A DNA stretch of 64,000 nt, from sequence record SRR20825006_1584; one strand, given 5' to 3'. Shown in pieces: positions 1 to 64,000 of the stretch. Within the stretch, counting starts at the first letter, position 1; each line of letters begins with the position of its first letter. A model generated the notes under the pieces. That model saw only the letters and a program-made list of their open reading frames with translations, was not told where the DNA came from and did not search any database. The position numbers and the translations under genes were made by a program.

Positions 1-1494
1 GACAAAAGTGTCCATCGTATCGGTTTCGCGCACAGCTTTCTTGCCGCAAGCCGGGCATTTGGTGTGTTTCCAGGTAGGGTGATGCTCAAGCGGGTTGCCC
101 GGTTTGTCGAAAGAAACATCTTCCGGCAGGGTTACAGGCAGTTGTTCGCTCGGCACAGGCACCACGCCGCAGTCATCACAGTGCACAAACGGGATCGGTG
201 TACCCCAGTAACGCTGGCGCGACACGCCCCAGTCCCGCAGGCGGAAGTTTACCGTGCGCTCGCCCCAGCCTTCGCTTTCTGCGCGGTCGATCAGCGCGGC
301 TTTTGCGGCCATGGTGTCCATGCCGTCAAGGAAGCGGCTGTTTATCATGGTGCCGGGGCCCGTATAGGGTTCATCACCAAGGCTATATGTTGCGGCGTCT
401 TCACCTTCAGGCAACACCACCGGAATGATCGGCAGGTCGTATTTGCGGGCAAAATCAAAGTCGCGCTGGTCACCGGCGGGGCAGGCGAAAATCGCGCCCG
501 TGCCGTAATCCATCAACACGAAGTTCGCCACATAAACAGGCAACTCCCAACTATCATCAAATGGATGCCTGACGGTGAGGCCGGTGTTGAAGCCTCGTTT
601 CTCAGCCTTCTCGATCGCTTCTTCCGTGGTGCCGGTCTTGCGGCATTCTTCACAGAAGTTTTTCAGATCTGCGCTTTGTTCTGCCAGTTTGGCGGCGAGC
701 GGGTGGTCGGCTGCGATGGCGCAGAAACTGGCGCCAAACAGCGTATCGGGCCGCGTGGTATAAACCGGCAGCTTTTCGCCTGTTTGTGTGATCTCGAAAT
801 CAAACTTGAGGCCTTCCGACCGGCCGATCCAGTTTTCCTGCATCAGCCGCACTTTGTCAGGCCAGCGCTCAAGGGTTTTGAGGCCGTCCAGCAGTTCGTC
901 GGCAAAATCGGTGATCTTGAGGAACCACTGGCTGAGCTTGCGGCGCTCAACCGTGGCACCCGAGCGCCAGCCTTTGCCGTCAATCACCTGCTCGTTTGCG
1001 AGCACGGTGTTGTCAACCGGGTCCCAGTTTACCCAGCTCTCTTTGCGGTACACGAGGCCCGCATTGAAGAAATCGATAAAAATCTGCTGTTCTTTGCCAT
1101 AATAGGCCGGGTCGCATGTGGCGACCTCCCGCTCCCAATCAATGGCAAAACCAACCTGCTTGAGCTGGTCACGCATGTTGGCGATATTGTCATAGGTCCA
1201 GTCAGCCGGGTGTACCTTGCGCTCCATCGCCGCGTTTTCCGCCGGCATGCCAAACGCGTCCCACCCCATGGGGTGCAACACCTCATAACCGTTGGCGCGG
1301 CGGAAGCGTGCGACCACGTCACCAAGCGTATAGTTGCGCACATGACCCATGTGGATGCGCCCGCTTGGGTAAGGGAACATCTCCAGCACATAGTATTTTG
1401 GCTTGTCTGATTTGCTATCGGTCTGGAAAGTTTTGGCGTCGGTCCAAATCTTCTGCCATTTGGCTTCGGTTGCCTTAGCGTTATAGCGCGACAT
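1..1494 (-). CDS. leuS: Leucine--tRNA ligase (5' part; runs off window start)
   Basis: Minus-strand frame from ATG at 1494: [17 protein letters not shown]...[21 protein letters not shown]...[16 protein letters not shown] (LeuRS HIGH-type region). Absent from the ORF track because no stop lies in the window. Confidence 0.97.
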
Positions 1495-1617
1495 GTTCAA
1501 TCTCGGTCTACTGGCCGTGTGTGTGCGGCGAATTTTAAACTGAAACAGCCGGGCAGATGCCCGGCGCATACGGAATTCTCACAGGCTTTGCCCCACAAGA
1601 TTGCGGGGCAAAAAAAC

Positions 1618-2058
1618 CTAACGGCGCGCTTCGACGCGAAGTTGCCGCGCACGAGCCAGAATAGCTTCTTCAACCTGCAGCGTTGTCGCAGCCTGAACCG
1701 GCACGCTGAGCCACGCGCCACCTTCCTCGCGTTCCTGGCGTACAACTGACACCCGAACTGCGTCGGAGCGCAGGTCTTCAGACAGGAACTGGATCGTTAC
1801 CTTCACACGCTCGTTCGGCGCTGTGGCCGTTGAGTGCCAGTCGGTAACGATCACGCCGCCTGACGGCGCAACCTGGTCAAACGGCATGAAGGAAAGCGTA
1901 TCAAGCGTCGCCTGCCACAGGTATCCATTTACACCAATCGCTGTTGTGCGGGGAGCGAGGCCTTTGCCGTCGTCATCACCACCACCAAACAATCCGGAAC
2001 AGGCACCAAGCGTTAAGGCTACTGTCAGCGCCATCATGGTCCGGGCAAAATTCTGCAT
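1618..2058 (-). CDS. DUF3576-like lipoprotein
   Basis: Lipobox LGAC; VNGYLWQATLDTLSFMP and GGVIVTDW motifs; usual position upstream of leuS. Start trimmed to MQNFART. Confidence 0.85.
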   Translation of the reverse strand: MQNFARTMMALTVALTLGACSGLFGGGDDDGKGLAPRTTAIGVNGYLWQATLDTLSFMPFDQVAPSGGVIVTDWHSTATAPNERVKVTIQFLSEDLRSDAVRVSVVRQEREEGGAWLSVPVQAATTLQVEEAILARARQLRVEARR

Positions 2059-2291
2059 GCTACACCCCGTAGATTCGTTTTTATTGACGCATGTTGTTAC
2101 CCACCAAATGTGTAACAATCATGGCTTACTTGCGGGTTATAACGACCCTATAGGCTGCTGACCAGCCAGAAAGTTGATCAAATAGTGGCAAGGAGGCCAC
2201 AGAGCGCCCTATTTTTGCCCTGCCATCTTGCATAGTGGGGGGTAGATTCAATACCATAGGCACAAGTTATGAGAGCGAGTCTCCCCAGGTC

Positions 2292-3182
2292 ATGAAGTAC
2301 GCGTTAAAATATAGCATCGCCGCCCTGATGGTTTGCGGCATCTCGGTTGCCTCCGCAGCTGAGGATAAAGCTCGTTTTGAAGCGACCGGCTTTATGCAAA
2401 GCCTTGACCTTTTTGTGGCAGAACAGATCGCCAAGCTTCGTAGCAATCACAAAACCGATAAAGCCGAGAATATCAAAGACCTTGAGCTGAGCCTTCGGGA
2501 CAACTCAGGCAAGGACGATAGCGGTTTCTTTTACCTGCGCGACAGAAGCGCCAGCGTATCTGGCACCCTTGGCGCGCCCGGTAATTTGAACGACCGGCCT
2601 GATTTCTCGTCGCTCCTTGCGCCAGATGGCACTGTGCGTGGCTCCTATGGGCAAGACCTCTTTGGTGCAAACTCCCGCGTGGGAATCACCTTTGGTGGCG
2701 ACCCGAACGGCGCACCGAGCGACCGTGGGCTTGAGTTCGCACTTGAAAGCAATTATCGCCTTTCCTTGCAGGGGCTTTCTGCTGCAAACGGTTTTGGCTC
2801 CACCGATCAGGCTGAGCGGCACTATAACCTCGGTTTCTCTGTCGGGTATTCCGGCTTTAATGTTGACGCATCAGTGATGCGGCAGGAAAGCCTGTTTGAG
2901 CGCGAGATTTCCGGCTACGGCGTTGGTTTCTCCTATCAGGCCACCAGTTGGACCGCGCGGCTTTCGCTGAGCGAATATAAAGAAGGCGCGGACCTTTACG
3001 GTATCGAGAATGAAGCCCGCAACATTATCTCAGTTGAGCTTGGTGCCAGCTACCGGCTGACAGACAGTGTCGGCCTCAAGGGCGGTGTGCGCTATTATGA
3101 TTACGGCAGCCGCATGATGCTTGACCCGGATGCGGGTGAAAAATCCCAGATGGTTTTCCTGGGTGGACGTCTCAAGTTCTAG
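2292..3182 (+). CDS. Porin-like outer-membrane beta-barrel protein
   Basis: Signal peptide (MKYALKY...ASA), amphipathic C-terminal strands, terminal Phe (GGRLKF). Confidence 0.7.
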   Translation: MKYALKYSIAALMVCGISVASAAEDKARFEATGFMQSLDLFVAEQIAKLRSNHKTDKAENIKDLELSLRDNSGKDDSGFFYLRDRSASVSGTLGAPGNLNDRPDFSSLLAPDGTVRGSYGQDLFGANSRVGITFGGDPNGAPSDRGLEFALESNYRLSLQGLSAANGFGSTDQAERHYNLGFSVGYSGFNVDASVMRQESLFEREISGYGVGFSYQATSWTARLSLSEYKEGADLYGIENEARNIISVELGASYRLTDSVGLKGGVRYYDYGSRMMLDPDAGEKSQMVFLGGRLKF

Positions 3183-3188
3183 GCTTTT

Positions 3189-3791
3189 TCAAGCTGACAA
3201 CCCATCAATCGCCGCAAGGGCCGCTAAATCTAGCGGCCTTAGTTTTTTTGCGCTTACGCTGTTCACACCGCCAAGGGCCGCAACAGCGAGCGGTGCGTGG
3301 CTTATAAGCCGCGCAAACCGGTGAATGCCCAGTGCGCCTGCGCCCTCGTGGCTGCGGGTTTCAAAAACCGGGGATACAAGGCCTAAGTCCACCCCCAGCC
3401 GGGCGGCCTGCACCATCGCCTTACGGTCATGGCAGGCAGCAGTAACAAAAGAAAAACCCGAAAGGTTTGGCCGGGTGTAAAGCTGATGCTGGGGCAGGTG
3501 CACACCATCCGCCCCCACTGTGCGCGCGAGCCTAACATCCCCCGCAACCAGAAGAAGCTGTCGCCCCTCTCGTGTTAGCTGCCTGAGCGAGGTGGCAAGA
3601 CCGGCACGGTCTTTATGCTCATAATCACGGCAGATCACGATACTGCCCGCAGGCAAGGCACGCACAATTTTAAGCATATCCGGCACGCGCGCGGCATCTG
3701 TTATAAAAATGAGGCGCACGCCGCCACCCGCCCGGGAGAGGGGGTGTGATAAACTGGTAGCCCGGTTTTTTTTGTCTGCGCGCTTGACCAT
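3189..3791 (-). CDS. Thiamine phosphate synthase / TenI-like protein
   Basis: GADGVHLP, SPVFETRSH and ALGGV motifs. Confidence 0.85.
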   Translation of the reverse strand: MVKRADKKNRATSLSHPLSRAGGGVRLIFITDAARVPDMLKIVRALPAGSIVICRDYEHKDRAGLATSLRQLTREGRQLLLVAGDVRLARTVGADGVHLPQHQLYTRPNLSGFSFVTAACHDRKAMVQAARLGVDLGLVSPVFETRSHEGAGALGIHRFARLISHAPLAVAALGGVNSVSAKKLRPLDLAALAAIDGLSA

Positions 3792-3857
3792 AACCGCTTC
3801 CTAGCACATAGGGTGCATAAGCCCAATATGACAAACAGCTTTGCCAGAGGTCTGATC

Positions 3858-4529
3858 ATGCTTCCCGATATCGCCGCGAATATTGATGCTGTCCGCCATG
3901 AAATTACCCGCATGTGCGCTCATGCGGATGTGCCGGAAAACCAGCCGGAGCTGATTGCTGTCTCGAAAGTGCAGCCGCTTGAGAAGGTGCGCGCAGCGCT
4001 TGAGGCGGGCCACCGGGTGTTTGGTGAAAACCGGGTGCAGGAGGCCGAGGAACGCTGGGGCACCTTGAAGCCCGAGTATGACGGCGTCATATTACATCTG
4101 ATCGGCAGCCTGCAGACCAATAAAGCGGCAGACGCCGTGGCGCTTTTTGATGTCATCCAGTCAGTTGACCGTATCAAGCTTGCCCGTGCGCTAGCGCGTG
4201 AGATGGAAAAACAGAGCAAAAGCCTGCCCATTTACCTGCAGGTCAACACGGGCCGCGAAGACCAGAAAGGCGGCGTGCTCAAGGAAGACCTGCCCGCCCT
4301 CTATAACGAATGCAAAAACCTTGGCCTGAGTGTCGTGGGCCTGATGTGTATCCCACCGGTGGGGGATGATCCCTCGCTTCACTTTGCACTGTTGAAGAAG
4401 TTCGCAAAAGAGCTTGGGCTTGAGCGGCTATCCATGGGTATGAGCGGGGATTATGCACTGGCCGCCGCCATGGGCGCGACTGACATCCGTGTCGGCACCG
4501 CTATCTTCGGCGCGCGAGATTATGCTTAA
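3858..4529 (+). CDS. yggS: PLP homeostasis protein, YggS family
   Basis: LIAVSK, FGENRVQE, HLIGSLQTNK, LSMGMSGDY and IRVGTAIFG motifs. Confidence 0.95.
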   Translation: MLPDIAANIDAVRHEITRMCAHADVPENQPELIAVSKVQPLEKVRAALEAGHRVFGENRVQEAEERWGTLKPEYDGVILHLIGSLQTNKAADAVALFDVIQSVDRIKLARALAREMEKQSKSLPIYLQVNTGREDQKGGVLKEDLPALYNECKNLGLSVVGLMCIPPVGDDPSLHFALLKKFAKELGLERLSMGMSGDYALAAAMGATDIRVGTAIFGARDYA

Positions 4530-4554
4530 CCATTTTGCTGTTTCATAAAAATCC

Positions 4555-4621
4555 AATAATGTGTGCACACACTGTTTACACGCTCGTCTCTTTCGTATAA
4601 TTAGTGTGTGCACACATTATT
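4555..4621. promoter_or_regulatory. 19-bp perfect inverted repeats (each with a TGTGTGCACACA core) flanking a sigma70-like promoter
   Basis: AATAATGTGTGCACACACT at 4555-4573 and its exact reverse complement at 4603-4621. TTTACA (4575-4580) and TATAAT (4596-4601) lie between them with a 15-bp spacer; RBS AAAGGAG follows at 4622. Confidence 0.85.
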
Positions 4622-4635
4622 AAAGGAGAAGTAAA

Positions 4636-5184
4636 ATGGAGCGCAAATCTTTCGGAATTCGAATGGAAAAAATCCTCTTGGCAGAGGTGGACGACTACGC
4701 AGCAGAGCAGGAAATGACCCGCAGTCTCGCAATAGAAGAACTTGTACGCAGCCAGTTGCAGTGGACAACAGGAAAGACCTTAGCACAAAACCAAGACCAA
4801 GAAAGTGGTGCGGCGGCAGCTAAGTGGGGTCGTGAAACCGCCCCCATGATCGCAAAACACTTCGGGGCCGTTCAGATACGACCAAACGTCAACGAATTTG
4901 AAATAGACGGTAGCCAAATTGCAATAAAAACAGCCTCAAAAACGAACAAGAAAATCGGTGTATACAATACAGTTCGAGATCGCGTGACATACATTTGGGG
5001 AGCTTTTCAGCAAAAAGATGATAGCTTTGATATCTATGAATTGACACCCAAGACATGGAAAGACCATGCTAAAAAAGCTACCCCGTCTAGCCCCAACTAC
5101 GGCAAGCTGACTTTTATGGATGAATCGACCTGTCGCGACCATTCGTGTCGCAAAGTAGGCACCCTAACTCTTAACCTATCTTGA
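4636..5184 (+). CDS. Hypothetical protein: N-terminal ribbon-helix-helix domain plus possible restriction-endonuclease-like domain
   Basis: Strong RBS; visibly more AT-rich than its neighbours. SFGIRMEKILLAEVDDYAAEQEMTRSLAIEELVR fits a strand-helix-helix RHH pattern; NEFEIDGSQIAIKT resembles a degenerate PD-(D/E)xK core. Confidence 0.65.
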   Translation: MERKSFGIRMEKILLAEVDDYAAEQEMTRSLAIEELVRSQLQWTTGKTLAQNQDQESGAAAAKWGRETAPMIAKHFGAVQIRPNVNEFEIDGSQIAIKTASKTNKKIGVYNTVRDRVTYIWGAFQQKDDSFDIYELTPKTWKDHAKKATPSSPNYGKLTFMDESTCRDHSCRKVGTLTLNLS

Positions 5185-5692
5185 GCACATCATCCGGCCC
5201 CACGAGCCGCAGGAAACGTTTGAACGCATCGATCTTGAGCGCAACACAGCCTTCTGTGGGCGTAAACCCTTCCCGTGCGATATGCATGAAAATGGCGCTG
5301 CCATGCCCCGGCACCACCGGGTCATCGTTATGGCCGATCACAATAATGAGGTCATACACATCGTCGTCTCGCCACATCTTCTCATGGGATGGCCCGAAAG
5401 GCAGGCGCACCAGCTTGTTATAGTGCGGGCTCTCCGTGTCATCGCACCAGCCAAAATCAGGCTTCAGCATTTTCACCGGCAGGCAGGAAAGTGGTTCTTC
5501 CACTTTGTCAGGCCGGTAAAACGCATAGCGGAACGGATAGCTGCCAATGGGTGTCGCGCCGTCACCTTCGCGTTTGCTGCTGTCTGCCACCATGCCGCCG
5601 CGCCCTAGCGCACAGGGTGCCTCAAACAAGGGGCCGGTGAGCAGGCCCTTGCGGCCGTCCGTCTCGCTCAAGCTGACCGACCACACAGCCAT
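5171..5692 (-). CDS. L,D-transpeptidase (YkuD-like) family protein
   Basis: KREGDGATP and GSAIFMH...PTEGCVAL (His/Cys catalytic motif). Confidence 0.9.
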   Translation of the reverse strand: MAVWSVSLSETDGRKGLLTGPLFEAPCALGRGGMVADSSKREGDGATPIGSYPFRYAFYRPDKVEEPLSCLPVKMLKPDFGWCDDTESPHYNKLVRLPFGPSHEKMWRDDDVYDLIIVIGHNDDPVVPGHGSAIFMHIAREGFTPTEGCVALKIDAFKRFLRLVGPDDVLKIG

Positions 5693-5694
5693 GG

Positions 5695-6783
5695 CTAAAG
5701 CAGGTGGCCCGTGCGGGCCTTTTTGGTGGCGAGATAATTCTCATTATGCGGGTTGGCTTCAAACGCGTGGGCCACACGTTCCGCCACACGAATACCGAAG
5801 CGCTCCAACCCTTCAACCTTGTTGGGGTTATTGGTCATCAGCCGCACAGCTTTGAAGCCAAGCTGTTTGAGCATTTCCGCTGCGGGCGCAAAAACGCGCT
5901 CGTCCACATCAAAACCAAGCCGGGTGTTGGCGTCTACGGTATCATAGCCCTGATCCTGCAGCGCGTAGGCCTTGAGCTTTGAGATAAGCCCGATGCCGCG
6001 CCCCTCTTGCGCGAGATAGAGGAGCACACCGCCGCCCGCTTCCGCGATCAGCTTGATGGCGCCACGAAGCTGCTCACCGCAGTCGCACTTAAGCGAGCCC
6101 AAGAGGTCGCCCGTGAAACACTCACTGTGGATACGCATCAGAACCGGGTCGTGGGTATTGGGCTCACCAATCACAATAGCGATATGTTCCACCCCGCCCG
6201 CAAGCGGCCGGAAGGAGACAAGCCGGGTGTTCTCAGCGCCCGCGAGCGGCACCCGTGCTGACGCCACCTGCTTCAGCATTGAGGCTTGGGTGAGGTCCGC
6301 GTCCAATACCACTTCCGCACTAACTTCCAGGAGGCCATGCGTTGCCGCAAAACCGGGTTCCACTTCTGCGGCGACAACAGCGGGCAAAAGCCGCGCCCAT
6401 TTGGTGAGCTTGATGGCGGCGCGGTCAGTCGCACCGTCTTTATGTTCAAGCCGCCGGAACGGCCCTTTGAGCGGGGTGGCGAGGTCAAGCGTCGGGTCAG
6501 CAAGCGCAACGATATCGTCCGCGCTCATCCAGCCCGGCCGCGCGAGCCGCACGACGGCCCAGTCTTCCCCCGCCACCTTGAGGGAGGCCGCACGGTTGTT
6601 GGTCAGCATTACAAAGCTGCCACCTGTGATCGCATCAAAGCGCGCAAGAGAAGGCGTGTTCGCAAGCTCCGCCGGCAACAGCGCAAGCGCAAGCGCACCG
6701 TCTGTTACAACAGCGGGGTAACCCCGGCGCAAATCATCCGCCGCGCGTTCCAGCATCAAGAGTGTATCTGTGGTTTCAGCCAT
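5695..6783 (-). CDS. ribA: GTP cyclohydrolase II
   Basis: RIHSECFTGDLLGSLKCDCG, QEGRGIGL and LMTNNP, with a degenerate RibB-like N-terminal half. Confidence 0.95.
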   Translation of the reverse strand: MAETTDTLLMLERAADDLRRGYPAVVTDGALALALLPAELANTPSLARFDAITGGSFVMLTNNRAASLKVAGEDWAVVRLARPGWMSADDIVALADPTLDLATPLKGPFRRLEHKDGATDRAAIKLTKWARLLPAVVAAEVEPGFAATHGLLEVSAEVVLDADLTQASMLKQVASARVPLAGAENTRLVSFRPLAGGVEHIAIVIGEPNTHDPVLMRIHSECFTGDLLGSLKCDCGEQLRGAIKLIAEAGGGVLLYLAQEGRGIGLISKLKAYALQDQGYDTVDANTRLGFDVDERVFAPAAEMLKQLGFKAVRLMTNNPNKVEGLERFGIRVAERVAHAFEANPHNENYLATKKARTGHLL

Positions 6784-6953
6784 GCACCCTCATATAGGGG
6801 AAAGTTTGCTAAAGTCAGTACTGCTTTTTTGGCTCGCTCGCATTTTGATCAATCAAATGTGAGTGTGCGTGATGACAGAATAGCTTTCCTCTTCTTATAT
6901 AGGGGTGGTTGAAGCATACTGTGAAATAATTTTCTACTGTCCCGGAGGACCAT

Positions 6954-7649
6954 ATGGCTGTGAGGAAACTGCTGCTCGTTGACGACGATGTTGATTTGCG
7001 TGAAGGGCTGGCCGAACAACTGGCACTATGCGACGAGTTTTCAACTGTGGAGCAAGGCACCGCCGCGGATACCCTGAGCTTCCTGAAGGACAATCAGGTG
7101 GACATGATCATTTTGGACGTCGGCCTGCCTGATATGGACGGGCGCGAGCTTTGCAAACGCATCCGCAAAAACGGCATATCCGTGCCGATCCTCATGCTTA
7201 CCGGGAATGTGTCTGACGCTGATACGGTGCTGGGGCTGGATGCAGGCGCCAATGATTACATCAACAAACCCTTCAGCTTTACCGTGCTGCTGGCGCGCAT
7301 TCGTGCGCATTTCCGCCAGTATGAGCAAAGCGAAGACGCCACGTTTGATATCGGCCCCTACCAGTTTCGTCCCTCCGGCAAAATACTGGAAGAGAAAGAC
7401 AGCGGCAAGAAAGTACGCCTGACAGAAAAAGAAACCGCCATCCTCAAATATCTGTACCGCGCGAGCGGCAAACCTGTGGGCCGGGAAGAATTGCTGACCG
7501 AGGTATGGGGTTATAACTCAGGCGTGACCACACACACGCTCGAAACCCATGTGTACCGCCTGAGGCAGAAGATCGAGCCACAACCCAATATGGCGCGTAT
7601 CCTGATCACAGAGCCGGGTGGTTATAGCCTGCAAGGACTTGGGGCTTAG
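6954..7649 (+). CDS. cenR: OmpR-family response regulator, CenR-like
   Basis: Receiver domain (LVDDD, LDVGLPD, KPF) plus wHTH with RLTEKETAIL and VWGYNSGVTTHTLETHVYRLRQKIE. Orphan regulator beside ribA/xth, as I recall for alphaproteobacterial cenR. Confidence 0.85.
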   Translation: MAVRKLLLVDDDVDLREGLAEQLALCDEFSTVEQGTAADTLSFLKDNQVDMIILDVGLPDMDGRELCKRIRKNGISVPILMLTGNVSDADTVLGLDAGANDYINKPFSFTVLLARIRAHFRQYEQSEDATFDIGPYQFRPSGKILEEKDSGKKVRLTEKETAILKYLYRASGKPVGREELLTEVWGYNSGVTTHTLETHVYRLRQKIEPQPNMARILITEPGGYSLQGLGA

Positions 7650-7652
7650 CGC

Positions 7653-8498
7653 CTAGCCAAGCTCAAATGTGGTGATGCCAAATATCTGGCCTGCTGCGAT
7701 ATCCGGCAGGCCTTTTTGGTACATGCGCGCGGTGGCGAACACTTTTTCCATACCACGCTTTTTGGCGAGGCGGACGGCATCTGCATTGTTTTCAGGCGTG
7801 TCGAGGATGATAAGCTCACCTGCGATATCGCTTTGAAGCGCATCAAAAAGGCATTCGGCCACATCCATATTATCGGAAAACAGCGGCCCGACCTTATAGC
7901 CCTTAAGGCACTTTCGGCGCACCGCATAGCCCATCACACGCCCATCTTTTTCAAAAACGACAGCGCGCGCAAATGTCTGGCCAAACCAGGCTTTCAGAAA
8001 AGCATCCCGGTAGGCAGGGAAACACTGGCGGTCATAGCACCGGATGGCGTCAAAGTCGTCAGGCTTAAGGGCACGAACATGCTCTGAGCCCTGCGCTGGC
8101 GCGCGCGCTTCGCCCTCAAATCGGCAGTTTTCATAAAAGGCTTCATAGCCGATACGCTCATAGATTTTCACATTCTCGAGCACACCATCGATGCCCACGT
8201 TGCGGTCGCCACAGTATTCGAGCCGTGCTTTTGTGAGCGCAAGCCCGTGCCCGCCGCCCCGATGTTCGGGCGCCACAATATAAAGCCCGCAAAAGGCATA
8301 AGCATCGTCGTAACAAACCGCGCTGCCGGTTGCGATAATCTGGCCGTCCAGCACGCCTTTGAAAAAGCCGTTCGGGTCTGCGCGGAAAAAACAATCCGCA
8401 TCATTCACGCCCAGGTTCCACCCTTCCCGCGCGGCCCAACCGGTTGCTGTCTGCACATCTGCGGCAGTCATTCGCTCTATATGATACCCTTTAGGCAT
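7653..8498 (-). CDS. GNAT family N-acetyltransferase (tandem domain)
   Basis: WAAREGWN, GLYIVAPEHRGGGHG, KVGPLFSD and GITTFELG motifs. Confidence 0.9.
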   Translation of the reverse strand: MPKGYHIERMTAADVQTATGWAAREGWNLGVNDADCFFRADPNGFFKGVLDGQIIATGSAVCYDDAYAFCGLYIVAPEHRGGGHGLALTKARLEYCGDRNVGIDGVLENVKIYERIGYEAFYENCRFEGEARAPAQGSEHVRALKPDDFDAIRCYDRQCFPAYRDAFLKAWFGQTFARAVVFEKDGRVMGYAVRRKCLKGYKVGPLFSDNMDVAECLFDALQSDIAGELIILDTPENNADAVRLAKKRGMEKVFATARMYQKGLPDIAAGQIFGITTFELG

Positions 8499-8512
8499 GG
8501 CTGGCTGTCGCG

Positions 8513-9295
8513 CTAGAACTTGAAATCAACCAGCACCGGTGCATGGTCCGATGGTTTTTCCCAGCCCCGTGCGTCGCGCAGCACTTCCATATGCACTGGC
8601 GTGTCCCGGAGGCTTGGGCTCACCCACACATGGTCAAGCCTGCGGCCTTTGTCAGCAAGCGACCAATCCCGCGCTCTATATGACCACCAGCTATAAAGCT
8701 TCTCAGGCACCGGTTTGAAAATGCGCATCACATCCACCCAGTCGTGCGCGGCCATCATGGCCAGCATGCCGTCAGTCTCTATGGGTGTGTGCGACACCAC
8801 CTTGAGGAGTTTTTTATGGTCCCACACATCGTCTTCATAGGGCGCGATATTAAGGTCCCCCACCAGAATGCTGGGTTCTTTCAACTCTTTTGACCAGGCG
8901 GTCATCTCTTCCATGAACTTGAGCTTGTGGGCAAATTTGTCGTTGATGGCCGGGTCTGGCTCATCACCGCCCGCAGGCACATAGAAGTTGTGAAGCACAG
9001 GTCCTTCCTTGAGCTTGATGGCGATATGGCGGGCATCGCCCTTGGTGCACCAGTCAATATGGAAGCTGTCATCAAAGGGGGCTTTGGCAGCTGTTGCCAC
9101 GCCGTGGTGGCCCTTCTGGCCATGAATGGCCAGATGCGGCATGCCGATCTCTTCAAAAAAACCACGCGGGAACATGTCCGTATGCACCTTGATTTCCTGC
9201 AAGCACAAAACGTCCGGCTTATAGGTCTCAACAAGCTGGCGCACGATATCAAGCCGCGCCCGTACTGAGTTGATGTTCCAGGTGATGATCCGCAT
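8513..9295 (-). CDS. xth: Exodeoxyribonuclease III
   Basis: TWNINSVRAR, CLQEIK, GDLNIAP, YSWWSYR and SDHAPV motifs. Confidence 0.95.
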   Translation of the reverse strand: MRIITWNINSVRARLDIVRQLVETYKPDVLCLQEIKVHTDMFPRGFFEEIGMPHLAIHGQKGHHGVATAAKAPFDDSFHIDWCTKGDARHIAIKLKEGPVLHNFYVPAGGDEPDPAINDKFAHKLKFMEEMTAWSKELKEPSILVGDLNIAPYEDDVWDHKKLLKVVSHTPIETDGMLAMMAAHDWVDVMRIFKPVPEKLYSWWSYRARDWSLADKGRRLDHVWVSPSLRDTPVHMEVLRDARGWEKPSDHAPVLVDFKF

Positions 9296-9352
9296 GGTCG
9301 CTGCCCCCTATATTTGTTGTCGCACGCCCGGTTATCAGGGCAGGTCTTGTTC

Positions 9353-9949
9353 TTAAAAAATCAAAAAGCTGTTGCCGATAATGCCAATGGGCCAGCGGCC
9401 TTTTTCAAACAGCTGAAACCTGAGCACAAACGGATGGTCTTCCTCCGCCCCTGTCATGGCTGCAAGCGCTGCCTGATAGGTGGCCTGCACCGCAGCCCCC
9501 GAGGTTGCGCGTACAAATTCTTCATCAAAAATGCGAAGCTCCTGCGCTGCTTCCATGGCAGCAGCCTCAATGGCTTCAGAGGTGCCCTGCGCCACATGGG
9601 TCATGACCATCTCAAGCGTTTGCTCGTCCAGCACGTCAAGCGCGTCATCGGTGAGCGTGGCGCGGAGCTGCTCTTCCGCCTCCCACGCCGGGCTGTTGAC
9701 CTCGGTGTTTTCTGCGGCGTCTGCCGCCTCTTCCCAGTCAGCCATGAAAGCCGGATAGGCTTCAGGGAAACCAAGCGCGTTGGCGTAAGCGCGGGCCAGG
9801 TCCACCGTGCGGCGATCAGGCTCTTCCCCAAGTGTGCGGAACCAGCGAACATTGCTCGCCAGCGTGAGGAACGGCGCCACGGCCTTCAAGCCCGGGCTTT
9901 CCTCAAACAATTCGTCAAGATCGGTATCTTCAATGTCCATAACCACCAC
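9353..9949 (-). CDS. Acidic hypothetical protein
   Basis: GTG start preceded by GGAAGG; helical E/A-rich protein ending FEKGRWPIGIIG; co-oriented between lolA and xth. Confidence 0.75.
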   Translation of the reverse strand: MVVMDIEDTDLDELFEESPGLKAVAPFLTLASNVRWFRTLGEEPDRRTVDLARAYANALGFPEAYPAFMADWEEAADAAENTEVNSPAWEAEEQLRATLTDDALDVLDEQTLEMVMTHVAQGTSEAIEAAAMEAAQELRIFDEEFVRATSGAAVQATYQAALAAMTGAEEDHPFVLRFQLFEKGRWPIGIIGNSFLIF

Positions 9950-10043
9950 TTAAGCCTTCCGTGTCAGACGCCTTTCATGGCCTAGCCTGAGCGCATGACA
10001 GGCGCAAGCACAAATAGATCACATCACGGTCAGGCAAAAGGGA

Positions 10044-10718
10044 TTACCGGATACGGCGGCGTTTCGCGAGGCCACGCGGGTCTTCAAATTCCCACAATTT
10101 GTCATCAAGGCTAACATTCTGATCTTGGCCGGAAAGCTCCACGAATGTCACGCGGTCTTCCGCGTCCACCACCGCCCATGAGGTGAGCATGATATCGCCT
10201 GCAAATCCATCTGTCTGCCGGAAGTAAAGCGTGATGGTGCCAAGTTCGGGCCGTTCGCTGTCCTGTGCCATAAGCGCAATCACACCCGTGGCGCCCGCAG
10301 GCTCCAGCTCAATATTCGCGCCAAGGGATGCGAGGTCGATGGAATTGCCAAGAAGAGCACGCAGCGGCGTTTCCTTGACCGGCCATTTGGTGACCTGCCC
10401 GATTTCATAGTCGATGAAATTAAGCGTCTTGCCGTCCGCCACCACAAGGAATGGGGTTTCGTCTGCATAGTCGAAACGAATACGGCCGGGCCGTTCCAGA
10501 TACAGCGTACCAGTGGCCACGGTGCCGTTTGGTGCATGCTGACGGAAGCTCGCTGTCAGGCTTTCCACCTCGTCCATATAGGTTTGCACCTGCCGAAGTG
10601 CCTTGAGGCTGTTGTCTTCCGTTACCGTCTGTTCTTCAAGCGGCGGCAATTCATCTTGTGCCACCACAGCCGGAGCCAAAAGCCCCATCATCACTAAAAA
10701 CATCATGCGAAAACGCAT
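10044..10718 (-). CDS. lolA: Outer-membrane lipoprotein carrier protein
   Basis: Signal peptide; LTASFRQ and GTLYLERPGRIRFDY motifs; directly downstream of ftsK. Confidence 0.9.
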   Translation of the reverse strand: MRFRMMFLVMMGLLAPAVVAQDELPPLEEQTVTEDNSLKALRQVQTYMDEVESLTASFRQHAPNGTVATGTLYLERPGRIRFDYADETPFLVVADGKTLNFIDYEIGQVTKWPVKETPLRALLGNSIDLASLGANIELEPAGATGVIALMAQDSERPELGTITLYFRQTDGFAGDIMLTSWAVVDAEDRVTFVELSGQDQNVSLDDKLWEFEDPRGLAKRRRIR

Positions 10719-10752
10719 TAAATCATCCTTGCTGTCATTACGCGGGGGTGTT

Positions 10753-13191
10753 TTAGAAATCTTCTTCCCGCTCGGGCACCAGCACTTCGCGTTGGCCCTT
10801 ATGGTTTGGTGCGCTGATCACACCTTGTTCTTCCATCTCTTCAATAAGCGACGCGGCCTTGTTGTAACCGATTTTCAGGCGGCGCTGGATATAGCTGGTG
10901 GACGCCCGCCGGTCACGCAGTACAATATTCACCGCCTGATCATAGAGGCTGTTATCATCGCCTCCGCCAGATGGACCTGGGATGAACGGGCTGTCAAAAC
11001 CCTCTTCAGGTTCTTCCGTCACCTCTGAGAGATACTCCGGCGCGCCCTGTTTCTGTAGGTGGGTCACTACTTTTTCGACTTCCTTGTCAGACACAAAAGC
11101 ACCGTGCACGCGGGTGATGCGGCCACCACCGGCCATAAAGAGCATGTCACCCATACCAAGAAGCTGCTCGGCACCCTGCTCACCCAGAATGGTGCGGCTG
11201 TCGATTTTCGAGGTTACCTGGAAACTGATCCGGGTCGGGAAATTGGCTTTGATCGTACCGGTGATCACGTCCACCGATGGCCGCTGTGTCGCCATCACCA
11301 GGTGAATGCCCGCAGCCCGCGCCATCTGCGCAAGACGCTGCACCGTGGCTTCCACGTCCTTGCCTGCCACCAGCATCAGGTCTGCCATCTCGTCAATCAC
11401 AATCACGATGAACGGGAGCGGCTGGAAGTCGAACTCCTGCTCCTCCATCACCGGCTGGCCGGTTTCTTTGTCAAAGCCGGTTTGAATTTCGCGGGTCAGG
11501 CGTTCGCCGTTCGCGCGGGCTTCATGAACACGTTTGTTAAACGCCGCAAGGTTCCTCACCCCAAGCTTGGACATATTGCGGTACCGGTCTTCCATCTCCC
11601 GGACTGCCCATTTAAGCGCAACCACCGCTTTTTTCGGTTCTGTCACCACCGGCGTCAAAAGATGCGGGATACCGTCATAAACCGAAAGCTCAAGCATCTT
11701 GGGGTCAACCATGATCAGCCTGAGCGTCTCGGGGCTGTGCCGGTAAAGAAGCGACAGGATCATTGTGTTGATACCGACCGACTTACCGGAACCGGTGGTG
11801 CCTGCCACAAGCAAGTGCGGCATGGACGCAAGATCCGCCACCACAGGCGCGCCGCCAATGTCTTTACCAAGCACAACGGGCAGGCGGGCTTTGGTGCCCT
11901 CATAATCCCGGCTGGCAAGCAGTTCGCGCAGGAAAACGGTCTGGCGGTCGCTGTTTGGAAGCTCGATCCCGATCGCATTACGGCCCGGTACTACCGCCAC
12001 ACGGGCAGAGATTGCGCTCATGGACCGCGCGATATCGTCCGCCAAGCCAATCACCCGCGCAGATTTGGTGCCGCGCGCCGGTTCAAGCTCATAAAGCGTA
12101 ACCACAGGGCCAGGGCGCACGTCGTTGATATCGCCCTGTACACCAAAGTCGTCGAGCACGCCTTCAAGCATGCGGGCGTTCTGCTCAAGTGATTCTTCAC
12201 TGATACGGCCCAGCTTTTCAGGGGGCGGGGGTGGTGCCAGAAGCTCAAGCGCGGGCAAGCCAAAGCCGCCGCTGTCGCCAAAGTCCAGCACGGTTTGGGC
12301 TTCTTTGGTTTCGCGTTTACCCCGGCTCGGTTTCGCCTGCGGTTTCACGCGCTTCTCCGGCACAGGAGCTTTCTTGGCCGCCTTCCGTGGTGCCATGGGC
12401 ACGCGCGCGCTATCCGCCTCAAAAGGCGGATCGTCATAATCGTCAAACTCATCATCTTCGCCGCGTGTACGGCTGCGGAAGATAAGCCTGAAGGTGGCAG
12501 CAACAGCGGAGCCGATGGTGCGCAGCAGCCAAAGCACGGAGCGCACCACCGCAAGCACGGCTGCTTTCAAAGCGTTATAAACAGCTGTCCATTCCTCCCG
12601 GTTGAGCGCGAAGGAGAAGGCGTATGCGGGCACACCAAGCACGGCAAACACCACACCATAAACCCACGCAGGCACCACAATCCCAGCAAACAGCTCAATC
12701 ACCATCAGGTAAAGGCGCTGGCCAAGGGCACCACCGTATCCGGCCTGCACTATAAAATCAGGCGAGGGCGCGGTCACGCTGAGTGCGATGGCAATCAAGA
12801 TCAGGCTGACCGGCACAAAAGTAAGGTTGAGCCAGAACATGGGCAGCCACTTGAGCCGCAGGATTTTCACACCCCAGATGGCAAGCGGCAACGGCAACAG
12901 ATACCCGGCCAGCGCCAGCGTCTGCATCAGCACATCGGCCACATTGGCACCATATGCCATGAGCCAGTTGGTGGCGGGCCGTGTTGCCTCATTATTGATC
13001 GTGGGGTCAGTGGGGTTATAGGAGGCAAGCGACAACACAACGCTGACGGCAAACGCTATCAGGGCAAGCCCAAGAAGCCGCCAACCCGTATTTTTGAGGA
13101 ACACCACAAAAGCAGGCGGCAGTAACGGCGCCTTGTCCCTGGCGGCTTTATTATTTGCTGTACCCGCCTTTGCAGGTTTGCGTGACGACAC
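10753..13191 (-). CDS. ftsK: DNA translocase FtsK
   Basis: N-terminal TM domain; MPHLLVAGTTGSGKS, IDEMADLM and ATQRPSVDVITG; C-terminal gamma domain. Confidence 0.98.
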   Translation of the reverse strand: MSSRKPAKAGTANNKAARDKAPLLPPAFVVFLKNTGWRLLGLALIAFAVSVVLSLASYNPTDPTINNEATRPATNWLMAYGANVADVLMQTLALAGYLLPLPLAIWGVKILRLKWLPMFWLNLTFVPVSLILIAIALSVTAPSPDFIVQAGYGGALGQRLYLMVIELFAGIVVPAWVYGVVFAVLGVPAYAFSFALNREEWTAVYNALKAAVLAVVRSVLWLLRTIGSAVAATFRLIFRSRTRGEDDEFDDYDDPPFEADSARVPMAPRKAAKKAPVPEKRVKPQAKPSRGKRETKEAQTVLDFGDSGGFGLPALELLAPPPPPEKLGRISEESLEQNARMLEGVLDDFGVQGDINDVRPGPVVTLYELEPARGTKSARVIGLADDIARSMSAISARVAVVPGRNAIGIELPNSDRQTVFLRELLASRDYEGTKARLPVVLGKDIGGAPVVADLASMPHLLVAGTTGSGKSVGINTMILSLLYRHSPETLRLIMVDPKMLELSVYDGIPHLLTPVVTEPKKAVVALKWAVREMEDRYRNMSKLGVRNLAAFNKRVHEARANGERLTREIQTGFDKETGQPVMEEQEFDFQPLPFIVIVIDEMADLMLVAGKDVEATVQRLAQMARAAGIHLVMATQRPSVDVITGTIKANFPTRISFQVTSKIDSRTILGEQGAEQLLGMGDMLFMAGGGRITRVHGAFVSDKEVEKVVTHLQKQGAPEYLSEVTEEPEEGFDSPFIPGPSGGGDDNSLYDQAVNIVLRDRRASTSYIQRRLKIGYNKAASLIEEMEEQGVISAPNHKGQREVLVPEREEDF

Positions 13192-13420
13192 TGATTTCTT
13201 GCTCCCTCAAGCCCTAAGGCTCAAACCCGGTGCCAAAATGTGGCGACGAGGCTCATATTCTTGTCCTGTTCGCTGCACTTTAATGCTCAACAAGGGTTTA
13301 GGACAAGAGCGGCGATTTCATGGCAGTCATTTTAAGCCCCAGGAAATGGCGTGCTGCGGCATCAGGTCTCTTTACAGCGCCCTTCAATCGGGCCTACATG
13401 AAGCCATAAGGAGAGTAACC

Positions 13421-14656
13421 ATGGGTGCAGACAAAGCCAAAACCATAAAAAGCGAGATTGTCATCGTTGGTGGCGGTATGGCAGGCCTTACGGCAGCCAT
13501 TGGCCTTGCGCAGCATGGTTTTGAGGTTGTTGTGGTTGATATGGTGCCAAAGGGCGACCTGACCGCAGCAAGCTATGACGGCCGCGCCAGCGCGCTGGCC
13601 TATGCCTCCTGCCAGCTTTTGAAAGCCATTGGGGTTTGGCCTTATATGGAGCCCTATGCACAGCCTATTCTTGAAATCCGGGTATCGGACGGCCCGTCGC
13701 TGTTGCACCTGCATTTCGATAATGAAACGCTGGGCGATGGCCCGCTTGGCCACATGGTGGAAAACCGCCATACCCGCATTGCACTATTCAAACGGTTGGA
13801 AGAGTTTGAAAACATCCGCTTCCTCGCGCCGGAGAAAGTAGCTGACATCAACCGCAGCGCTTCGGGCGTTTCTGTCACACTTGAAAGCGGCGTGTGTGTT
13901 GACGCTGATCTGCTGCTCGGCATAGATGGGCGTGGCTCAGTTGTGCGCCGCCACGCAGACCTGCCAACAAGCAGTATTGAATACAAACAACACGGCATCG
14001 TGTGCTCGGTCGAGCATGAACACAGCCACTGCGGTATTGCGCACGAGCGGTTCCTGCCGTCAGGGCCCTTTGCCATCTTGCCGCTGACCGGCAATCGCTC
14101 ATCGCTTGTCTGGACGGAAAAGAGCCATCTGGTCGATACCATCATGAATCTCTCCGACCGGGCGTTTGAAAGCGAAGTGGCACGGCGTATTGGCGGTTTC
14201 CTTGGTGAGGTGAAGGTTGTTGGCGGGCGCTGGGCTTACCCCATCAGCCTGCAGTATGCGCACAGCTATGTATCTGACCGCCTTGCGTTGATTGGTGACG
14301 CTGCCCACGGTATCCACCCCATCTCAGGCCAGGGCCTGAACCTGGGGCTCAAGGATGTGGCGGCGCTGATTGAAGTACTGGTGGTGGCCCGGAACGTGGG
14401 CCTGGATATTGGTGCCACCTCTGTGCTTGATAACTACGCCCAGTGGCGCACCACAGATAATGCTGCTGTTTATGCGATCACAGACGGTTTCAACCGGCTG
14501 TTCTCCAACGATATTGGCCCCATTAAACTGGCGCGCGACCTTGGCATGGCGGCGGTGAATGAAGTCACTCCGCTCAAGAATTTCTTCATGAGCCATGCAC
14601 GCGGCACGGTCGGGGAACTCCCGAAACTGTTACGCGGCGAAAGCCTCACATCCTGA
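13421..14656 (+). CDS. UbiH/UbiL-family FAD-dependent ubiquinone biosynthesis hydroxylase
   Basis: GGGMAG, DGRASAL and GDAAHGIHPISGQGLNLG; RBS AAGGAG before ATG 13421; divergent from ftsK. Confidence 0.92.
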   Translation: MGADKAKTIKSEIVIVGGGMAGLTAAIGLAQHGFEVVVVDMVPKGDLTAASYDGRASALAYASCQLLKAIGVWPYMEPYAQPILEIRVSDGPSLLHLHFDNETLGDGPLGHMVENRHTRIALFKRLEEFENIRFLAPEKVADINRSASGVSVTLESGVCVDADLLLGIDGRGSVVRRHADLPTSSIEYKQHGIVCSVEHEHSHCGIAHERFLPSGPFAILPLTGNRSSLVWTEKSHLVDTIMNLSDRAFESEVARRIGGFLGEVKVVGGRWAYPISLQYAHSYVSDRLALIGDAAHGIHPISGQGLNLGLKDVAALIEVLVVARNVGLDIGATSVLDNYAQWRTTDNAAVYAITDGFNRLFSNDIGPIKLARDLGMAAVNEVTPLKNFFMSHARGTVGELPKLLRGESLTS

Positions 14657-14668
14657 TATACTGCACGC

Positions 14669-15241
14669 ATGAAACGGCCGCACAATATCGCGGATACCAG
14701 ATTCCGCATTCATGATACCAAGGCAGAGACGCCTGCTATTGAGGCTGCGCGTACGCTCTATTTCAATGCCACGCTTTATGCACACCGCTCGCTTCCCAAA
14801 AAGAGTTTCAACCGCATGATCCTGATCCTTGCCGCTTTCTGCGTGTTTGCGGCGGTGCGTTTCATCATGATTGGGGCGTGGCCTGTGGTGATATTTGTGG
14901 CCATTGACCTGGTCGCGCTGTGGCTTGCATTTTTCTTCAACTACCGGGCGGCCCGAGCGTTCGAGACCGTACAGCTTACGGACAAGGACCTGCTTTTGAC
15001 CCGTGTGAGCGCGCGCGGGCGGTCTTCCACCTGGCGGTTTGAGCCTTATTGGGCCAGTGTGAAGGTGCGGGAGCGAGGAGAAGACGAGAATGAACTTTAC
15101 CTGCGCTCGCACGGTGAAACCGTTTATTTTGGTGACTGTTTGACCGCGCAGGAGCGGCGCGACTTTCGAGAGGCACTTGACCTTGCGCTGGCACGCTGGC
15201 GTGCGCGAACCCCGCACCCGGATCAAGGCGCCTCGCAATAA
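14669..15241 (+). CDS. DUF2244 family membrane protein
   Basis: HRSL motif, two TM helices with GAWPV, NYRAARAFETV. Confidence 0.85.
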   Translation: MKRPHNIADTRFRIHDTKAETPAIEAARTLYFNATLYAHRSLPKKSFNRMILILAAFCVFAAVRFIMIGAWPVVIFVAIDLVALWLAFFFNYRAARAFETVQLTDKDLLLTRVSARGRSSTWRFEPYWASVKVRERGEDENELYLRSHGETVYFGDCLTAQERRDFREALDLALARWRARTPHPDQGASQ

Positions 15242-16056
15242 ACCTGTGCAATGGAACGGTTGGCCCGGAAGGCATTTCCGTTTTCATCAAAGTTTTCACG
15301 CTTTATCAACGTTCGCTGCGTACCCGTACCATCCGCAATCAGGCCCGTATCCTCAAAAACTCTGGGGTGCGTGGTGTAAACCCTGCCCCGGCGCGGTGCG
15401 CCCGCGACCACTGTGCCGACAACATAACCTTCCGCGTTAAAGACGGGACCACCGGATATGCCGCCCAATGAGCCACCAAACGTGGGACGACGTTCACGTT
15501 CCACCCATGCCACCACAGGTTCACGCATACGGTAACGCCCGGTGGAGCGCATCTCTGTGCGCCCGATAACGGTAGCGCGCACATCAGCCGGTTTGCCTTG
15601 CGGGAACCCCATCATATAACCGTCGTCACCCCGGTTTGGGCTTTCGCTCGAAAGTTCAAACGCCTTTGGTTTCATCCCTTTCGCGCGCAATACGGCAAAA
15701 TCCCGGCTGGTTTCGCTCGTGGCAGATGCCACCGGCTCCAGCATACGGGGGCCTTTCACCAGATATATCTTGCCGCAGCCATCCACCACATGGCGGGCGG
15801 TGATGAACACACCGTCGCCGCGTGCCGCAAAAGCTGTTCCGATACCGTTTTTGACCTCCAAGTCCAGCTCCACCGTCACGCCGCGATCATCGTTACCGGG
15901 CAGAGGCCCGTCATCAGGGATCAGGACAGGAGGCACGTGCTGTTCAGCACCTTCAGGTAGCGGCCTGCGCGGCTCCACCTCGTCCACATTGGCGTAGCGC
16001 ACAATGAAGAAAATGATGATCACCAGATAGGTGAGTATTTCGCGGCTGCGGCGCAT
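15223..16056 (-). CDS. Membrane-anchored trypsin-like serine protease
   Basis: N-terminal TM; GTAF, TARHV (His), DFAVL (Asp) and GISGGP (Ser). Confidence 0.9.
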   Translation of the reverse strand: MRRSREILTYLVIIIFFIVRYANVDEVEPRRPLPEGAEQHVPPVLIPDDGPLPGNDDRGVTVELDLEVKNGIGTAFAARGDGVFITARHVVDGCGKIYLVKGPRMLEPVASATSETSRDFAVLRAKGMKPKAFELSSESPNRGDDGYMMGFPQGKPADVRATVIGRTEMRSTGRYRMREPVVAWVERERRPTFGGSLGGISGGPVFNAEGYVVGTVVAGAPRRGRVYTTHPRVFEDTGLIADGTGTQRTLIKRENFDENGNAFRANRSIAQVYCEAP

Positions 16057-16068
16057 GCTGGCGTGTCC

Positions 16069-16482
16069 CTAGCCCGTGATCGCCGCCGAGTTGATAAAGG
16101 CCGTTGCCAGCTTGAAAGACACCAGCAGAACGGCAGCGCCCATATCATTTTTTTCAATACGCTGGGACAGGTCTGGCAGCAGAAGCGAAACGAGGCGGAA
16201 AGCAACAAGCTGGAGCACAAGGGCGATAATGCCCCAGAAGACAAGATCCCAGATCGATACGGAAGCCGCCAGCGAGAAGGCAATTGGTAGGGCGAGGCCC
16301 ACAATGGCACCACCAAGGGATAACGCCGCCGCAACATTTCCTTCGCGGATAAGCGCCAGCTCGTCATGCGAGGTGAGGCGCATATAAAGCGCGATACCCA
16401 CAAGAAGGATCACGAGGCTCGTGCCCGAATGCACCATAAATACCGGCAGCCCGGCCCATAGTGCCATCAACGCTTCTTCCAT
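16069..16482 (-). CDS. DUF350 family membrane protein
   Basis: Four TM segments; LTSHDELALIREGNVAAA motif. Confidence 0.9.
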   Translation of the reverse strand: MEEALMALWAGLPVFMVHSGTSLVILLVGIALYMRLTSHDELALIREGNVAAALSLGGAIVGLALPIAFSLAASVSIWDLVFWGIIALVLQLVAFRLVSLLLPDLSQRIEKNDMGAAVLLVSFKLATAFINSAAITG

Positions 16483-16503
16483 AACCTTGTCCCCCTCAGA
16501 CTA

Positions 16504-17298
16504 TTAATTCAGGCCCAGTACGTGGCGCATGTTGTAGCGGCCATTTGGCTGGCTGTGAAGCCAAAGCGCTGCACGCACGGCACCATCGGCAAAAAGGCTG
16601 CGGTTCTCTGCTTTGTGGGAAAGCGTGATGCGCTCACTACCGCTGGCGAAAATCACGTCATGCTCTCCAATCACCGACCCGCCCCTGAGGGCTGCAAAAC
16701 CGATGGTGCCTTCAACGCGTTCACCGGTCAGGCCTTCCCGCGCCGGTGTGCGCAGGTCGTCAAGCGATGCGCCGCGCCCCTCTGCCGCCGCATCCCCCAG
16801 CATAAGCGCGGTGCCAGACGGCGCGTCCACCTTGTCCCGGTGGTGCATCTCGAGAATATCGATATCCCACTCAGGCCCCAGTTTGCTGGCCGCATCCCGC
16901 ACCAAAGCCATCAAGAGATTAACACCTTGCGAATAATTGCCTGCCTGCATGATGCGCGTGGAGCCCGCTGCGATCATCAGTGCGCTTTCGTCGCCGCCCG
17001 AAAGCCCCGTTGTGCCCACCACCAGTGCTTTTTTATGCCGGGCCGCGAGGCCCGCGTGCGCCGCCGTATCCCCCGGCGGGGTAAAGTCGATCACCACATC
17101 AGCGGCTTCAAAGACATCCTCGATGGTTGCGCTCAGGTTCACAGACGTGCCGGTGATGGGTGCGCCAATGTCGGGATGCCGCGGCCGGTCACAGCCCGCA
17201 ACAAAGCTGGCATCATCATTTTCCTCAACGGCCTTGAGCACCGCCTGCCCCATCCGGCCCATCACCCCAAGAATTCCAACCTTCACCTGATCTGCCAT
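16504..17298 (-). CDS. dapB: 4-hydroxy-tetrahydrodipicolinate reductase
   Basis: GRMG, IDFT, VVGTTG and EMHHRDKVDAPSGTA motifs. Confidence 0.97.
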   Translation of the reverse strand: MADQVKVGILGVMGRMGQAVLKAVEENDDASFVAGCDRPRHPDIGAPITGTSVNLSATIEDVFEAADVVIDFTPPGDTAAHAGLAARHKKALVVGTTGLSGGDESALMIAAGSTRIMQAGNYSQGVNLLMALVRDAASKLGPEWDIDILEMHHRDKVDAPSGTALMLGDAAAEGRGASLDDLRTPAREGLTGERVEGTIGFAALRGGSVIGEHDVIFASGSERITLSHKAENRSLFADGAVRAALWLHSQPNGRYNMRHVLGLN

Positions 17299-17345
17299 GG
17301 TTTGCTCTCGCTCAATTATGCTTTTCCTTTGCTATCAGGCGGATG

Positions 17346-17378
17346 CACAAAAGGAAAGGCCGGGCGAAACCCGGCCTT
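17346..17378 (-). terminator. Intrinsic terminator after the TonB-dependent receptor gene
   Basis: AAGGCCGGG-CGAAA-CCCGGCCTT stem followed on the minus strand by TCCTTTTG. Confidence 0.75.
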
Positions 17379-17402
17379 ACCAATTTTTTCTGATGCGCAG
17401 GC

Positions 17403-20132
17403 TTAGAAGCGCGCGGTCAGGTCAATACCCCATGTGCTGGGCTCTTCAATGCCCGTGATGGGCGCACCGAAGGTATCAACAGCAAGACCACCTGCACCAC
17501 CACGGTAGCGGTTGGCAAAAATGTTGCGCGCAAACACGGAAACGCTGAGATCATCGTCCGGGTTTGACCAGCTGATCCGCGCGTTGGTGAAGTTACGAGC
17601 TTCGCCGGTTTCCCACGTCACGCTGCCCCATGTCACCGTCCCACAAGAGCCATCTGCGATACATTCCCCGTTTTCACGGCGTGCGCTTGTGTAGCTGTGG
17701 TCTGCATGGAGGGTGATCGAGCCCGCCGTATCGCTGAGTGCAAAGGTATAATCACCACCGAAGGATACACGTGTTGAAGGTTCGCCTGTGGGGTCGCCTT
17801 CAGCAGATTTGCCGCAACTCTCAGTGCAGGTAATGTCCTGATAGCCACCGTTCGCGAAGAACCGCAGGCCCGCAACAGGTGCCCACAGCAGTTCCACGTC
17901 GATACCTTTACCCGATACATCCTGGTTTTGGGTCACATAGCGCGGCACGCTTGAGGCATCGACCTCCACAAGACGGATCGACTGTTTGTCGTTATATTTA
18001 TACTTCCAGCCCGCAATGTTGAACCTGACGCGGTTATCAAACCACTGGGATTTGAGGCCGGCTTCAACGTTCCAGACCTTCTCATTATCGAAGTAGCTGT
18101 TGATTTCTACACTGTTGAAACCACCGGCTTTGTAGCCGCGCGCGTAGGACGCATAGAGCATGGCGTCGTCTGTGATGCGGTAATCAAGCGCAATGCGGGG
18201 GCTGAAGTTATCCCAGCTTTCTTCTCTCGTGAGCGGAACACCCTCAAGGCCCCCAACGTCAAAGACAATATCGCCCGACGCTGTTGGGCCCACAAAAGCC
18301 TGGAAGATGCTTGTGAGCAACTGCTGCTGGATATCAGCCAGGTTGCCAATGCCAGGGATTTCAAGCCTTGCACTGCCGGAAATTTCCCGGCGGTCGTTGA
18401 ACCACTCCCATGATTTCTTGTCCTTGGTGTAACGGGCACCGGCGTTGATGTTGAACCGGTCGGTCACCGCGAAGGTCACGTCCGCGAAAGCAGCATAGGC
18501 CTTGAAGGTGCCCTCACCATACATGGTTTCTGTCCATGTGCGGCCGCTCATGGTCGTCAGACCAAGATTGGCAATCTCTTCCAGAGAGAGACCGGGCAAG
18601 CCTGGATCGATACAGTTAAGCGGCAGGCTGTTGAAACCGATAAAACCGCCAAGGCTGTCAAGGAACCGGCTTTCGCACGTGTTGATACCATCAAGCGGGT
18701 TAAAGCTCGCCGCCAGCACACCCGGCGTGACACCAAGGTTATAGAGCACAGTGTCGATCGAATCCGTGGTGGCGTGGGTTTCGGACCGCTGTTTTGCATT
18801 TTCCCAATAATAGCTGAGGCCTGCGGTCCATGTCAGGGCGCCAGAGACACCGTTAAGTCGCAGTTCCTGATAGAAATGCTCGTTCTCTTCCACGTTGTTA
18901 GTGTCAAAATAGAAATCAGGGTCGGCTGTGCCGTCCTCTTCTTCCAGATTGTTGGTGGAGAACTTCTTGAACGCGGACAGGGACGTCAGTGTCGCCCAGC
19001 CAAAATCATGCGTAACATTGAGCGTGAAGGCGTCCAGATCGCGGTTTTCTTCACCGTTTGCCACATCGCTCGCGATCGGGCCCAAGGGGTCCGCACCACC
19101 AACGCTTGAAGCATCACGGAAGAAGTTCCAGTCTGCATTCGGGTTTGAAGGCGTATAGCCAAAGGCGCCAAAACCGCCATAGATAGCCCCGAGCGGTATA
19201 CCGTAGAGCACATCAAGCGGGGTGTCTTTGGTGATGGGCAGGCCAAGAAGTGGTGCTACGCCCGCGAGAAAATCACCATGCCCCGGCAGGTCACCCACCG
19301 TTTCAGCGCCAACGGGCGCCCGCAGGCTACCGTCTGAAACGCCGATCTGCGGTTCATCCTCATCCTGTTCCGTATGATCAAATTCATACGCCAGATTGAC
19401 AGTTGTCCGGTCTGATGGCTCCCACCGGAACTGCAAGCGGCCGGTGACGTTTTCTTCACGGCCATAATCATCGCCCGTGACAGCGTCTTTCACATACCCG
19501 TCCTGCTTGTTGATCAGGAAGTTGGCCCGCATGGCGACAGTGTCCGTCAGTGGCAGGTTAAGCATGCCGTCAAACTGCTGCTTGTCGAACCGGCCGTACC
19601 TGAGCCGCACTTGCGCCTCGGTTTCACCGATCACCGGCTTGCGGGTGATGACAGAGATGGCCCCCGCCGCTGTGTTACGACCAAACAATGTGCCTTGCGG
19701 GCCTTTCAGCACTTCAACACGCTCGATATCCGAGAAGAAGATGATGCCCGCACCGGAACGAGAGGCATAAACACCGTCGATAAACACACCAACGGCCGGG
19801 TCTGTCCCAACACCAAAATCACTGGTCTGAACGCCGCGCAGGCGGAAGCTCGGCTGCGTCACACCGCTGATTTCAAGGCCGGGCGTATAGGTTGAAATAT
19901 CACGCAGGTCTTCCGCGCCGACATTTTGAAGAAAATCGCCTGAAAAGGCGTTAAGCGTGATGGGTACATCCTGAGCGGACTGCTCGCGCTTTTGCGCGGT
20001 GATGGTAATTTCCTCAAGCGAGAACATGTCCTCGCTGGTTTCGTCTTGTGCGTTTGCGGGTGCTGCTAGACCACACACGACCCCAACGCTGACACCAAGC
20101 ATCAAGGTCTTCTTAAAACGTTTAGTACACAT
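17403..20132 (-). CDS. TonB-dependent receptor
   Basis: Signal peptide; TonB box LEEITITAQKREQS; plug motif IERVEVLKGPQGTLFGRN; terminal Phe. Confidence 0.97.
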   Translation of the reverse strand: MCTKRFKKTLMLGVSVGVVCGLAAPANAQDETSEDMFSLEEITITAQKREQSAQDVPITLNAFSGDFLQNVGAEDLRDISTYTPGLEISGVTQPSFRLRGVQTSDFGVGTDPAVGVFIDGVYASRSGAGIIFFSDIERVEVLKGPQGTLFGRNTAAGAISVITRKPVIGETEAQVRLRYGRFDKQQFDGMLNLPLTDTVAMRANFLINKQDGYVKDAVTGDDYGREENVTGRLQFRWEPSDRTTVNLAYEFDHTEQDEDEPQIGVSDGSLRAPVGAETVGDLPGHGDFLAGVAPLLGLPITKDTPLDVLYGIPLGAIYGGFGAFGYTPSNPNADWNFFRDASSVGGADPLGPIASDVANGEENRDLDAFTLNVTHDFGWATLTSLSAFKKFSTNNLEEEDGTADPDFYFDTNNVEENEHFYQELRLNGVSGALTWTAGLSYYWENAKQRSETHATTDSIDTVLYNLGVTPGVLAASFNPLDGINTCESRFLDSLGGFIGFNSLPLNCIDPGLPGLSLEEIANLGLTTMSGRTWTETMYGEGTFKAYAAFADVTFAVTDRFNINAGARYTKDKKSWEWFNDRREISGSARLEIPGIGNLADIQQQLLTSIFQAFVGPTASGDIVFDVGGLEGVPLTREESWDNFSPRIALDYRITDDAMLYASYARGYKAGGFNSVEINSYFDNEKVWNVEAGLKSQWFDNRVRFNIAGWKYKYNDKQSIRLVEVDASSVPRYVTQNQDVSGKGIDVELLWAPVAGLRFFANGGYQDITCTESCGKSAEGDPTGEPSTRVSFGGDYTFALSDTAGSITLHADHSYTSARRENGECIADGSCGTVTWGSVTWETGEARNFTNARISWSNPDDDLSVSVFARNIFANRYRGGAGGLAVDTFGAPITGIEEPSTWGIDLTARF

Positions 20133-20257
20133 ATGGGCTCCCCTCCCTTTCGAGCAGTGGTCTGGCTGCCACCGCGTTTACGACCCCAAACGGCAGTTCG
20201 CCCATTGCCTTGTTTGGCAACGGGCACATGCCGCCTCAAAATGTCACTACGCAACTA

Positions 20258-21322
20258 TCACTCAATACTGTTAATCCATTCTTTCAACAGGTTAATACCT
20301 TCTTCATGCACAGTGGTTCGGCCCACTTCCGGCATCATGACGCCGGGATCGGTGGACTTAAGCCTGTGGATCAAGATCGATTGCTCGGGCTTGCCGGGCA
20401 TAATGTCATAGTCAAACCCGCCAGAGCCACGGCCCGCCGCCACGGGGCGCTTTTTATATCCCCATGCGGTTTTGTTATCTTCTGCCCAGGTGAGGAACAG
20501 GCCGGATGTTGACGCTGGCCCTTCAAGCCGGTGGCAATGCGCGCAGTTGATATCAAGATAGGCGCGGGCGCGGGCGTTCAGGTCCGCGCTTTCATCATCC
20601 ATCGCTGGTACTTTTGGCGCATCCTCATGTGCTGGTGCGCCCGTGAGGATTCCCGCTTCACTCCAATATGCAAGCTGGTTGGCTGCGCCGCCCTCATAAG
20701 GGTAGGTTTTGTTGAGGTTTCTGGCCTTCGGGCCAATGGGTGTGAATTCTTTATTGAACGTGTGGCAGCCTTTGCACTGGTTCTTGTTCGGCACCACATA
20801 ATTGGTTTGCCGAGAAGCACCCGCTTTATCGGTCCACGCAACGGGAAGCGTTTTCCCCGCCACCTTCAAAACACCGTCCTGCTTTTCTTCGTCCCAAACA
20901 TAAGCCCAGGCGTTCCAGCCCTTTTCCTGATGGATCAGAAGGCGGGTCTCGATAATGCGGACGCTTTTGGATGGCTCACGGAAGTCAGCCGGGTAGGCAA
21001 AGGTTTTGATCAGTGTGGTGCCAACAGGGAACTCAAAGGCTTCAGCGTCATTATAAACGGCCTTCTGGCCCTTTGGCACATAAACAAAACGGTATTTGTG
21101 CGCATAGTCGGTAAACAGAGGGGTGATAAGATCGTAGGGCACCACCCCCTCTGCCGGGGCCTGATGCACAGCATCAGAAAACAGACCATATTCAGATAAT
21201 AGTTTAGCGGGCCGCGCGCTCATGAGCGCGGCATCATTGACCTCTGCACCCGCCGGTACAGCCGTGATTACGACAAGCGAACAAAGGCCAAAAACAAGCT
21301 TACTCAAAACACGTCTGAACAA
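20258..21322 (-). CDS. SO2930-family diheme c-type cytochrome
   Basis: Signal peptide; two CxxCH motifs (CKGCH, CAHCH); LFTDYAHKYRF, FPVGT..KTF and ETRLL. Confidence 0.9.
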   Translation of the reverse strand: MFRRVLSKLVFGLCSLVVITAVPAGAEVNDAALMSARPAKLLSEYGLFSDAVHQAPAEGVVPYDLITPLFTDYAHKYRFVYVPKGQKAVYNDAEAFEFPVGTTLIKTFAYPADFREPSKSVRIIETRLLIHQEKGWNAWAYVWDEEKQDGVLKVAGKTLPVAWTDKAGASRQTNYVVPNKNQCKGCHTFNKEFTPIGPKARNLNKTYPYEGGAANQLAYWSEAGILTGAPAHEDAPKVPAMDDESADLNARARAYLDINCAHCHRLEGPASTSGLFLTWAEDNKTAWGYKKRPVAAGRGSGGFDYDIMPGKPEQSILIHRLKSTDPGVMMPEVGRTTVHEEGINLLKEWINSIE

Positions 21323-21359
21323 TGGCAGCTCTCCTTATCTCCTGTTTTAAACGTGCCGC

Positions 21360-22592
21360 TTATTGTTCCTGCGGCAGGCTAATCGGCTCGCGGGAGGGGA
21401 AAGAGCCATCATAGTTTTTGATATCCGTGTCAGGTGACGCCCCCCACGGCAGCACCATATCTTTCACGAACTGCAGGTTGGCAAAAGTGGTGCCTTCTGG
21501 CTCGCGGATATAAATTGCCTGATCATCATCCGGGCCAAAGAAGGCCGCCCAGACACCGTCAACCGCACCGTCCCACACAATTTGGGGGACCGGCATGCCG
21601 GTAGCAGGTGCAATCAGGTCCTTGACCGCACCATCTGGGTTATAACCTGCGCGCCCGTGTTTGTTGTCGTGCACATAGATAGCGCGCGGCAGCGGATTAT
21701 AGGTCGGGTCATTATATTCGCGCGGGTATGCGGCCAACAGGATGTTGGTTGAAGCATTTTCGCTGAGCTCATTGTCAAAAATTTCAATCTCACGGTTCGC
21801 CATCACCATGATGCCGGTGCCCATGGGAACGGTTGCGATGATGTTGCCGGGGGGCGCGAAATTTGGTGTGTCATTCGCCACAACCGTGTTGCCAAACACC
21901 CGCACCGAATGCCCGCCCATTTGCGGCAGGTTGGGAAGGTCAAACACCAATATGCCGCCTGTGTTGTGGGTGGCGACATTATTATAAACATCTGCGCGGT
22001 AGCTGTTCTCGATTTCGATACCAGCCACATTCAATTCCGCGCGGCTGTTGCGCACGATGATGTCCTGGCTTTGACCAACATAGATGCCTGCGTCAGAGCA
22101 GCCTTTCACGACAGCGCCGTCGATCAGGACATTTTTGGATTCGACCGGATAAAGGCCATAAGCCCCGTTTTCAGGGTGTGGCCCGCGGGTCCATTCAACC
22201 CGCACATTAATGAAGGAGATCTGGTCTACGCCTTTGGCTTTAATGCCGTCGCCGGGCGTATCCTCAACCGCAAGCGCTTCAACGCGCACGCCGTCAGAGG
22301 TAATAAGAAGGCCTTCGGAACCGCTGATCTGGTTCTTAAACGACAGTACCGTCTCATTCATACCCGCACCGCGAATGGTCACATTCGGCACATCAAGGGA
22401 AAGTGCGTTTGTCAGCTCATAAAATCCGGCCTTCAGCTCAATAGTGCTGCCCGGTTCTGCCAGGATAAGAGCTTCCTGCAGCGCTTCCTGAACATTCTCA
22501 CCCGGCTCGATTTCGATAACCTGCTGCGAGAATGCCGGCGCGCCAGCCGTGCCAAATGCGAGCACAAAAAATGCGATAATCAGTTTCTTCAT
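21360..22592 (-). CDS. Secreted parallel beta-helix repeat protein (partner of SO2930-family cytochromes)
   Basis: Signal peptide; NGAYGLYPV, SDAGIYVGQS, NVAGIEIENS and NTGGILVFDLP. Confidence 0.9.
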   Translation of the reverse strand: MKKLIIAFFVLAFGTAGAPAFSQQVIEIEPGENVQEALQEALILAEPGSTIELKAGFYELTNALSLDVPNVTIRGAGMNETVLSFKNQISGSEGLLITSDGVRVEALAVEDTPGDGIKAKGVDQISFINVRVEWTRGPHPENGAYGLYPVESKNVLIDGAVVKGCSDAGIYVGQSQDIIVRNSRAELNVAGIEIENSYRADVYNNVATHNTGGILVFDLPNLPQMGGHSVRVFGNTVVANDTPNFAPPGNIIATVPMGTGIMVMANREIEIFDNELSENASTNILLAAYPREYNDPTYNPLPRAIYVHDNKHGRAGYNPDGAVKDLIAPATGMPVPQIVWDGAVDGVWAAFFGPDDDQAIYIREPEGTTFANLQFVKDMVLPWGASPDTDIKNYDGSFPSREPISLPQEQ

Positions 22593-22665
22593 TGTTTCCC
22601 CCTAAGGCTTCCGCCCTGGATATCCATCACTCATCCATCAATGGAATCCATTAATTTCAGTATTG

Positions 22666-22718
22666 ATCATGCGCTCATCATAATCGTTCGTCAAGAAAAA
22701 GTGAAATTCTTTCATTTT
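22666..22718 (-). promoter_or_regulatory. Sigma70-like promoter of the beta-helix operon with an adjacent imperfect palindrome (candidate TetR operator)
   Basis: Minus strand TTGACG-17-CATGAT (22694-22666); AAAGTGAAA-TTC-TTTCATTTT at 22698-22718. Confidence 0.55.
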
Positions 22719-22785
22719 CTCATTATTGGACTATGGTGGCATATGAAGCTAAGAATAAAACCGTACCCGGGTTGCTGGAGCCTTC

Positions 22786-23391
22786 GTGAAACCGAGAACA
22801 CCTAAAAAGCTGCCTACGCAGGCACGCGCGATTGAGCGCCGCGACAAGATTTTGTCTGCGGCGGAAGCTTTGTTGCTGGAAGGTGGGCCACAGTCTGTAA
22901 CCACGACCACAATCGCACAAGCCGCCGAAATTCCTGTCGGTTCGATCTACCAGTATTTCGAAGATAAAGACGATGTGATCTCAACGCTTTATGACACCGC
23001 CTATGGCGAGGTGGAAGGCGAGGTCGTCACCGTTATGGTTGGCATCGAGCACGGGCTGGGTTTCAAGGAAACACATGAACGACTGGTCCGTGCCTTTTGG
23101 CAAGCCGCGCGTGCCCACAAAACTTTTCGTCCGCTCACACGCTGGGCCAACAGCCAACGGTCCCTTTGGGATGCAACACCCGGCCCTGAAAGCAGCCTTG
23201 GGCAACTGGTTATCAAAACGCTTGAGATCGCAGGTGTCACATTGCCCGATGACCGGCGCGAAGCGATGCTGCGCACCATTGTCACCACACTTTCTGTGTT
23301 GATCGACCAGGCGATTGAGGAAGATGATGAGGACACCGCAGAAACGCTGATTCTGGAAATGGCGCGGATGCTCTCCCTCTACGTCGGCTGA
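22786..23391 (+). CDS. TetR/AcrR family regulator
   Basis: PTQARA...TTTTIAQAAEIPVGSIYQYFEDK helix-turn-helix. Confidence 0.95.
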   Translation: MKPRTPKKLPTQARAIERRDKILSAAEALLLEGGPQSVTTTTIAQAAEIPVGSIYQYFEDKDDVISTLYDTAYGEVEGEVVTVMVGIEHGLGFKETHERLVRAFWQAARAHKTFRPLTRWANSQRSLWDATPGPESSLGQLVIKTLEIAGVTLPDDRREAMLRTIVTTLSVLIDQAIEEDDEDTAETLILEMARMLSLYVG

Positions 23392-23457
23392 TAAAAAAGC
23401 CGCGCAACCCTGGTACAGGCAACGCGGCTCCCATTAGAATTTAGCTTAAAACCCAGC

Positions 23458-24603
23458 CTATTCCGTCAGGTCATCCCAAAGGTCCTTGACCTTGGAGAAG
23501 AAACCTTCCGAGCGCGGTGAAACACTGTCACCACCTTCAGCGGCAAACTCTTCCATCAACTCGCGCTGGCGTTTGGACAAGTTGGTCGGCGTTTCCACCA
23601 CAGTTTCAATGATCATATCACCCGTGAAACCACCATTCAGCTCTGGCATGCCTTTGCCGCGAAGGCGGAACTGGCGGCCACTTTGCGTGCCGTCCGGCAC
23701 CTTGATGCGGGCGCGTTTGCCTTCAATGGTTGGCACCTCGATGTCACCACCAAGCGTGGCTGTCGACATCGGGATAGGCACCTGACAATAGAGCATGTCA
23801 CCGTCCCGCTTGAAGAGCGGGTGTGGTCGGATGGAGAGGAAGATATAGAGGTCACCGGGCGGTGCACCACGCGAGCCAGCTTCACCTTCGCCTGCAAGAC
23901 GAATACGGGTGCCTTCTTCAACCCCTTGCGGGATTTTAACCTGAAGTGTTTTTTCCTTGCGAACACGACCAGCACCTGAGCACGACCGGCAAGGGTTCAG
24001 GATCACACTGCCGTTGCCGTGGCATTTAGGGCAGGTGCGTTCCACCATGAAAAAGCCCTGGCTTGCCCGAACCTTACCCGCACCACCACAGGTGTCACAC
24101 ACCTCGGGTTTGGAGCCAGGTTCAGCGCCTGAGCCACTACAAGGTTCACACGGAACCGAAGTGGGCACGCGGATCTGATCGGTTTTGCCCCGGTAAGCGT
24201 CCTCGAGGTTGATTTCCATATTGAAGCGCAGGTCATTACCGCGCCCGGCTGCGGCACCACCGCCACGGCGCCTGCGGCCACCGCCGCCCATGAAATCGCC
24301 AAAAAACTCTTCAAAGACATCTGAAAAATCAAAACCTGCGCCGCCATGACCACCGCGGCCACCGCCGCCCATGCCATGCTCAAATGCTGCATGGCCGTAC
24401 CGGTCATAAGCCGCACGCTTTTCCGGGTCTTTGAGGACGTCATAAGCCTCGCCGATTTCCTTGAATTTCTTCTCGGCTTCGGCATCACCCGGATTTTTGT
24501 CCGGGTGGTATTGCATCGCCTGCTTACGAAACGCCTTTTTCAGCGTTGTTTCGTCAGCGTCTTTGCCAACACCTAAAAGCTCGTAATAATCTTGTTTCGA
24601 CAT
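23458..24603 (-). CDS. dnaJ: Chaperone DnaJ
   Basis: J domain HPD, G/F-rich region, four CxxCxGxG repeats. Confidence 0.99.
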
Positions 24604-24732
24604 AAACGGCTCCCCGCGCTTTTTGCCCCGTCATACCAAAACCTAGCATCGCGCTTGGCTTAAAATGGTACGCCGCCCGCCACAGTCTTGTGGGAGGCGG
24701 CGCCCAAATTGGTATGGCGTCAGGCAGCCATC

Positions 24733-26655
24733 TTATTTCTTGTCGTTTTCTTCGACTTCTTCAAAGTCTGCGTCCACAATGTCGTCATCGCCTTCTTCCG
24801 CAGCTTTCGCTGCAGCGTCAGCCTGCTCTGCGTCGGACGCGCCTTCTTCCTGGCCAGCTTTGTAGATCTGCTCACCAAGTTTCATGGTTGCCTGTGCAAG
24901 CACTTCGGTTTTCTGCTTGATCTCATCGGGCTCATCACCTTCAAGGGCAGATTTCAGCTCGGTCACAGCGGCCTCAATCGCGGCTTTGTCTGTATCCGTA
25001 ACTTTGTCCTTGTGCTCTTCAAGGTTTTTCTCAGCCGAATGGATCAGTGCTTCAGCCTGGTTTTTGGCTTCAACAAGTTCCTTGCGCTTCTTGTCTGCGT
25101 CAGCGTTAGCTTCCGCATCCTTGACCATCTGCTCGATATCAGCATCGGAGAGACCACCAGATGCCTGAATGCGGATCTGCTGCTCTTTGCCGGTGCCTTT
25201 ATCTTTTGCAGACACGTTTACGATACCGTTCGCGTCAATATCAAAGGCCACCTCAATTTGCGGTACACCGCGCGGGGCGGACGGGATACCCACAAGGTCA
25301 AACTGACCAAGGAGCTTGTTATCCGCCGCCATTTCGCGTTCGCCCTGGAAGACACGGATGGTTACCGCACCCTGGTTGTCTTCCGCCGTTGAGAAGACCT
25401 GAGCCTTCTTGGTCGGGATTGTAGTGTTCCGCTCGATCAGGCGTGTGAACACACCGCCAAGTGTCTCAATACCGAGTGACAGCGGGGTTACGTCAAGAAG
25501 CAGAACATCTTTCACGTCGCCTTGCAGAACACCAGCCTGAATTGCAGCACCCATGGCTACCACTTCATCAGGGTTCACACCCTTATGTGGTTCGCGGCCA
25601 AAGAACTCTTTCACCACTTCCTGGATCTTCGGCATCCGGGTCTGACCACCAACAAGCACAACGTCGTCGATCTCGCCAGCAGAGAGGCCCGCATCCTTAA
25701 GCGCTTTTTTACAAGGCTCAAGCGTGCGCTTCACCAGATCTTCCACAAGGCTTTCAAGCTTCGCACGTGTCAGTTTGATCTGAAGGTGTTTCGGGCCGGA
25801 AGCATCTGCGGTGATGAACGGCAGGTTCACTTCAGTTTGTGTTGAAGAGGAAAGCTCGATCTTGGCTTTCTCTGCAGCTTCCTTCAGGCGCTGAAGCGCC
25901 ATGCGGTCGCCTTTGAGGTCGATGCCGTTCTCTTTTTTGAACTCTTCGGCCAGATAATCAACAAGGCGCATGTCAAAGTCTTCACCACCGAGGAAGGTGT
26001 CCCCGTTTGTGGATTTCACTTCAAACACACCGTCACCGATTTCAAGCACGGATACGTCAAACGTACCACCGCCAAGGTCAAACACTGCAATCGTGTGGCC
26101 TTCTTCTTTTTCAAGGCCGTAAGCAAGCGCTGCTGCGGTTGGTTCGTTGATGATACGCAGAACCTCAAGGCCCGCGATCTTGCCGGCGTCTTTTGTCGCC
26201 TGGCGCTGCGCATCGTTGAAATATGCAGGCACCGTGATCACAGCCTGGTCAACGTCTTCGCCGAGGTAGCTTTCTGCGGTTTCCTTCATTTTTTGAAGGA
26301 TCATCGCGGAAACCTGGCTTGGGGAGTATTTCTCACCCTTGGCTTCTACCCATGCGTCGCCGTTGTCGGCTTTCACGATATTGTAAGGCACCATGCCTTT
26401 ATCTTTTTGCGTGGTTGGGTCATCAAATGTGCGGCCAATCAGGCGCTTGATGGCAAAAAGAGTGTCTGTGGCATTTGTTACGGCCTGGCGTTTTGCAGCC
26501 TGGCCAACAAGGCGTTCGCCACCGTCGGTGAAACCCACGATAGACGGCGTGGTACGCGCGCCTTCAGAGTTTTCAATAACTTTTGGTTTGGACCCGTCCA
26601 TAATGGATACGCAGGAGTTTGTCGTACCCAGATCGATACCGATTACTTTACCCAT
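24733..26655 (-). CDS. dnaK: Chaperone DnaK
   Basis: [24 protein letters not shown] and other Hsp70 motifs. Confidence 0.99.
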
Positions 26656-26784
26656 ATTACCTTTTCCCTTCGTCAAGCCGACTGCTTGGGCCCAGATGGC
26701 ACCCGTTTCACAGCCTCTTTGGGTTCATGTTTTTTGTTCCATCGCTTCTGGCCAAAACGTCCGGCTTTCAGCGTCTTTCTGCGC

Positions 26785-26815
26785 CTATATAGGGTCGGGA
26801 GCATAGGGCCGCAAG
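26785..26815 (-). promoter_or_regulatory. RpoH (sigma32) promoter of dnaK
   Basis: Minus strand CTTG-N17-CCCTATATAG, matching the alphaproteobacterial RpoH consensus. Confidence 0.8.
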
Positions 26816-26850
26816 GGTATGTTGTGATAAATTTTGTAAGTTTTTCACAG

Positions 26851-26866
26851 GTTAAAAGTCTTTTAA
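26851..26866. promoter_or_regulatory. CtrA box
   Basis: TTAA-AAGACTT-TTAAC on the minus strand (full TTAA-N7-TTAAC), between dnaK and the signal peptidase gene. Confidence 0.6.
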
Positions 26867-27013
26867 GCATACAGCGTTGATGCTTGATAAGAGGAATGTG
26901 ATCTCGTGATAAGCGAAACAAAGATTGAAAACGAAAGCCTTCTGGCTAAACTCGCCACCGGATCTAGATCACAAAAACCAATAATAATGCCGACAGCAAA
27001 GGGCGGGAAACCA

Positions 27014-27787
27014 ATGACGGAAGACACCAAGGAATTGGCCGGAGAGGCCAAGAAACCTGCCAAGAATGAAGCTGCCGTGCTTCTGAAAGATCTCGGGGTT
27101 ATCGTTCTTTTTTATCTGGTGTTCACCACCTTCGGCTGGGGCAGCTTCCATATACCAAGCGGCAGCATGGAACCTACACTTGAGGTGGGAGACCGTATTT
27201 TTGTCTCCAAACTTTCCTACGGTTACAATCGGTTCTCCTTTAATTTTGACCCAAGCTTTATTCCCGAGAGCCGCCTGTTTGATGACGCGCCTGAACGCGG
27301 CGATGTCGCTGTGTTCACACTGCCGCACCGCAACCACAATGATTTCATCAAACGCGTGATCGGCCTGCCGGGCGACACCATCCAGCTGAAAGGCGGCCGC
27401 CTTTACATTAATGGTGACCTTGTACAACGCACTTTCATCCGCGATGTGAACTATACGGACTATAGTGGCCATGAGCGTCGGGTGAAGGAATATGAAGAAA
27501 CACTGCCCGGCGGCGTGAAACACCGCATTTATGAGCGCACCGACCGCGCGCCCTATGACAACACCTCGCTTTATGTAGTGCCACAGGGGCATTATTTCAT
27601 GATGGGGGACAACCGGGACGGCTCAGCTGACAGTCGGGAGCTGGGCAATATGGGTTTTGTGAAACACGCTTACCTTGTTGGCCGCGCTGATGTCACCACC
27701 TTCAGCCTTTATGACTGCGACCAGGGCAAGGAGATCACCTGCCCCATCGGTGTCCCGCTCGGGCGCTTCTTCACCCTCATAAAATAG
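27014..27787 (+). CDS. lepB: Signal peptidase I
   Basis: IPSGSMEPTL (Ser), FIKRVIGLPGD (Lys) and MGDNRDGSADSR; N-terminal TM. Start uncertain. Confidence 0.93.
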   Translation: MTEDTKELAGEAKKPAKNEAAVLLKDLGVIVLFYLVFTTFGWGSFHIPSGSMEPTLEVGDRIFVSKLSYGYNRFSFNFDPSFIPESRLFDDAPERGDVAVFTLPHRNHNDFIKRVIGLPGDTIQLKGGRLYINGDLVQRTFIRDVNYTDYSGHERRVKEYEETLPGGVKHRIYERTDRAPYDNTSLYVVPQGHYFMMGDNRDGSADSRELGNMGFVKHAYLVGRADVTTFSLYDCDQGKEITCPIGVPLGRFFTLIK

Positions 27788-27839
27788 GGTTGCAGCCGCT
27801 TTGGCTACAACCCCTTTTGCTGCCCCACATGGGGCCCAG

Positions 27840-28220
27840 TTATTTGATGAAATGCAGCGCGCAGACCTTGTTGCCGCTTGGGTCACGCAGGTAGGCAAGA
27901 TACAATTTTTTGCCACCGCCTTCGCGAATGCCCGGTGGGTCTTCAATTGCCGTGCCGCCATGAGCAAGGCCCGCTGCGTGCCAGGCATCGACCATTTCCG
28001 GACTTGAGGCCGCAAAACCGAGTGTGCTGCCATTGCCACAAGTGGCCGGTTGGCCGTCAATAGGTTTGGAAAGTGAAAAAACACCGGTTTTCTCATAATA
28101 GAAACAACGGCCCTTCTCATCCACAAGGCCCGGCCGATGGCCCAATACTTCCATCACTGCGTCGTAAAACTTCTTGGACTCGGCGACATCTTCCGCCCCG
28201 AGCATGACATGACTGAACAT
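27840..28220 (-). CDS. VOC/glyoxalase family protein
   Basis: MFSHVMLG...FYDA, NGSTLGF and AYLRDPSGNK. Confidence 0.92.
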   Translation of the reverse strand: MFSHVMLGAEDVAESKKFYDAVMEVLGHRPGLVDEKGRCFYYEKTGVFSLSKPIDGQPATCGNGSTLGFAASSPEMVDAWHAAGLAHGGTAIEDPPGIREGGGKKLYLAYLRDPSGNKVCALHFIK

Positions 28221-28312
28221 TCCCAGCCCCTCTTCTCAAATGAACTTATTCTGCTTTTCATGAAGTAAGGTTATCGGGCTTTTGGTCAATGTGCCTTGCC
28301 CCAATGCCCGTG

Positions 28313-28987
28313 CTAACTGTTCCAGACCGGATTTTCGAGCTTGGCAATAAAAGCCGCGTGGATCGCACGCTCTTCCTCGCTCACCGGAAAGCTGCGTTTC
28401 TCCCGCACTTTTTTCTCGCGCACCGCAAGCCCGCTGTCGTTATCAACCGCGAGATCAAGCCCCGCCTGTCTGCCGCCCAGGAGCTCAATATAAACATCGG
28501 CCAAAATCTCGGCATCCAAGAGCGCACCGTGAAGCGTACGGTGACCGTTTGACACACCAAACCGTTTGCATAGGGCATCAAGTGAGTTGGCCGCACCGGG
28601 GAATTTATTACGCGCTATCGCCAGCGTATCGATAAAACGTTTCGCGTGAACAATGGGGCGGCCTGCGTTCTCCAGCTCCCAGTTGATGAAGCGCATATCA
28701 AACTCGGCGTTGTGAGCCACAAGCTTGCTATCGTCACCGATAAACTCGAGAAACTCGTCCATGATCTCAGAGAACACGGGCTTGTCGCGCAGGAAATCCG
28801 TGGTCAGGCCGTGTACCTTCACCGCAGCCTCAGGCACGTCGCGTTCCGGGTTGACAAATTGGTGGTAGTGACGACCGGTGAGGTTTCTATCCACCATTTC
28901 AACAAGGCCAATTTCGATAAGCCGGTCACCGCTCAGGGGGTCAAAACCCGTGGTCTCCGTATCGAAAATCAGCTCACGCATACTCAT
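28313..28987 (-). CDS. dnaQ: DNA polymerase III epsilon subunit
   Basis: DTETTG, AHNAEFD and HGALLDA (DEDDh); ATGA overlap with the coaE stop. Confidence 0.97.
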
Positions 28988-29577
28988 GCCCATCTCTCCA
29001 GTTCATCAACTATTTTCTTAACCGCCCCGAACGCGTGATCTAGGCCTTTGCTGGTGTCTATCACATAATCAGCGCCGTCGCGCTTCACTTTATCTGGTGT
29101 TTGTTTGCCAAGGATATCGTCAAATTTTTCAGCTGTCATGCCGGGGCGGGCCAGTACGCGTTCGCGCTGAACCTCCGAGGGCGCAGATACCACCACCACC
29201 TTGTCACAAGCCTTATAGCCGCCGGTTTCAAACAGAAGCGGTATATCAAGCACAACAAATTTTGCGCCCGCTTTTTCAGCCTCGTTAAAAAAAGCCGCAC
29301 GCTCTTCAGCCACCATGGGGTGAATGATGTTTTCCAGCTTTTTTCGCGCGGCGTCATCTTTGAAAACACGTTCGCCAAGTTTTGCACGGTCAAGCACACC
29401 GTCTTCTATCACGCCGGGGAAAGCCGCTTCTATATGAGGGATGGCGCGCCCACCTTTCGCCTGCAAGGCATGCACTGCGGCATCCGCATCAAACACAGGT
29501 ACACCAAGCGTTTGAAACATCTTCGCCGTCTCAGACTTTCCCATGCCGATAGAACCGGTGAGCCCAATGATCTTCAT
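28984..29577 (-). CDS. coaE: Dephospho-CoA kinase
   Basis: [11 protein letters not shown] and DIPLLFE motifs. Confidence 0.97.
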
Positions 29578-30410
29578 CGAAACACCGCCTCCAGCCGTTC
29601 TTTAAGCACATCATCATACTCAGGCATGATATCAAACCATATCTTGAACGCCGCTGCCGCCTGATAGACCAGCATGCCAAGCCCGGTCACCGTTCTGAGC
29701 CCACGCTCCGCCGCTTCATTCAAGAGCGGTGTGATAAGCGGTTGGTATACAATGTCATACACAACGGTGTCTTTGCCTGCGCGGGAAAGGTCAACATCAA
29801 GGGCAGGGTTGCCGTGCATACCAAGAACCGTGGTGTTTACGATAAGGCCCGATGATGCCGCCGCCTCATGCCTGCTGTTCCAGTCGATCACGACCATACG
29901 GCCCCGGCCAACCTCCGCCGCCACCGTTTCCGCCTTTTCACGCGTGCGGTTTGAGATCATCACAAAAGGCAGGTCCTCGTTCAAAAGACCAAGAGCCGCC
30001 GCCCGCGCGGCACCACCCGCGCCAAGCACAAGTGCTGGTTTGTCTTTCGGCCAGGACGCGACAGATTTCTGCAGGTTTGCCACAAGGCCAATGCCGTCGG
30101 TATTAAAACCTGTGATAACGCCGTTTTCATCAATTTTGACAGTGTTCACCGCCCCCATGAGGCGCGCAAGCGGCGCTACTATATCAAGGTGTGGGATAAT
30201 CATTTCCTTATGAGGGACCGTGATATTGAACCCCACATATCCTTCCATTTTCATTTTATTGATAGCGCTTCCCAGATCATCGGGAGCAACAGGCATTTTC
30301 TCATAAACACCGTCCACACCATGAGTGGCCATCCAGTGACTGTGAATAACCGGCGATAGTGTATGGGTAAGCGGCCAGCCAATCACCGCAGCTTTATGGG
30401 GGTTACTCAT
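29574..30410 (-). CDS. aroE: Shikimate dehydrogenase
   Basis: [24 protein letters not shown] and GLGMLVYQA motifs. Confidence 0.97.
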
Positions 30411-31033
30411 AAGGGAAGCACCTCTCTTCGGCGCAGATAGTCAAGCACAGGCAACAGGGGCAAGCCAAGCACTGTGAAAAAGTCACCGTCAACACGGGTG
30501 AAAAGCTGAGCGCCCTGGCCCTCCAGCTGATACGCGCCCGCCGACCATAAAGCCGCGTCACCAATATCATCAAGGTAACTATCAATAAATGCATCGCTCA
30601 AGGTGCGCATGGTCAGCTTCACGCTATCAAGTGCGCGCCACACCGCCTCACCGCCCTGATAAATCACAGCAGCAGAGACCAGCTCATGCGTGCCACCAGC
30701 AAGCGCCATCAGCGTTTTTTTGGCGTCCTCGCGGGTGCTGGCTTTTGAAAACAGCACGCCGTCTTTCGATATCACCTGATCAGACCCGAGAATGAGAGCA
30801 CCTGGGTGCATAAAGGAAACCGAGCGCGCTTTCATATCCGCGAGCGCATCGGCGATATCCCGTGGGGACGCGCCGTCCGCCAACAGGGCAGCCTTGATCG
30901 CGTCTTCATCCACAGCGGGTTTGATGCTTTTAAAGCGCACTCCGGCGTCAGCCAACATCTTCACGCGGGTCTCACTGCCAGACGCAAGGATGAGCTCAGG
31001 CACGTCAGCTCTTACGCCGTCAGTCCCTGCCAT
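30407..31033 (-). CDS. maf: Maf family nucleoside triphosphate pyrophosphatase
   Basis: LILASGS, GSDQV, GAYQLEG and VLGLPL motifs. Confidence 0.95.
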   Translation of the reverse strand: MAGTDGVRADVPELILASGSETRVKMLADAGVRFKSIKPAVDEDAIKAALLADGASPRDIADALADMKARSVSFMHPGALILGSDQVISKDGVLFSKASTREDAKKTLMALAGGTHELVSAAVIYQGGEAVWRALDSVKLTMRTLSDAFIDSYLDDIGDAALWSAGAYQLEGQGAQLFTRVDGDFFTVLGLPLLPVLDYLRRREVLPL

Positions 31034-31874
31034 TTCGGGCTTCCATCTCTTTGTCTATCCACTGGTTATAGCGGTTGAGGATTGCTGCCGCTGTTTCTTC
31101 AATGGAGCGGCGTGTTACATCAATGGTAGGCCAGCCGCGCTGGGTGCAATATTTGCGGCATTCTTTTATCTCTTCCTGAATGTGGGAGATATCAGTGTAA
31201 TCACCTTCTTCATCCTGATTGATGGACCGAAGGCGGTTGGTGCGAATGGCAACAAGACGCTCAGCACTTGTGGTCAAGCCAATAACAAATTTGCCCCTGA
31301 TTTCATCCAACTCCCGCGGCATCGGGCAACCGGGCACAAACGGCACGTTGATGGTTTTATAGCCCTTGTTCGCAAGATAAATACTGGTGGGTGTTTTGGA
31401 CGATCGCGACACACCCACAAGGATGATGTCAGCCTGCGGCATATCCTGAGTTAGTTGCCCGTCATCATGCGCCATGGTGAACTGAAGCGCGTCAATCCGT
31501 TCAAAATAATGCGCGTCCAGCTTATGCTGCCGCCCCGGTTTGTGCGACGCCTGCACGCCAAAATAAGAACCAAGCAGATTGATCACCGGATCAAGGATAG
31601 ACAGCACCGGCAGGCTTGCTTCCATCGCGTCGCGCTCAAGCGCCTCGCGGATCTGCACATTCACCAGTGTATACATGATAAGGCCCGGCTGTTCGCGAAT
31701 GTCTTCCATCAGCCGCGTCATTTGCATGGCAGAGCGGACAAGCGGCCAATAATGTTTTTTAACATTCACCCCTTCAAACTGCACAAGTGCGGCCTGAACT
31801 ATGGCTTCAAGCGTTTCACCGGTGGAATCTGACACCAGATGCAGGTGAAACTCGTCATCGGGTTTTTGTGGCAT
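31020..31874 (-). CDS. Pyruvate,phosphate dikinase / PEP synthetase regulatory protein (DUF299)
   Basis: HLVSDSTGET, HDDG, GVSRSSKTPTSIYLA and DVTRRSIEETAA. Start trimmed to MPQKPDD. Confidence 0.95.
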   Translation of the reverse strand: MPQKPDDEFHLHLVSDSTGETLEAIVQAALVQFEGVNVKKHYWPLVRSAMQMTRLMEDIREQPGLIMYTLVNVQIREALERDAMEASLPVLSILDPVINLLGSYFGVQASHKPGRQHKLDAHYFERIDALQFTMAHDDGQLTQDMPQADIILVGVSRSSKTPTSIYLANKGYKTINVPFVPGCPMPRELDEIRGKFVIGLTTSAERLVAIRTNRLRSINQDEEGDYTDISHIQEEIKECRKYCTQRGWPTIDVTRRSIEETAAAILNRYNQWIDKEMEARNGRD

Positions 31875-32324
31875 ATGTGCCCCTTTGTGCCGGCTGATAA
31901 TTGTATGAAAGCCCTTGGGATTACCCTGTGGATAACTGGAGGATGAACCGGTTGAGAAAAAGCCTACGGCGTTTAACCCCAATTTGTGAAGTGTTTGTTA
32001 GCGAAAGTTTTCTTATTGCCCACAGGCGAAGTTTAGGAGGATAACCTGGCGCCTAAAACACTATATTTTGATGTTTTCCCCGTTTTCCACAGGGTATTTT
32101 CACAAGTGATTACAGTAATATTACACTTTATTCCCGTACCTTACCCACAAAAGACAGGTAAAAATGCCGCACATGCATTGCTTGTGCACAAGATTGTGGA
32201 TAAATGGTTTTCCACATGATTCACAGGCATCAACAACTACTACAATTATTTATTTATATATTATTGAGTAGTAGGAAGGATGTGCCCGGGTTAGAAACCG
32301 AGCCTGACCGTTCAGGAGTACTTC
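31875..32324. other. Chromosomal replication origin (oriC)
   Basis: AT-rich intergenic region at the canonical alphaproteobacterial position upstream of hemE. Perfect DnaA boxes TGTGGATAA at 31927 and 32195; near boxes at 32016, 32083, 32141, 32208 and 32217; AT-rich tract at about 32244-32265. Confidence 0.92.
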
Positions 32325-33356
32325 ATGCCAAAACTGCTTTTAAACACCCTTCAAGGTAACCCCGGCGATCGGGTCCCGTTCTGGTTCATGCGTCAGGCAG
32401 GACGGTATCTGCCGGAATACCGTGAAGTTCGTGCCACAACCCGCAGCTTTATGGAGTTCTGTTATAGCCCGGAAAAAGCAGCGGAAGTAACCCTGCAACC
32501 GATCCGCCGTTACGGCATGGACGGTGCCATATTGTTTGCGGACATTCTTGTTGTACCAGACGGACTTGGCCAGAAGGTATGGTTTGAAGCAGGGCACGGG
32601 CCAAAACTTGAAGCCATTAAAGACCATACCGGTTTTGACAATCTTTCACTGGGTGCTTTCCATGACAAGGTTGGCAATGTGTATGAGACCGTGCGCCGGT
32701 TAAAGGCTGAACTGTCTTCAGATGTAACCTTGCTTGGTTTTGCGGGCGCGCCCTGGACTGTTGCCACCTATATGATTGAGGGAGCTGGCAGCAAAGACCA
32801 TGCTGCTGCACGTCAGATGGGATACGGCAACCCGGAATTGTTCCAGAAAATTCTGGATATTCTTGTGGATGCAACGGCTGAATACCTGTGTGCACAAATT
32901 GAAGCGGGTGCAGATGCGGTGCAGATTTTTGACAGCTGGTCTGCAGCACTACCTGAAACCATGTTCCAGAAATGGGTGATCGAGCCGACCGTTGCGATCG
33001 TGGATAAAATTCGCGCCAAGCACAAGGAAGTGCCTATTATTGGTTTTCCGCGGCTTTCCGGCGCGATACTGCCCGAGTTTGTATCAAAAACCGGGGTGAA
33101 CGCGGTTTCGCTTGATACCGGTGTGCCGCTTGAGTGGGCGCGGGACAATGTGCAAAACAAGGTCTGTGTTCAGGGTAATCTTGACCCACACCTAGTGGTT
33201 TCCGGCGGCGAGTTGATGGTAGACGAGGCTTACCGTATCCTTGAAACGCTGAAGGGTGGTGCCCACATTTTCAACTTGGGCCATGGTTTTGTACCCGAAA
33301 CGCCGCCTGAGAATGTGGCACTTCTCTCAAAAACCATTAAAAATTTCCGGCGCTAA
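32325..33356 (+). CDS. hemE: Uroporphyrinogen decarboxylase
   Basis: WFMRQAGRYLPEY, QGNLDP and FNLGHG motifs. Confidence 0.98.
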   Translation: MPKLLLNTLQGNPGDRVPFWFMRQAGRYLPEYREVRATTRSFMEFCYSPEKAAEVTLQPIRRYGMDGAILFADILVVPDGLGQKVWFEAGHGPKLEAIKDHTGFDNLSLGAFHDKVGNVYETVRRLKAELSSDVTLLGFAGAPWTVATYMIEGAGSKDHAAARQMGYGNPELFQKILDILVDATAEYLCAQIEAGADAVQIFDSWSAALPETMFQKWVIEPTVAIVDKIRAKHKEVPIIGFPRLSGAILPEFVSKTGVNAVSLDTGVPLEWARDNVQNKVCVQGNLDPHLVVSGGELMVDEAYRILETLKGGAHIFNLGHGFVPETPPENVALLSKTIKNFRR

Positions 33357-33397
33357 CAGCCAGGTGCTAACAGAAAAATCAAACTGGGGGACATGTG

Positions 33398-33841
33398 ATG
33401 GAAGGCTATTTGGGCGAGTTTTATCTCTGGGTGAAAGCTCTTCACATCATTTTTGTTATCTTCTGGATGGCCGGTATGTTTATGCTGCCGCGCTATCTTG
33501 CCTATCATTCAACCACAAAGGTTGGCTCGGATGAAGACAAGAACTGGATTGAGCGTGAACGCCGCCTGATGCGGATCATTATCAATCCGGCCATGAGCAT
33601 CACCTGGATTTTGGGCCTGATGCTTGTGTTCAATATCGGGCTTGATGCAGGTGGCTGGCTGCACGCGAAACTGCTTCTGGTGTTCCTGCTGTCCGGTTTT
33701 CATGGCATGTTATCAAAGTACCGCAAAGCCTTTGAACGCGGGGAACGCCCCAAAAGCGAGACCTATTTTCGCCGCATCAATGAAATCCCGGCCGTGTTTA
33801 TTTTTGCCATCGTGCTTTTGGTGGTGCCAAAGGCCTTTTAA
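33398..33841 (+). CDS. hemJ: Protoporphyrinogen oxidase HemJ
   Basis: WVKALHIIFVIFWMAG, ERRLMRIIINPAM, WLHAKL and NEIP. Confidence 0.95.
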   Translation: MEGYLGEFYLWVKALHIIFVIFWMAGMFMLPRYLAYHSTTKVGSDEDKNWIERERRLMRIIINPAMSITWILGLMLVFNIGLDAGGWLHAKLLLVFLLSGFHGMLSKYRKAFERGERPKSETYFRRINEIPAVFIFAIVLLVVPKAF

Positions 33842-33879
33842 GGGTGGTTTTAAATTATACTGTTCTGGTACCAAATACC

Positions 33880-33907
33880 TTGACAGGCGAGGGCAACATG
33901 CTAGCTT
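33880..33907 (+). promoter_or_regulatory. Sigma70 promoter of rho
   Basis: TTGACA-16-TAGCTT, about 160 nt upstream of the rho ATG. Confidence 0.55.
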
Positions 33908-34069
33908 GAGGCATCCGGTGTGTGCCATATCTGGCGCATGCCATCCAAATTTCCCGAAATTGCCGGTTTTTGATGTGTGTATCCCCCGGCAGTATCATTT
34001 TCCAAAGACTGGGCCTGTAGCCCCAATAATCTGGAAATTCCCTTGAATAACAAGAAGTTGGACGATCCC

Positions 34070-35326
34070 ATGCATTTACAGGATCTCAAAGAAAAGACCC
34101 CGGCGGATTTGCTTTCGCTCGCGGAAGAAGTAGGCGTTGAAAACGCCTCCAGCATGCGCAAGCAAGACATGATGTTTGCCATCCTCAAGCATCTTGCTGA
34201 TGATGACATTGAAATCATGGGTGCTGGCGTGATTGAAATCCTTTCTGACGGATTTGGTTTCCTGCGCAGCCCGGAATCAAACTATCTGCCAGGCCCCGAT
34301 GATATTTATGTGAGCCCCAGCCAGATCCGGCGTTTTGCGCTCAGGACCGGTGACACGGTTGAAGGCCAGATTCGCGCCCCCAAGGATGGTGAGCGGTATT
34401 TTGCGCTTCTGAAGGTTTCCAAAATCAATTTTGATGAACCTGAGAAAACCAAACACAAGGTGCACTTCGATAACCTGACGCCGCTTTACCCTGATGAAAA
34501 ACTGAAGCTCGATCCTGATGACCCAACGGTGAAAGACAAATCACCAAGGGTGATTGATCTTGTTGCACCGATCGGTAAAGGCCAGCGTGCGCTTATCGTG
34601 GCGCCGCCGCGCACCGGTAAAACCGTGCTTCTGCAAAACATTGCGAAAAGCGTCTCTGCCAACCATCCTGAGTGTTATGTCATCGTGCTTTTGATCGATG
34701 AACGCCCGGAAGAAGTGACAGACATGCAGCGCAGCGTGCAGGGTGAGGTGGTTTCATCCACATTTGATGAGCCGGCATCCCGCCACGTACAGGTTGCAGA
34801 AATGGTGATCGAGAAAGCCAAACGGCTGGTGGAACACGGCAAGGACGTTGTGATCCTTCTTGATAGTATCACTCGTCTCGCACGGGCTTACAATACGGTG
34901 GTACCGTCATCCGGTAAGGTACTCACCGGTGGTGTGGATGCCAACGCATTGCAGCGCCCGAAACGCTTCTTCGGTGCAGCCCGTAACATTGAGGAAGGCG
35001 GCTCGCTTTCCATCATTGCAACGGCGCTGATTGAAACCGGTAGCCGTATGGATGAAGTGATCTTTGAGGAATTCAAGGGCACAGGTAACTCGGAAGTGGT
35101 GCTTGACCGCAAGGTTGCAGACAAGCGCGTGTTCCCGGCAATCGATATCCTCAAGTCCGGTACCCGGAAAGAAGAACTTCTGGTCGACCAGGGCACGCTT
35201 TCGAAAATGTGGGTTCTGCGCCGTATCCTCACGCCAATGGGCACTGTGGACGCGATGGAGTTCCTGCTTTCCAAGCTCAAGGATGCACCAAACAACGAAG
35301 ATTTCTTCTCCCAGATGAACAACTAA
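34070..35326 (+). CDS. rho: Transcription termination factor Rho
   Basis: [28 protein letters not shown] and EEFKGTGN. Start at MHLQDLK. Confidence 0.99.
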
Positions 35327-35357
35327 TCATCTGACGCGAATAAAAGATAGTTAGATC

Positions 35358-35388
35358 AAGAGCTTGCATCCGTTGCGGGCTCTTTTTC
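35358..35388 (+). terminator. Intrinsic terminator after rho
   Basis: AAGAGCTTGCA...TGCGGGCTCTT stem followed by a T-run. Confidence 0.75.
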
Positions 35389-35407
35389 GTTTCAAGGAAA
35401 CAAGGTT

Positions 35408-35959
35408 ATGTCTACCGCTTTATTGATCATTGATGTGCAATATGCGATCGATCACCCCAAATGGGGCCAGCGCAATAATGCCGGTGCGGAAGCGAATATG
35501 GCAAAATTTTTGGCTGCGTGGCGAGGGCAGGGGATGCCCGTCTTCCATATCCGGCATGATAGCCGTGAAGACGGATCGCCTTACGCGCCTGGGCAGCCTC
35601 TCCATGCCTTTAAGGATGTTGTGAAGCCTGTGATGGGTGAGCGGGTTGTTGGTAAAAGCACAAATAATGCTTTTGTGGGCACATCACTGGAGGCTGACTT
35701 GAAAAAAGCTGGGGCGGATAAACTGGTGATCACCGGTGTACTGAGCCAGCATTCGGTGGATGTAACGGCCCGCATGGCCGCGAGCCTTGGTTTTAACGTG
35801 ACAGTGATCTCTGATGCCACGGCTGCAGTGGAAGTTACTGATGAGCGCGGTAAACATTGGCCAGCGGATGATGTACATGCGTTGACGCTCGCGCATTTGA
35901 AGGCCGACTATGCGGCTATCAAATCAACTACTGAGGTTTTAGCCAACCTTACCGCTTAA
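35408..35959 (+). CDS. Isochorismatase/cysteine hydrolase family protein
   Basis: ALLIIDVQ, KSTNNAF and TARMAASLGF; Ser stands where Cys is usual (QHSVD). Confidence 0.9.
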   Translation: MSTALLIIDVQYAIDHPKWGQRNNAGAEANMAKFLAAWRGQGMPVFHIRHDSREDGSPYAPGQPLHAFKDVVKPVMGERVVGKSTNNAFVGTSLEADLKKAGADKLVITGVLSQHSVDVTARMAASLGFNVTVISDATAAVEVTDERGKHWPADDVHALTLAHLKADYAAIKSTTEVLANLTA

Positions 35960-35960
35960 A

Positions 35961-36284
35961 TTATGACGCGAGACGAAAATCTGAGACGCCAAGTTCAGGC
36001 ATCCAGATAAGGTGCTGGCGTTTGATCATATGGTTCTGCCAATGAAGCGGCTGCAGGTTAAAAGCTTCGTCCGAACCGCCCCGCGAAAGCGGTGTGATCA
36101 GGTCAACCTTCCAGCCAAATTCACCCAGTTTGCCGTGGTCAACAAAGCGGATTGTTTTGCCGCAGCTGTCGCGGCGGTAGATATCCGGGTCATGGCCATC
36201 GATTTTTGAAGCCTTTTGCCAAACTTCATGTTTGATTGCTTCACCGGCGGTGCGGAACTTATAGCTGTCGAATTCACCATACAT
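35961..36284 (-). CDS. Small HNH-endonuclease-family protein, catalytic His apparently lost
   Basis: GGAG RBS; VWQK...DP...RRDSCG...GWKVDLITPLSRGGSDEAFNLQPLHWQN (family pattern is GWxxDHIxPxSxGGxDxxxNLQPL). Confidence 0.8.
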   Translation of the reverse strand: MYGEFDSYKFRTAGEAIKHEVWQKASKIDGHDPDIYRRDSCGKTIRFVDHGKLGEFGWKVDLITPLSRGGSDEAFNLQPLHWQNHMIKRQHLIWMPELGVSDFRLAS

Positions 36285-36371
36285 TTCCAGTCTCCGTAGA
36301 CTTGGTGCAGGAACCGCCTTTTAACTGAGGGGAGGGGCGATAAGGCCTGCGTTTCAAAACTACACTATGAC

Positions 36372-36418
36372 AGACTATATATTGTGATTTCTAATATAAG
36401 ATTAACAACATGTAGGTG
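36372..36418. promoter_or_regulatory. Tandem NrdR boxes
   Basis: AGACTATATATTGTGA (36372) and TAACAACATGTAGGTG (36403) both fit CwAnATnTwG, with starts 31 bp apart. Confidence 0.7.
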
Positions 36419-36482
36419 AGTGAATATCGTAAAAGTTTGATAAAAACGATGAAATTTTATGTCCTTTGAAGGGTTTTACCCC

Positions 36483-37466
36483 TCAGGGTATGAGAAGTGT
36501 TTGCCCGGTGGTGGCGCGGGCCTCAAGCGCGCGGTGTGCATCGGCCGCATCCCTGAGCGCAAAACGCTGGTTGATATCTGCCTTGATGTGGCCCTCTCGG
36601 ATAGCGTCAAACACCCGGCCTGTGCACAGCTCCAGCTCCTCCCGCGTGGCGGTATAATCCATCAGCGTGGGGCGGGTGACAAAAAGCGAACCCTTTTGTG
36701 CGAGCAGGCCGGGCGAGAAGGGTTCAACCGGCCCGGTGGCGTTGCCGAAGGTTGCCAAAGTGCCGCGCCGTTTAAGTACGTTAAGCGAGCCCATAAAGGT
36801 ATCTTTGCCCACGCTGTCATATACAACGGGCACACCCTCACCATTGGTGATTTCCATCACACGGTTGGTGAAATCTTCCCGTGCATAATTGATGGTGTGG
36901 TGGCAGCCGTTTGCCCGTGCAAGCTCGGCTTTTTCATCACTGCCCACGGTGCCAATCACTGTTACACCAAGGGCGGAAAGCCACTGACAGGCAATAAGCC
37001 CAACACCACCAGCGGCCGCGTGAAACAGCACCGTGTCCCCCACCTTTACCGCATAGGTACGGAAGATCAGATACTCCACCGTGCAGGCCTTGAGCATCAG
37101 CGCGGCTGCATCTTCATCCGATACGGCGTCCGGCAGTTTTACGAGCTTTGCGGCGAGGAAGTTGCGGCATTCTGCATAAGCGCCGATGGGGCCAGCGGGG
37201 TAGGCGACCCGGTCCCCAACCTTAAAACTGCTCACACCGTCGCCCACAGCTTCAACAACACCGGCGGCCTCCAGCCCCGGCACGCCCGGCATGGGCATGG
37301 GGTAAAGCCCGGTGCGGTGATAGGTATCAATGAAGTTGAGCCCGATGGCGGTATGACGAAGCGTTACCTCACCCGCTTTTGGGGCATCAAGGGATAGCTG
37401 CTGCCAGGTGAGCACATCTGGCCCACCCGCTTCATTGATAACAATAGCGCCGGTTTTCTCAGCCAT
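36483..37466 (-). CDS. qor: NADPH:quinone oxidoreductase
   Basis: GLNFIDTYHRTGLY, HAAAGGVG and VVYDSVGKDTF. Confidence 0.95.
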   Translation of the reverse strand: MAEKTGAIVINEAGGPDVLTWQQLSLDAPKAGEVTLRHTAIGLNFIDTYHRTGLYPMPMPGVPGLEAAGVVEAVGDGVSSFKVGDRVAYPAGPIGAYAECRNFLAAKLVKLPDAVSDEDAAALMLKACTVEYLIFRTYAVKVGDTVLFHAAAGGVGLIACQWLSALGVTVIGTVGSDEKAELARANGCHHTINYAREDFTNRVMEITNGEGVPVVYDSVGKDTFMGSLNVLKRRGTLATFGNATGPVEPFSPGLLAQKGSLFVTRPTLMDYTATREELELCTGRVFDAIREGHIKADINQRFALRDAADAHRALEARATTGQTLLIP

Positions 37467-37467
37467 A

Positions 37468-38172
37468 TCAGCCTTTCAGGTGCGTTTCAAAAAACACGCG
37501 GGTGCGGTCATTGGCAAGTGCTGCTGCGTCGCCATCCCAGCTTTGGCCATCAGGCCGTGCAAATGCATGGTCAACACCCGCATAATCATGGATGGTGATC
37601 TGGTCGTGACCGTCAAGTGCCTTGTGAATTTTGGCTTGCGCGGCCTTATCCACAAAACCGTCTTCCTCGGCGATATGCATCAGCAGCGGCTTGGTGATAG
37701 CATCCGCTTCACCAACCTTGGTATCAAGGCCAACACCGTAATAAGACACAGCCGCGTCCACGTCGGTTTTCACAGCCGTCATGAAAGCGAGCAAACCACC
37801 AAGGCAATAGCCCACAGCACCAACCTTGCCACTGCCGCCCTCAATGGTGCGGGCTTTGGTAACGGTGGCGGCGATATCTTCATGGCCTTTTGTATGGTCA
37901 AAATTCTGGAAATAATGGAAAGCCTGATCCCATTCTTCTTTTGTTTTATCGGTGATATCCACACCCGGTTTCATGCGCCAGAAAAGGTCTGGGCAGATGG
38001 CAATGTAACCTTCTGACGCCAGGTCATCACAGATCTGCCGCATGCCCACATTCACCCCAAAAATCTCCTGCAGCACCACCACCACGGGGCCGCTGCCACC
38101 TTCCGGCCTTGCTACATAGGCTTTGAAACTGCCGCTACCGTCTGTTGCGTCGATGTTGATATAGTCTGCCAT
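37468..38172 (-). CDS. Dienelactone hydrolase family protein
   Basis: QEIFGVN, GYCLGG and HAFAR motifs. Confidence 0.95.
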   Translation of the reverse strand: MADYINIDATDGSGSFKAYVARPEGGSGPVVVVLQEIFGVNVGMRQICDDLASEGYIAICPDLFWRMKPGVDITDKTKEEWDQAFHYFQNFDHTKGHEDIAATVTKARTIEGGSGKVGAVGYCLGGLLAFMTAVKTDVDAAVSYYGVGLDTKVGEADAITKPLLMHIAEEDGFVDKAAQAKIHKALDGHDQITIHDYAGVDHAFARPDGQSWDGDAAALANDRTRVFFETHLKG

Positions 38173-38199
38173 GATTATTCTCCTGCGAATTATCTGTTG

Positions 38200-38829
38200 T
38201 TAGTAGACTGACTCAAAGTCGATCTGGCTCAGATTTATCAACGCCATCCCAAGACCATGGAAATCGCTATCAATAATGGCATCTGGGTCGCTGTTGTTAT
38301 TTGAGTTAGCGCCTGGGGACCATCTGGCAAGCACATGATATTGGTGGTTTAGGATGGCTTCAAATACCCACTCTGCTCCATCGAATCCGAGCGGCCTTGG
38401 AGGCAAGTCATCGTCTGAAAACCAGTGAGACGCTCTATCTAGGGCGGCCTTAACGTTTACCAGTTCCTGAGCGGGCACCGCTTGGGCAGATTGATGTCGT
38501 AGACGACCTGGATCATCTTCACCCGGACCGATCAGAATTTTGGTTTCCAGCACACCACTGCCATCGGAATTAAATGTCAGCCGAAAGGCCACGGGCTGAT
38601 CAAATGTGCGCAGCCAGAGGAAGCGAACTACATTTTTTTTGGTGGCTTGCGCAACCGAAAATAAGGAGGGTTCATTCATGCGATCCAGTGTCTGGGCATA
38701 CCAGGAATTGTGAAATTCATCACCCGGACCACAACAAAACGAGGTAGGAAAATATGAGGTCTTGGGCTCAAGCGTACAGCCAGACAGACTAAGAAGAACG
38801 ACGGTGAGCATAATTTTCACGGTGTTCAT
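38200..38829 (-). CDS. Hypothetical lipoprotein
   Basis: Lipobox LSGC; MNEPSL, RFLWLRTFDQP and GFDGAEWVFE...RWSP. Start uncertain (38829 or 38847). Confidence 0.7.
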   Translation of the reverse strand: MNTVKIMLTVVLLSLSGCTLEPKTSYFPTSFCCGPGDEFHNSWYAQTLDRMNEPSLFSVAQATKKNVVRFLWLRTFDQPVAFRLTFNSDGSGVLETKILIGPGEDDPGRLRHQSAQAVPAQELVNVKAALDRASHWFSDDDLPPRPLGFDGAEWVFEAILNHQYHVLARWSPGANSNNNSDPDAIIDSDFHGLGMALINLSQIDFESVY

Positions 38830-38851
38830 GGTTTTCTTTCCCAGCATTGTA

Positions 38852-39343
38852 TCAGTCCAAAGCTCCAGCCTTTTCAAGCGCCTTGCCTTCTTCAACGCTC
38901 AGCGCACCTTCAAGCACAAGAAGCGCGCGTTTGGTGTGGAGGCCACCGTCACCCGAATAGCCGCCCAGCTTGCCTTCGCGCGCAATGATGCGGTGGCACG
39001 GCACAAGGATAGGGATGGGGTTACGCCCGCACGCTGTGCCCACAGCTTGGGCGGCAGAGCCTATCTCCTGCGCCAGCTCACCATAGGTGCGCATCTCACC
39101 ATAAGGGATGGCCTGCATGGCAGCCCAAACCTTTTCCTGATGTTTGGTTCCAATGGCCGCAAGCGGCAGATCAAACTCGGTCAGCTCTCCATCAAAATAG
39201 AGATCAAGCTGGCGCTTGGCTTCAATAAGAAGTGGTGTTGGTTCCTGAAACGGGCTCCAGCCCCAGTCAAGCGAGACGATAGCGCCATCAAACTCGGTGA
39301 TGGTGATATCAATCACCGGCGTGTGCATGGAGAGTTGCGACAT
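38852..39343 (-). CDS. ogt: Methylated-DNA--protein-cysteine methyltransferase
   Basis: IPYGE..TYG and AVGTACGRNP..ILVPCHRI. Confidence 0.95.
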   Translation of the reverse strand: MSQLSMHTPVIDITITEFDGAIVSLDWGWSPFQEPTPLLIEAKRQLDLYFDGELTEFDLPLAAIGTKHQEKVWAAMQAIPYGEMRTYGELAQEIGSAAQAVGTACGRNPIPILVPCHRIIAREGKLGGYSGDGGLHTKRALLVLEGALSVEEGKALEKAGALD

Positions 39344-39459
39344 GGTTGCCCCCGCGATATGGATGAGGCTAATAGCTATTGTGCGTGGGCGAGCCATGCA
39401 AGCACAATCATCATACCTGAAGGCAGAGCCGGTGATGGTGAGCAGAGGAATTCAACGTC

Positions 39460-40818
39460 ATGAGCATTGAAACCGATACGATTTTTGCCCTGTCATCCGG
39501 CGCGGGTGTGGCGGGTGTTGCTGTGGTTCGGCTCTCTGGCCCCAAGGCTCATGCGGCGCTTGAAAGCCTGAGCGGCAAGCCGGTGCCCACAGCAAGGTTC
39601 GCCGCCCTTCGTCTCCTCAAGGATCAGGACACTGGCGCCCGGCTTGATGAAGCTTTGGTGCTGGCCTTCACGGGTCCTGCAAGTTTCACCGGGGAAGATG
39701 TGGTTGAGTTGCATCTGCACGGGGGGCGCGCCGTTGTATCTGGTGTTTTGGAGGCGCTTGCACGCATGCCCGATTTGCGCCCGGCAGAGGCTGGCGAATA
39801 TAGCCGCCGCGCGTTCGAGAATAGTAAGCTCGACCTCACTGAGGCGGAAGGATTGAACGACCTCATTCATGCGCAAACCGCCGCGCAGCGGGAACAGGCG
39901 CTCCGGCAAATGGACGGTGCCTTGCGTGCGCTCTATGAAGATTGGCGCACGCGGCTTGTGGGCCATCTCGCGCATCTTGAAGCCGATATTGATTTCCCGG
40001 ATGAAGACCTGCCAGAAGGGGTCGCGGGTGCCGTGAAACCAAATATATTGATGTTAAGGGATCAAATAACACAACATCTTGTGGATGGTCGGCGCGGTGA
40101 GGCTCTGCGTGAAGGCTACCGCATTGTCATCATGGGGGAACCCAATGCGGGCAAATCCACCCTTCTGAATGCGCTGGCTAAATCAGATGTTGCTATCGTC
40201 TCCGACGAAGAGGGTACCACGCGGGACGCGATTGAAGTACAGCTCGACCTGGGTGGGTTTCCGGTGCGTCTTGTGGATACAGCGGGCGTGCGGGAAAGCT
40301 CTGGTGCTGTGGAGCAGGAGGGCATTCGCCGGGCGCTGAAGCGAGCGGAAGAGGCCGACCTTCGCCTCGTACTGGTGCGGGCTGATGACTGGCCCGTGTT
40401 GCCAACAAGCATGCAGCCCTGGCTCGATGACAAGGCCATGCTGGTGCTCACGCAAACAGACCGTACTGAGATGTTTCACGTGAAACATGACAAGCTGCCA
40501 AACGGCATTGTTGGGGTGAGTTATGTTTCCGCTAAAAATGACCATGGGTTGGATGACTTGTTCAAGCAGCTTGAGGCCCATGTAAGCGATGCGATGGCAC
40601 CGCGCGAGGCACCGTCGCTCACGCGTGTTCGGCATCGCCGCGCGCTTGAGGAGACGGTCGATCATCTCACCCGCTTTTCAGACAATGCGGGTTTTGATGC
40701 CGTGCTGGCGGCAGAAGATGTGCGCATGGCGGCCCGTGCGTTGGGGCGCATTACCGGGCGCGTGGGTGTTGAAGATGTGCTTGATGTGGTCTTCTCAGAC
40801 TTCTGTATCGGCAAGTGA
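39460..40818 (+). CDS. mnmE: tRNA modification GTPase MnmE
   Basis: SFTGEDVVE, GEPNAGKS, GTTRD, DTAG and terminal FCIGK. Confidence 0.98.
   Translation: MSIETDTIFALSSGAGVAGVAVVRLSGPKAHAALESLSGKPVPTARFAALRLLKDQDTGARLDEALVLAFTGPASFTGEDVVELHLHGGRAVVSGVLEALARMPDLRPAEAGEYSRRAFENSKLDLTEAEGLNDLIHAQTAAQREQALRQMDGALRALYEDWRTRLVGHLAHLEADIDFPDEDLPEGVAGAVKPNILMLRDQITQHLVDGRRGEALREGYRIVIMGEPNAGKSTLLNALAKSDVAIVSDEEGTTRDAIEVQLDLGGFPVRLVDTAGVRESSGAVEQEGIRRALKRAEEADLRLVLVRADDWPVLPTSMQPWLDDKAMLVLTQTDRTEMFHVKHDKLPNGIVGVSYVSAKNDHGLDDLFKQLEAHVSDAMAPREAPSLTRVRHRRALEETVDHLTRFSDNAGFDAVLAAEDVRMAARALGRITGRVGVEDVLDVVFSDFCIGK
40472..40487. promoter_or_regulatory. parS site (inside mnmE)
   Basis: Perfect TGTTTCACGTGAAACA. 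Confidence 0.93.
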
Positions 40819-40851
40819 TTGCCGTGCTGTGGAGGCTTGTTGGACTTCTGA

Positions 40852-40867
40852 TGTTTCACGTGAAACA
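40852..40867. promoter_or_regulatory. parS site (mnmE-mnmG intergenic)
   Basis: Perfect TGTTTCACGTGAAACA within a 22-bp palindrome at 40849-40870. Confidence 0.95.
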
Positions 40868-40900
40868 TCACTCAAGCGGCTCTCAACTATCGCCCCGCGC

Positions 40901-40935
40901 TTAACTTTGACTTAATCGGCAAAGTCTATTATACC
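40901..40935 (+). promoter_or_regulatory. CtrA box overlapping the -35 of the putative mnmG-rsmG-parAB promoter
   Basis: TTAA-CTTTGAC-TTAA at 40901-40915; TTGACT (40907)-17-TATACC. Confidence 0.6.
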
Positions 40936-41011
40936 CTGCGGCGTTAAGGGGCCTCGTTTGAGGGCCTCTTTTTGCTTTCTGGAATGTTGGGTATTGAATA
41001 GGTTTTTCGCC

Positions 41012-42886
41012 ATGGCAGATTTTGATGTCATCGTAATTGGGGGTGGTCACGCGGGCTGTGAAGCGGCTGCCGCGGCTGCGCGCATGGGCGCGAACACACT
41101 TCTTATTACGCACAAGGTTGAAACCATTGGCGAGATGTCCTGCAACCCGGCGATTGGCGGTTTGGGCAAGGGTCATCTGGTACGTGAGATTGATGCGCTT
41201 GACGGCATCATGGGCCGGGTGGCGGATGCCAGCGGTATTCAGTTCCGCCTCTTGAACCAGCGCAAGGGACCAGCCGTTCAGGGCCCGCGTTGTCAAAGTG
41301 ACCGCAAGCTATACCGTGAGGCCATGCAGGCCACGCTGATGAATTACGCAAACCTCACCATTGAAGCTGGTGCAGTTGAGGACCTGATCGTTGACCGCGC
41401 TGGCGACAAGCCGGTGATTGAGGGTGTTATAACGGCTGACGGCAAAAAGATCACTGCCACTGCTGTGATCCTCACCACCGGTACATTCCTGCGCGGGCTT
41501 ATCCATATTGGTGAAAAGAAGATCCCGGCGGGCAGGGCAGATGAAGCGCCTGCGCTTGGGCTATCCGACACGCTTGAAGAAATTGGTTTTGCGCTCGGTC
41601 GGCTCAAGACAGGCACACCCGCACGGCTTGACGGCAAAACCATTGACTGGTCAGTTTGTGAAGAACAGCCGGGCGATACACCGCCGGTGCCGTTCTCCTT
41701 CCTGACCGCTAAGATCACTGTGCCGCAGATCAGTTGTTATATGACGCGCACCAGCGCGCGCACCCATCAGGTGATCCAGGAAAACCTGCACCGGTCGCCG
41801 ATGTACTCTGGCCAGATCGACAGCAAGGGCCCGCGCTATTGCCCGTCGATTGAAGACAAGATCGTGCGCTTTGCTGACAAAACCAGCCACCAGATTTTCC
41901 TTGAGCCCGAAGGGCTGGATGATGACACGGTTTACCCGAACGGCATTTCCACCAGCCTGCCGGAAGAGGTCCAGGACGAGCTGATCCGCTCGATTCCGGG
42001 CCTCGAGAATGTGCGTATCATCCGCCACGGGTATGCCATCGAGTATGACTGTATAGATCCGCGCGAGTTGAAGGTGACCCTCGAGACGCGCCGCGCGCCG
42101 GGGCTGTATCTCGCGGGTCAGATCAACGGCACCACAGGGTATGAGGAAGCTGCCGCCCAAGGCCTGATGGCGGGGGTAAACGCCGCGCTCAGGGCAAAGG
42201 GTGAGGGCGAGACTTTTGTGCTCGACCGTGCAGACGCCTATATAGGTGTGATGTTAGACGATCTTGTGACCCAGGGCACCCGCGAGCCTTATCGCATGTT
42301 CACCAGCCGGGCGGAGTACCGCTTGCTGCTCCGTGCCGATAACGCCGACCAGCGCCTGACGGGCAAGGGTATTGCCGTTGGCCTTGTGGGCGACGAACGC
42401 GCTGACGCTTATTCACTCAAAAAGGCCGCGCTTGACGCAGGGCACGCGACACTCAAGTCGCTTTCCCTGACACCCAATGAAGCTGCCAAGGTTGGCATCC
42501 AGATCAATCAGGACGGTGTGCGCCGGGATGGGGAAGCATTGCTCGCTTTCTCCACCATCGATTTTGCGCGGCTCAAAGAAGTGTGGCCTGATACACTCGG
42601 CACAGTTGAGCCTACCATCGCACGCCAGCTTGAGATCGATGCCATGTATGCGGGTTATCTGGAGCGGCAGGCGCAGGACGTGGCAGCGTTCAGGAAAGAT
42701 GAAGCACTTGAGATTCCGGACGACCTCGATTTTGATACGGTCAACGGGCTCTCCAACGAGATGCGGCAGAAGTTCACTGAGGCGCGGCCCGCTACTCTTG
42801 GGGCGGCGGCGCGTATTGCTGGCGTAACGCCTGCAGCGCTCACCCTGCTTCTTGCCCATGTAAAAAAACGCCGCCGCGCGGCCTAG
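41012..42886 (+). CDS. mnmG: tRNA uridine 5-carboxymethylaminomethyl modification enzyme MnmG (GidA)
   Basis: [30 protein letters not shown] and [13 protein letters not shown]. Confidence 0.99.
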
Positions 42887-42904
42887 TTCCCGGAACACTT
42901 CTAT

Positions 42905-43525
42905 ATGTACGGACCAGATGATCTTGCCCGCGATGTCGATGTTTCACGTGAAACATTGGAGCGGCTGAAGACCTATGCGGCCTTGCTCGCCAAATGGCAA
43001 AAAGCTAAAAATCTTGTGGCGAACTCGACGCTTGATGCCATGTGGCAACGGCATTTCCTCGATTCGGCCCAGATGGCGCCGCACCTTCGGGATGTGTTTG
43101 GCGAGCGCAAACTCAGCATGCTTGATATCGGCTCGGGTGCAGGTTTCCCCGGTCTTGTGCTCGCCGCCATGGAGATTGGGCACGCGCATATGGTGGAAGC
43201 CAACGGCCGCAAGTGTATTTTCATGAACCAGGTTTCACGTGAAACATCGGCTGCGGCCACCATTCATAATGAGCGAATCGAGGCGATTGAGCCGTTTCCT
43301 GTTGATGTTGTCACTTCCCGCGCGTGTGCACGTGTGCTTCAACTCGTGAATTGGGCGGCTCCGTTCCTTGGTGAGGGTGTAGAAATGTGGCTCCTCAAGG
43401 GGGAAGGGGCGGAAGAAGAATTGACCGAAGCGCAAGCTTGTTGGAAGATGGACATCAATCGGTATCAAAGCCTCTCAGACCCGGCAGGGGTCATCCTCAG
43501 GCTTTCAGCGATACAACGGTTGTAA
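42905..43525 (+). CDS. rsmG: 16S rRNA m7G527 methyltransferase (GidB)
   Basis: RHFLDS, DIGSGAGFPG, TSRA and LKG motifs. Confidence 0.97.
   Translation: MYGPDDLARDVDVSRETLERLKTYAALLAKWQKAKNLVANSTLDAMWQRHFLDSAQMAPHLRDVFGERKLSMLDIGSGAGFPGLVLAAMEIGHAHMVEANGRKCIFMNQVSRETSAAATIHNERIEAIEPFPVDVVTSRACARVLQLVNWAAPFLGEGVEMWLLKGEGAEEELTEAQACWKMDINRYQSLSDPAGVILRLSAIQRL
42940..42955. promoter_or_regulatory. parS site (inside rsmG)
   Basis: Perfect TGTTTCACGTGAAACA. Confidence 0.93.
43231..43246. promoter_or_regulatory. parS site (inside rsmG)
   Basis: GGTTTCACGTGAAACA, one mismatch. Confidence 0.88.
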
Positions 43526-43577
43526 CAGTTCAGATCATGGGTGCGCGGACGTGGGCCCACAAGGGGAGAGTGACCGC

Positions 43578-44393
43578 ATGTCGTTGGAAATGCAGTCAAA
43601 ATCGGGTACGGGGGCGCATATTATCGCAGTAGCCAACCAAAAGGGTGGCGTGGGTAAAACCACAACAACCATCAATTTGGCAACAGCAATGGCTGCGGTT
43701 AAGAAGCGCGTGCTGATTCTTGATTTGGACCCACAGGGTAACGCCAGCACTGGCTTTGGCATTGACCGCAGTGCGCGGGAGATCACGTCCTATGACGTGG
43801 TGCTTGGTGCAGCGCCGCTTGGGGACGCTATTGTGGTGACCGAAGTGCCGGGCCTCTCGATTGTGGCCTCAACCGTGGACTTGTCGGGCGCTGACCTTGA
43901 GTTGGCTGAGCTGCCGCACCGTAATTTCCGTCTGCGGTATGCGCTTGAGAAAGCCGTCGCGCGGCAGGAATATGATTATATCCTCATTGATTGCCCGCCA
44001 TCCTTGTCGCTCCTCACCATCAACGCGCTTGTTGCTGCCGATTCGGTGCTGGTGCCGCTGCAGTGTGAGTTTTTTGCGCTTGAGGGCTTGAGCTTGCTGC
44101 TCAAAACCATTGAGCAGGTGCGCGGCAGCCTGAACCCACACCTCACGATCAACGGTGTGGTGCTCACAATGTTCGACAAACGCAATAATCTCTCGGAGCA
44201 AGTGGCTGCTGATGTGCGCGATTATCTGGGTGACAAGGTGTACCGCACCGTCATTCCGCGCAATGTGCGGGTGTCGGAGGCGCCAAGCCACGGCAAACCG
44301 GTGCTTCTTTATGATCACCGCTGTGTTGGCAGCCAGGCCTATATAAAACTGGCGCGTGAGTTGCTCGGGCGTGACCGCAAAGTTTCTGCATAA
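43578..44393 (+). CDS. parA: Chromosome partitioning ATPase ParA
   Basis: NQKGGVGKTT, DLDPQGNAS, DCPPSL and EAPSHG. Confidence 0.98.
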   Translation: MSLEMQSKSGTGAHIIAVANQKGGVGKTTTTINLATAMAAVKKRVLILDLDPQGNASTGFGIDRSAREITSYDVVLGAAPLGDAIVVTEVPGLSIVASTVDLSGADLELAELPHRNFRLRYALEKAVARQEYDYILIDCPPSLSLLTINALVAADSVLVPLQCEFFALEGLSLLLKTIEQVRGSLNPHLTINGVVLTMFDKRNNLSEQVAADVRDYLGDKVYRTVIPRNVRVSEAPSHGKPVLLYDHRCVGSQAYIKLARELLGRDRKVSA

Positions 44394-44427
44394 TATTTAA
44401 TAAAAACAATAGGTTAGATTGTATATC

Positions 44428-45345
44428 ATGAGTAAAGCTGCACGTAAGGGACTGGGTAAAGGGCTGTCTGCTCTTTTGGGTGATGACCGGCCGGCGTTTG
44501 AGGATAGCGATGACGGCATTGCAACGCCTTCGAGCCCGCATTCGGGTCGTCGCCTGCTGCCGATCGAGTTTTTGGAAAGAAACATAGAGCAGCCGCGCCA
44601 TCATTTTGATGAAGACGCGCTCGCTGATCTCGCAACTTCCATCAAGCAGAAGGGGCTTTTGCAGCCAATTCTGGTGCGTGAGCTTGGGCCAAACCAGTAT
44701 CAGATCGTGGCGGGGGAACGCCGCTGGCGTGCCGCCCAAAAGGCGGGCATCCATGAAGTGCCGGTCGTCGTCAAGGAACTGACAGACGGCGAAGTGCTTG
44801 AGATCGCCATCATCGAGAATATTCAGCGTCAGGACCTGAGCGCCATCGAGGAAGCTATCGCTTATAAAAAGCTGATCGAGGAATTTGGTCATACACAGGA
44901 AGCAGTTGCGGAAGGTGTTGGCAAAAGCCGCAGCCACGTAACCAACCTGTTGCGCCTCCTTAGCCTGCCTGAAAAAGTGCAGGTGATGGTGGATGAGAGC
45001 AAAATCTCCATGGGTCATGCCCGTGCGCTTATTGGTGCTGAAGACCCGCTCGCGCTCGCAAAACGTATTGTAGATGAAGGACTTAGCGTTCGCCAGACAG
45101 AAGTGCTTGCAGGGGAAGCCAAGGGCCGTACCCGGCGTGAACCGCGCCCGGGTGGCAGTGGTGGTGCGTCATCTGCTGGTAAAAAAGACGCGGATACCGT
45201 CGCGCTTGAGAAAGACCTTTCCGCAGCAACCGGCATGAAGGTGTCTATCGATCATGAAGGCGAGGGCGGCAAGGTCACCATCGCTTACGCGACGCTTGAA
45301 GAGCTGGACGAGCTTTGCTCAAAACTGGGCGTTTGCGGCTTTTAG
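44428..45345 (+). CDS. parB: Chromosome partitioning protein ParB
   Basis: GLGKGLSALL, QPR, GERRWRAA, ENIQR and HTH GKSRSHVTNLLRL. Confidence 0.98.
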   Translation: MSKAARKGLGKGLSALLGDDRPAFEDSDDGIATPSSPHSGRRLLPIEFLERNIEQPRHHFDEDALADLATSIKQKGLLQPILVRELGPNQYQIVAGERRWRAAQKAGIHEVPVVVKELTDGEVLEIAIIENIQRQDLSAIEEAIAYKKLIEEFGHTQEAVAEGVGKSRSHVTNLLRLLSLPEKVQVMVDESKISMGHARALIGAEDPLALAKRIVDEGLSVRQTEVLAGEAKGRTRREPRPGGSGGASSAGKKDADTVALEKDLSAATGMKVSIDHEGEGGKVTIAYATLEELDELCSKLGVCGF

Positions 45346-45354
45346 CCCGCTTTC

Positions 45355-45456
45355 CTGTCATGCCCGCGTTCGCGGGCATCCAGCATTCTCCGTTCTGTGG
45401 CTCTGCTCCGATATAGGCCGCTTGCTTGTGGACTCCCGCCTTCGCGGGCGTGATAG
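45355..45456. repeat. REP-like double-hairpin palindromic element
   Basis: GTCATGCCCGCG-TT-CGCGGGCATCCA ... TGGACTCCCGCCTTCGCGGGCGTGAT: two GC hairpins that are inverted relative to each other, between convergent parB and gshB. Confidence 0.75.
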
Positions 45457-45465
45457 CTGCCTACG

Positions 45466-46413
45466 TTAAAGCTTGGCCTCAATGGCATCCCAGATATCGG
45501 CTTCGAGTTTCACGCCGTCAAACCGGTTTACCGCCTGCAAGCCGGTGGGGGAGGTGACATTGATCTCCGTCAGCCAGTCGCCAATCACGTCAATGCCCAC
45601 AAATATCAGCCCGCGCGCCTTCAACTCAGGCTTCAGCCGGTCGCAAATTTCCCTCTCACGCGCTGTCAGCGTTGAGCGTTCAGCCACACCGCCGACCACC
45701 ATGTTGGAGCGCACTTCGCCTTCGGCGGGCACACGGTTGATGGCGCCGGCCACCTCACCATCAATCAGGATGATGCGTTTGTCACCATGTCTGACCTCAG
45801 GCAGGAACTTCTGCACCATCACAGGCTCGCGGCTGCCTTCAAAAAACAGCTCCAGCAAGCTTGAAAGGTTGCTGTCGTCACCCTTCAGGTGAAACACGCC
45901 CGCGCCACCGTTGCCGTAAAGCGGTTTGACGATGATCTCACCATATTTGGCGCGGAAATCCTTCACGTCGCCTGCATGCCGGGTGATCAGGGTTGGCGGC
46001 ATAAGGTCTTGAAATTTTGTAACAAAAAGCTTCTCTGGCGCGTTTCTCACCTCACCGGGGTCGTTGACCACAAGCGTGCGCGGGTGCACAAGCTCCAGCA
46101 GGTGGGTCGCGGTGATATAGGCCATGTCAAACGGTGGGTCCTGGCGCATCCACACCACGTCCATGTCCTCAAGGTCGATAACCTCCGCTTTGCCGTAGCT
46201 GAAATGAGCGCCCATTTCGCGCTTCACTGACATCGGGTGGGCGTGGGCAATCACCTTGCCCTCAACATAGCTCATGTCTTCCGGCACATAATGCCAAAGC
46301 TTGTGTCCTCTGGCTTGCGCTTCAAGGGCAAGAACAAATGTGCTGTCGCCCTGAATGTTGACCCCTTCCATCGGGTCCATTTGAAAAGCGACTTTAAGCC
46401 CTTGTTTCGACAT
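45466..46413 (-). CDS. gshB: Glutathione synthetase
   Basis: [20 protein letters not shown] and EINVTSPTG. Confidence 0.98.
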
Positions 46414-46442
46414 GAAAAAACCTCACTGTTAAACGATATTAT

Positions 46443-46814
46443 TTAAAGCATAGCTTGAAGATCAGCCTGCCAGGCGTCTTTGATATGGGTCGGCCAGCGC
46501 GGCCATGCAATGCTTATCACATCAAAGCGAAGTGATTGCTTCAATTTGCGGTGAGTTTGCATCCAGGAAAGTGCGGCACGTTCGATGCGTTTGCGCTGCC
46601 TTGGTGTGACAGCCTCGAGCGCCAAGGCATTGTTTTTGCGCTGTTTTACCTCAACGAAGATAATACGACCGGCCTTCTCAGCCACAATATCCAACTCGCC
46701 ATAACGGGTGCGGCACCGGCGCTCGAGAATGCGGTATCCCTTGAGGGATAACAGAACACAGGCAATCGTCTCAGCCCTGCGTCCGCGTTTCTCCGCCTCC
46801 TGCCGCTTTCCCAT
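46443..46814 (-). CDS. yraN: YraN family protein
   Basis: GRRAE, GELDIVA, FVEVK and RFDVI motifs. Confidence 0.95.
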   Translation of the reverse strand: MGKRQEAEKRGRRAETIACVLLSLKGYRILERRCRTRYGELDIVAEKAGRIIFVEVKQRKNNALALEAVTPRQRKRIERAALSWMQTHRKLKQSLRFDVISIAWPRWPTHIKDAWQADLQAML

Positions 46815-46818
46815 AGGC

Positions 46819-47685
46819 CTAGCCCTTGCCGGTTAGCTCAAGCGCGCGGCTATAGAGCTGCTTTTTGGGTATATCGGTCAGCTCCGCCACAAACGCGGCG
46901 GCTGATTTCACGCTCATATGTTTGAGCGCGGCGGTGAGCATGGTCTCTGCATCAATCTGCTGGCTGTCTGCCGGCGCGGTTTTTGAGGGCGGGCCGATCA
47001 CCACAACAATTTCGCCCTTTGGTGCCCCAGCTTCCGCATAATGAGCGGCGAGAGCGATTAAGTCGCCCCGAACAACTTCTTCAAATCGTTTGGTCAGCTC
47101 CCGGCATACGGCGGCTTCGCGGTCACCCAGCACCTCGGCCGCGTCGCGCAAACTCTCGGGCAGGCGTTTGGCGCTTTCATAATACACCAGGCTTGCGGGG
47201 ATTTGGCGTTCCACGTGAAACCATGTCTGCCGGGCTTTTGATTTGTTGGGCGGGAAACCGAGGAAGAGGAAACGGTCTGTGGGTAGCCCCGCGAGCGATA
47301 GTGCCATGATGGCCGCACAGGGGCCGGGTATGGCGGTGACATAATGGCCGTCGTCCTGCGCTTCCGCCACCAGCTTGAAACCTGGGTCCGAGATCAGCGG
47401 TGTGCCCGCGTCTGATACTAGTGCCACCTTCTTGCCTTCCGCCAACATGGCCAGAAGTTTGGGCCGCTGGACCGCACCATTATGTTCATGATAGGCCAAA
47501 AGCGGTTTTTTGATCAGGTTGGCCGTCAACAGCTTTGCTGTCACGCGCGTATCTTCACAGGCGATGGCATCAACCTGACCAAGCACATGTTTTGCCCGCG
47601 CGCTGATGTCACCCAAATTGCCAATGGGCGTGGCCACCACGTAAAGCCCCGGTTTAAGGATCTGCTGAGACCCGAATTCGGCCAT
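46819..47685 (-). CDS. rsmI: 16S rRNA C1402 2'-O-methyltransferase
   Basis: VATPIGNLGDIS, CEDTR, SDAGTPLISDPG and RELTK. Confidence 0.97.
   Translation of the reverse strand: MAEFGSQQILKPGLYVVATPIGNLGDISARAKHVLGQVDAIACEDTRVTAKLLTANLIKKPLLAYHEHNGAVQRPKLLAMLAEGKKVALVSDAGTPLISDPGFKLVAEAQDDGHYVTAIPGPCAAIMALSLAGLPTDRFLFLGFPPNKSKARQTWFHVERQIPASLVYYESAKRLPESLRDAAEVLGDREAAVCRELTKRFEEVVRGDLIALAAHYAEAGAPKGEIVVVIGPPSKTAPADSQQIDAETMLTAALKHMSVKSAAAFVAELTDIPKKQLYSRALELTGKG
47207..47222. promoter_or_regulatory. Degenerate parS site (inside rsmI)
   Basis: CGTTCCACGTGAAACC; the GTTnCACGTGAAAC core is intact. Confidence 0.6.
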
Positions 47686-47849
47686 TTTTCTCTCCCATTA
47701 TGGTATCCGAGGCTGATCGACGTTAAAATTATCCGTGTCCCGTGTGGGCGCAGATTTACAGCCGATTGATTTCAGACTAGGTTCGGCGCTCAGACCAGAT
47801 AGTGTGAGCCTTCGCCCCTGACCGATATGGGCATCAGATAACACCAAGG

Positions 47850-49226
47850 ATGGATATGGTTGCAAGCCGCTTCTTCAAACAGTGCAAAGCTTTATGGGCA
47901 ATAAGCCTGTTGATCTTTGTGGCTGCGTGTGGTGGCCAGACGCCAGCACCGCCGTCGCGCACCAGCCCCGTGCCCATGCGCCCCGCGCCGGAACGGGATA
48001 TCGCGGAAAGCACTGAAACCCCGTCGCCGGAAGAGCTGAAAGCAGCGGGTGAGGCCGACAAGATCAAGGTAGCGATCCTGTTGCCGCTGAGCGGTGCAGA
48101 AGGTATCACCGGAAACGCGCTGTTGCGCGCGGCCACCATGGCGCTTTTTGATGCTTATGACCCCCGGCTTGTGATGCTGCCGTTTGATACCAAAGCTGAC
48201 TATACGGAAAGTGAGCGTGTGGCGGAAATGGCCGTGGAAGCGGGCGCAGATATCGTGCTTGGGCCACTTCTTGGGCAGAATGTCACGGCGGCGGGCAATG
48301 TACTTGCGCGCGCAGGCATCCCTATGATTGGTTTTTCAAATGACCAGAGCGTGGCCGCACCCGGCCGCTATATCATTGGGTTCATGCCTGAAAGTGAAGT
48401 GCAGCGCGTGGTGGATTATGCGCTTGAGACCGGGCATTCGCGTTTTGCGGCCCTGCTGCCTGAAGGCAAATATGGTGACCGCGTGCGTATGGCGTTCGGG
48501 GAAGCGGTGAGCTTTGGTGGCGGGCGCCTGACCGCGCTTGAAAGTTACCCGCCAAACCCGGAAGCAGTGTTTGAGCCGGTAAAACGCCTTGGCAATTATG
48601 ATGAGCGGCGCAAGGCGCTCCGGGACGAGATACGTTTCCTGCGCAGCTTGAATGACGACATGACGGATGAGATCGCCAACCGGCTTGAAGCGGCAGAAGC
48701 GCTGGACCCTGTGCCGTTTGACGCGGTGATCGTGCCTGAGGGCGGCGAGCTTCTGCGCACCGTGGCACCGCTGTTGCCCTATTATGAGATCGACCCCAAT
48801 GTGGTGAAACTTCTGGGCACCGGGCTTTGGAACGACGAAAGCATCCTTCGTGAACCGCCACTTCAGAACGCGTGGTTCGCGGCACCTACACCAGATGCCC
48901 CCATCGCGTTCCTCAACAGGTATCAGGAAACCTACGGCGAAGCCGCGCCGCGGCTGGCGTCCATCGCCTATGATGCCATGAGCCTTGTGGCAGCCCTTGC
49001 GCGTGACGAAACCGTGAAAAAGAAAAACCGTTTTTCTGAAGAGAACCTTACCGCGAGTTTCGGTTTTGTCGGGGTGGATGGGCTGTTCCGCCTGTTGCCT
49101 GACGGCACAAACGAGCGCGCACTCGCCATTGTGGAAGTGCACCGTAAGGGCCTGCAGGTGATCGACCCGGCCGCAACGGCTTTCCCGGCGTTTGGGTATT
49201 CGCTCAGGCGGTCAGCTTCCCAATAA
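47850..49226 (+). CDS. Penicillin-binding protein activator (LpoA-like periplasmic-binding-fold lipoprotein)
   Basis: Lipobox VAAC; VAILLPLSG, LGPL, AYDA and GFVGVDGLFR; divergent from rsmI. Confidence 0.85.
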   Translation: MDMVASRFFKQCKALWAISLLIFVAACGGQTPAPPSRTSPVPMRPAPERDIAESTETPSPEELKAAGEADKIKVAILLPLSGAEGITGNALLRAATMALFDAYDPRLVMLPFDTKADYTESERVAEMAVEAGADIVLGPLLGQNVTAAGNVLARAGIPMIGFSNDQSVAAPGRYIIGFMPESEVQRVVDYALETGHSRFAALLPEGKYGDRVRMAFGEAVSFGGGRLTALESYPPNPEAVFEPVKRLGNYDERRKALRDEIRFLRSLNDDMTDEIANRLEAAEALDPVPFDAVIVPEGGELLRTVAPLLPYYEIDPNVVKLLGTGLWNDESILREPPLQNAWFAAPTPDAPIAFLNRYQETYGEAAPRLASIAYDAMSLVAALARDETVKKKNRFSEENLTASFGFVGVDGLFRLLPDGTNERALAIVEVHRKGLQVIDPAATAFPAFGYSLRRSASQ

Positions 49227-49260
49227 TAACATTGGGGAGCGACCGAGGCCGCGCCACACC

Positions 49261-50910
49261 CTAGTCTGTTACCCTGATCACGGCATGGGGCCCAGCGGTT
49301 GTTTCGCTATAGAGCGTTTTGCCGCTGACATGGTCGAAAACCTCCAGCGTCATCTTGCGGCCATTGCCGCCTCCGGTCTGCGCCGCGACTTCAAAGTCTT
49401 TCATGAGGAAAACTTCAAGGGTAGAGCGGCCTGTCAGGTCATGAGCGGTATAATGGTTGCTCTCCGCACCGCTGCGAATGCTGATGCCGCCGTCGTTGCC
49501 GAGACAGATATAAACCTGCCCAAGGTTACAACTGAAGCGCGCCCGATAAGGGTGATTTTCCGCGATACGTTTGCGTTCGGCGAGGTCTGCGGCTTCTGCC
49601 TGCTGCGCACGTTCCTGTTGTTCCTTGTCGTATGCCTGTCGCCAGGCCGCCGCTTGTGTTGGTGACATATCAAACTGCAGCGGCTCGGTTTCAAGCACAT
49701 GAATTTCGGACTCCGTCGGGGTTTCATCGTCCTGATTGACAAGAACAAACCGGTTCAGGCTCAAGGTACTTTCGGTGGCTGTAAAACCAGCAAGAAGAGT
49801 GGCCGCTTCAAGGTTTCCTTTTGTCTCACGCGCAATATCAAGCGGCACCTTAATATGACCCTCGCCCACAGGTACACCGTTACCGGTCTTGATATCGACT
49901 AAGAAGCGCTGGTTATCTGCGTCATACCGAATGTTATGGGCCTTGAACGCGCCGGTTGCCATGGCCACGCGGTCATCCAGGTCTGCCAGCAGCATGCGCT
50001 TTGTTTCATGGGCGCGCTCAGTTGCGTCTTCGTCATAGGCGGTTTTTAATGCCGTAACGCGCTCCTCATACCGCGCGGTGGTTTCAAACTCGCCCTTTTT
50101 CGGTGGCAGAAAGGTGTCCTCAACGGCGTCGTTCGCGCGTTTGATGTGCCAGTCGCTGATTGCCCACTTCATCAGGTCATTGAGCGTGGTGTCTGGCAGC
50201 ACTTCAAAGGTTGAACGCATGGTGTTTTGATCGATGATGAAACCCTGTTGCGCACCGGAGAGCAGGGCGGCCATGACCTTGTTCTGAAAAACAGACATGG
50301 CGGCGTCGCGTTCCGTCTTGGCGTGTGCGGCGGCCTTGGCAGCCAATGCCTTGTCTTCCTCTTGAACGCGGGCGTCAGCGGCGGCGCGTGCCTCCCGTCG
50401 TGCCGCAAGAAATGCCCTGTCTTTCCGTTTGGCCATGGCAACTTCACTGCGTGACATGCTATGGCGCGCAGTCTCGCGCTCAGCGGTTTGCACAGCATGG
50501 TCAATGGCTTCAGCAATCAGTTGGTGTCGCGCCGGTGTCAGCTTGTCAAACTCAACGGCCTCAAACATGCCAATGCGGCTGTAGATGGCGAATATGCCTG
50601 TACATAGCTCGTTTTGTGTATTGCCGGGGTAATAGTTGGGTATGGCACTGAGCTTCGCCGCCAGCTGTTTTGAGATTGCGTCAAACCAGTCTGCAATTTC
50701 GGGTGCGTTCTTGCTCCCGCATTTTCTGTTTTCCACACAGGCCGGTGGGAGAATAGCGTCGCGCTCATATCGCTCGATATCAATGGTGGCTGACTTGCAG
50801 GCTTCCGGCACCGGAAAGGCTGCGTGCGATGCGGTGGACACCAAGGCCAAACAAAGAGGGATGGCCGCGAAAACTTGTCTGAAACGCATGTTTTTAAACT
50901 CCGAACTCAT
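49261..50910 (-). CDS. Secreted hypothetical protein (549 aa)
   Basis: Signal peptide ending ASHA; Cys-containing terminal domains; coiled-coil segments; KKGEFETTARYEER motif. Confidence 0.75.
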   Translation of the reverse strand: MSSEFKNMRFRQVFAAIPLCLALVSTASHAAFPVPEACKSATIDIERYERDAILPPACVENRKCGSKNAPEIADWFDAISKQLAAKLSAIPNYYPGNTQNELCTGIFAIYSRIGMFEAVEFDKLTPARHQLIAEAIDHAVQTAERETARHSMSRSEVAMAKRKDRAFLAARREARAAADARVQEEDKALAAKAAAHAKTERDAAMSVFQNKVMAALLSGAQQGFIIDQNTMRSTFEVLPDTTLNDLMKWAISDWHIKRANDAVEDTFLPPKKGEFETTARYEERVTALKTAYDEDATERAHETKRMLLADLDDRVAMATGAFKAHNIRYDADNQRFLVDIKTGNGVPVGEGHIKVPLDIARETKGNLEAATLLAGFTATESTLSLNRFVLVNQDDETPTESEIHVLETEPLQFDMSPTQAAAWRQAYDKEQQERAQQAEAADLAERKRIAENHPYRARFSCNLGQVYICLGNDGGISIRSGAESNHYTAHDLTGRSTLEVFLMKDFEVAAQTGGGNGRKMTLEVFDHVSGKTLYSETTAGPHAVIRVTD

Positions 50911-51053
50911 GATACGACAAACAAAAGTTATAGGTCTGTATCATGTTCCGGCAATGCCTTATTGGAAAAATTGCCCAATGCTCTCCAGCGCGCCCCGCAC
51001 CTGTGCCGGGTTTTCGAATGTTCGCCGAAATGCCTCGAGCCGTTCCGAACGGG

Positions 51054-52268
51054 TCAGGCGATCAATTTTCCGATTATGAAGTTGAGGAGAGGTCGCCCCT
51101 TTGGGGTGAGCCTCAACCGGCTCGTGTCCGGCTCAAGGTGCCCGCTTGCTATCAGGTCCTGTTGTGCGTGGGTGCTCACCACATTCATGACCTTGCCGCC
51201 GAACCGGCTTTCAAGAGCCGCTGTTTCGATGCCGTCTGTCAGCCTTAACCCCATCATGATAGCTTCCACCATGCGGTCGCTCGCATCAATATGCTCCAGC
51301 TCCAGCGTGCCGTGGCCAAAACCTTCCACACGCTCAAGCCAGTCTTCCGGGCGTTTCACCTGGGCGTGGGCATAGGCGGCACCATGGCTGAGTGCCGGGA
51401 TACGGCCGTGCGCGCCCGGGCCAATGCCAACATAATAGTCCCCGCGCCAATAGCTCAGGTTATGGCGGCTTTCCTCGCCCGGCCTTGCGTGGTTTGAGGT
51501 CTCGTAAGGCGGCAGGCCAGCGGCTGTGGTCAGGTCCGTGGTCAGGTCAAACAGCGCGGCGGCTTCGTCTTCATCCGGCAGGGTAAACTTGCCGCGGTGG
51601 AACTGGTGATAAAAGGCGGTGCCTTCTTCAATCGTCAGCTGATAAAGCGACAGGTGCGAGGTGGAAAAGGATAATGCTTCTGTTAACTCTGCGCGCCAGT
51701 CTTCAAGCGATTGATGAGGGCGGGCATAGATGAGGTCAAATGACACTCTATCAAAGTTGTCTTGCGCGACTTTAAGGGCCTTCAGGGCTTCTTCGGCGCT
51801 GTGCAGTCGCCCGAGAAACTTCAGCACATCATTATCAAGTGACTGGATACCAACGGAAATGCGGTTCACGCCAGCGTCTGCGTAAGCCTTGAAGCGGCCC
51901 GCTTCCACGCTTGAGGGGTTGGCCTCAAGCGTGACTTCAATATTGTCCGCAATATCATCCGGGCCCCAATGATGGCGGATACGCTCTATCACCGCGTGGG
52001 TGGTTTCCGGCTCCATCAGGCTTGGGGTGCCACCACCGAAAAAGATCGAGCTGGCTGTCAGGTGCGGGAAGCTGGATGCGAATGTATCGATCTCGCGCAC
52101 CAGCGCGTCGCGCCAGCGCTTGTGGCTCACTTCATCGCGCACATGGCTGTTGAAATCACAATAGGGGCATTTTTTGAGGCAAAAAGGCCAGTGCACATAA
52201 ATGGCAGCTGGCCCTTTATAGTCGCTCTCTTGTAGCGCTGGCGGCTCAATTGTTTTTAAAGCAGGCAT
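51054..52268 (-). CDS. hemW: Radical SAM heme chaperone HemW
   Basis: [25 protein letters not shown] and HNLSYW. Confidence 0.95.
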
Positions 52269-52848
52269 CGATCAGTTGCTTGAAAGCGTGCGCGCGGTGG
52301 CTCATGGCGTGTTTGGCCTTGGGCTCCATTTCCGCGAAGGTGGTATCAAACCCGGTGGGGATGAAAATAGGGTCATAGCCAAAACCTTTTTCGCCGCGCA
52401 TGGGCCAGGTAATGGTGCCAAACACCTTGCCTTCAAAACTTTCCATATGCCCGTCAGGCCAGGCGAGGGTGAGCGCGCAGGTAAAGTTGGCGGTCTTATC
52501 CGGGTTGTTGCCTACCTTCTCCGTCACGGTTTTCATCGCAACATTGAAGTCTTTTTCTTCACCGGCCCAGCGCGCGCTATAAATGCCCGGCTCACCGCCC
52601 AAGGCGCTAACCTCCAACCCGCTATCATCCGCGAGCGACGGCAGGTTTGATGCTTTGGCAGCTGCCAGCGCCTTGATCTCGGCGTTTGCGATAAAGGTCA
52701 GCCCGTCTTCAACAGGTTCGGGCAGGCCGAGGTCACCGGCCGAGATGGTCTCAACACCAAAGGGCGCCAGAAGCTCCCCAATCTCGCGCACCTTGCCCTT
52801 GTTATGGCTGGCGATCACCAGCTTGTTGCTGTCAAAAAGCCGGGACAT
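52246..52848 (-). CDS. rdgB: Non-canonical purine NTP pyrophosphatase
   Basis: [21 protein letters not shown] and SHR motifs. Confidence 0.97.
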
Positions 52849-52853
52849 GGGGC

Positions 52854-53570
52854 CTATTTCCCCAAGGCTTTGTTTTGCGCTGCTTTGATTTCATCGCAGC
52901 CGATGCGTGCGAGGCGCAAGAGACGGAGAAACTCTTCTTCAGAGAAAGGTTCTTCTTCCGCCGTGCCCTGAATTTCCACAATGCCGCCTTTGCCGGTCAA
53001 TACAAAGTTGGCGTCTGTCTCTGCGGTGCTGTCTTCGTCATAATCCAGATCAAGCACCGGCGTGCCCTGATAGATACCGCAGGAGATTGCCGCGATGCTG
53101 TCGGTGAACGGCATTTCGTCGATATAACCTTCGCTGATCATCCATTCAAAACACTGGGAGAGCGCAACATAAGCACCAGAGATGGAGGCTGTGCGGGTGC
53201 CGCCGTCAGCCTGGATCACGTCACAGTCGATACGGATCTGTTTTTCACCAAGTTTGGTGAGGTCAACAACCGCGCGCATGGCCCGGCCGATCAGGCGCTG
53301 GATTTCCTGTGTGCGGCCGGATTGTTTGCCTTTGGCGGCTTCGCGCGCCATGCGCCCGTGGGTGGAACGCGGCAGCATGCCATATTCAGCCGTAACCCAT
53401 CCCTTGCCTGTGTTCCTGAGCCAGGGCGGTGTCTGGTCCTCAAACGTTGCGGTTACCAGCACGTGGGTATCGCCAAATTTCACAAGGCAACTGCCTTCTG
53501 CATGTTTGGCAAAACCGGGTGTCATTTCGATAGTACGCATTTCGTCGCTTGAACGGCCGCTCGGTCGCAT
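52854..53570 (-). CDS. rph: Ribonuclease PH
   Basis: [20 protein letters not shown] and [14 protein letters not shown]. Confidence 0.98.
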
Positions 53571-53667
53571 GAGGTATCCTTTTTCTAGGTCAACAGATGC
53601 CCGTTCTACTCCGCTCAAACCGCGAGGTCAAAGCCTTGCGGCGCAGAATTGGTGATGCGGCGGCGAT

Positions 53668-53759
53668 TGCACACATAAATGCCACACATCACGCCACAGA
53701 TACGCCGCATATTCGCGCGCACTTGTGCCCCACGCATGCCACACATGCGCCACACCTTG
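53668..53759. repeat. Degenerate tandem ~11-12 bp repeat (GCCACACAT-like, about 8 units)
   Basis: TGCACACATAAAT / GCCACACATCAC / GCCACAGATAC / GCCGCATATTC / GCGCGCACTTGT / GCCCCACGCAT / GCCACACATGC / GCCACACCTTG. Confidence 0.7.
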
Positions 53760-53764
53760 AGAGA

Positions 53765-53792
53765 TTGACGTAGGGCACTGCCGTACCTACAT
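53765..53792 (+). promoter_or_regulatory. RpoH-like promoter of hrcA-grpE
   Basis: TTG-N18-CCTACAT, the same geometry as the dnaK promoter. Confidence 0.6.
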
Positions 53793-53821
53793 TCACACCA
53801 GTGATTGGAGTTGTGCACTGT

Positions 53822-54856
53822 ATGTCGCTTGCCGAATTGAATGAACGCTCAAAAGCGATTTTCCGCCAGATTGTCGAGACTTATCTCGAAACCGGCGATC
53901 CCGTAGGCTCGCGTACCATCAGCCGTACCGGCAGCCTTGGTGTTTCGCCCGCGACCATCCGCAACGTGATGGCGGACCTTGAGGATGTGGGCCTGCTTGC
54001 CGCACCCCATACCTCTGCGGGGCGGATCCCGACCGACATCGGCCTGCGTTTTTTTGTCGATGGTTTGATGGAAATTGGCAACCTCACCAAGTCGGAACGT
54101 GAGGCAATCCGCGGGAAATGCGCCACTACCGGCCGCGCGGTGGAGGATGTGCTTTCCGAGGCTACCCGCGCGCTTTCCGGTCTTTCGCGCTGTGCGTCTG
54201 TGGTGATGGTACCAAAGCAGGAGCTTTCGGTTCGTCATATCGAATTTGTGCCCATCGCGCCCGGCCGCGCCCTTGTTGTGCTGGTGGCGGAAGACGGCAG
54301 CGTTGAAAACCGCATCATTGATGTACCCATTGGTTTGCCTGCGTCTGCGCTTATTCAGGCGGGCAATTACCTGAGCGCGCGGCTTGTGGGCCGCTCGATC
54401 GATGATGTTGCAAATGCTGTGCATATGGAGTTGAGCGCCAAACAGGCGGAGCTGGATGCGCTGACCACCAAGGTGGTTGAGGATGGCCTTGCGGTCTGGA
54501 CCGGGGGTGAAGCGCCGGCGTCGCTCATCATCTCAGGGCAGGGCAACTTGCTTGAAAGTGTGCAGGCGGCGGAAGATCTTGAGCGTATCCGCCAGCTTTT
54601 TGACGAGCTTGAGCGCAAAAAAGACTTGATCAAACTGATGGAGCTTGCCAAAGACGGGCGCGGTGTGCGCTTGTTTATCGGGGCAGAGAACAATTTATTT
54701 TCCCTTTCGGGTTCTTCTCTCGTTGTTTCTCCCTATATGAATGGCGCGAACAAAATTGTCGGCGTGATCGGTGTGATCGGCCCGACGAGACTGAATTACG
54801 CCCGCATCGTGCCCATGGTAGACTATACCGCGCGCGTTGTAGGCCGCCTCCTTTAA
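53822..54856 (+). CDS. hrcA: Heat-inducible transcription repressor HrcA
   Basis: PVGSRT, SPATIRNVMADLE, PHTSAGRIPT and GVIGPTRLNY. Confidence 0.98.
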   Translation: MSLAELNERSKAIFRQIVETYLETGDPVGSRTISRTGSLGVSPATIRNVMADLEDVGLLAAPHTSAGRIPTDIGLRFFVDGLMEIGNLTKSEREAIRGKCATTGRAVEDVLSEATRALSGLSRCASVVMVPKQELSVRHIEFVPIAPGRALVVLVAEDGSVENRIIDVPIGLPASALIQAGNYLSARLVGRSIDDVANAVHMELSAKQAELDALTTKVVEDGLAVWTGGEAPASLIISGQGNLLESVQAAEDLERIRQLFDELERKKDLIKLMELAKDGRGVRLFIGAENNLFSLSGSSLVVSPYMNGANKIVGVIGVIGPTRLNYARIVPMVDYTARVVGRLL

Positions 54857-54892
54857 GGCGATTGAAGAGTAAACACGAGTAGGGCAGATATA

Positions 54893-55480
54893 ATGAGCCA
54901 AGAGCAGACAAACGACATGCCAGAAGAAAACCCAGACGTGCCGGAAGAAGAGTTTGCTGAAGACGCTTTTGCAGGCCAGGAAGACGCGGGCGCTGATGAG
55001 GTGGCCAAACTTCAGGCTGAAGTGGCAGAGCTGAAAGACCGCCTGCTTCGCGCTGTGGCGGAGACGGAAAACGTGCGCCGCCGTGCTGAAAAAGACAAAG
55101 CGGATGCAAGCGCTTATGGTGTCACCAATTTCGCGCGCGATATGCTCAATATTTCGGATAACCTGCGCCGCGCGCTGGATAGCATGCCTGAAAAAGTGGC
55201 TGATGATCTCAAGGCCTTCATTGACGGCGTTGAGATGACAGAGCGTGAGCTTCTCAACATTCTTGAGCGCCACGGCATCAAGAAGGTGAACCCGGAAGTG
55301 GGTGAAGCTTTTGACCACAAGTTCCACCAGGCGATGTTTGAAGCACCAACAACCGAGCATGTACCCGGCAGCATCATGCAGGTGATAGCACCCGGTTATG
55401 TGATCAAGGACCGTTTGCTGCGCCCTGCCATGGTAGGTGTTGCCAAAGGCGAAGTGCAGAAAGTGGACACCGAAGTTTAA
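54893..55480 (+). CDS. grpE: Nucleotide exchange factor GrpE
   Basis: LRAVAETENVRRR, FDHKFHQAM and GYVIKDRLLRPAMVGV. Confidence 0.98.
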   Translation: MSQEQTNDMPEENPDVPEEEFAEDAFAGQEDAGADEVAKLQAEVAELKDRLLRAVAETENVRRRAEKDKADASAYGVTNFARDMLNISDNLRRALDSMPEKVADDLKAFIDGVEMTERELLNILERHGIKKVNPEVGEAFDHKFHQAMFEAPTTEHVPGSIMQVIAPGYVIKDRLLRPAMVGVAKGEVQKVDTEV

Positions 55481-55504
55481 CCACTTTCGCCGCTAGCGTT
55501 GAGG

Positions 55505-55530
55505 AAGCCCGGTTTTGCCGGGCTTTTTTT
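55505..55530 (+). terminator. Intrinsic terminator after grpE
   Basis: AAGCCCGG-TTTTG-CCGGGCTT followed by a T-run. Confidence 0.85.
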
Positions 55531-55607
55531 GTTTGGCCTGTCACGCGCACGTCATTAGTCTCTGCATCAATGCGGGCTCGTTCAATGAGCGTTTGTAGGG
55601 GATAAAG

Positions 55608-56594
55608 ATGCTAAAGGCAGCCATTAAAACCACGCTTTTTTCTGCGGTATTATCCGCTAGTGCTTTTGCTGCGGATACCAGCTTCCTTGTGTTTGGGGAC
55701 ATGCCCTACAACAAGGAACAGTTCCAGCAGATGCAGGCTTTAAGCGTTGAGCTGAAGGCGCGGGATACGGCCCACAAGCTGCCGTTTGGCATTTTTTATG
55801 GCGACACCAAAGCGGGTGGCGAGCGCTGCACCAGGGAGCGCCTGACTGAGAACCGTGATCTTATCCTGGGCATGATCAATGCGCCGGTGTTTTTCACCCC
55901 GGGCGATAACGACTGGACAGACTGTGACCGTGGCGGTGATGACGAGCTGCATATTCTGGATAACGTGTTGCGGCCGCTGTATTTCTCAGGCGATATGCTG
56001 CCCGAGAACCGGTTTGAGGAAGCGGCCGCGTGGCAGGTTAACCGCCAACCTCGTTTTCCTGAAAATGTGCGCTGGCGCTACCATGACATCCAGTTTGGGG
56101 CACTTCATATCCTCGCGACAGGCAATGGCCGTGAAGAAATCAGCGTTGGTGATGTTGCCGAGAAGCTTGACCGGGTTGACGCGCGGGATGCTGCCAATCT
56201 GGAATGGCTCGCGGATATTTTCATTGCGGGTGGTGATGCCAAAGCCCTTGTGCTCGCGATCCATACAGATCCCACCAAAACCGATGACAGCCTGCCAAGC
56301 TGCAACGCCGATATCAGGCAGAACTGCCACCCCTATCGGGATTTTCTCGCGGCGCTTAAGGGCCACGCCCAAAACTACGGCAAGCCGGTGCTTCTGGTGC
56401 ACGGCGATACCAACCCTTACTGTGTTCAGGAAGGCTATCTGGGGGCTCAGAATTTAACCCGCCTCAATGCATCAGGCGATTATCACCCCGGTATGACGGA
56501 GGTGCGCTTCGCGGCCCAAGCAGGCGCTTTCCGTTTCCATCACCTCGGGGAAGGTGACAGCTTCAAAGAAACCTGCCCACTGAAAGGCGAGTAG
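55608..56594 (+). CDS. Secreted calcineurin-like metallophosphoesterase
   Basis: Signal peptide; GDMPY, GDTK, TPGDNDWTDC and LVHGD motifs. Confidence 0.85.
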   Translation: MLKAAIKTTLFSAVLSASAFAADTSFLVFGDMPYNKEQFQQMQALSVELKARDTAHKLPFGIFYGDTKAGGERCTRERLTENRDLILGMINAPVFFTPGDNDWTDCDRGGDDELHILDNVLRPLYFSGDMLPENRFEEAAAWQVNRQPRFPENVRWRYHDIQFGALHILATGNGREEISVGDVAEKLDRVDARDAANLEWLADIFIAGGDAKALVLAIHTDPTKTDDSLPSCNADIRQNCHPYRDFLAALKGHAQNYGKPVLLVHGDTNPYCVQEGYLGAQNLTRLNASGDYHPGMTEVRFAAQAGAFRFHHLGEGDSFKETCPLKGE

Positions 56595-56662
56595 CTTCAA
56601 AACGCATAAATAGGCGTTGTTTATAGTCGTCTACGTCGATTGAGGTGAGGCCGAGTCGTTTA

Positions 56663-56677
56663 GAACAAATCGGGAAC
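56663..56677. promoter_or_regulatory. Alphaproteobacterial LexA (SOS) box
   Basis: GAAC-AAATCGG-GAAC (GAAC-N7-GAAC). Confidence 0.65.
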
Positions 56678-56793
56678 TTGATCTCATATATTGTAGTATG
56701 TAGAAAATTTATCCATATATATAGTATACTTATGTACATATAACACTTTGTCTTGACTCCGCGAGCAGCTCTCCGACAAACTTTATAGGATGA

Positions 56794-56886
56794 GTAAACA
56801 AAAGGCCGTTATGGGCGGCAACCCTTAACGGCCTGTGTTTGCGATCCGCAATATGATTGACGTCAGGAGCGGACTGCTGTGTAGAT
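56794..56886 (-). ncRNA. Predicted antisense (counter-transcribed) small RNA in the DUF3892 leader
   Basis: Minus-strand TTGACC-17-AATATT at 56921-56893; hairpin at 56841-56877; terminator-like hairpin at 56803-56834 followed by TTTGTTT on the minus strand. Ends are approximate. Confidence 0.5.
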
Positions 56887-56955
56887 AAGGGAAATATTCC
56901 CGAAAACGGTATGAAGGTCAAGCCTGTCGTCTTTAATATCAAGGAGTCGAAGGCG

Positions 56956-57243
56956 ATGGCCAAGACGCAGACTATTAGGTGCATCAATAAAGATGATCGT
57001 TTGAACCCCTATGAACGGATCATTTCGGTCGGAGGGGTAAATCCAGACAGTTCTCGCTGGAAAATAAGCCAGAAAAAAGCAATTTCGGGTATCAAATCTG
57101 GCGAGTGGGTTTACTATGTAGGCACTGGTAAAGACAGGGTGAGGGTTGTTGTTGCTCAAAGCCCTTATGGAAATGATTACATCAAAACCCAATCTGATGG
57201 TAAGGAGCCGAACAACTTGCTCAACCTACCTGAGTGTCCATAA
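56956..57243 (+). CDS. DUF3892-like small protein (95 aa)
   Basis: AAGGAG RBS; IRCINK.DR.NPYERI..VGG...RWKISQ..AI..I..G...YYV...YIKT..DG..PNNLL.LPECP pattern. Confidence 0.85.
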
Positions 57244-57258
57244 TTATCAGAAAATAAC

Positions 57259-57285
57259 AAAGGCCGCCAAAACTGGCGGCCTTTT
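57259..57285. terminator. Bidirectional terminator between the DUF3892 gene and lysS
   Basis: AAAGGCCGCCA-AAAC-TGGCGGCCTTTT. Confidence 0.85.
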
Positions 57286-57305
57286 GTGTCGGGGGTTGGT
57301 TTCGC

Positions 57306-58889
57306 TTAAGCGACGGCTTTGCCGTTGATGGCTTTTTCCACCAGCTCGAGCGTTTCCTTGATGCCGTATAGGGCGATGAAACCGCCCATGCGTGGGCCCT
57401 GGCTTTGGCCCAGCAGCACTTCATAACAGGCGCCAAACCAGTCGCGCAGGTTATCAAACTGCGCGTCTTTACCGGCGGAATACACCTCGGTCATGATCAC
57501 CTCGGCGTCGGTCTCGTTCGCGTCCAGATCCTCAAGGCGGCGCTTCAGGCTCTCAAACGCCGCACGTTCCTGCGGTTCCGCCAGGCGGTAGGATTTGTTC
57601 GGTTTTACAAAATCCTCATAATAGCGGATCGCATAGCCCATCAGCTTATCAAGCTCAGGGAAGGTTTCTGCCGTTGCGCCCTCTGCATAACGACCCACAA
57701 ACCCCCACAGGGTTTCACGGTCTTCCGCATTGGCGGCGGAAACGAGGTTGAGCAGAAGCGCGAAGCTCACCGGCAGTTTGGCATCCGGCACTTCGCCGCC
57801 ATGGATGTGCCATGCCGGGTTTTTATAGCGGTCCAGCGCTTCCTGTTCCTGATATTTGCCAACGAAGGTGTAATATTCATCAACCGCCTTGGGGATGACG
57901 TCAAAATACAGGCGCTTGGCTTTCTTTGGGCTCTGGAACATGTAAAGCGACAGGCTCTCGGGGCTCGCATAGGCCAGCCACTCTTCAATCGTCAGGCCAT
58001 TGCCTTTGGATTTGGAGATTTTCTGCCCGTCCTGGTCAAGGAACAGTTCATAATTGAAGCCTTCAGGCGGTTGGCCGCCCAGAATGCGACGGATAATGCT
58101 GGAAAGCTTCACGCTTTCAATCAGGTCAGAGCCCGCCATTTCATAGTCAACGTCGAGCGCATCCCAGCGCATGGCCCAGTCAACCTTCCACTGGCATTTC
58201 ACCCGGCCGCCGGTCACCAAGGTTTCCGTGCGCTTGCCGGATACATCCTCAAACGAGATGAGGCCCGCCTCCGGGTCTTCAATGCGCACAGGCACCTGTA
58301 GTACTTCACCAGTCTCGGGGCTGATCGGCAGGAAAGGTGAATAGGTCTGGCGGCGTTCTTCACCCAGCGTTGGCAGGATCACATTGATGATCTTGTCGTA
58401 GCGCTGGCAGATTTTCACCAGTGTCTCGTCAAACCGGCCGGATTTGTAGCAGTCCGTTGCCGAATAAAACTCATAAGTGAAGCCAAACTGGTCAAGGAAG
58501 GCTTGCAGGCGTGCGTTGTTGTGCGCGCCAAAGCTTGCGTGTGTGCCAAAAGGGTCCGGCACCACGGTTAGCGGCTTGCCAATGGCGGCTGCCAGCAATT
58601 CCTGGTTTGGTACGTTTGTTGGTACTTTCCTCAGGCCGTCCATATCATCCGAGAAACAGATCAGCTTGGTCGGGATGTCCGAGATTTCACGGAAGGCGCG
58701 CATCACCATGGTGGTGCGGGAAACCTCACCAAAGGTGCCGATGTGCGGCAGGCCAGAAGGCCCATAGCCGGTTTCAAACAGCACATACCCCTTTTCAGGT
58801 GCGCCCGATTTATACCGTTTGACCAGCTTCTCTGCTTCCTGGAATGGCCAAGCTTTGCTGGAGAGGGCGAGATCAATATTACCGGTCAT
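57306..58889 (-). CDS. lysS: Lysine--tRNA ligase, class I
   Basis: ETGYGPSGLPHIGTFGE (HIGH), KISKSKGNG (KMSKS) and GPRMG. Confidence 0.97.
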   Translation of the reverse strand: MTGNIDLALSSKAWPFQEAEKLVKRYKSGAPEKGYVLFETGYGPSGLPHIGTFGEVSRTTMVMRAFREISDIPTKLICFSDDMDGLRKVPTNVPNQELLAAAIGKPLTVVPDPFGTHASFGAHNNARLQAFLDQFGFTYEFYSATDCYKSGRFDETLVKICQRYDKIINVILPTLGEERRQTYSPFLPISPETGEVLQVPVRIEDPEAGLISFEDVSGKRTETLVTGGRVKCQWKVDWAMRWDALDVDYEMAGSDLIESVKLSSIIRRILGGQPPEGFNYELFLDQDGQKISKSKGNGLTIEEWLAYASPESLSLYMFQSPKKAKRLYFDVIPKAVDEYYTFVGKYQEQEALDRYKNPAWHIHGGEVPDAKLPVSFALLLNLVSAANAEDRETLWGFVGRYAEGATAETFPELDKLMGYAIRYYEDFVKPNKSYRLAEPQERAAFESLKRRLEDLDANETDAEVIMTEVYSAGKDAQFDNLRDWFGACYEVLLGQSQGPRMGGFIALYGIKETLELVEKAINGKAVA

Positions 58890-59014
58890 AATCGGTTACC
58901 TTCATTTGGGGTTTTTAACGCGCGGAAGCTAGGGTCTGCGCGCAGTTCCGTCAAGATATACTGCTTTTCATTTCAGGCAACATATTCACCTGTTTTTCTG
59001 CGAACTGTGGCGAT

Positions 59015-61816
59015 ATGCTCCCGCCCATGGAAGACCTTGTTGTTAGTGCGGAAGCGAAAAGCATCATCCTTGAGCAACTACCCGTAGCGGTGGTTGGGGT
59101 CAGGCATGTGCAATTTTTGACGGAGGACGGGGCTTTTGAGGTCACCGGCCTTGATGAGGGCGCGGAACGTATCAGCCGCGCGCCGCACCTGTTGGTCAAC
59201 CGGGTTATCGCTGCCCGGCGGCTGAGGCTTGGGCCTATCCGTGCGTTTGATGTGCTGGAGCTATACGCATTTGTCAGGCCCGCGCGTTACTGTTTGCCCA
59301 CGGTTCAGGGGTTACGGGACGCCTTGCAGCTTGATATGCCACTCGACTCAGACGAAGACCGTTGCCTTTGTATCCGTGAAGTTGCCCTTCGCCTGATTGC
59401 GGATATGGAAGCCCAAACCTACCGTTACCGCGCAGGCGGCTCAAAAGTTGCGATGATGATGGCGCGGGCCGGGTGGCCGTGGGGGCCGCATGTTTTGCGC
59501 GCGATTGAAACCTACGCCGACCATAGCCGGGAAGACGGCATGGCCGTTTGGTCTGCGCTCTCTGACTGGGAGGATGCTGGCCCACCACCTCCGGCAGGCG
59601 ATGAGGGGGTAGACGCGGAAGAGGCAAAAAGTCGTCTGGCTGAACTTTTGGGTGAAGGGTCTGAAAGCCGGGAAGGGCAGGTCAGATATTCAGCCGCCGC
59701 CGTGCATGCTTTTAAGCCCCGCGAGTTTGAAGAAGGGCCGAACCTCCAGCTTCTGGAGGCGGGCACAGGTACCGGTAAAACGCTTGGCTATATTGCGCCC
59801 GCAAGCCGCTGGGCTGAGAAGAACGACGGCGCTGTCTGGCTTTCAACTTACACCAAAAACCTGCAACGTCAGCTTGATCAGGAACTTTCAAAGCTTTACC
59901 CGGACCCGCGCATCAAAGCCAAACGTGCGGTTATTCGGAAGGGGCGGGAGAATTATGCCTGCCTGCTGAATATTGAAGAAACGCTGCGCGCAGTGATGAT
60001 GCGGGCGCAAGCGGGGCCTGGAAGCCCGCCCAGGGGGAATACGCTTGGCGGGGAGCGGGACAGGCTCCTGATAGGTCTCGTGCTCAGGTGGGCGCGCTAT
60101 ACCCGTGACGGTGATATGATCGGCGGTGATTTCCCCAGCTGGCTTGGTGGCCACTTTGGCGTGGGCCGTATCGCGGGGCTGACGGACCGGCGCGGCGAAT
60201 GCCTTTATTCGGCTTGTGCGCACTTCCGTAAATGTTTTGTCGAGAAAACGGCGCGTAAAGCCAAAAACGCAGACCTCGTGGTGGCAAACCACGCACTTGT
60301 TGTGGCGCAGGCCGCGACGCGCTTTGGCGACCCGGAGCTGCCCAAACGCATTGTGTTTGATGAAGGACACCATGTTTTTGAGGCGGCGGACAGCGCGTTT
60401 TCTGTCCGGCTTTCCGGGCTTGAAGGGGCGGAGCTCAGGCGTTGGCTCCGGGGCAAGGAGCAGGGCGGCAGCACGCGGGCACGCGGGCTCAAGTCGCGCG
60501 TTGAAGAGCTGGTTGTTGATGATATGGACGCCAAGCGTTTGCTTGAGGAAGTGCTTGAGGCTGCGACCATTCTGCCGTCTGACAACTGGCTTGGCCGGGT
60601 AACGGGTGCCGCCGCGATGACTCGGTTTGAAAGTTTTCTGATGCTGGTGCGGGCCCAAGTGATGGCACGGTCAGACGCACGCGGGCCCCACTCGCTTGAA
60701 GCAACAACAAATGACCCGATTGAAGGGCTGACAGATGCGGCGCACGCGCTGGCCGAAGCGCTCAAAAACCTCGCGCATCCGATGCAGGCGCTTTCGACCG
60801 CACTCCTGAGGCGGCTGGATGAAGACGCTGATGTGCTGGACACAAGCGCGCGAGGCAGGCTTGAGACCAGCGCGCGGTCCGTGAAGCAGCGCGCGGATAT
60901 GGTCACCACTTGGGCTGCGATGGCCGAGGGGTTCGGCGGGCCGCTGCCGGAAGAGTTTGTTGAATGGCTTGAGGTTGACCGCTTTGACGGGCGCGACCGG
61001 GATATGGCGCTTTGCCGCCACTTCGTCGACCCCACCAAACCCTTTGCGGATATCGTGCTTGATCAGGCCCACGGTGTGGTGATTACGTCTGCCACGCTCA
61101 GGGACAAAGCGGCCGAGGAAAACGACTGGACTTCTGCCGACATGCGCACCGGCGCGCAGCACCTGCTTATTCCGCCAAAGCGGCTTTCGGTGCCGTCGCC
61201 CTTTGATTATGCCACAAAAACAAAGGTGCTGATTGTGGGGGATGTGAACAAACACGACCCCGGGCAGGTCGCTGCTGCTTACCGTTCGCTTTTTCTCGCG
61301 TCCGGTGGTGGCGCGCTTGGGCTTTTTACCGCGATCAGTCGGCTTCGGGTAACCTATGAGCATATTGTCGGCCCGCTCGAGGATATGGATATCCCGCTTT
61401 ATGCCCAGCATGTGGACCCTGTGGACACGGCGACGCTTGTGGATATCTTCCGCGATGAAGCGCATGCCTGCCTTCTTGGTACCGATGCGGTCAGGGACGG
61501 GGTGGACGTGCCGGGGGAAAGCTTGCGGCTGATTGTTTTTGACCGGGTGCCGTGGCCGCGGCCCACGCTGCTGCACCGCGCCCGGCGTGCGGCTTTTGGT
61601 GGCAGGCATTATGATGAGATGCTGACCCGGCTCAAGCTCGCGCAAGCTTATGGCCGCCTTGTGCGCCGCGCGGATGATAAGGGCTTGTTCATCATGCTGG
61701 ATGGACAGACACCAACACGCCTTCTTGATGCGATGCCGCCGGGGGTTGAGGTGGCACGGGTTGGGCTCGCGGAAGCAGTGCAGACAGTGTGTGAGTTTTT
61801 TCCGCAAAACGCTTGA
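59015..61816 (+). CDS. DinG/YoaA-family ATP-dependent DNA helicase
   Basis: EAGTGTGKT, KGRENYAC, VANHAL, FDEGHH, TSATL and QAYGRLVR. Confidence 0.93.
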   Translation: MLPPMEDLVVSAEAKSIILEQLPVAVVGVRHVQFLTEDGAFEVTGLDEGAERISRAPHLLVNRVIAARRLRLGPIRAFDVLELYAFVRPARYCLPTVQGLRDALQLDMPLDSDEDRCLCIREVALRLIADMEAQTYRYRAGGSKVAMMMARAGWPWGPHVLRAIETYADHSREDGMAVWSALSDWEDAGPPPPAGDEGVDAEEAKSRLAELLGEGSESREGQVRYSAAAVHAFKPREFEEGPNLQLLEAGTGTGKTLGYIAPASRWAEKNDGAVWLSTYTKNLQRQLDQELSKLYPDPRIKAKRAVIRKGRENYACLLNIEETLRAVMMRAQAGPGSPPRGNTLGGERDRLLIGLVLRWARYTRDGDMIGGDFPSWLGGHFGVGRIAGLTDRRGECLYSACAHFRKCFVEKTARKAKNADLVVANHALVVAQAATRFGDPELPKRIVFDEGHHVFEAADSAFSVRLSGLEGAELRRWLRGKEQGGSTRARGLKSRVEELVVDDMDAKRLLEEVLEAATILPSDNWLGRVTGAAAMTRFESFLMLVRAQVMARSDARGPHSLEATTNDPIEGLTDAAHALAEALKNLAHPMQALSTALLRRLDEDADVLDTSARGRLETSARSVKQRADMVTTWAAMAEGFGGPLPEEFVEWLEVDRFDGRDRDMALCRHFVDPTKPFADIVLDQAHGVVITSATLRDKAAEENDWTSADMRTGAQHLLIPPKRLSVPSPFDYATKTKVLIVGDVNKHDPGQVAAAYRSLFLASGGGALGLFTAISRLRVTYEHIVGPLEDMDIPLYAQHVDPVDTATLVDIFRDEAHACLLGTDAVRDGVDVPGESLRLIVFDRVPWPRPTLLHRARRAAFGGRHYDEMLTRLKLAQAYGRLVRRADDKGLFIMLDGQTPTRLLDAMPPGVEVARVGLAEAVQTVCEFFPQNA

Positions 61817-61868
61817 GGGCATACCGCTTTAGCCCTAACGTATGGCCAGAGTTACGAGAGGAAAAACC

Positions 61869-62282
61869 ATGTCGACCATAAGCCCAGAAACCGCCCTGAT
61901 ATACACGCTTGTGACCGTTTCCGCCTCAGACGAGGAGATGACGGATACGGAGTTGAACCGCATGACGGGGATCGTTGGGTACCTGCCCGCGTTCCGCAAT
62001 TATAATGTTGAAAAGCTGCGCTCAGACACGAACAGCTGTATCGAACTGCTGCAAAGTGAAGAGGGGCTGGACGCTGTGATGGGCCTCGTGGAAGAAGCGA
62101 TCCCTGAAAGCCACAGTGATCTGGTGTACGCGCTTGCCTGTGAAGTGGCGGCATCGGACGGCAACCTGACCCAAGAAGAGTTGCTTCTTCTCGAGATGAT
62201 CCGTCATGCGCTGGATATTGACCGGCTGACAGCTGCTGCGATTGAACGTGGCGCGGCTGCGCGGCAGAAAACATTCAACTGA
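61869..62282 (+). CDS. TerB-family protein
   Basis: ASDEEMTDTE and AASDGNLTQEE metal-binding-type repeats; AAAIERG. Confidence 0.85.
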   Translation: MSTISPETALIYTLVTVSASDEEMTDTELNRMTGIVGYLPAFRNYNVEKLRSDTNSCIELLQSEEGLDAVMGLVEEAIPESHSDLVYALACEVAASDGNLTQEELLLLEMIRHALDIDRLTAAAIERGAAARQKTFN

Positions 62283-62309
62283 TTTCTGCGAGGGTGAGCT
62301 AAGAATTTC

Positions 62310-62332
62310 AGGGCGCTCTCGGCGCCCTTTTT
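62310..62332 (+). terminator. Intrinsic terminator
   Basis: AGGGCGC-TCTCG-GCGCCCT followed by TTTT. Confidence 0.7.
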
Positions 62333-62349
62333 CATTCAGGCTGTTCTAT

Positions 62350-63150
62350 TCAGGAATGTTGGCCGTCAAAAGGTTTGAGTGGGTAGGGTTCGATCTCATC
62401 CCATTCATCGATATCGTCAAAAGCGGAGGTTTCTATCACCGTGTTTTTGGCGGCTTTTTTATCACCACTTTCCAGCGGTTCCATCAATGCTGACAGGCGA
62501 TTGAGCATGATCTTTTCGGCGGCATCTCTTGGCCTGAGTGTGAGAACGATAGCGAGTTCCTTACGGGCAAGCGCACGCTCTTCCTTGTCGCCGCGCGCGA
62601 GGAAACGCACATATTCAAAGCGGGTGCCGATCGACTGGCCATCCAGCGCAATGGCGCGTTCAAAATACTCCTGTGCTTCTTTCCGGCTTGCACCAAGGGC
62701 AAGGCGTGCAAGGAAACCGGCGTTGCTGACAGCAGAATGCCAGCCGCCCATGGCTGCTACAATGAGGGGGTCGTCTGGCAGGCGCGTTACCAGCGCTTCC
62801 AACCGTTCCTTGGAGGCTTTGACGTATGATGCCTTGCGCAGCCGCTTTGCTTCATACCCGATGCCGATGGCATAACTGACAGCTGCAACCACATTGTCGG
62901 GGTCGAGCGCGAGCGCTTTCTCGCAGTCATCCAGCGCGCGGTGAAGGGATGTGACAGATTCTGAGCCATGCTGCTTGAAGCCCCCGATCACAAGGCCACT
63001 TCTACAGGCGAGGGCAAGGCCGTCTGCCGTATTGGTGGCGGCGCCGCGTTCGCGCGCCTCATCAAAAGACCCTTCAACAAAATCCAGCCAACCCGGGGTA
63101 TTGAAGGGTTGCCATCCGGCTAACATGCTCAGCACAAGAATTGTTTTCAT
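62350..63150 (-). CDS. TPR-like helical hypothetical protein, probably exported
   Basis: Hydrophobic N-terminus; EKALALDPDN and FERAIALD repeats. Confidence 0.7.
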   Translation of the reverse strand: MKTILVLSMLAGWQPFNTPGWLDFVEGSFDEARERGAATNTADGLALACRSGLVIGGFKQHGSESVTSLHRALDDCEKALALDPDNVVAAVSYAIGIGYEAKRLRKASYVKASKERLEALVTRLPDDPLIVAAMGGWHSAVSNAGFLARLALGASRKEAQEYFERAIALDGQSIGTRFEYVRFLARGDKEERALARKELAIVLTLRPRDAAEKIMLNRLSALMEPLESGDKKAAKNTVIETSAFDDIDEWDEIEPYPLKPFDGQHS

Positions 63151-63200
63151 AGGCCTCACTATAACAGGGTTAAAGTGAACGGCAGCCTAACGTGATTTTT

Positions 63201-64000
63201 TTACACACGCCAGAAGGACGGCGAAAAAAGTACCAGAACGGAAAAAAGCTCCAGCCTGCCGATCAGCATACCAAAGGATAACATCCACTTTGCGGCATCT
63301 GTAAGGCCACTGAAATTGCCCGCTGGGCCAACCTTGTCGCCAAGGCCAGGCCCGACATTTGCAATGGCCGTGCCTGCGCTTGATAGCGAGGTGATCCAGT
63401 CCTCGCCGGTGGCGGCGATACCAAATGCAAGAATCAGAAAAATGCCCAAAAACAGGGTCATGAAACTCATGACAGACGCACGAACATCATCGGGGATCGG
63501 TCGTCCGTTATAGCGTGCGATAAACACGCCGTTTGGCTGCAAGGTATGTTCGATCCAACAACGCATGGACTTAAGGAGCACCTGAAAGCGGAAAATTTTC
63601 ATGCCACAGCTGGTGGAACCGGCGCAGCCGCCAATGAACATCGCCACAAAAAATAACGAAGCAGAGAAGGCGCCCCACTGGCTATAGTCCGAGGACGCGA
63701 ATCCGGTACCCGTAAGCACTGAAATGATGTTGAAACTGCCGTACCGGAAGGCTTCTTCAAGCGTGAAATTCTTGAATACCATCAGCCAGATCGTGACCCC
63801 GACACAAAGGAAGGCAACCAAGAGCAGGAACCCGCGGGCTTGCTCATCTCGCCACAGGGCAAGCGGCCGGCCTCTTATCACCTGCAGGAACAGGATAAAA
63901 GGCAAGGAGCCGAGGACCATAAAAATCAGGCAGACTATATCGGTGGACAGGCTGTCAAACTTGCCGAACGAACTGTCCGAGTTTGAAAAGCCGCCTGTTG
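63201..64000 (-). CDS. trkH: TrkH potassium uptake permease (3' part; begins beyond window end)
   Basis: TGTGF, FIGGCAGSTSCGMK, NVGPGLG and MLIGRLE pore motifs. Confidence 0.95.
   Translation of the reverse strand, partial: TGGFSNSDSSFGKFDSLSTDIVCLIFMVLGSLPFILFLQVIRGRPLALWRDEQARGFLLLVAFLCVGVTIWLMVFKNFTLEEAFRYGSFNIISVLTGTGFASSDYSQWGAFSASLFFVAMFIGGCAGSTSCGMKIFRFQVLLKSMRCWIEHTLQPNGVFIARYNGRPIPDDVRASVMSFMTLFLGIFLILAFGIAATGEDWITSLSSAGTAIANVGPGLGDKVGPAGNFSGLTDAAKWMLSFGMLIGRLELFSVLVLFSPSFWRV

Follow-up and report, generated by a model that had tools for sequence, protein, structure and literature searches.

In a window of 64,000 nucleotides (the whole stretch of DNA analysed, from sequence record SRR20825006_1584), the leader of a short gene of the DUF3892 family probably carries a gene for a small RNA on its minus strand, and we consider it reasonably likely (probability about 0.6) that this cis-antisense RNA controls a DUF3892 module that is self-contained and moves horizontally. 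Comparison of related loci suggests that the RNA and the DUF3892 gene probably constitute a single portable, RNA-controlled unit; that both RNAs of the locus are made, where their 5' ends lie, which sign the regulation has and what role the protein plays are matters that we infer from sequence. A conserved, dedicated antisense RNA, if real, would offer a first concrete way into the regulation of a stand-alone DUF3892 member, and would suggest that the protein must stay off, as is typical for harmful effectors; the RNA itself would represent a widespread family absent from Rfam. The same gene architecture is found in Alphaproteobacteria and in Ignavibacteria-type and candidate-phylum loci. None of the titles and passages seen from a full-text literature search on DUF3892 speaks of an antisense RNA, and a search by PF13031 returned malaria gene names only.

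The DUF3892 gene and its genomic slot

The gene is followed by a terminator that it has in common with its downstream neighbour.

56956 to 57243, plus strand: DUF3892 gene, 95 aa plus stop (Pfam PF13031)
57259 to 57284, both strands: two-way terminator common to DUF3892 and the convergent lysS; 11-bp stem with 7 G-C pairs and T-runs on either side

An initial annotation, made from the letters of the window, had called this gene DUF3892-like, an assignment borne out by the PF13031 match of the 95-aa reading frame (E 8.6e-20; 71.4 bits against a gathering cut-off of 22.3; residues 7-92). A Shine-Dalgarno sequence, AAGGAG (56941-56946), lies 9 nt ahead of the ATG. Homologues with 52-76% identity to the window protein occur in Rhodospirillales, Hyphomonadaceae, Ignavibacteria, Peribacteria, Algoriphagus and Microvirga, and across the whole set of homologue loci the proteins are 36-76% identical to it. 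The sequence is polar along its whole length, and an AlphaFold2 model (pLDDT 83.7) consists of three strands, a helix and three further strands.

DUF3892 is described as an uncharacterised family with a predicted role in anti-phage defence in the part of a study that touches on it, citing Burroughs and Aravind 2020 (10.1101/2022.04.27.489752). In its treatment of the family, a 2025 preprint likens the fold to those of ribosome hibernation factors and double-stranded-RNA-binding domains, and puts forward a role for DUF3892 in sensing RNAs or ribosomes (10.1101/2025.01.14.632903). A sequence-profile search of the PDB with the window protein gave 0 matches at E<=1, Foldseek of the model against the PDB none at E<=0.001, and a wide VIA-align search a best Z of only 3.1, with no informative match among solved structures; the structure searches thus neither confirm nor exclude the published likeness. 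The protein matched 0 families at E<=0.1 in PADLOC-DB 2.0, which holds known and candidate defence proteins, and none in NCBIfam; among the PHROGs, family 8224 (function unknown) matches it at 8e-8.

The gene lies between a co-directional gene for a 328-aa protein (55608-56594, plus strand), to which Pfam and NCBIfam scans assign no family, and the convergent class I lysyl-tRNA synthetase gene lysS (57306-58889, minus strand). GC content is 0.456 at 56500-56999 and 0.498 at 57000-57499, against 0.53-0.60 in neighbouring bins, in keeping with the AT-rich insert proposed at the outset: the DUF3892 segment is a low-GC, variable slot. In the closest relative (G012), where the flanks are 92-96% identical, the slot holds a membrane protein and an XRE-type helix-turn-helix (HTH) gene, and no DUF3892; in two further genomes (G006 and G024) the order is membrane protein, HTH, a leader of ~320 nt, DUF3892 and lysS. 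PF13031 is present in 5 of 32 genomes of the genus, and a profile of the DUF3892 subfamily finds 4 of 401 genomes drawn from the phylum, the window's own genome (G000) included. Because the genes flanking DUF3892 vary among loci (ThiC, a TIR protein, lysS, PNPOx, an IS1 fragment), the RNA gene and DUF3892 are the sole constant unit, and neighbouring genes cannot account for the minus-strand terminator described below.

Predicted antisense and sense elements of the leader

The elements predicted on the minus strand of the leader are as follows.

56795 to 56886, minus strand: predicted cis-antisense small RNA of ~92 nt, bounded by a promoter and a terminator, its 5' end inferred from the -10 box
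56795 to 56834, minus strand: intrinsic terminator of the predicted RNA, with hairpin 1 at 56803-56834 and a U-run at 56795-56802 (-20.8 kcal/mol)
56844 to 56874, minus strand: stem-loop 1 of the predicted RNA (hairpin 2), a 6-bp stem with a 19-nt loop
56893 to 56921, minus strand: predicted antisense promoter, TTGACC, 17-nt spacer, AATATT (consensus scan, 9/12 matches)

The convergent promoter that the initial annotation had placed on the minus strand (TTGACC-17-AATATT, 56921-56893) agrees with the consensus at 9 of 12 positions and faces the sense promoter at a distance of ~100 bp. The predicted RNA, which comprises a short 5' tail, a stem-loop and a terminator hairpin, is complementary to the initial ~95 nt of the leader predicted for DUF3892 and ends ~70 nt before the start codon, leaving the ribosome-binding site uncovered; by eye, the minus strand of 56795-56886 has no ATG. 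A scan of 1.2 kb found 3 promoter-like sites against 1.3 +/- 1.1 in shuffles, barely above chance, and what lifts the observation above chance is conservation in other genomes rather than single-sequence statistics.

On the plus strand, or with no strand assigned, we note five further elements.

56663 to 56677, plus strand: GAAC-N7-GAAC motif, possible LexA box (perfect match; a lead only, outside the core claim)
56753 to 56782, plus strand: candidate sense promoter, TTGACT, 18-nt spacer, CAAACT (from sequence and promoter rule)
56790 to 56828, plus strand: 12-codon upstream open reading frame (uORF) MSKQKAVMGGNP, present in the sequence and rejected as functional
56889 to 56901, no strand assigned: 13-nt palindrome GGGAA ATA TTCCC over the antisense -10 box (from sequence and fold)
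56927 to 56950, plus strand: hairpin pairing the Shine-Dalgarno AAGGAG, which forms in the 181-nt fold

A sense -35 box TTGACT with a weak -10 had been described at the start; the box lies at 56753-56758, and the best -10, CAAACT at 18-nt spacing, is weak. The box is kept in G006, G024 and a homologue locus from the wider set (L032), and a plus-strand TTGAC occurs 175-200 nt upstream of the ATG in 6/45 homologue loci (0-4 in other bins; minus strand 1/45). The position of the promoter would put the start of the DUF3892 mRNA near 56789; because the -10 is poor, the sense start site, and hence the extent of overlap with the predicted RNA, is uncertain. Of the runs recorded as RNA, none contains 56500-57400. 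Four other runs are presumed to be RNA; in three of them (from three studies) short contigs match the locus at full identity, confined to 56873-57241, and the fourth has no match; the contigs carry no strand and no ends, and 56795-56872 lies outside their cover, so that they are silent on the antisense RNA. One of them carries a loose end of 17 A where there is an internal A-run (57078). If these contigs are RNA, they give a weak hint of a sense transcript with 83 nt or more of leader ahead of the ATG, spanning the antisense promoter.

The leader is strongly structured on both strands: 181 nt of the plus strand fold at -64.3 kcal/mol (z -4.61; 0/200 shuffles equally stable), and 116 nt of the minus strand at -36.9 kcal/mol (z -5.57). 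Hairpin 1 folds as first proposed (outer stem 56794-56842, core 56803-56834, loop CGGCAA), and hairpin 2 folds at 56844-56874, a few bases off the coordinates originally given. The further claim that hairpin 1 has a U-rich tail only on the minus strand stands in part: the tail is much better there (TTTTGTTT), and its exclusivity falls, the plus-strand TGTGTTTG passing a lenient terminator rule too. Rfam release 15, searched with both strands of 55400-58000, gave 14 matches at E<=10, none of them in 56600-56955 and none at gathering score.

An alternative raised together with the antisense RNA was attenuation through a uORF, and a reading frame encoding MSKQKAVMGGNP is indeed present at 56790-56828. 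It is intact in one of seven relatives (L032); G006 has MRR and a stop, L034 has MESIG, the position is occupied by unrelated ORFs in G024 and L040, and L026 and L050 have none. With the frame kept in 1/7 relatives we reject it as a functional element, and the attenuation alternative loses its uORF. Hairpins 1 and 2 make better sense as terminator and stem-loop of an antisense RNA than as attenuators of the leader.

Other leader elements vary in how widely they are kept. The palindrome at 56889-56901, which could be a small sense-leader hairpin or an operator, is retained in L034 with changes in both arms (by eye), and the equivalent 36-nt stretch is more stable than 95% of shuffles in 6/17 loci. 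Equivalents of the Shine-Dalgarno hairpin with changed arms occur in G006, G024, L034, L026, L059 and others; family-wide, the mean pairing probability of the Shine-Dalgarno is 0.66 against 0.59 in shuffles, with 6/34 loci beating 95% of shuffles, and in the window's own local fold it is 0.30 against 0.50. Shine-Dalgarno sequestration, weak against shuffles across the family and below them in the window, is therefore rejected as a general feature and retained for some loci only. In the window and L032, and partially in L040 and L080, the loop of stem-loop 1 contains (by eye) a CUCCU run with which the Shine-Dalgarno of the gene could pair; this run is absent from the other 7 loci inspected by eye.

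The GAAC-N7-GAAC motif lies 76 nt upstream of the sense -35 box and 293 nt upstream of the ATG in the window and, with a differing spacer, in L032; G024 has a copy with one mismatch and G006 none. Its single occurrence in the window is within chance (shuffle mean 1.7), and the G000 genome holds 95 copies against 157 of a reversed control; the lexA gene of G000 has a perfect copy just upstream. As a family feature a LexA box is rejected, being present in 2/45 loci against 2/45 for a control motif.

Conservation, covariation and strand

Homologue loci came from named genomes (7), metagenomes (48) and one viral contig; removal of 10 duplicate rows left 45 non-redundant loci, each with at least 200 nt upstream. 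In an alignment of G000, G006 and G024, the sense -35 box is conserved, as are the two hairpins (with altered base pairs), the minus-strand -10 stretch and the plus-strand GTCAAG, which is the minus-strand -35. On reading the upstream regions we found a common minus-strand layout in Rhodospirillales, Hyphomonadaceae, Ignavibacteria-type and unclassified loci: a TTGAC box, ~17 nt, an A/T-rich hexamer, a short tail, a stem-loop, a short linker, a G+C-rich hairpin and a T-run. The initial annotation had named conserved leader structure among homologues as a test of its proposal, and what recurs is this layout, together with covarying stems.

The stretch encoding the predicted RNA is 91, 79 and 65% identical between G000 and L032, G006 and G024, respectively, against 69.5, 69.5 and 62% for the DUF3892 coding sequence and 45, 44 and 33% for its third codon positions; judged from these identities, the better conservation of the RNA stretch is purifying selection. 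Such conservation above the coding sequence also counts in favour of an alternative in which the small RNA is real and repression of DUF3892 is not its main job, the RNA being instead a partner or ligand that DUF3892 binds, guards or senses, or a trans regulator that travels along. The genes for RNA and protein move together with no other conserved partner, the ribosome-binding site is left uncovered, and the published likeness to dsRNA-binding domains and hibernation factors, with the RNA- or ribosome-sensing role put forward in that account (10.1101/2025.01.14.632903), would suit an RNA ligand. The RNA sequences, however, differ strongly between lineages (the Ignavibacteria-type L028 and L046 fold differently), a divergence easier to reconcile with co-evolution of an antisense RNA and its target than with a conserved ligand of the protein, and neither Foldseek (none at E<=0.001) nor VIA-align (best Z 3.1) matched the protein to an RNA-binding fold. 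We regard a role as partner or ligand as unlikely, and favour antisense control of DUF3892.

Counts by place and strand among the 45 loci are listed below; the loci are related to one another, and the counts overstate their independence.

Hairpin plus T-run, 0-90 nt upstream of ATG: minus strand 3/45; plus strand 0/45
Hairpin plus T-run, 90-200 nt upstream of ATG: minus strand 24/45; plus strand 9/45, of which 5 are the same two-sided hairpin
Hairpin plus T-run, 200-320 nt upstream of ATG: minus strand 4/45; plus strand 6/45
TTGAC, 25-50 nt from ATG: minus strand 17/45 (0-2 in each other 25-nt bin); plus strand 1/45
Full -35/-10 by a strict rule: minus strand 10/45; plus strand 3/45

By these rules the terminator is missing in 21/45 loci and the TTGAC box in 28/45; in some loci that lack the terminator by rule, such as L067 and L071, the hairpin is present with a poorer tail. 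Four further subfamily loci, from the draw of 401 phylum genomes, have a minus-strand hairpin and T-run in 3/4 cases, at 122-174 nt, and a plus-strand one in 0/4. A distant second DUF3892-like gene in G000 has no hairpin plus T-run.

A covariance model seeded on four close sequences (R1) was rebuilt on six diverse matches (R2), which with filters off recovers 10 loci at E<=2.2e-5, each match having the position and orientation expected. Across these 10 best model loci, 98.1% of cells are paired and 14/16 pairs change on both sides, in an alignment that, having been fitted to the minus strand and its structure, favours paired cells and G·U; 0/500 shuffles reach any of five covariation measures, and slid controls are 36-60% paired. 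In the stem-loop 1 helix alone, 6/6 pairs have both-side changes across the 10 loci, with 96.6% of cells paired. An Rfam search and a covariation analysis had been suggested initially as ways to check the leader, and their outcome is that the leader has no Rfam match and its stems covary in 10 loci.

In G000 the R2 model gives the window site 65.7 bits and the next best place 22.7. Among 150 other genomes of the class there is one strong match (45.9 bits), which is located on the strand opposite a DUF3892 gene, ~80 nt upstream of it, and has the same box, stem-loop and terminator as the window RNA. At E<=0.01 the model also matches in 21 other genomes of that sample; none of the 22 other places examined (L088-L091 in G000, L093-L110 in the class sample) adjoins a DUF3892 gene, and with 0/22 such places near DUF3892 we take the weaker matches as false positives. 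Five expected sites (L059, L064, L046, L071 and L035) score amid the noise, the model being insensitive beyond its 10 loci.

Alternatively, the conserved structure might act in the sense mRNA, as a ligand- or protein-binding leader or an attenuator, perhaps one bound by DUF3892, with the minus-strand features as by-products. Watson-Crick covariation is identical for either strand; the leader is long and stable (z -4.61), hairpin 1 has a plus-strand T-rich tail too in 5/45 loci, the window included, and the palindrome and the Shine-Dalgarno hairpin, lying outside the antisense RNA, would have to act in the sense RNA or as DNA. Where the two strands can be told apart, however, the evidence leans to the minus strand. 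T-runs (24/45 against 9/45) and TTGAC boxes (17/45 against 1/45) favour it. Read on the minus strand, the pairs of the model comprise 142 Watson-Crick, 10 G·U, 0 A·C and 3 other cells, a reading that the fitted alignment favours; the closing pair of stem-loop 1 is G·U in 5 loci, pairing on the minus strand only. Model-free folds are more stable on the minus than on the plus strand in 17/21 hand-picked segments, the window being a tie. The leader has no Rfam match at E<=10, the uORF required for classic attenuation is not conserved, and few unpaired positions are kept across lineages, all of which speak against a sense-leader element; we hold that account to be improbable and prefer a minus-strand RNA.

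Least probable is that nothing is regulated, hairpin 1 being an orphan terminator or insulator that borders an inserted gene and the promoter-like sites arising by chance in AT-rich DNA; although the promoter scan (3 sites against 1.3 +/- 1.1), the AT-rich variable slot and a hairpin in L026 that could also terminate the upstream thiC are compatible with it, chance would not reproduce strand, spacing and two covarying stems across phyla beside unrelated neighbours, conservation above the coding sequence would go unexplained, and a minus-strand terminator ahead of a plus-strand gene is useless to an upstream neighbour in either orientation. The ~90-nt counter-transcribed RNA ending at hairpin 1, as first predicted, is supported by a promoter box, a terminator strand, a distance from the ATG and covarying stems that recur across several phyla.

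Proposed mechanism and comparison with known systems

We propose that 56750-57290 of the window would form a self-contained two-gene unit, made up of the DUF3892 protein and an opposite-strand RNA of ~92 nt. The RNA would be transcribed from its own sigma-70-type promoter (56921-56893) inside the DUF3892 leader, proceed in the direction of the sense promoter (56753) and end at its intrinsic terminator (56834-56795). Pairing of the small RNA with the nascent leader may then hold DUF3892 down by at least one of duplex cleavage, promoter interference and premature termination at the shared hairpin, with the Shine-Dalgarno hairpin adding to repression in part of the family; the protein would be released on loss of the small RNA or on strong induction of the sense promoter. 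Because the RNA leaves the ribosome-binding site free, the route of repression is not evident. That the predicted RNA is a negative regulator of DUF3892 nonetheless seems to us rather likely. A toxin-antitoxin or defence function of the unit is a tentative suggestion, and no less speculative is the fuller picture of an undescribed, cross-phylum mobile RNA-protein conflict module, type I-like toxin-antitoxin or abortive infection, in which a soluble, RNA- or ribosome-directed DUF3892 toxin would be countered by an antisense antitoxin in the far 5' leader, and which may be wired to the SOS response here through a LexA box.

Members of the DUF3892 family also occur in operons behind CapH/CapP-like regulators, whose control is described as tight and damage-responsive in the relevant part of Lau et al. 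2022 (10.1101/2022.04.27.489752). The protein family is common to both settings (10.1101/2022.04.27.489752). The window, however, has no divergent pair of HTH and metallopeptidase genes, its upstream gene being the co-directional 328-aa one of no family, and the neighbours in G006 and G024 are a co-directional membrane protein and an XRE-type HTH gene. RNA control, as proposed here, does not figure in what that part of the study says of CapH/CapP-type operons (10.1101/2022.04.27.489752).

A closer parallel in layout is SymE/SymR of Escherichia coli, in which, according to Kawano et al. 2007, a soluble protein of ~100 aa is kept off at several levels, among them a cis RNA with full complementarity to the 5' end of its mRNA and control by LexA (PMC1891008). 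The DUF3892 locus would likewise combine a small soluble protein with a predicted cis RNA fully complementary to the 5' part of the mRNA, and, as a lead only, the window lineage has a LexA-type motif 293 nt upstream of the DUF3892 ATG. It differs in its protein, which is DUF3892 and not the AbrB/MazE-like SymE (a Pfam scan at E<=0.01 gives PF13031 only), in its predicted RNA, which stops ~70 nt short of the start codon and leaves the ribosome-binding site free, and in the spread of the unit over several phyla.

Type I toxin-antitoxin loci and plasmid counter-transcripts, such as hok/sok, ldr/rdl and CopA/CopT of R1, offer a second comparison; a type I toxin is usually a small, hydrophobic, membrane-active peptide. 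The predicted arrangement here resembles theirs in its facing promoters, in a stem-loop antisense RNA of the 60-100-nt class with an intrinsic terminator, in a long structured leader as the site of pairing and, in some loci, in a sequestered ribosome-binding site. By contrast, DUF3892 is modelled as a 95-aa beta-rich soluble domain rather than a short hydrophobic membrane peptide, and its locus has no conserved leader peptide or coupled reading frame. By analogy, then, the RNA/DUF3892 unit is one that would work like SymE/SymR and the type I loci while being a member of neither, with another protein family, no membrane peptide and an uncovered ribosome-binding site.

Slot content and flanking genes

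The DUF3892 unit, a gene for a 95-aa DUF3892 protein (56956-57243, plus strand) with a predicted antisense RNA of ~92 nt (56795-56886, minus strand), lies in a variable slot (window 56595-57253) between the gene for a 328-aa protein and lysS (57306-58889, minus strand). Four features bear on the unit and its surroundings:

55608-56594, plus strand: gene for the 328-aa protein, which has a hydrophobic N-terminal stretch
56649-56750: AT-rich block 5' of the sense -35 box (TTGACT, 56753-56758), kept across G000 (the genome holding the window) and its relatives G006 and G024 in an alignment
56663-56677: LexA-type motif GAAC-N7-GAAC of the alphaproteobacterial type, a perfect match 293 nt 5' of the DUF3892 ATG
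G000:C1:1237522-1237800 (L116), outside the window: second, distant DUF3892-like gene (profile E 4e-15)

In the related genomes G012 (L003), G006 (L004) and G024 (L017), the slot is bordered by the same two housekeeping-type genes and holds a membrane protein paired with an XRE-type HTH protein, the pair standing in place of the DUF3892 unit in G012 and ahead of it in G006 and G024. The 328-aa protein is without a Pfam or NCBIfam match; its gene has a G012 counterpart at 92% DNA identity.

Upstream sequence and transcription

The AT-rich block, which contains the runs CCATATATAT and TACTTA, could serve as an operator site or hold a second promoter; a promoter scan placed TAGAAA-18-TATACT at 56701-56730 within it. 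The LexA-type motif recurs with a different spacer at the same position in the homologous locus L032, and is found directly 5' of the G000 lexA gene; its count in the window is no higher than chance, and it is not a general feature of DUF3892 family loci.

On the minus strand of four homologous loci (L059, L067, L071 and L080), inspection by eye revealed a common GATTC-containing run 14-17 nt past the TTGAC box, at the position expected for a -10 box, which could mean that in these lineages the small RNA is driven by another type of promoter. In one contig from a sequencing run guessed to be RNA, the match ends at window 57078, in an internal A-run of the DUF3892 gene, and 17 A follow; such an end resembles the outcome of oligo-dT priming on the sense transcript or of its polyadenylation.

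Homologues and their surroundings

Upstream of the second DUF3892-like gene, the antisense-RNA signature (minus-strand hairpin with T-run) is absent. Elsewhere, the unit sometimes lies among defence or mobile genes, since the gene directly 5' of it in L029 (1561-2283) codes for a protein with a TIR domain, of the CAP12/Pycsar effector type (E 1.7e-13), and an IS1 transposase fragment adjoins it in L064. The L080 homologue, with the same upstream layout, comes from a viral collection, where it is located close to one end of a 42-kb contig. Compared with known phage families, the DUF3892 protein matches PHROG 8224 (E 8e-8), a family of unknown function.
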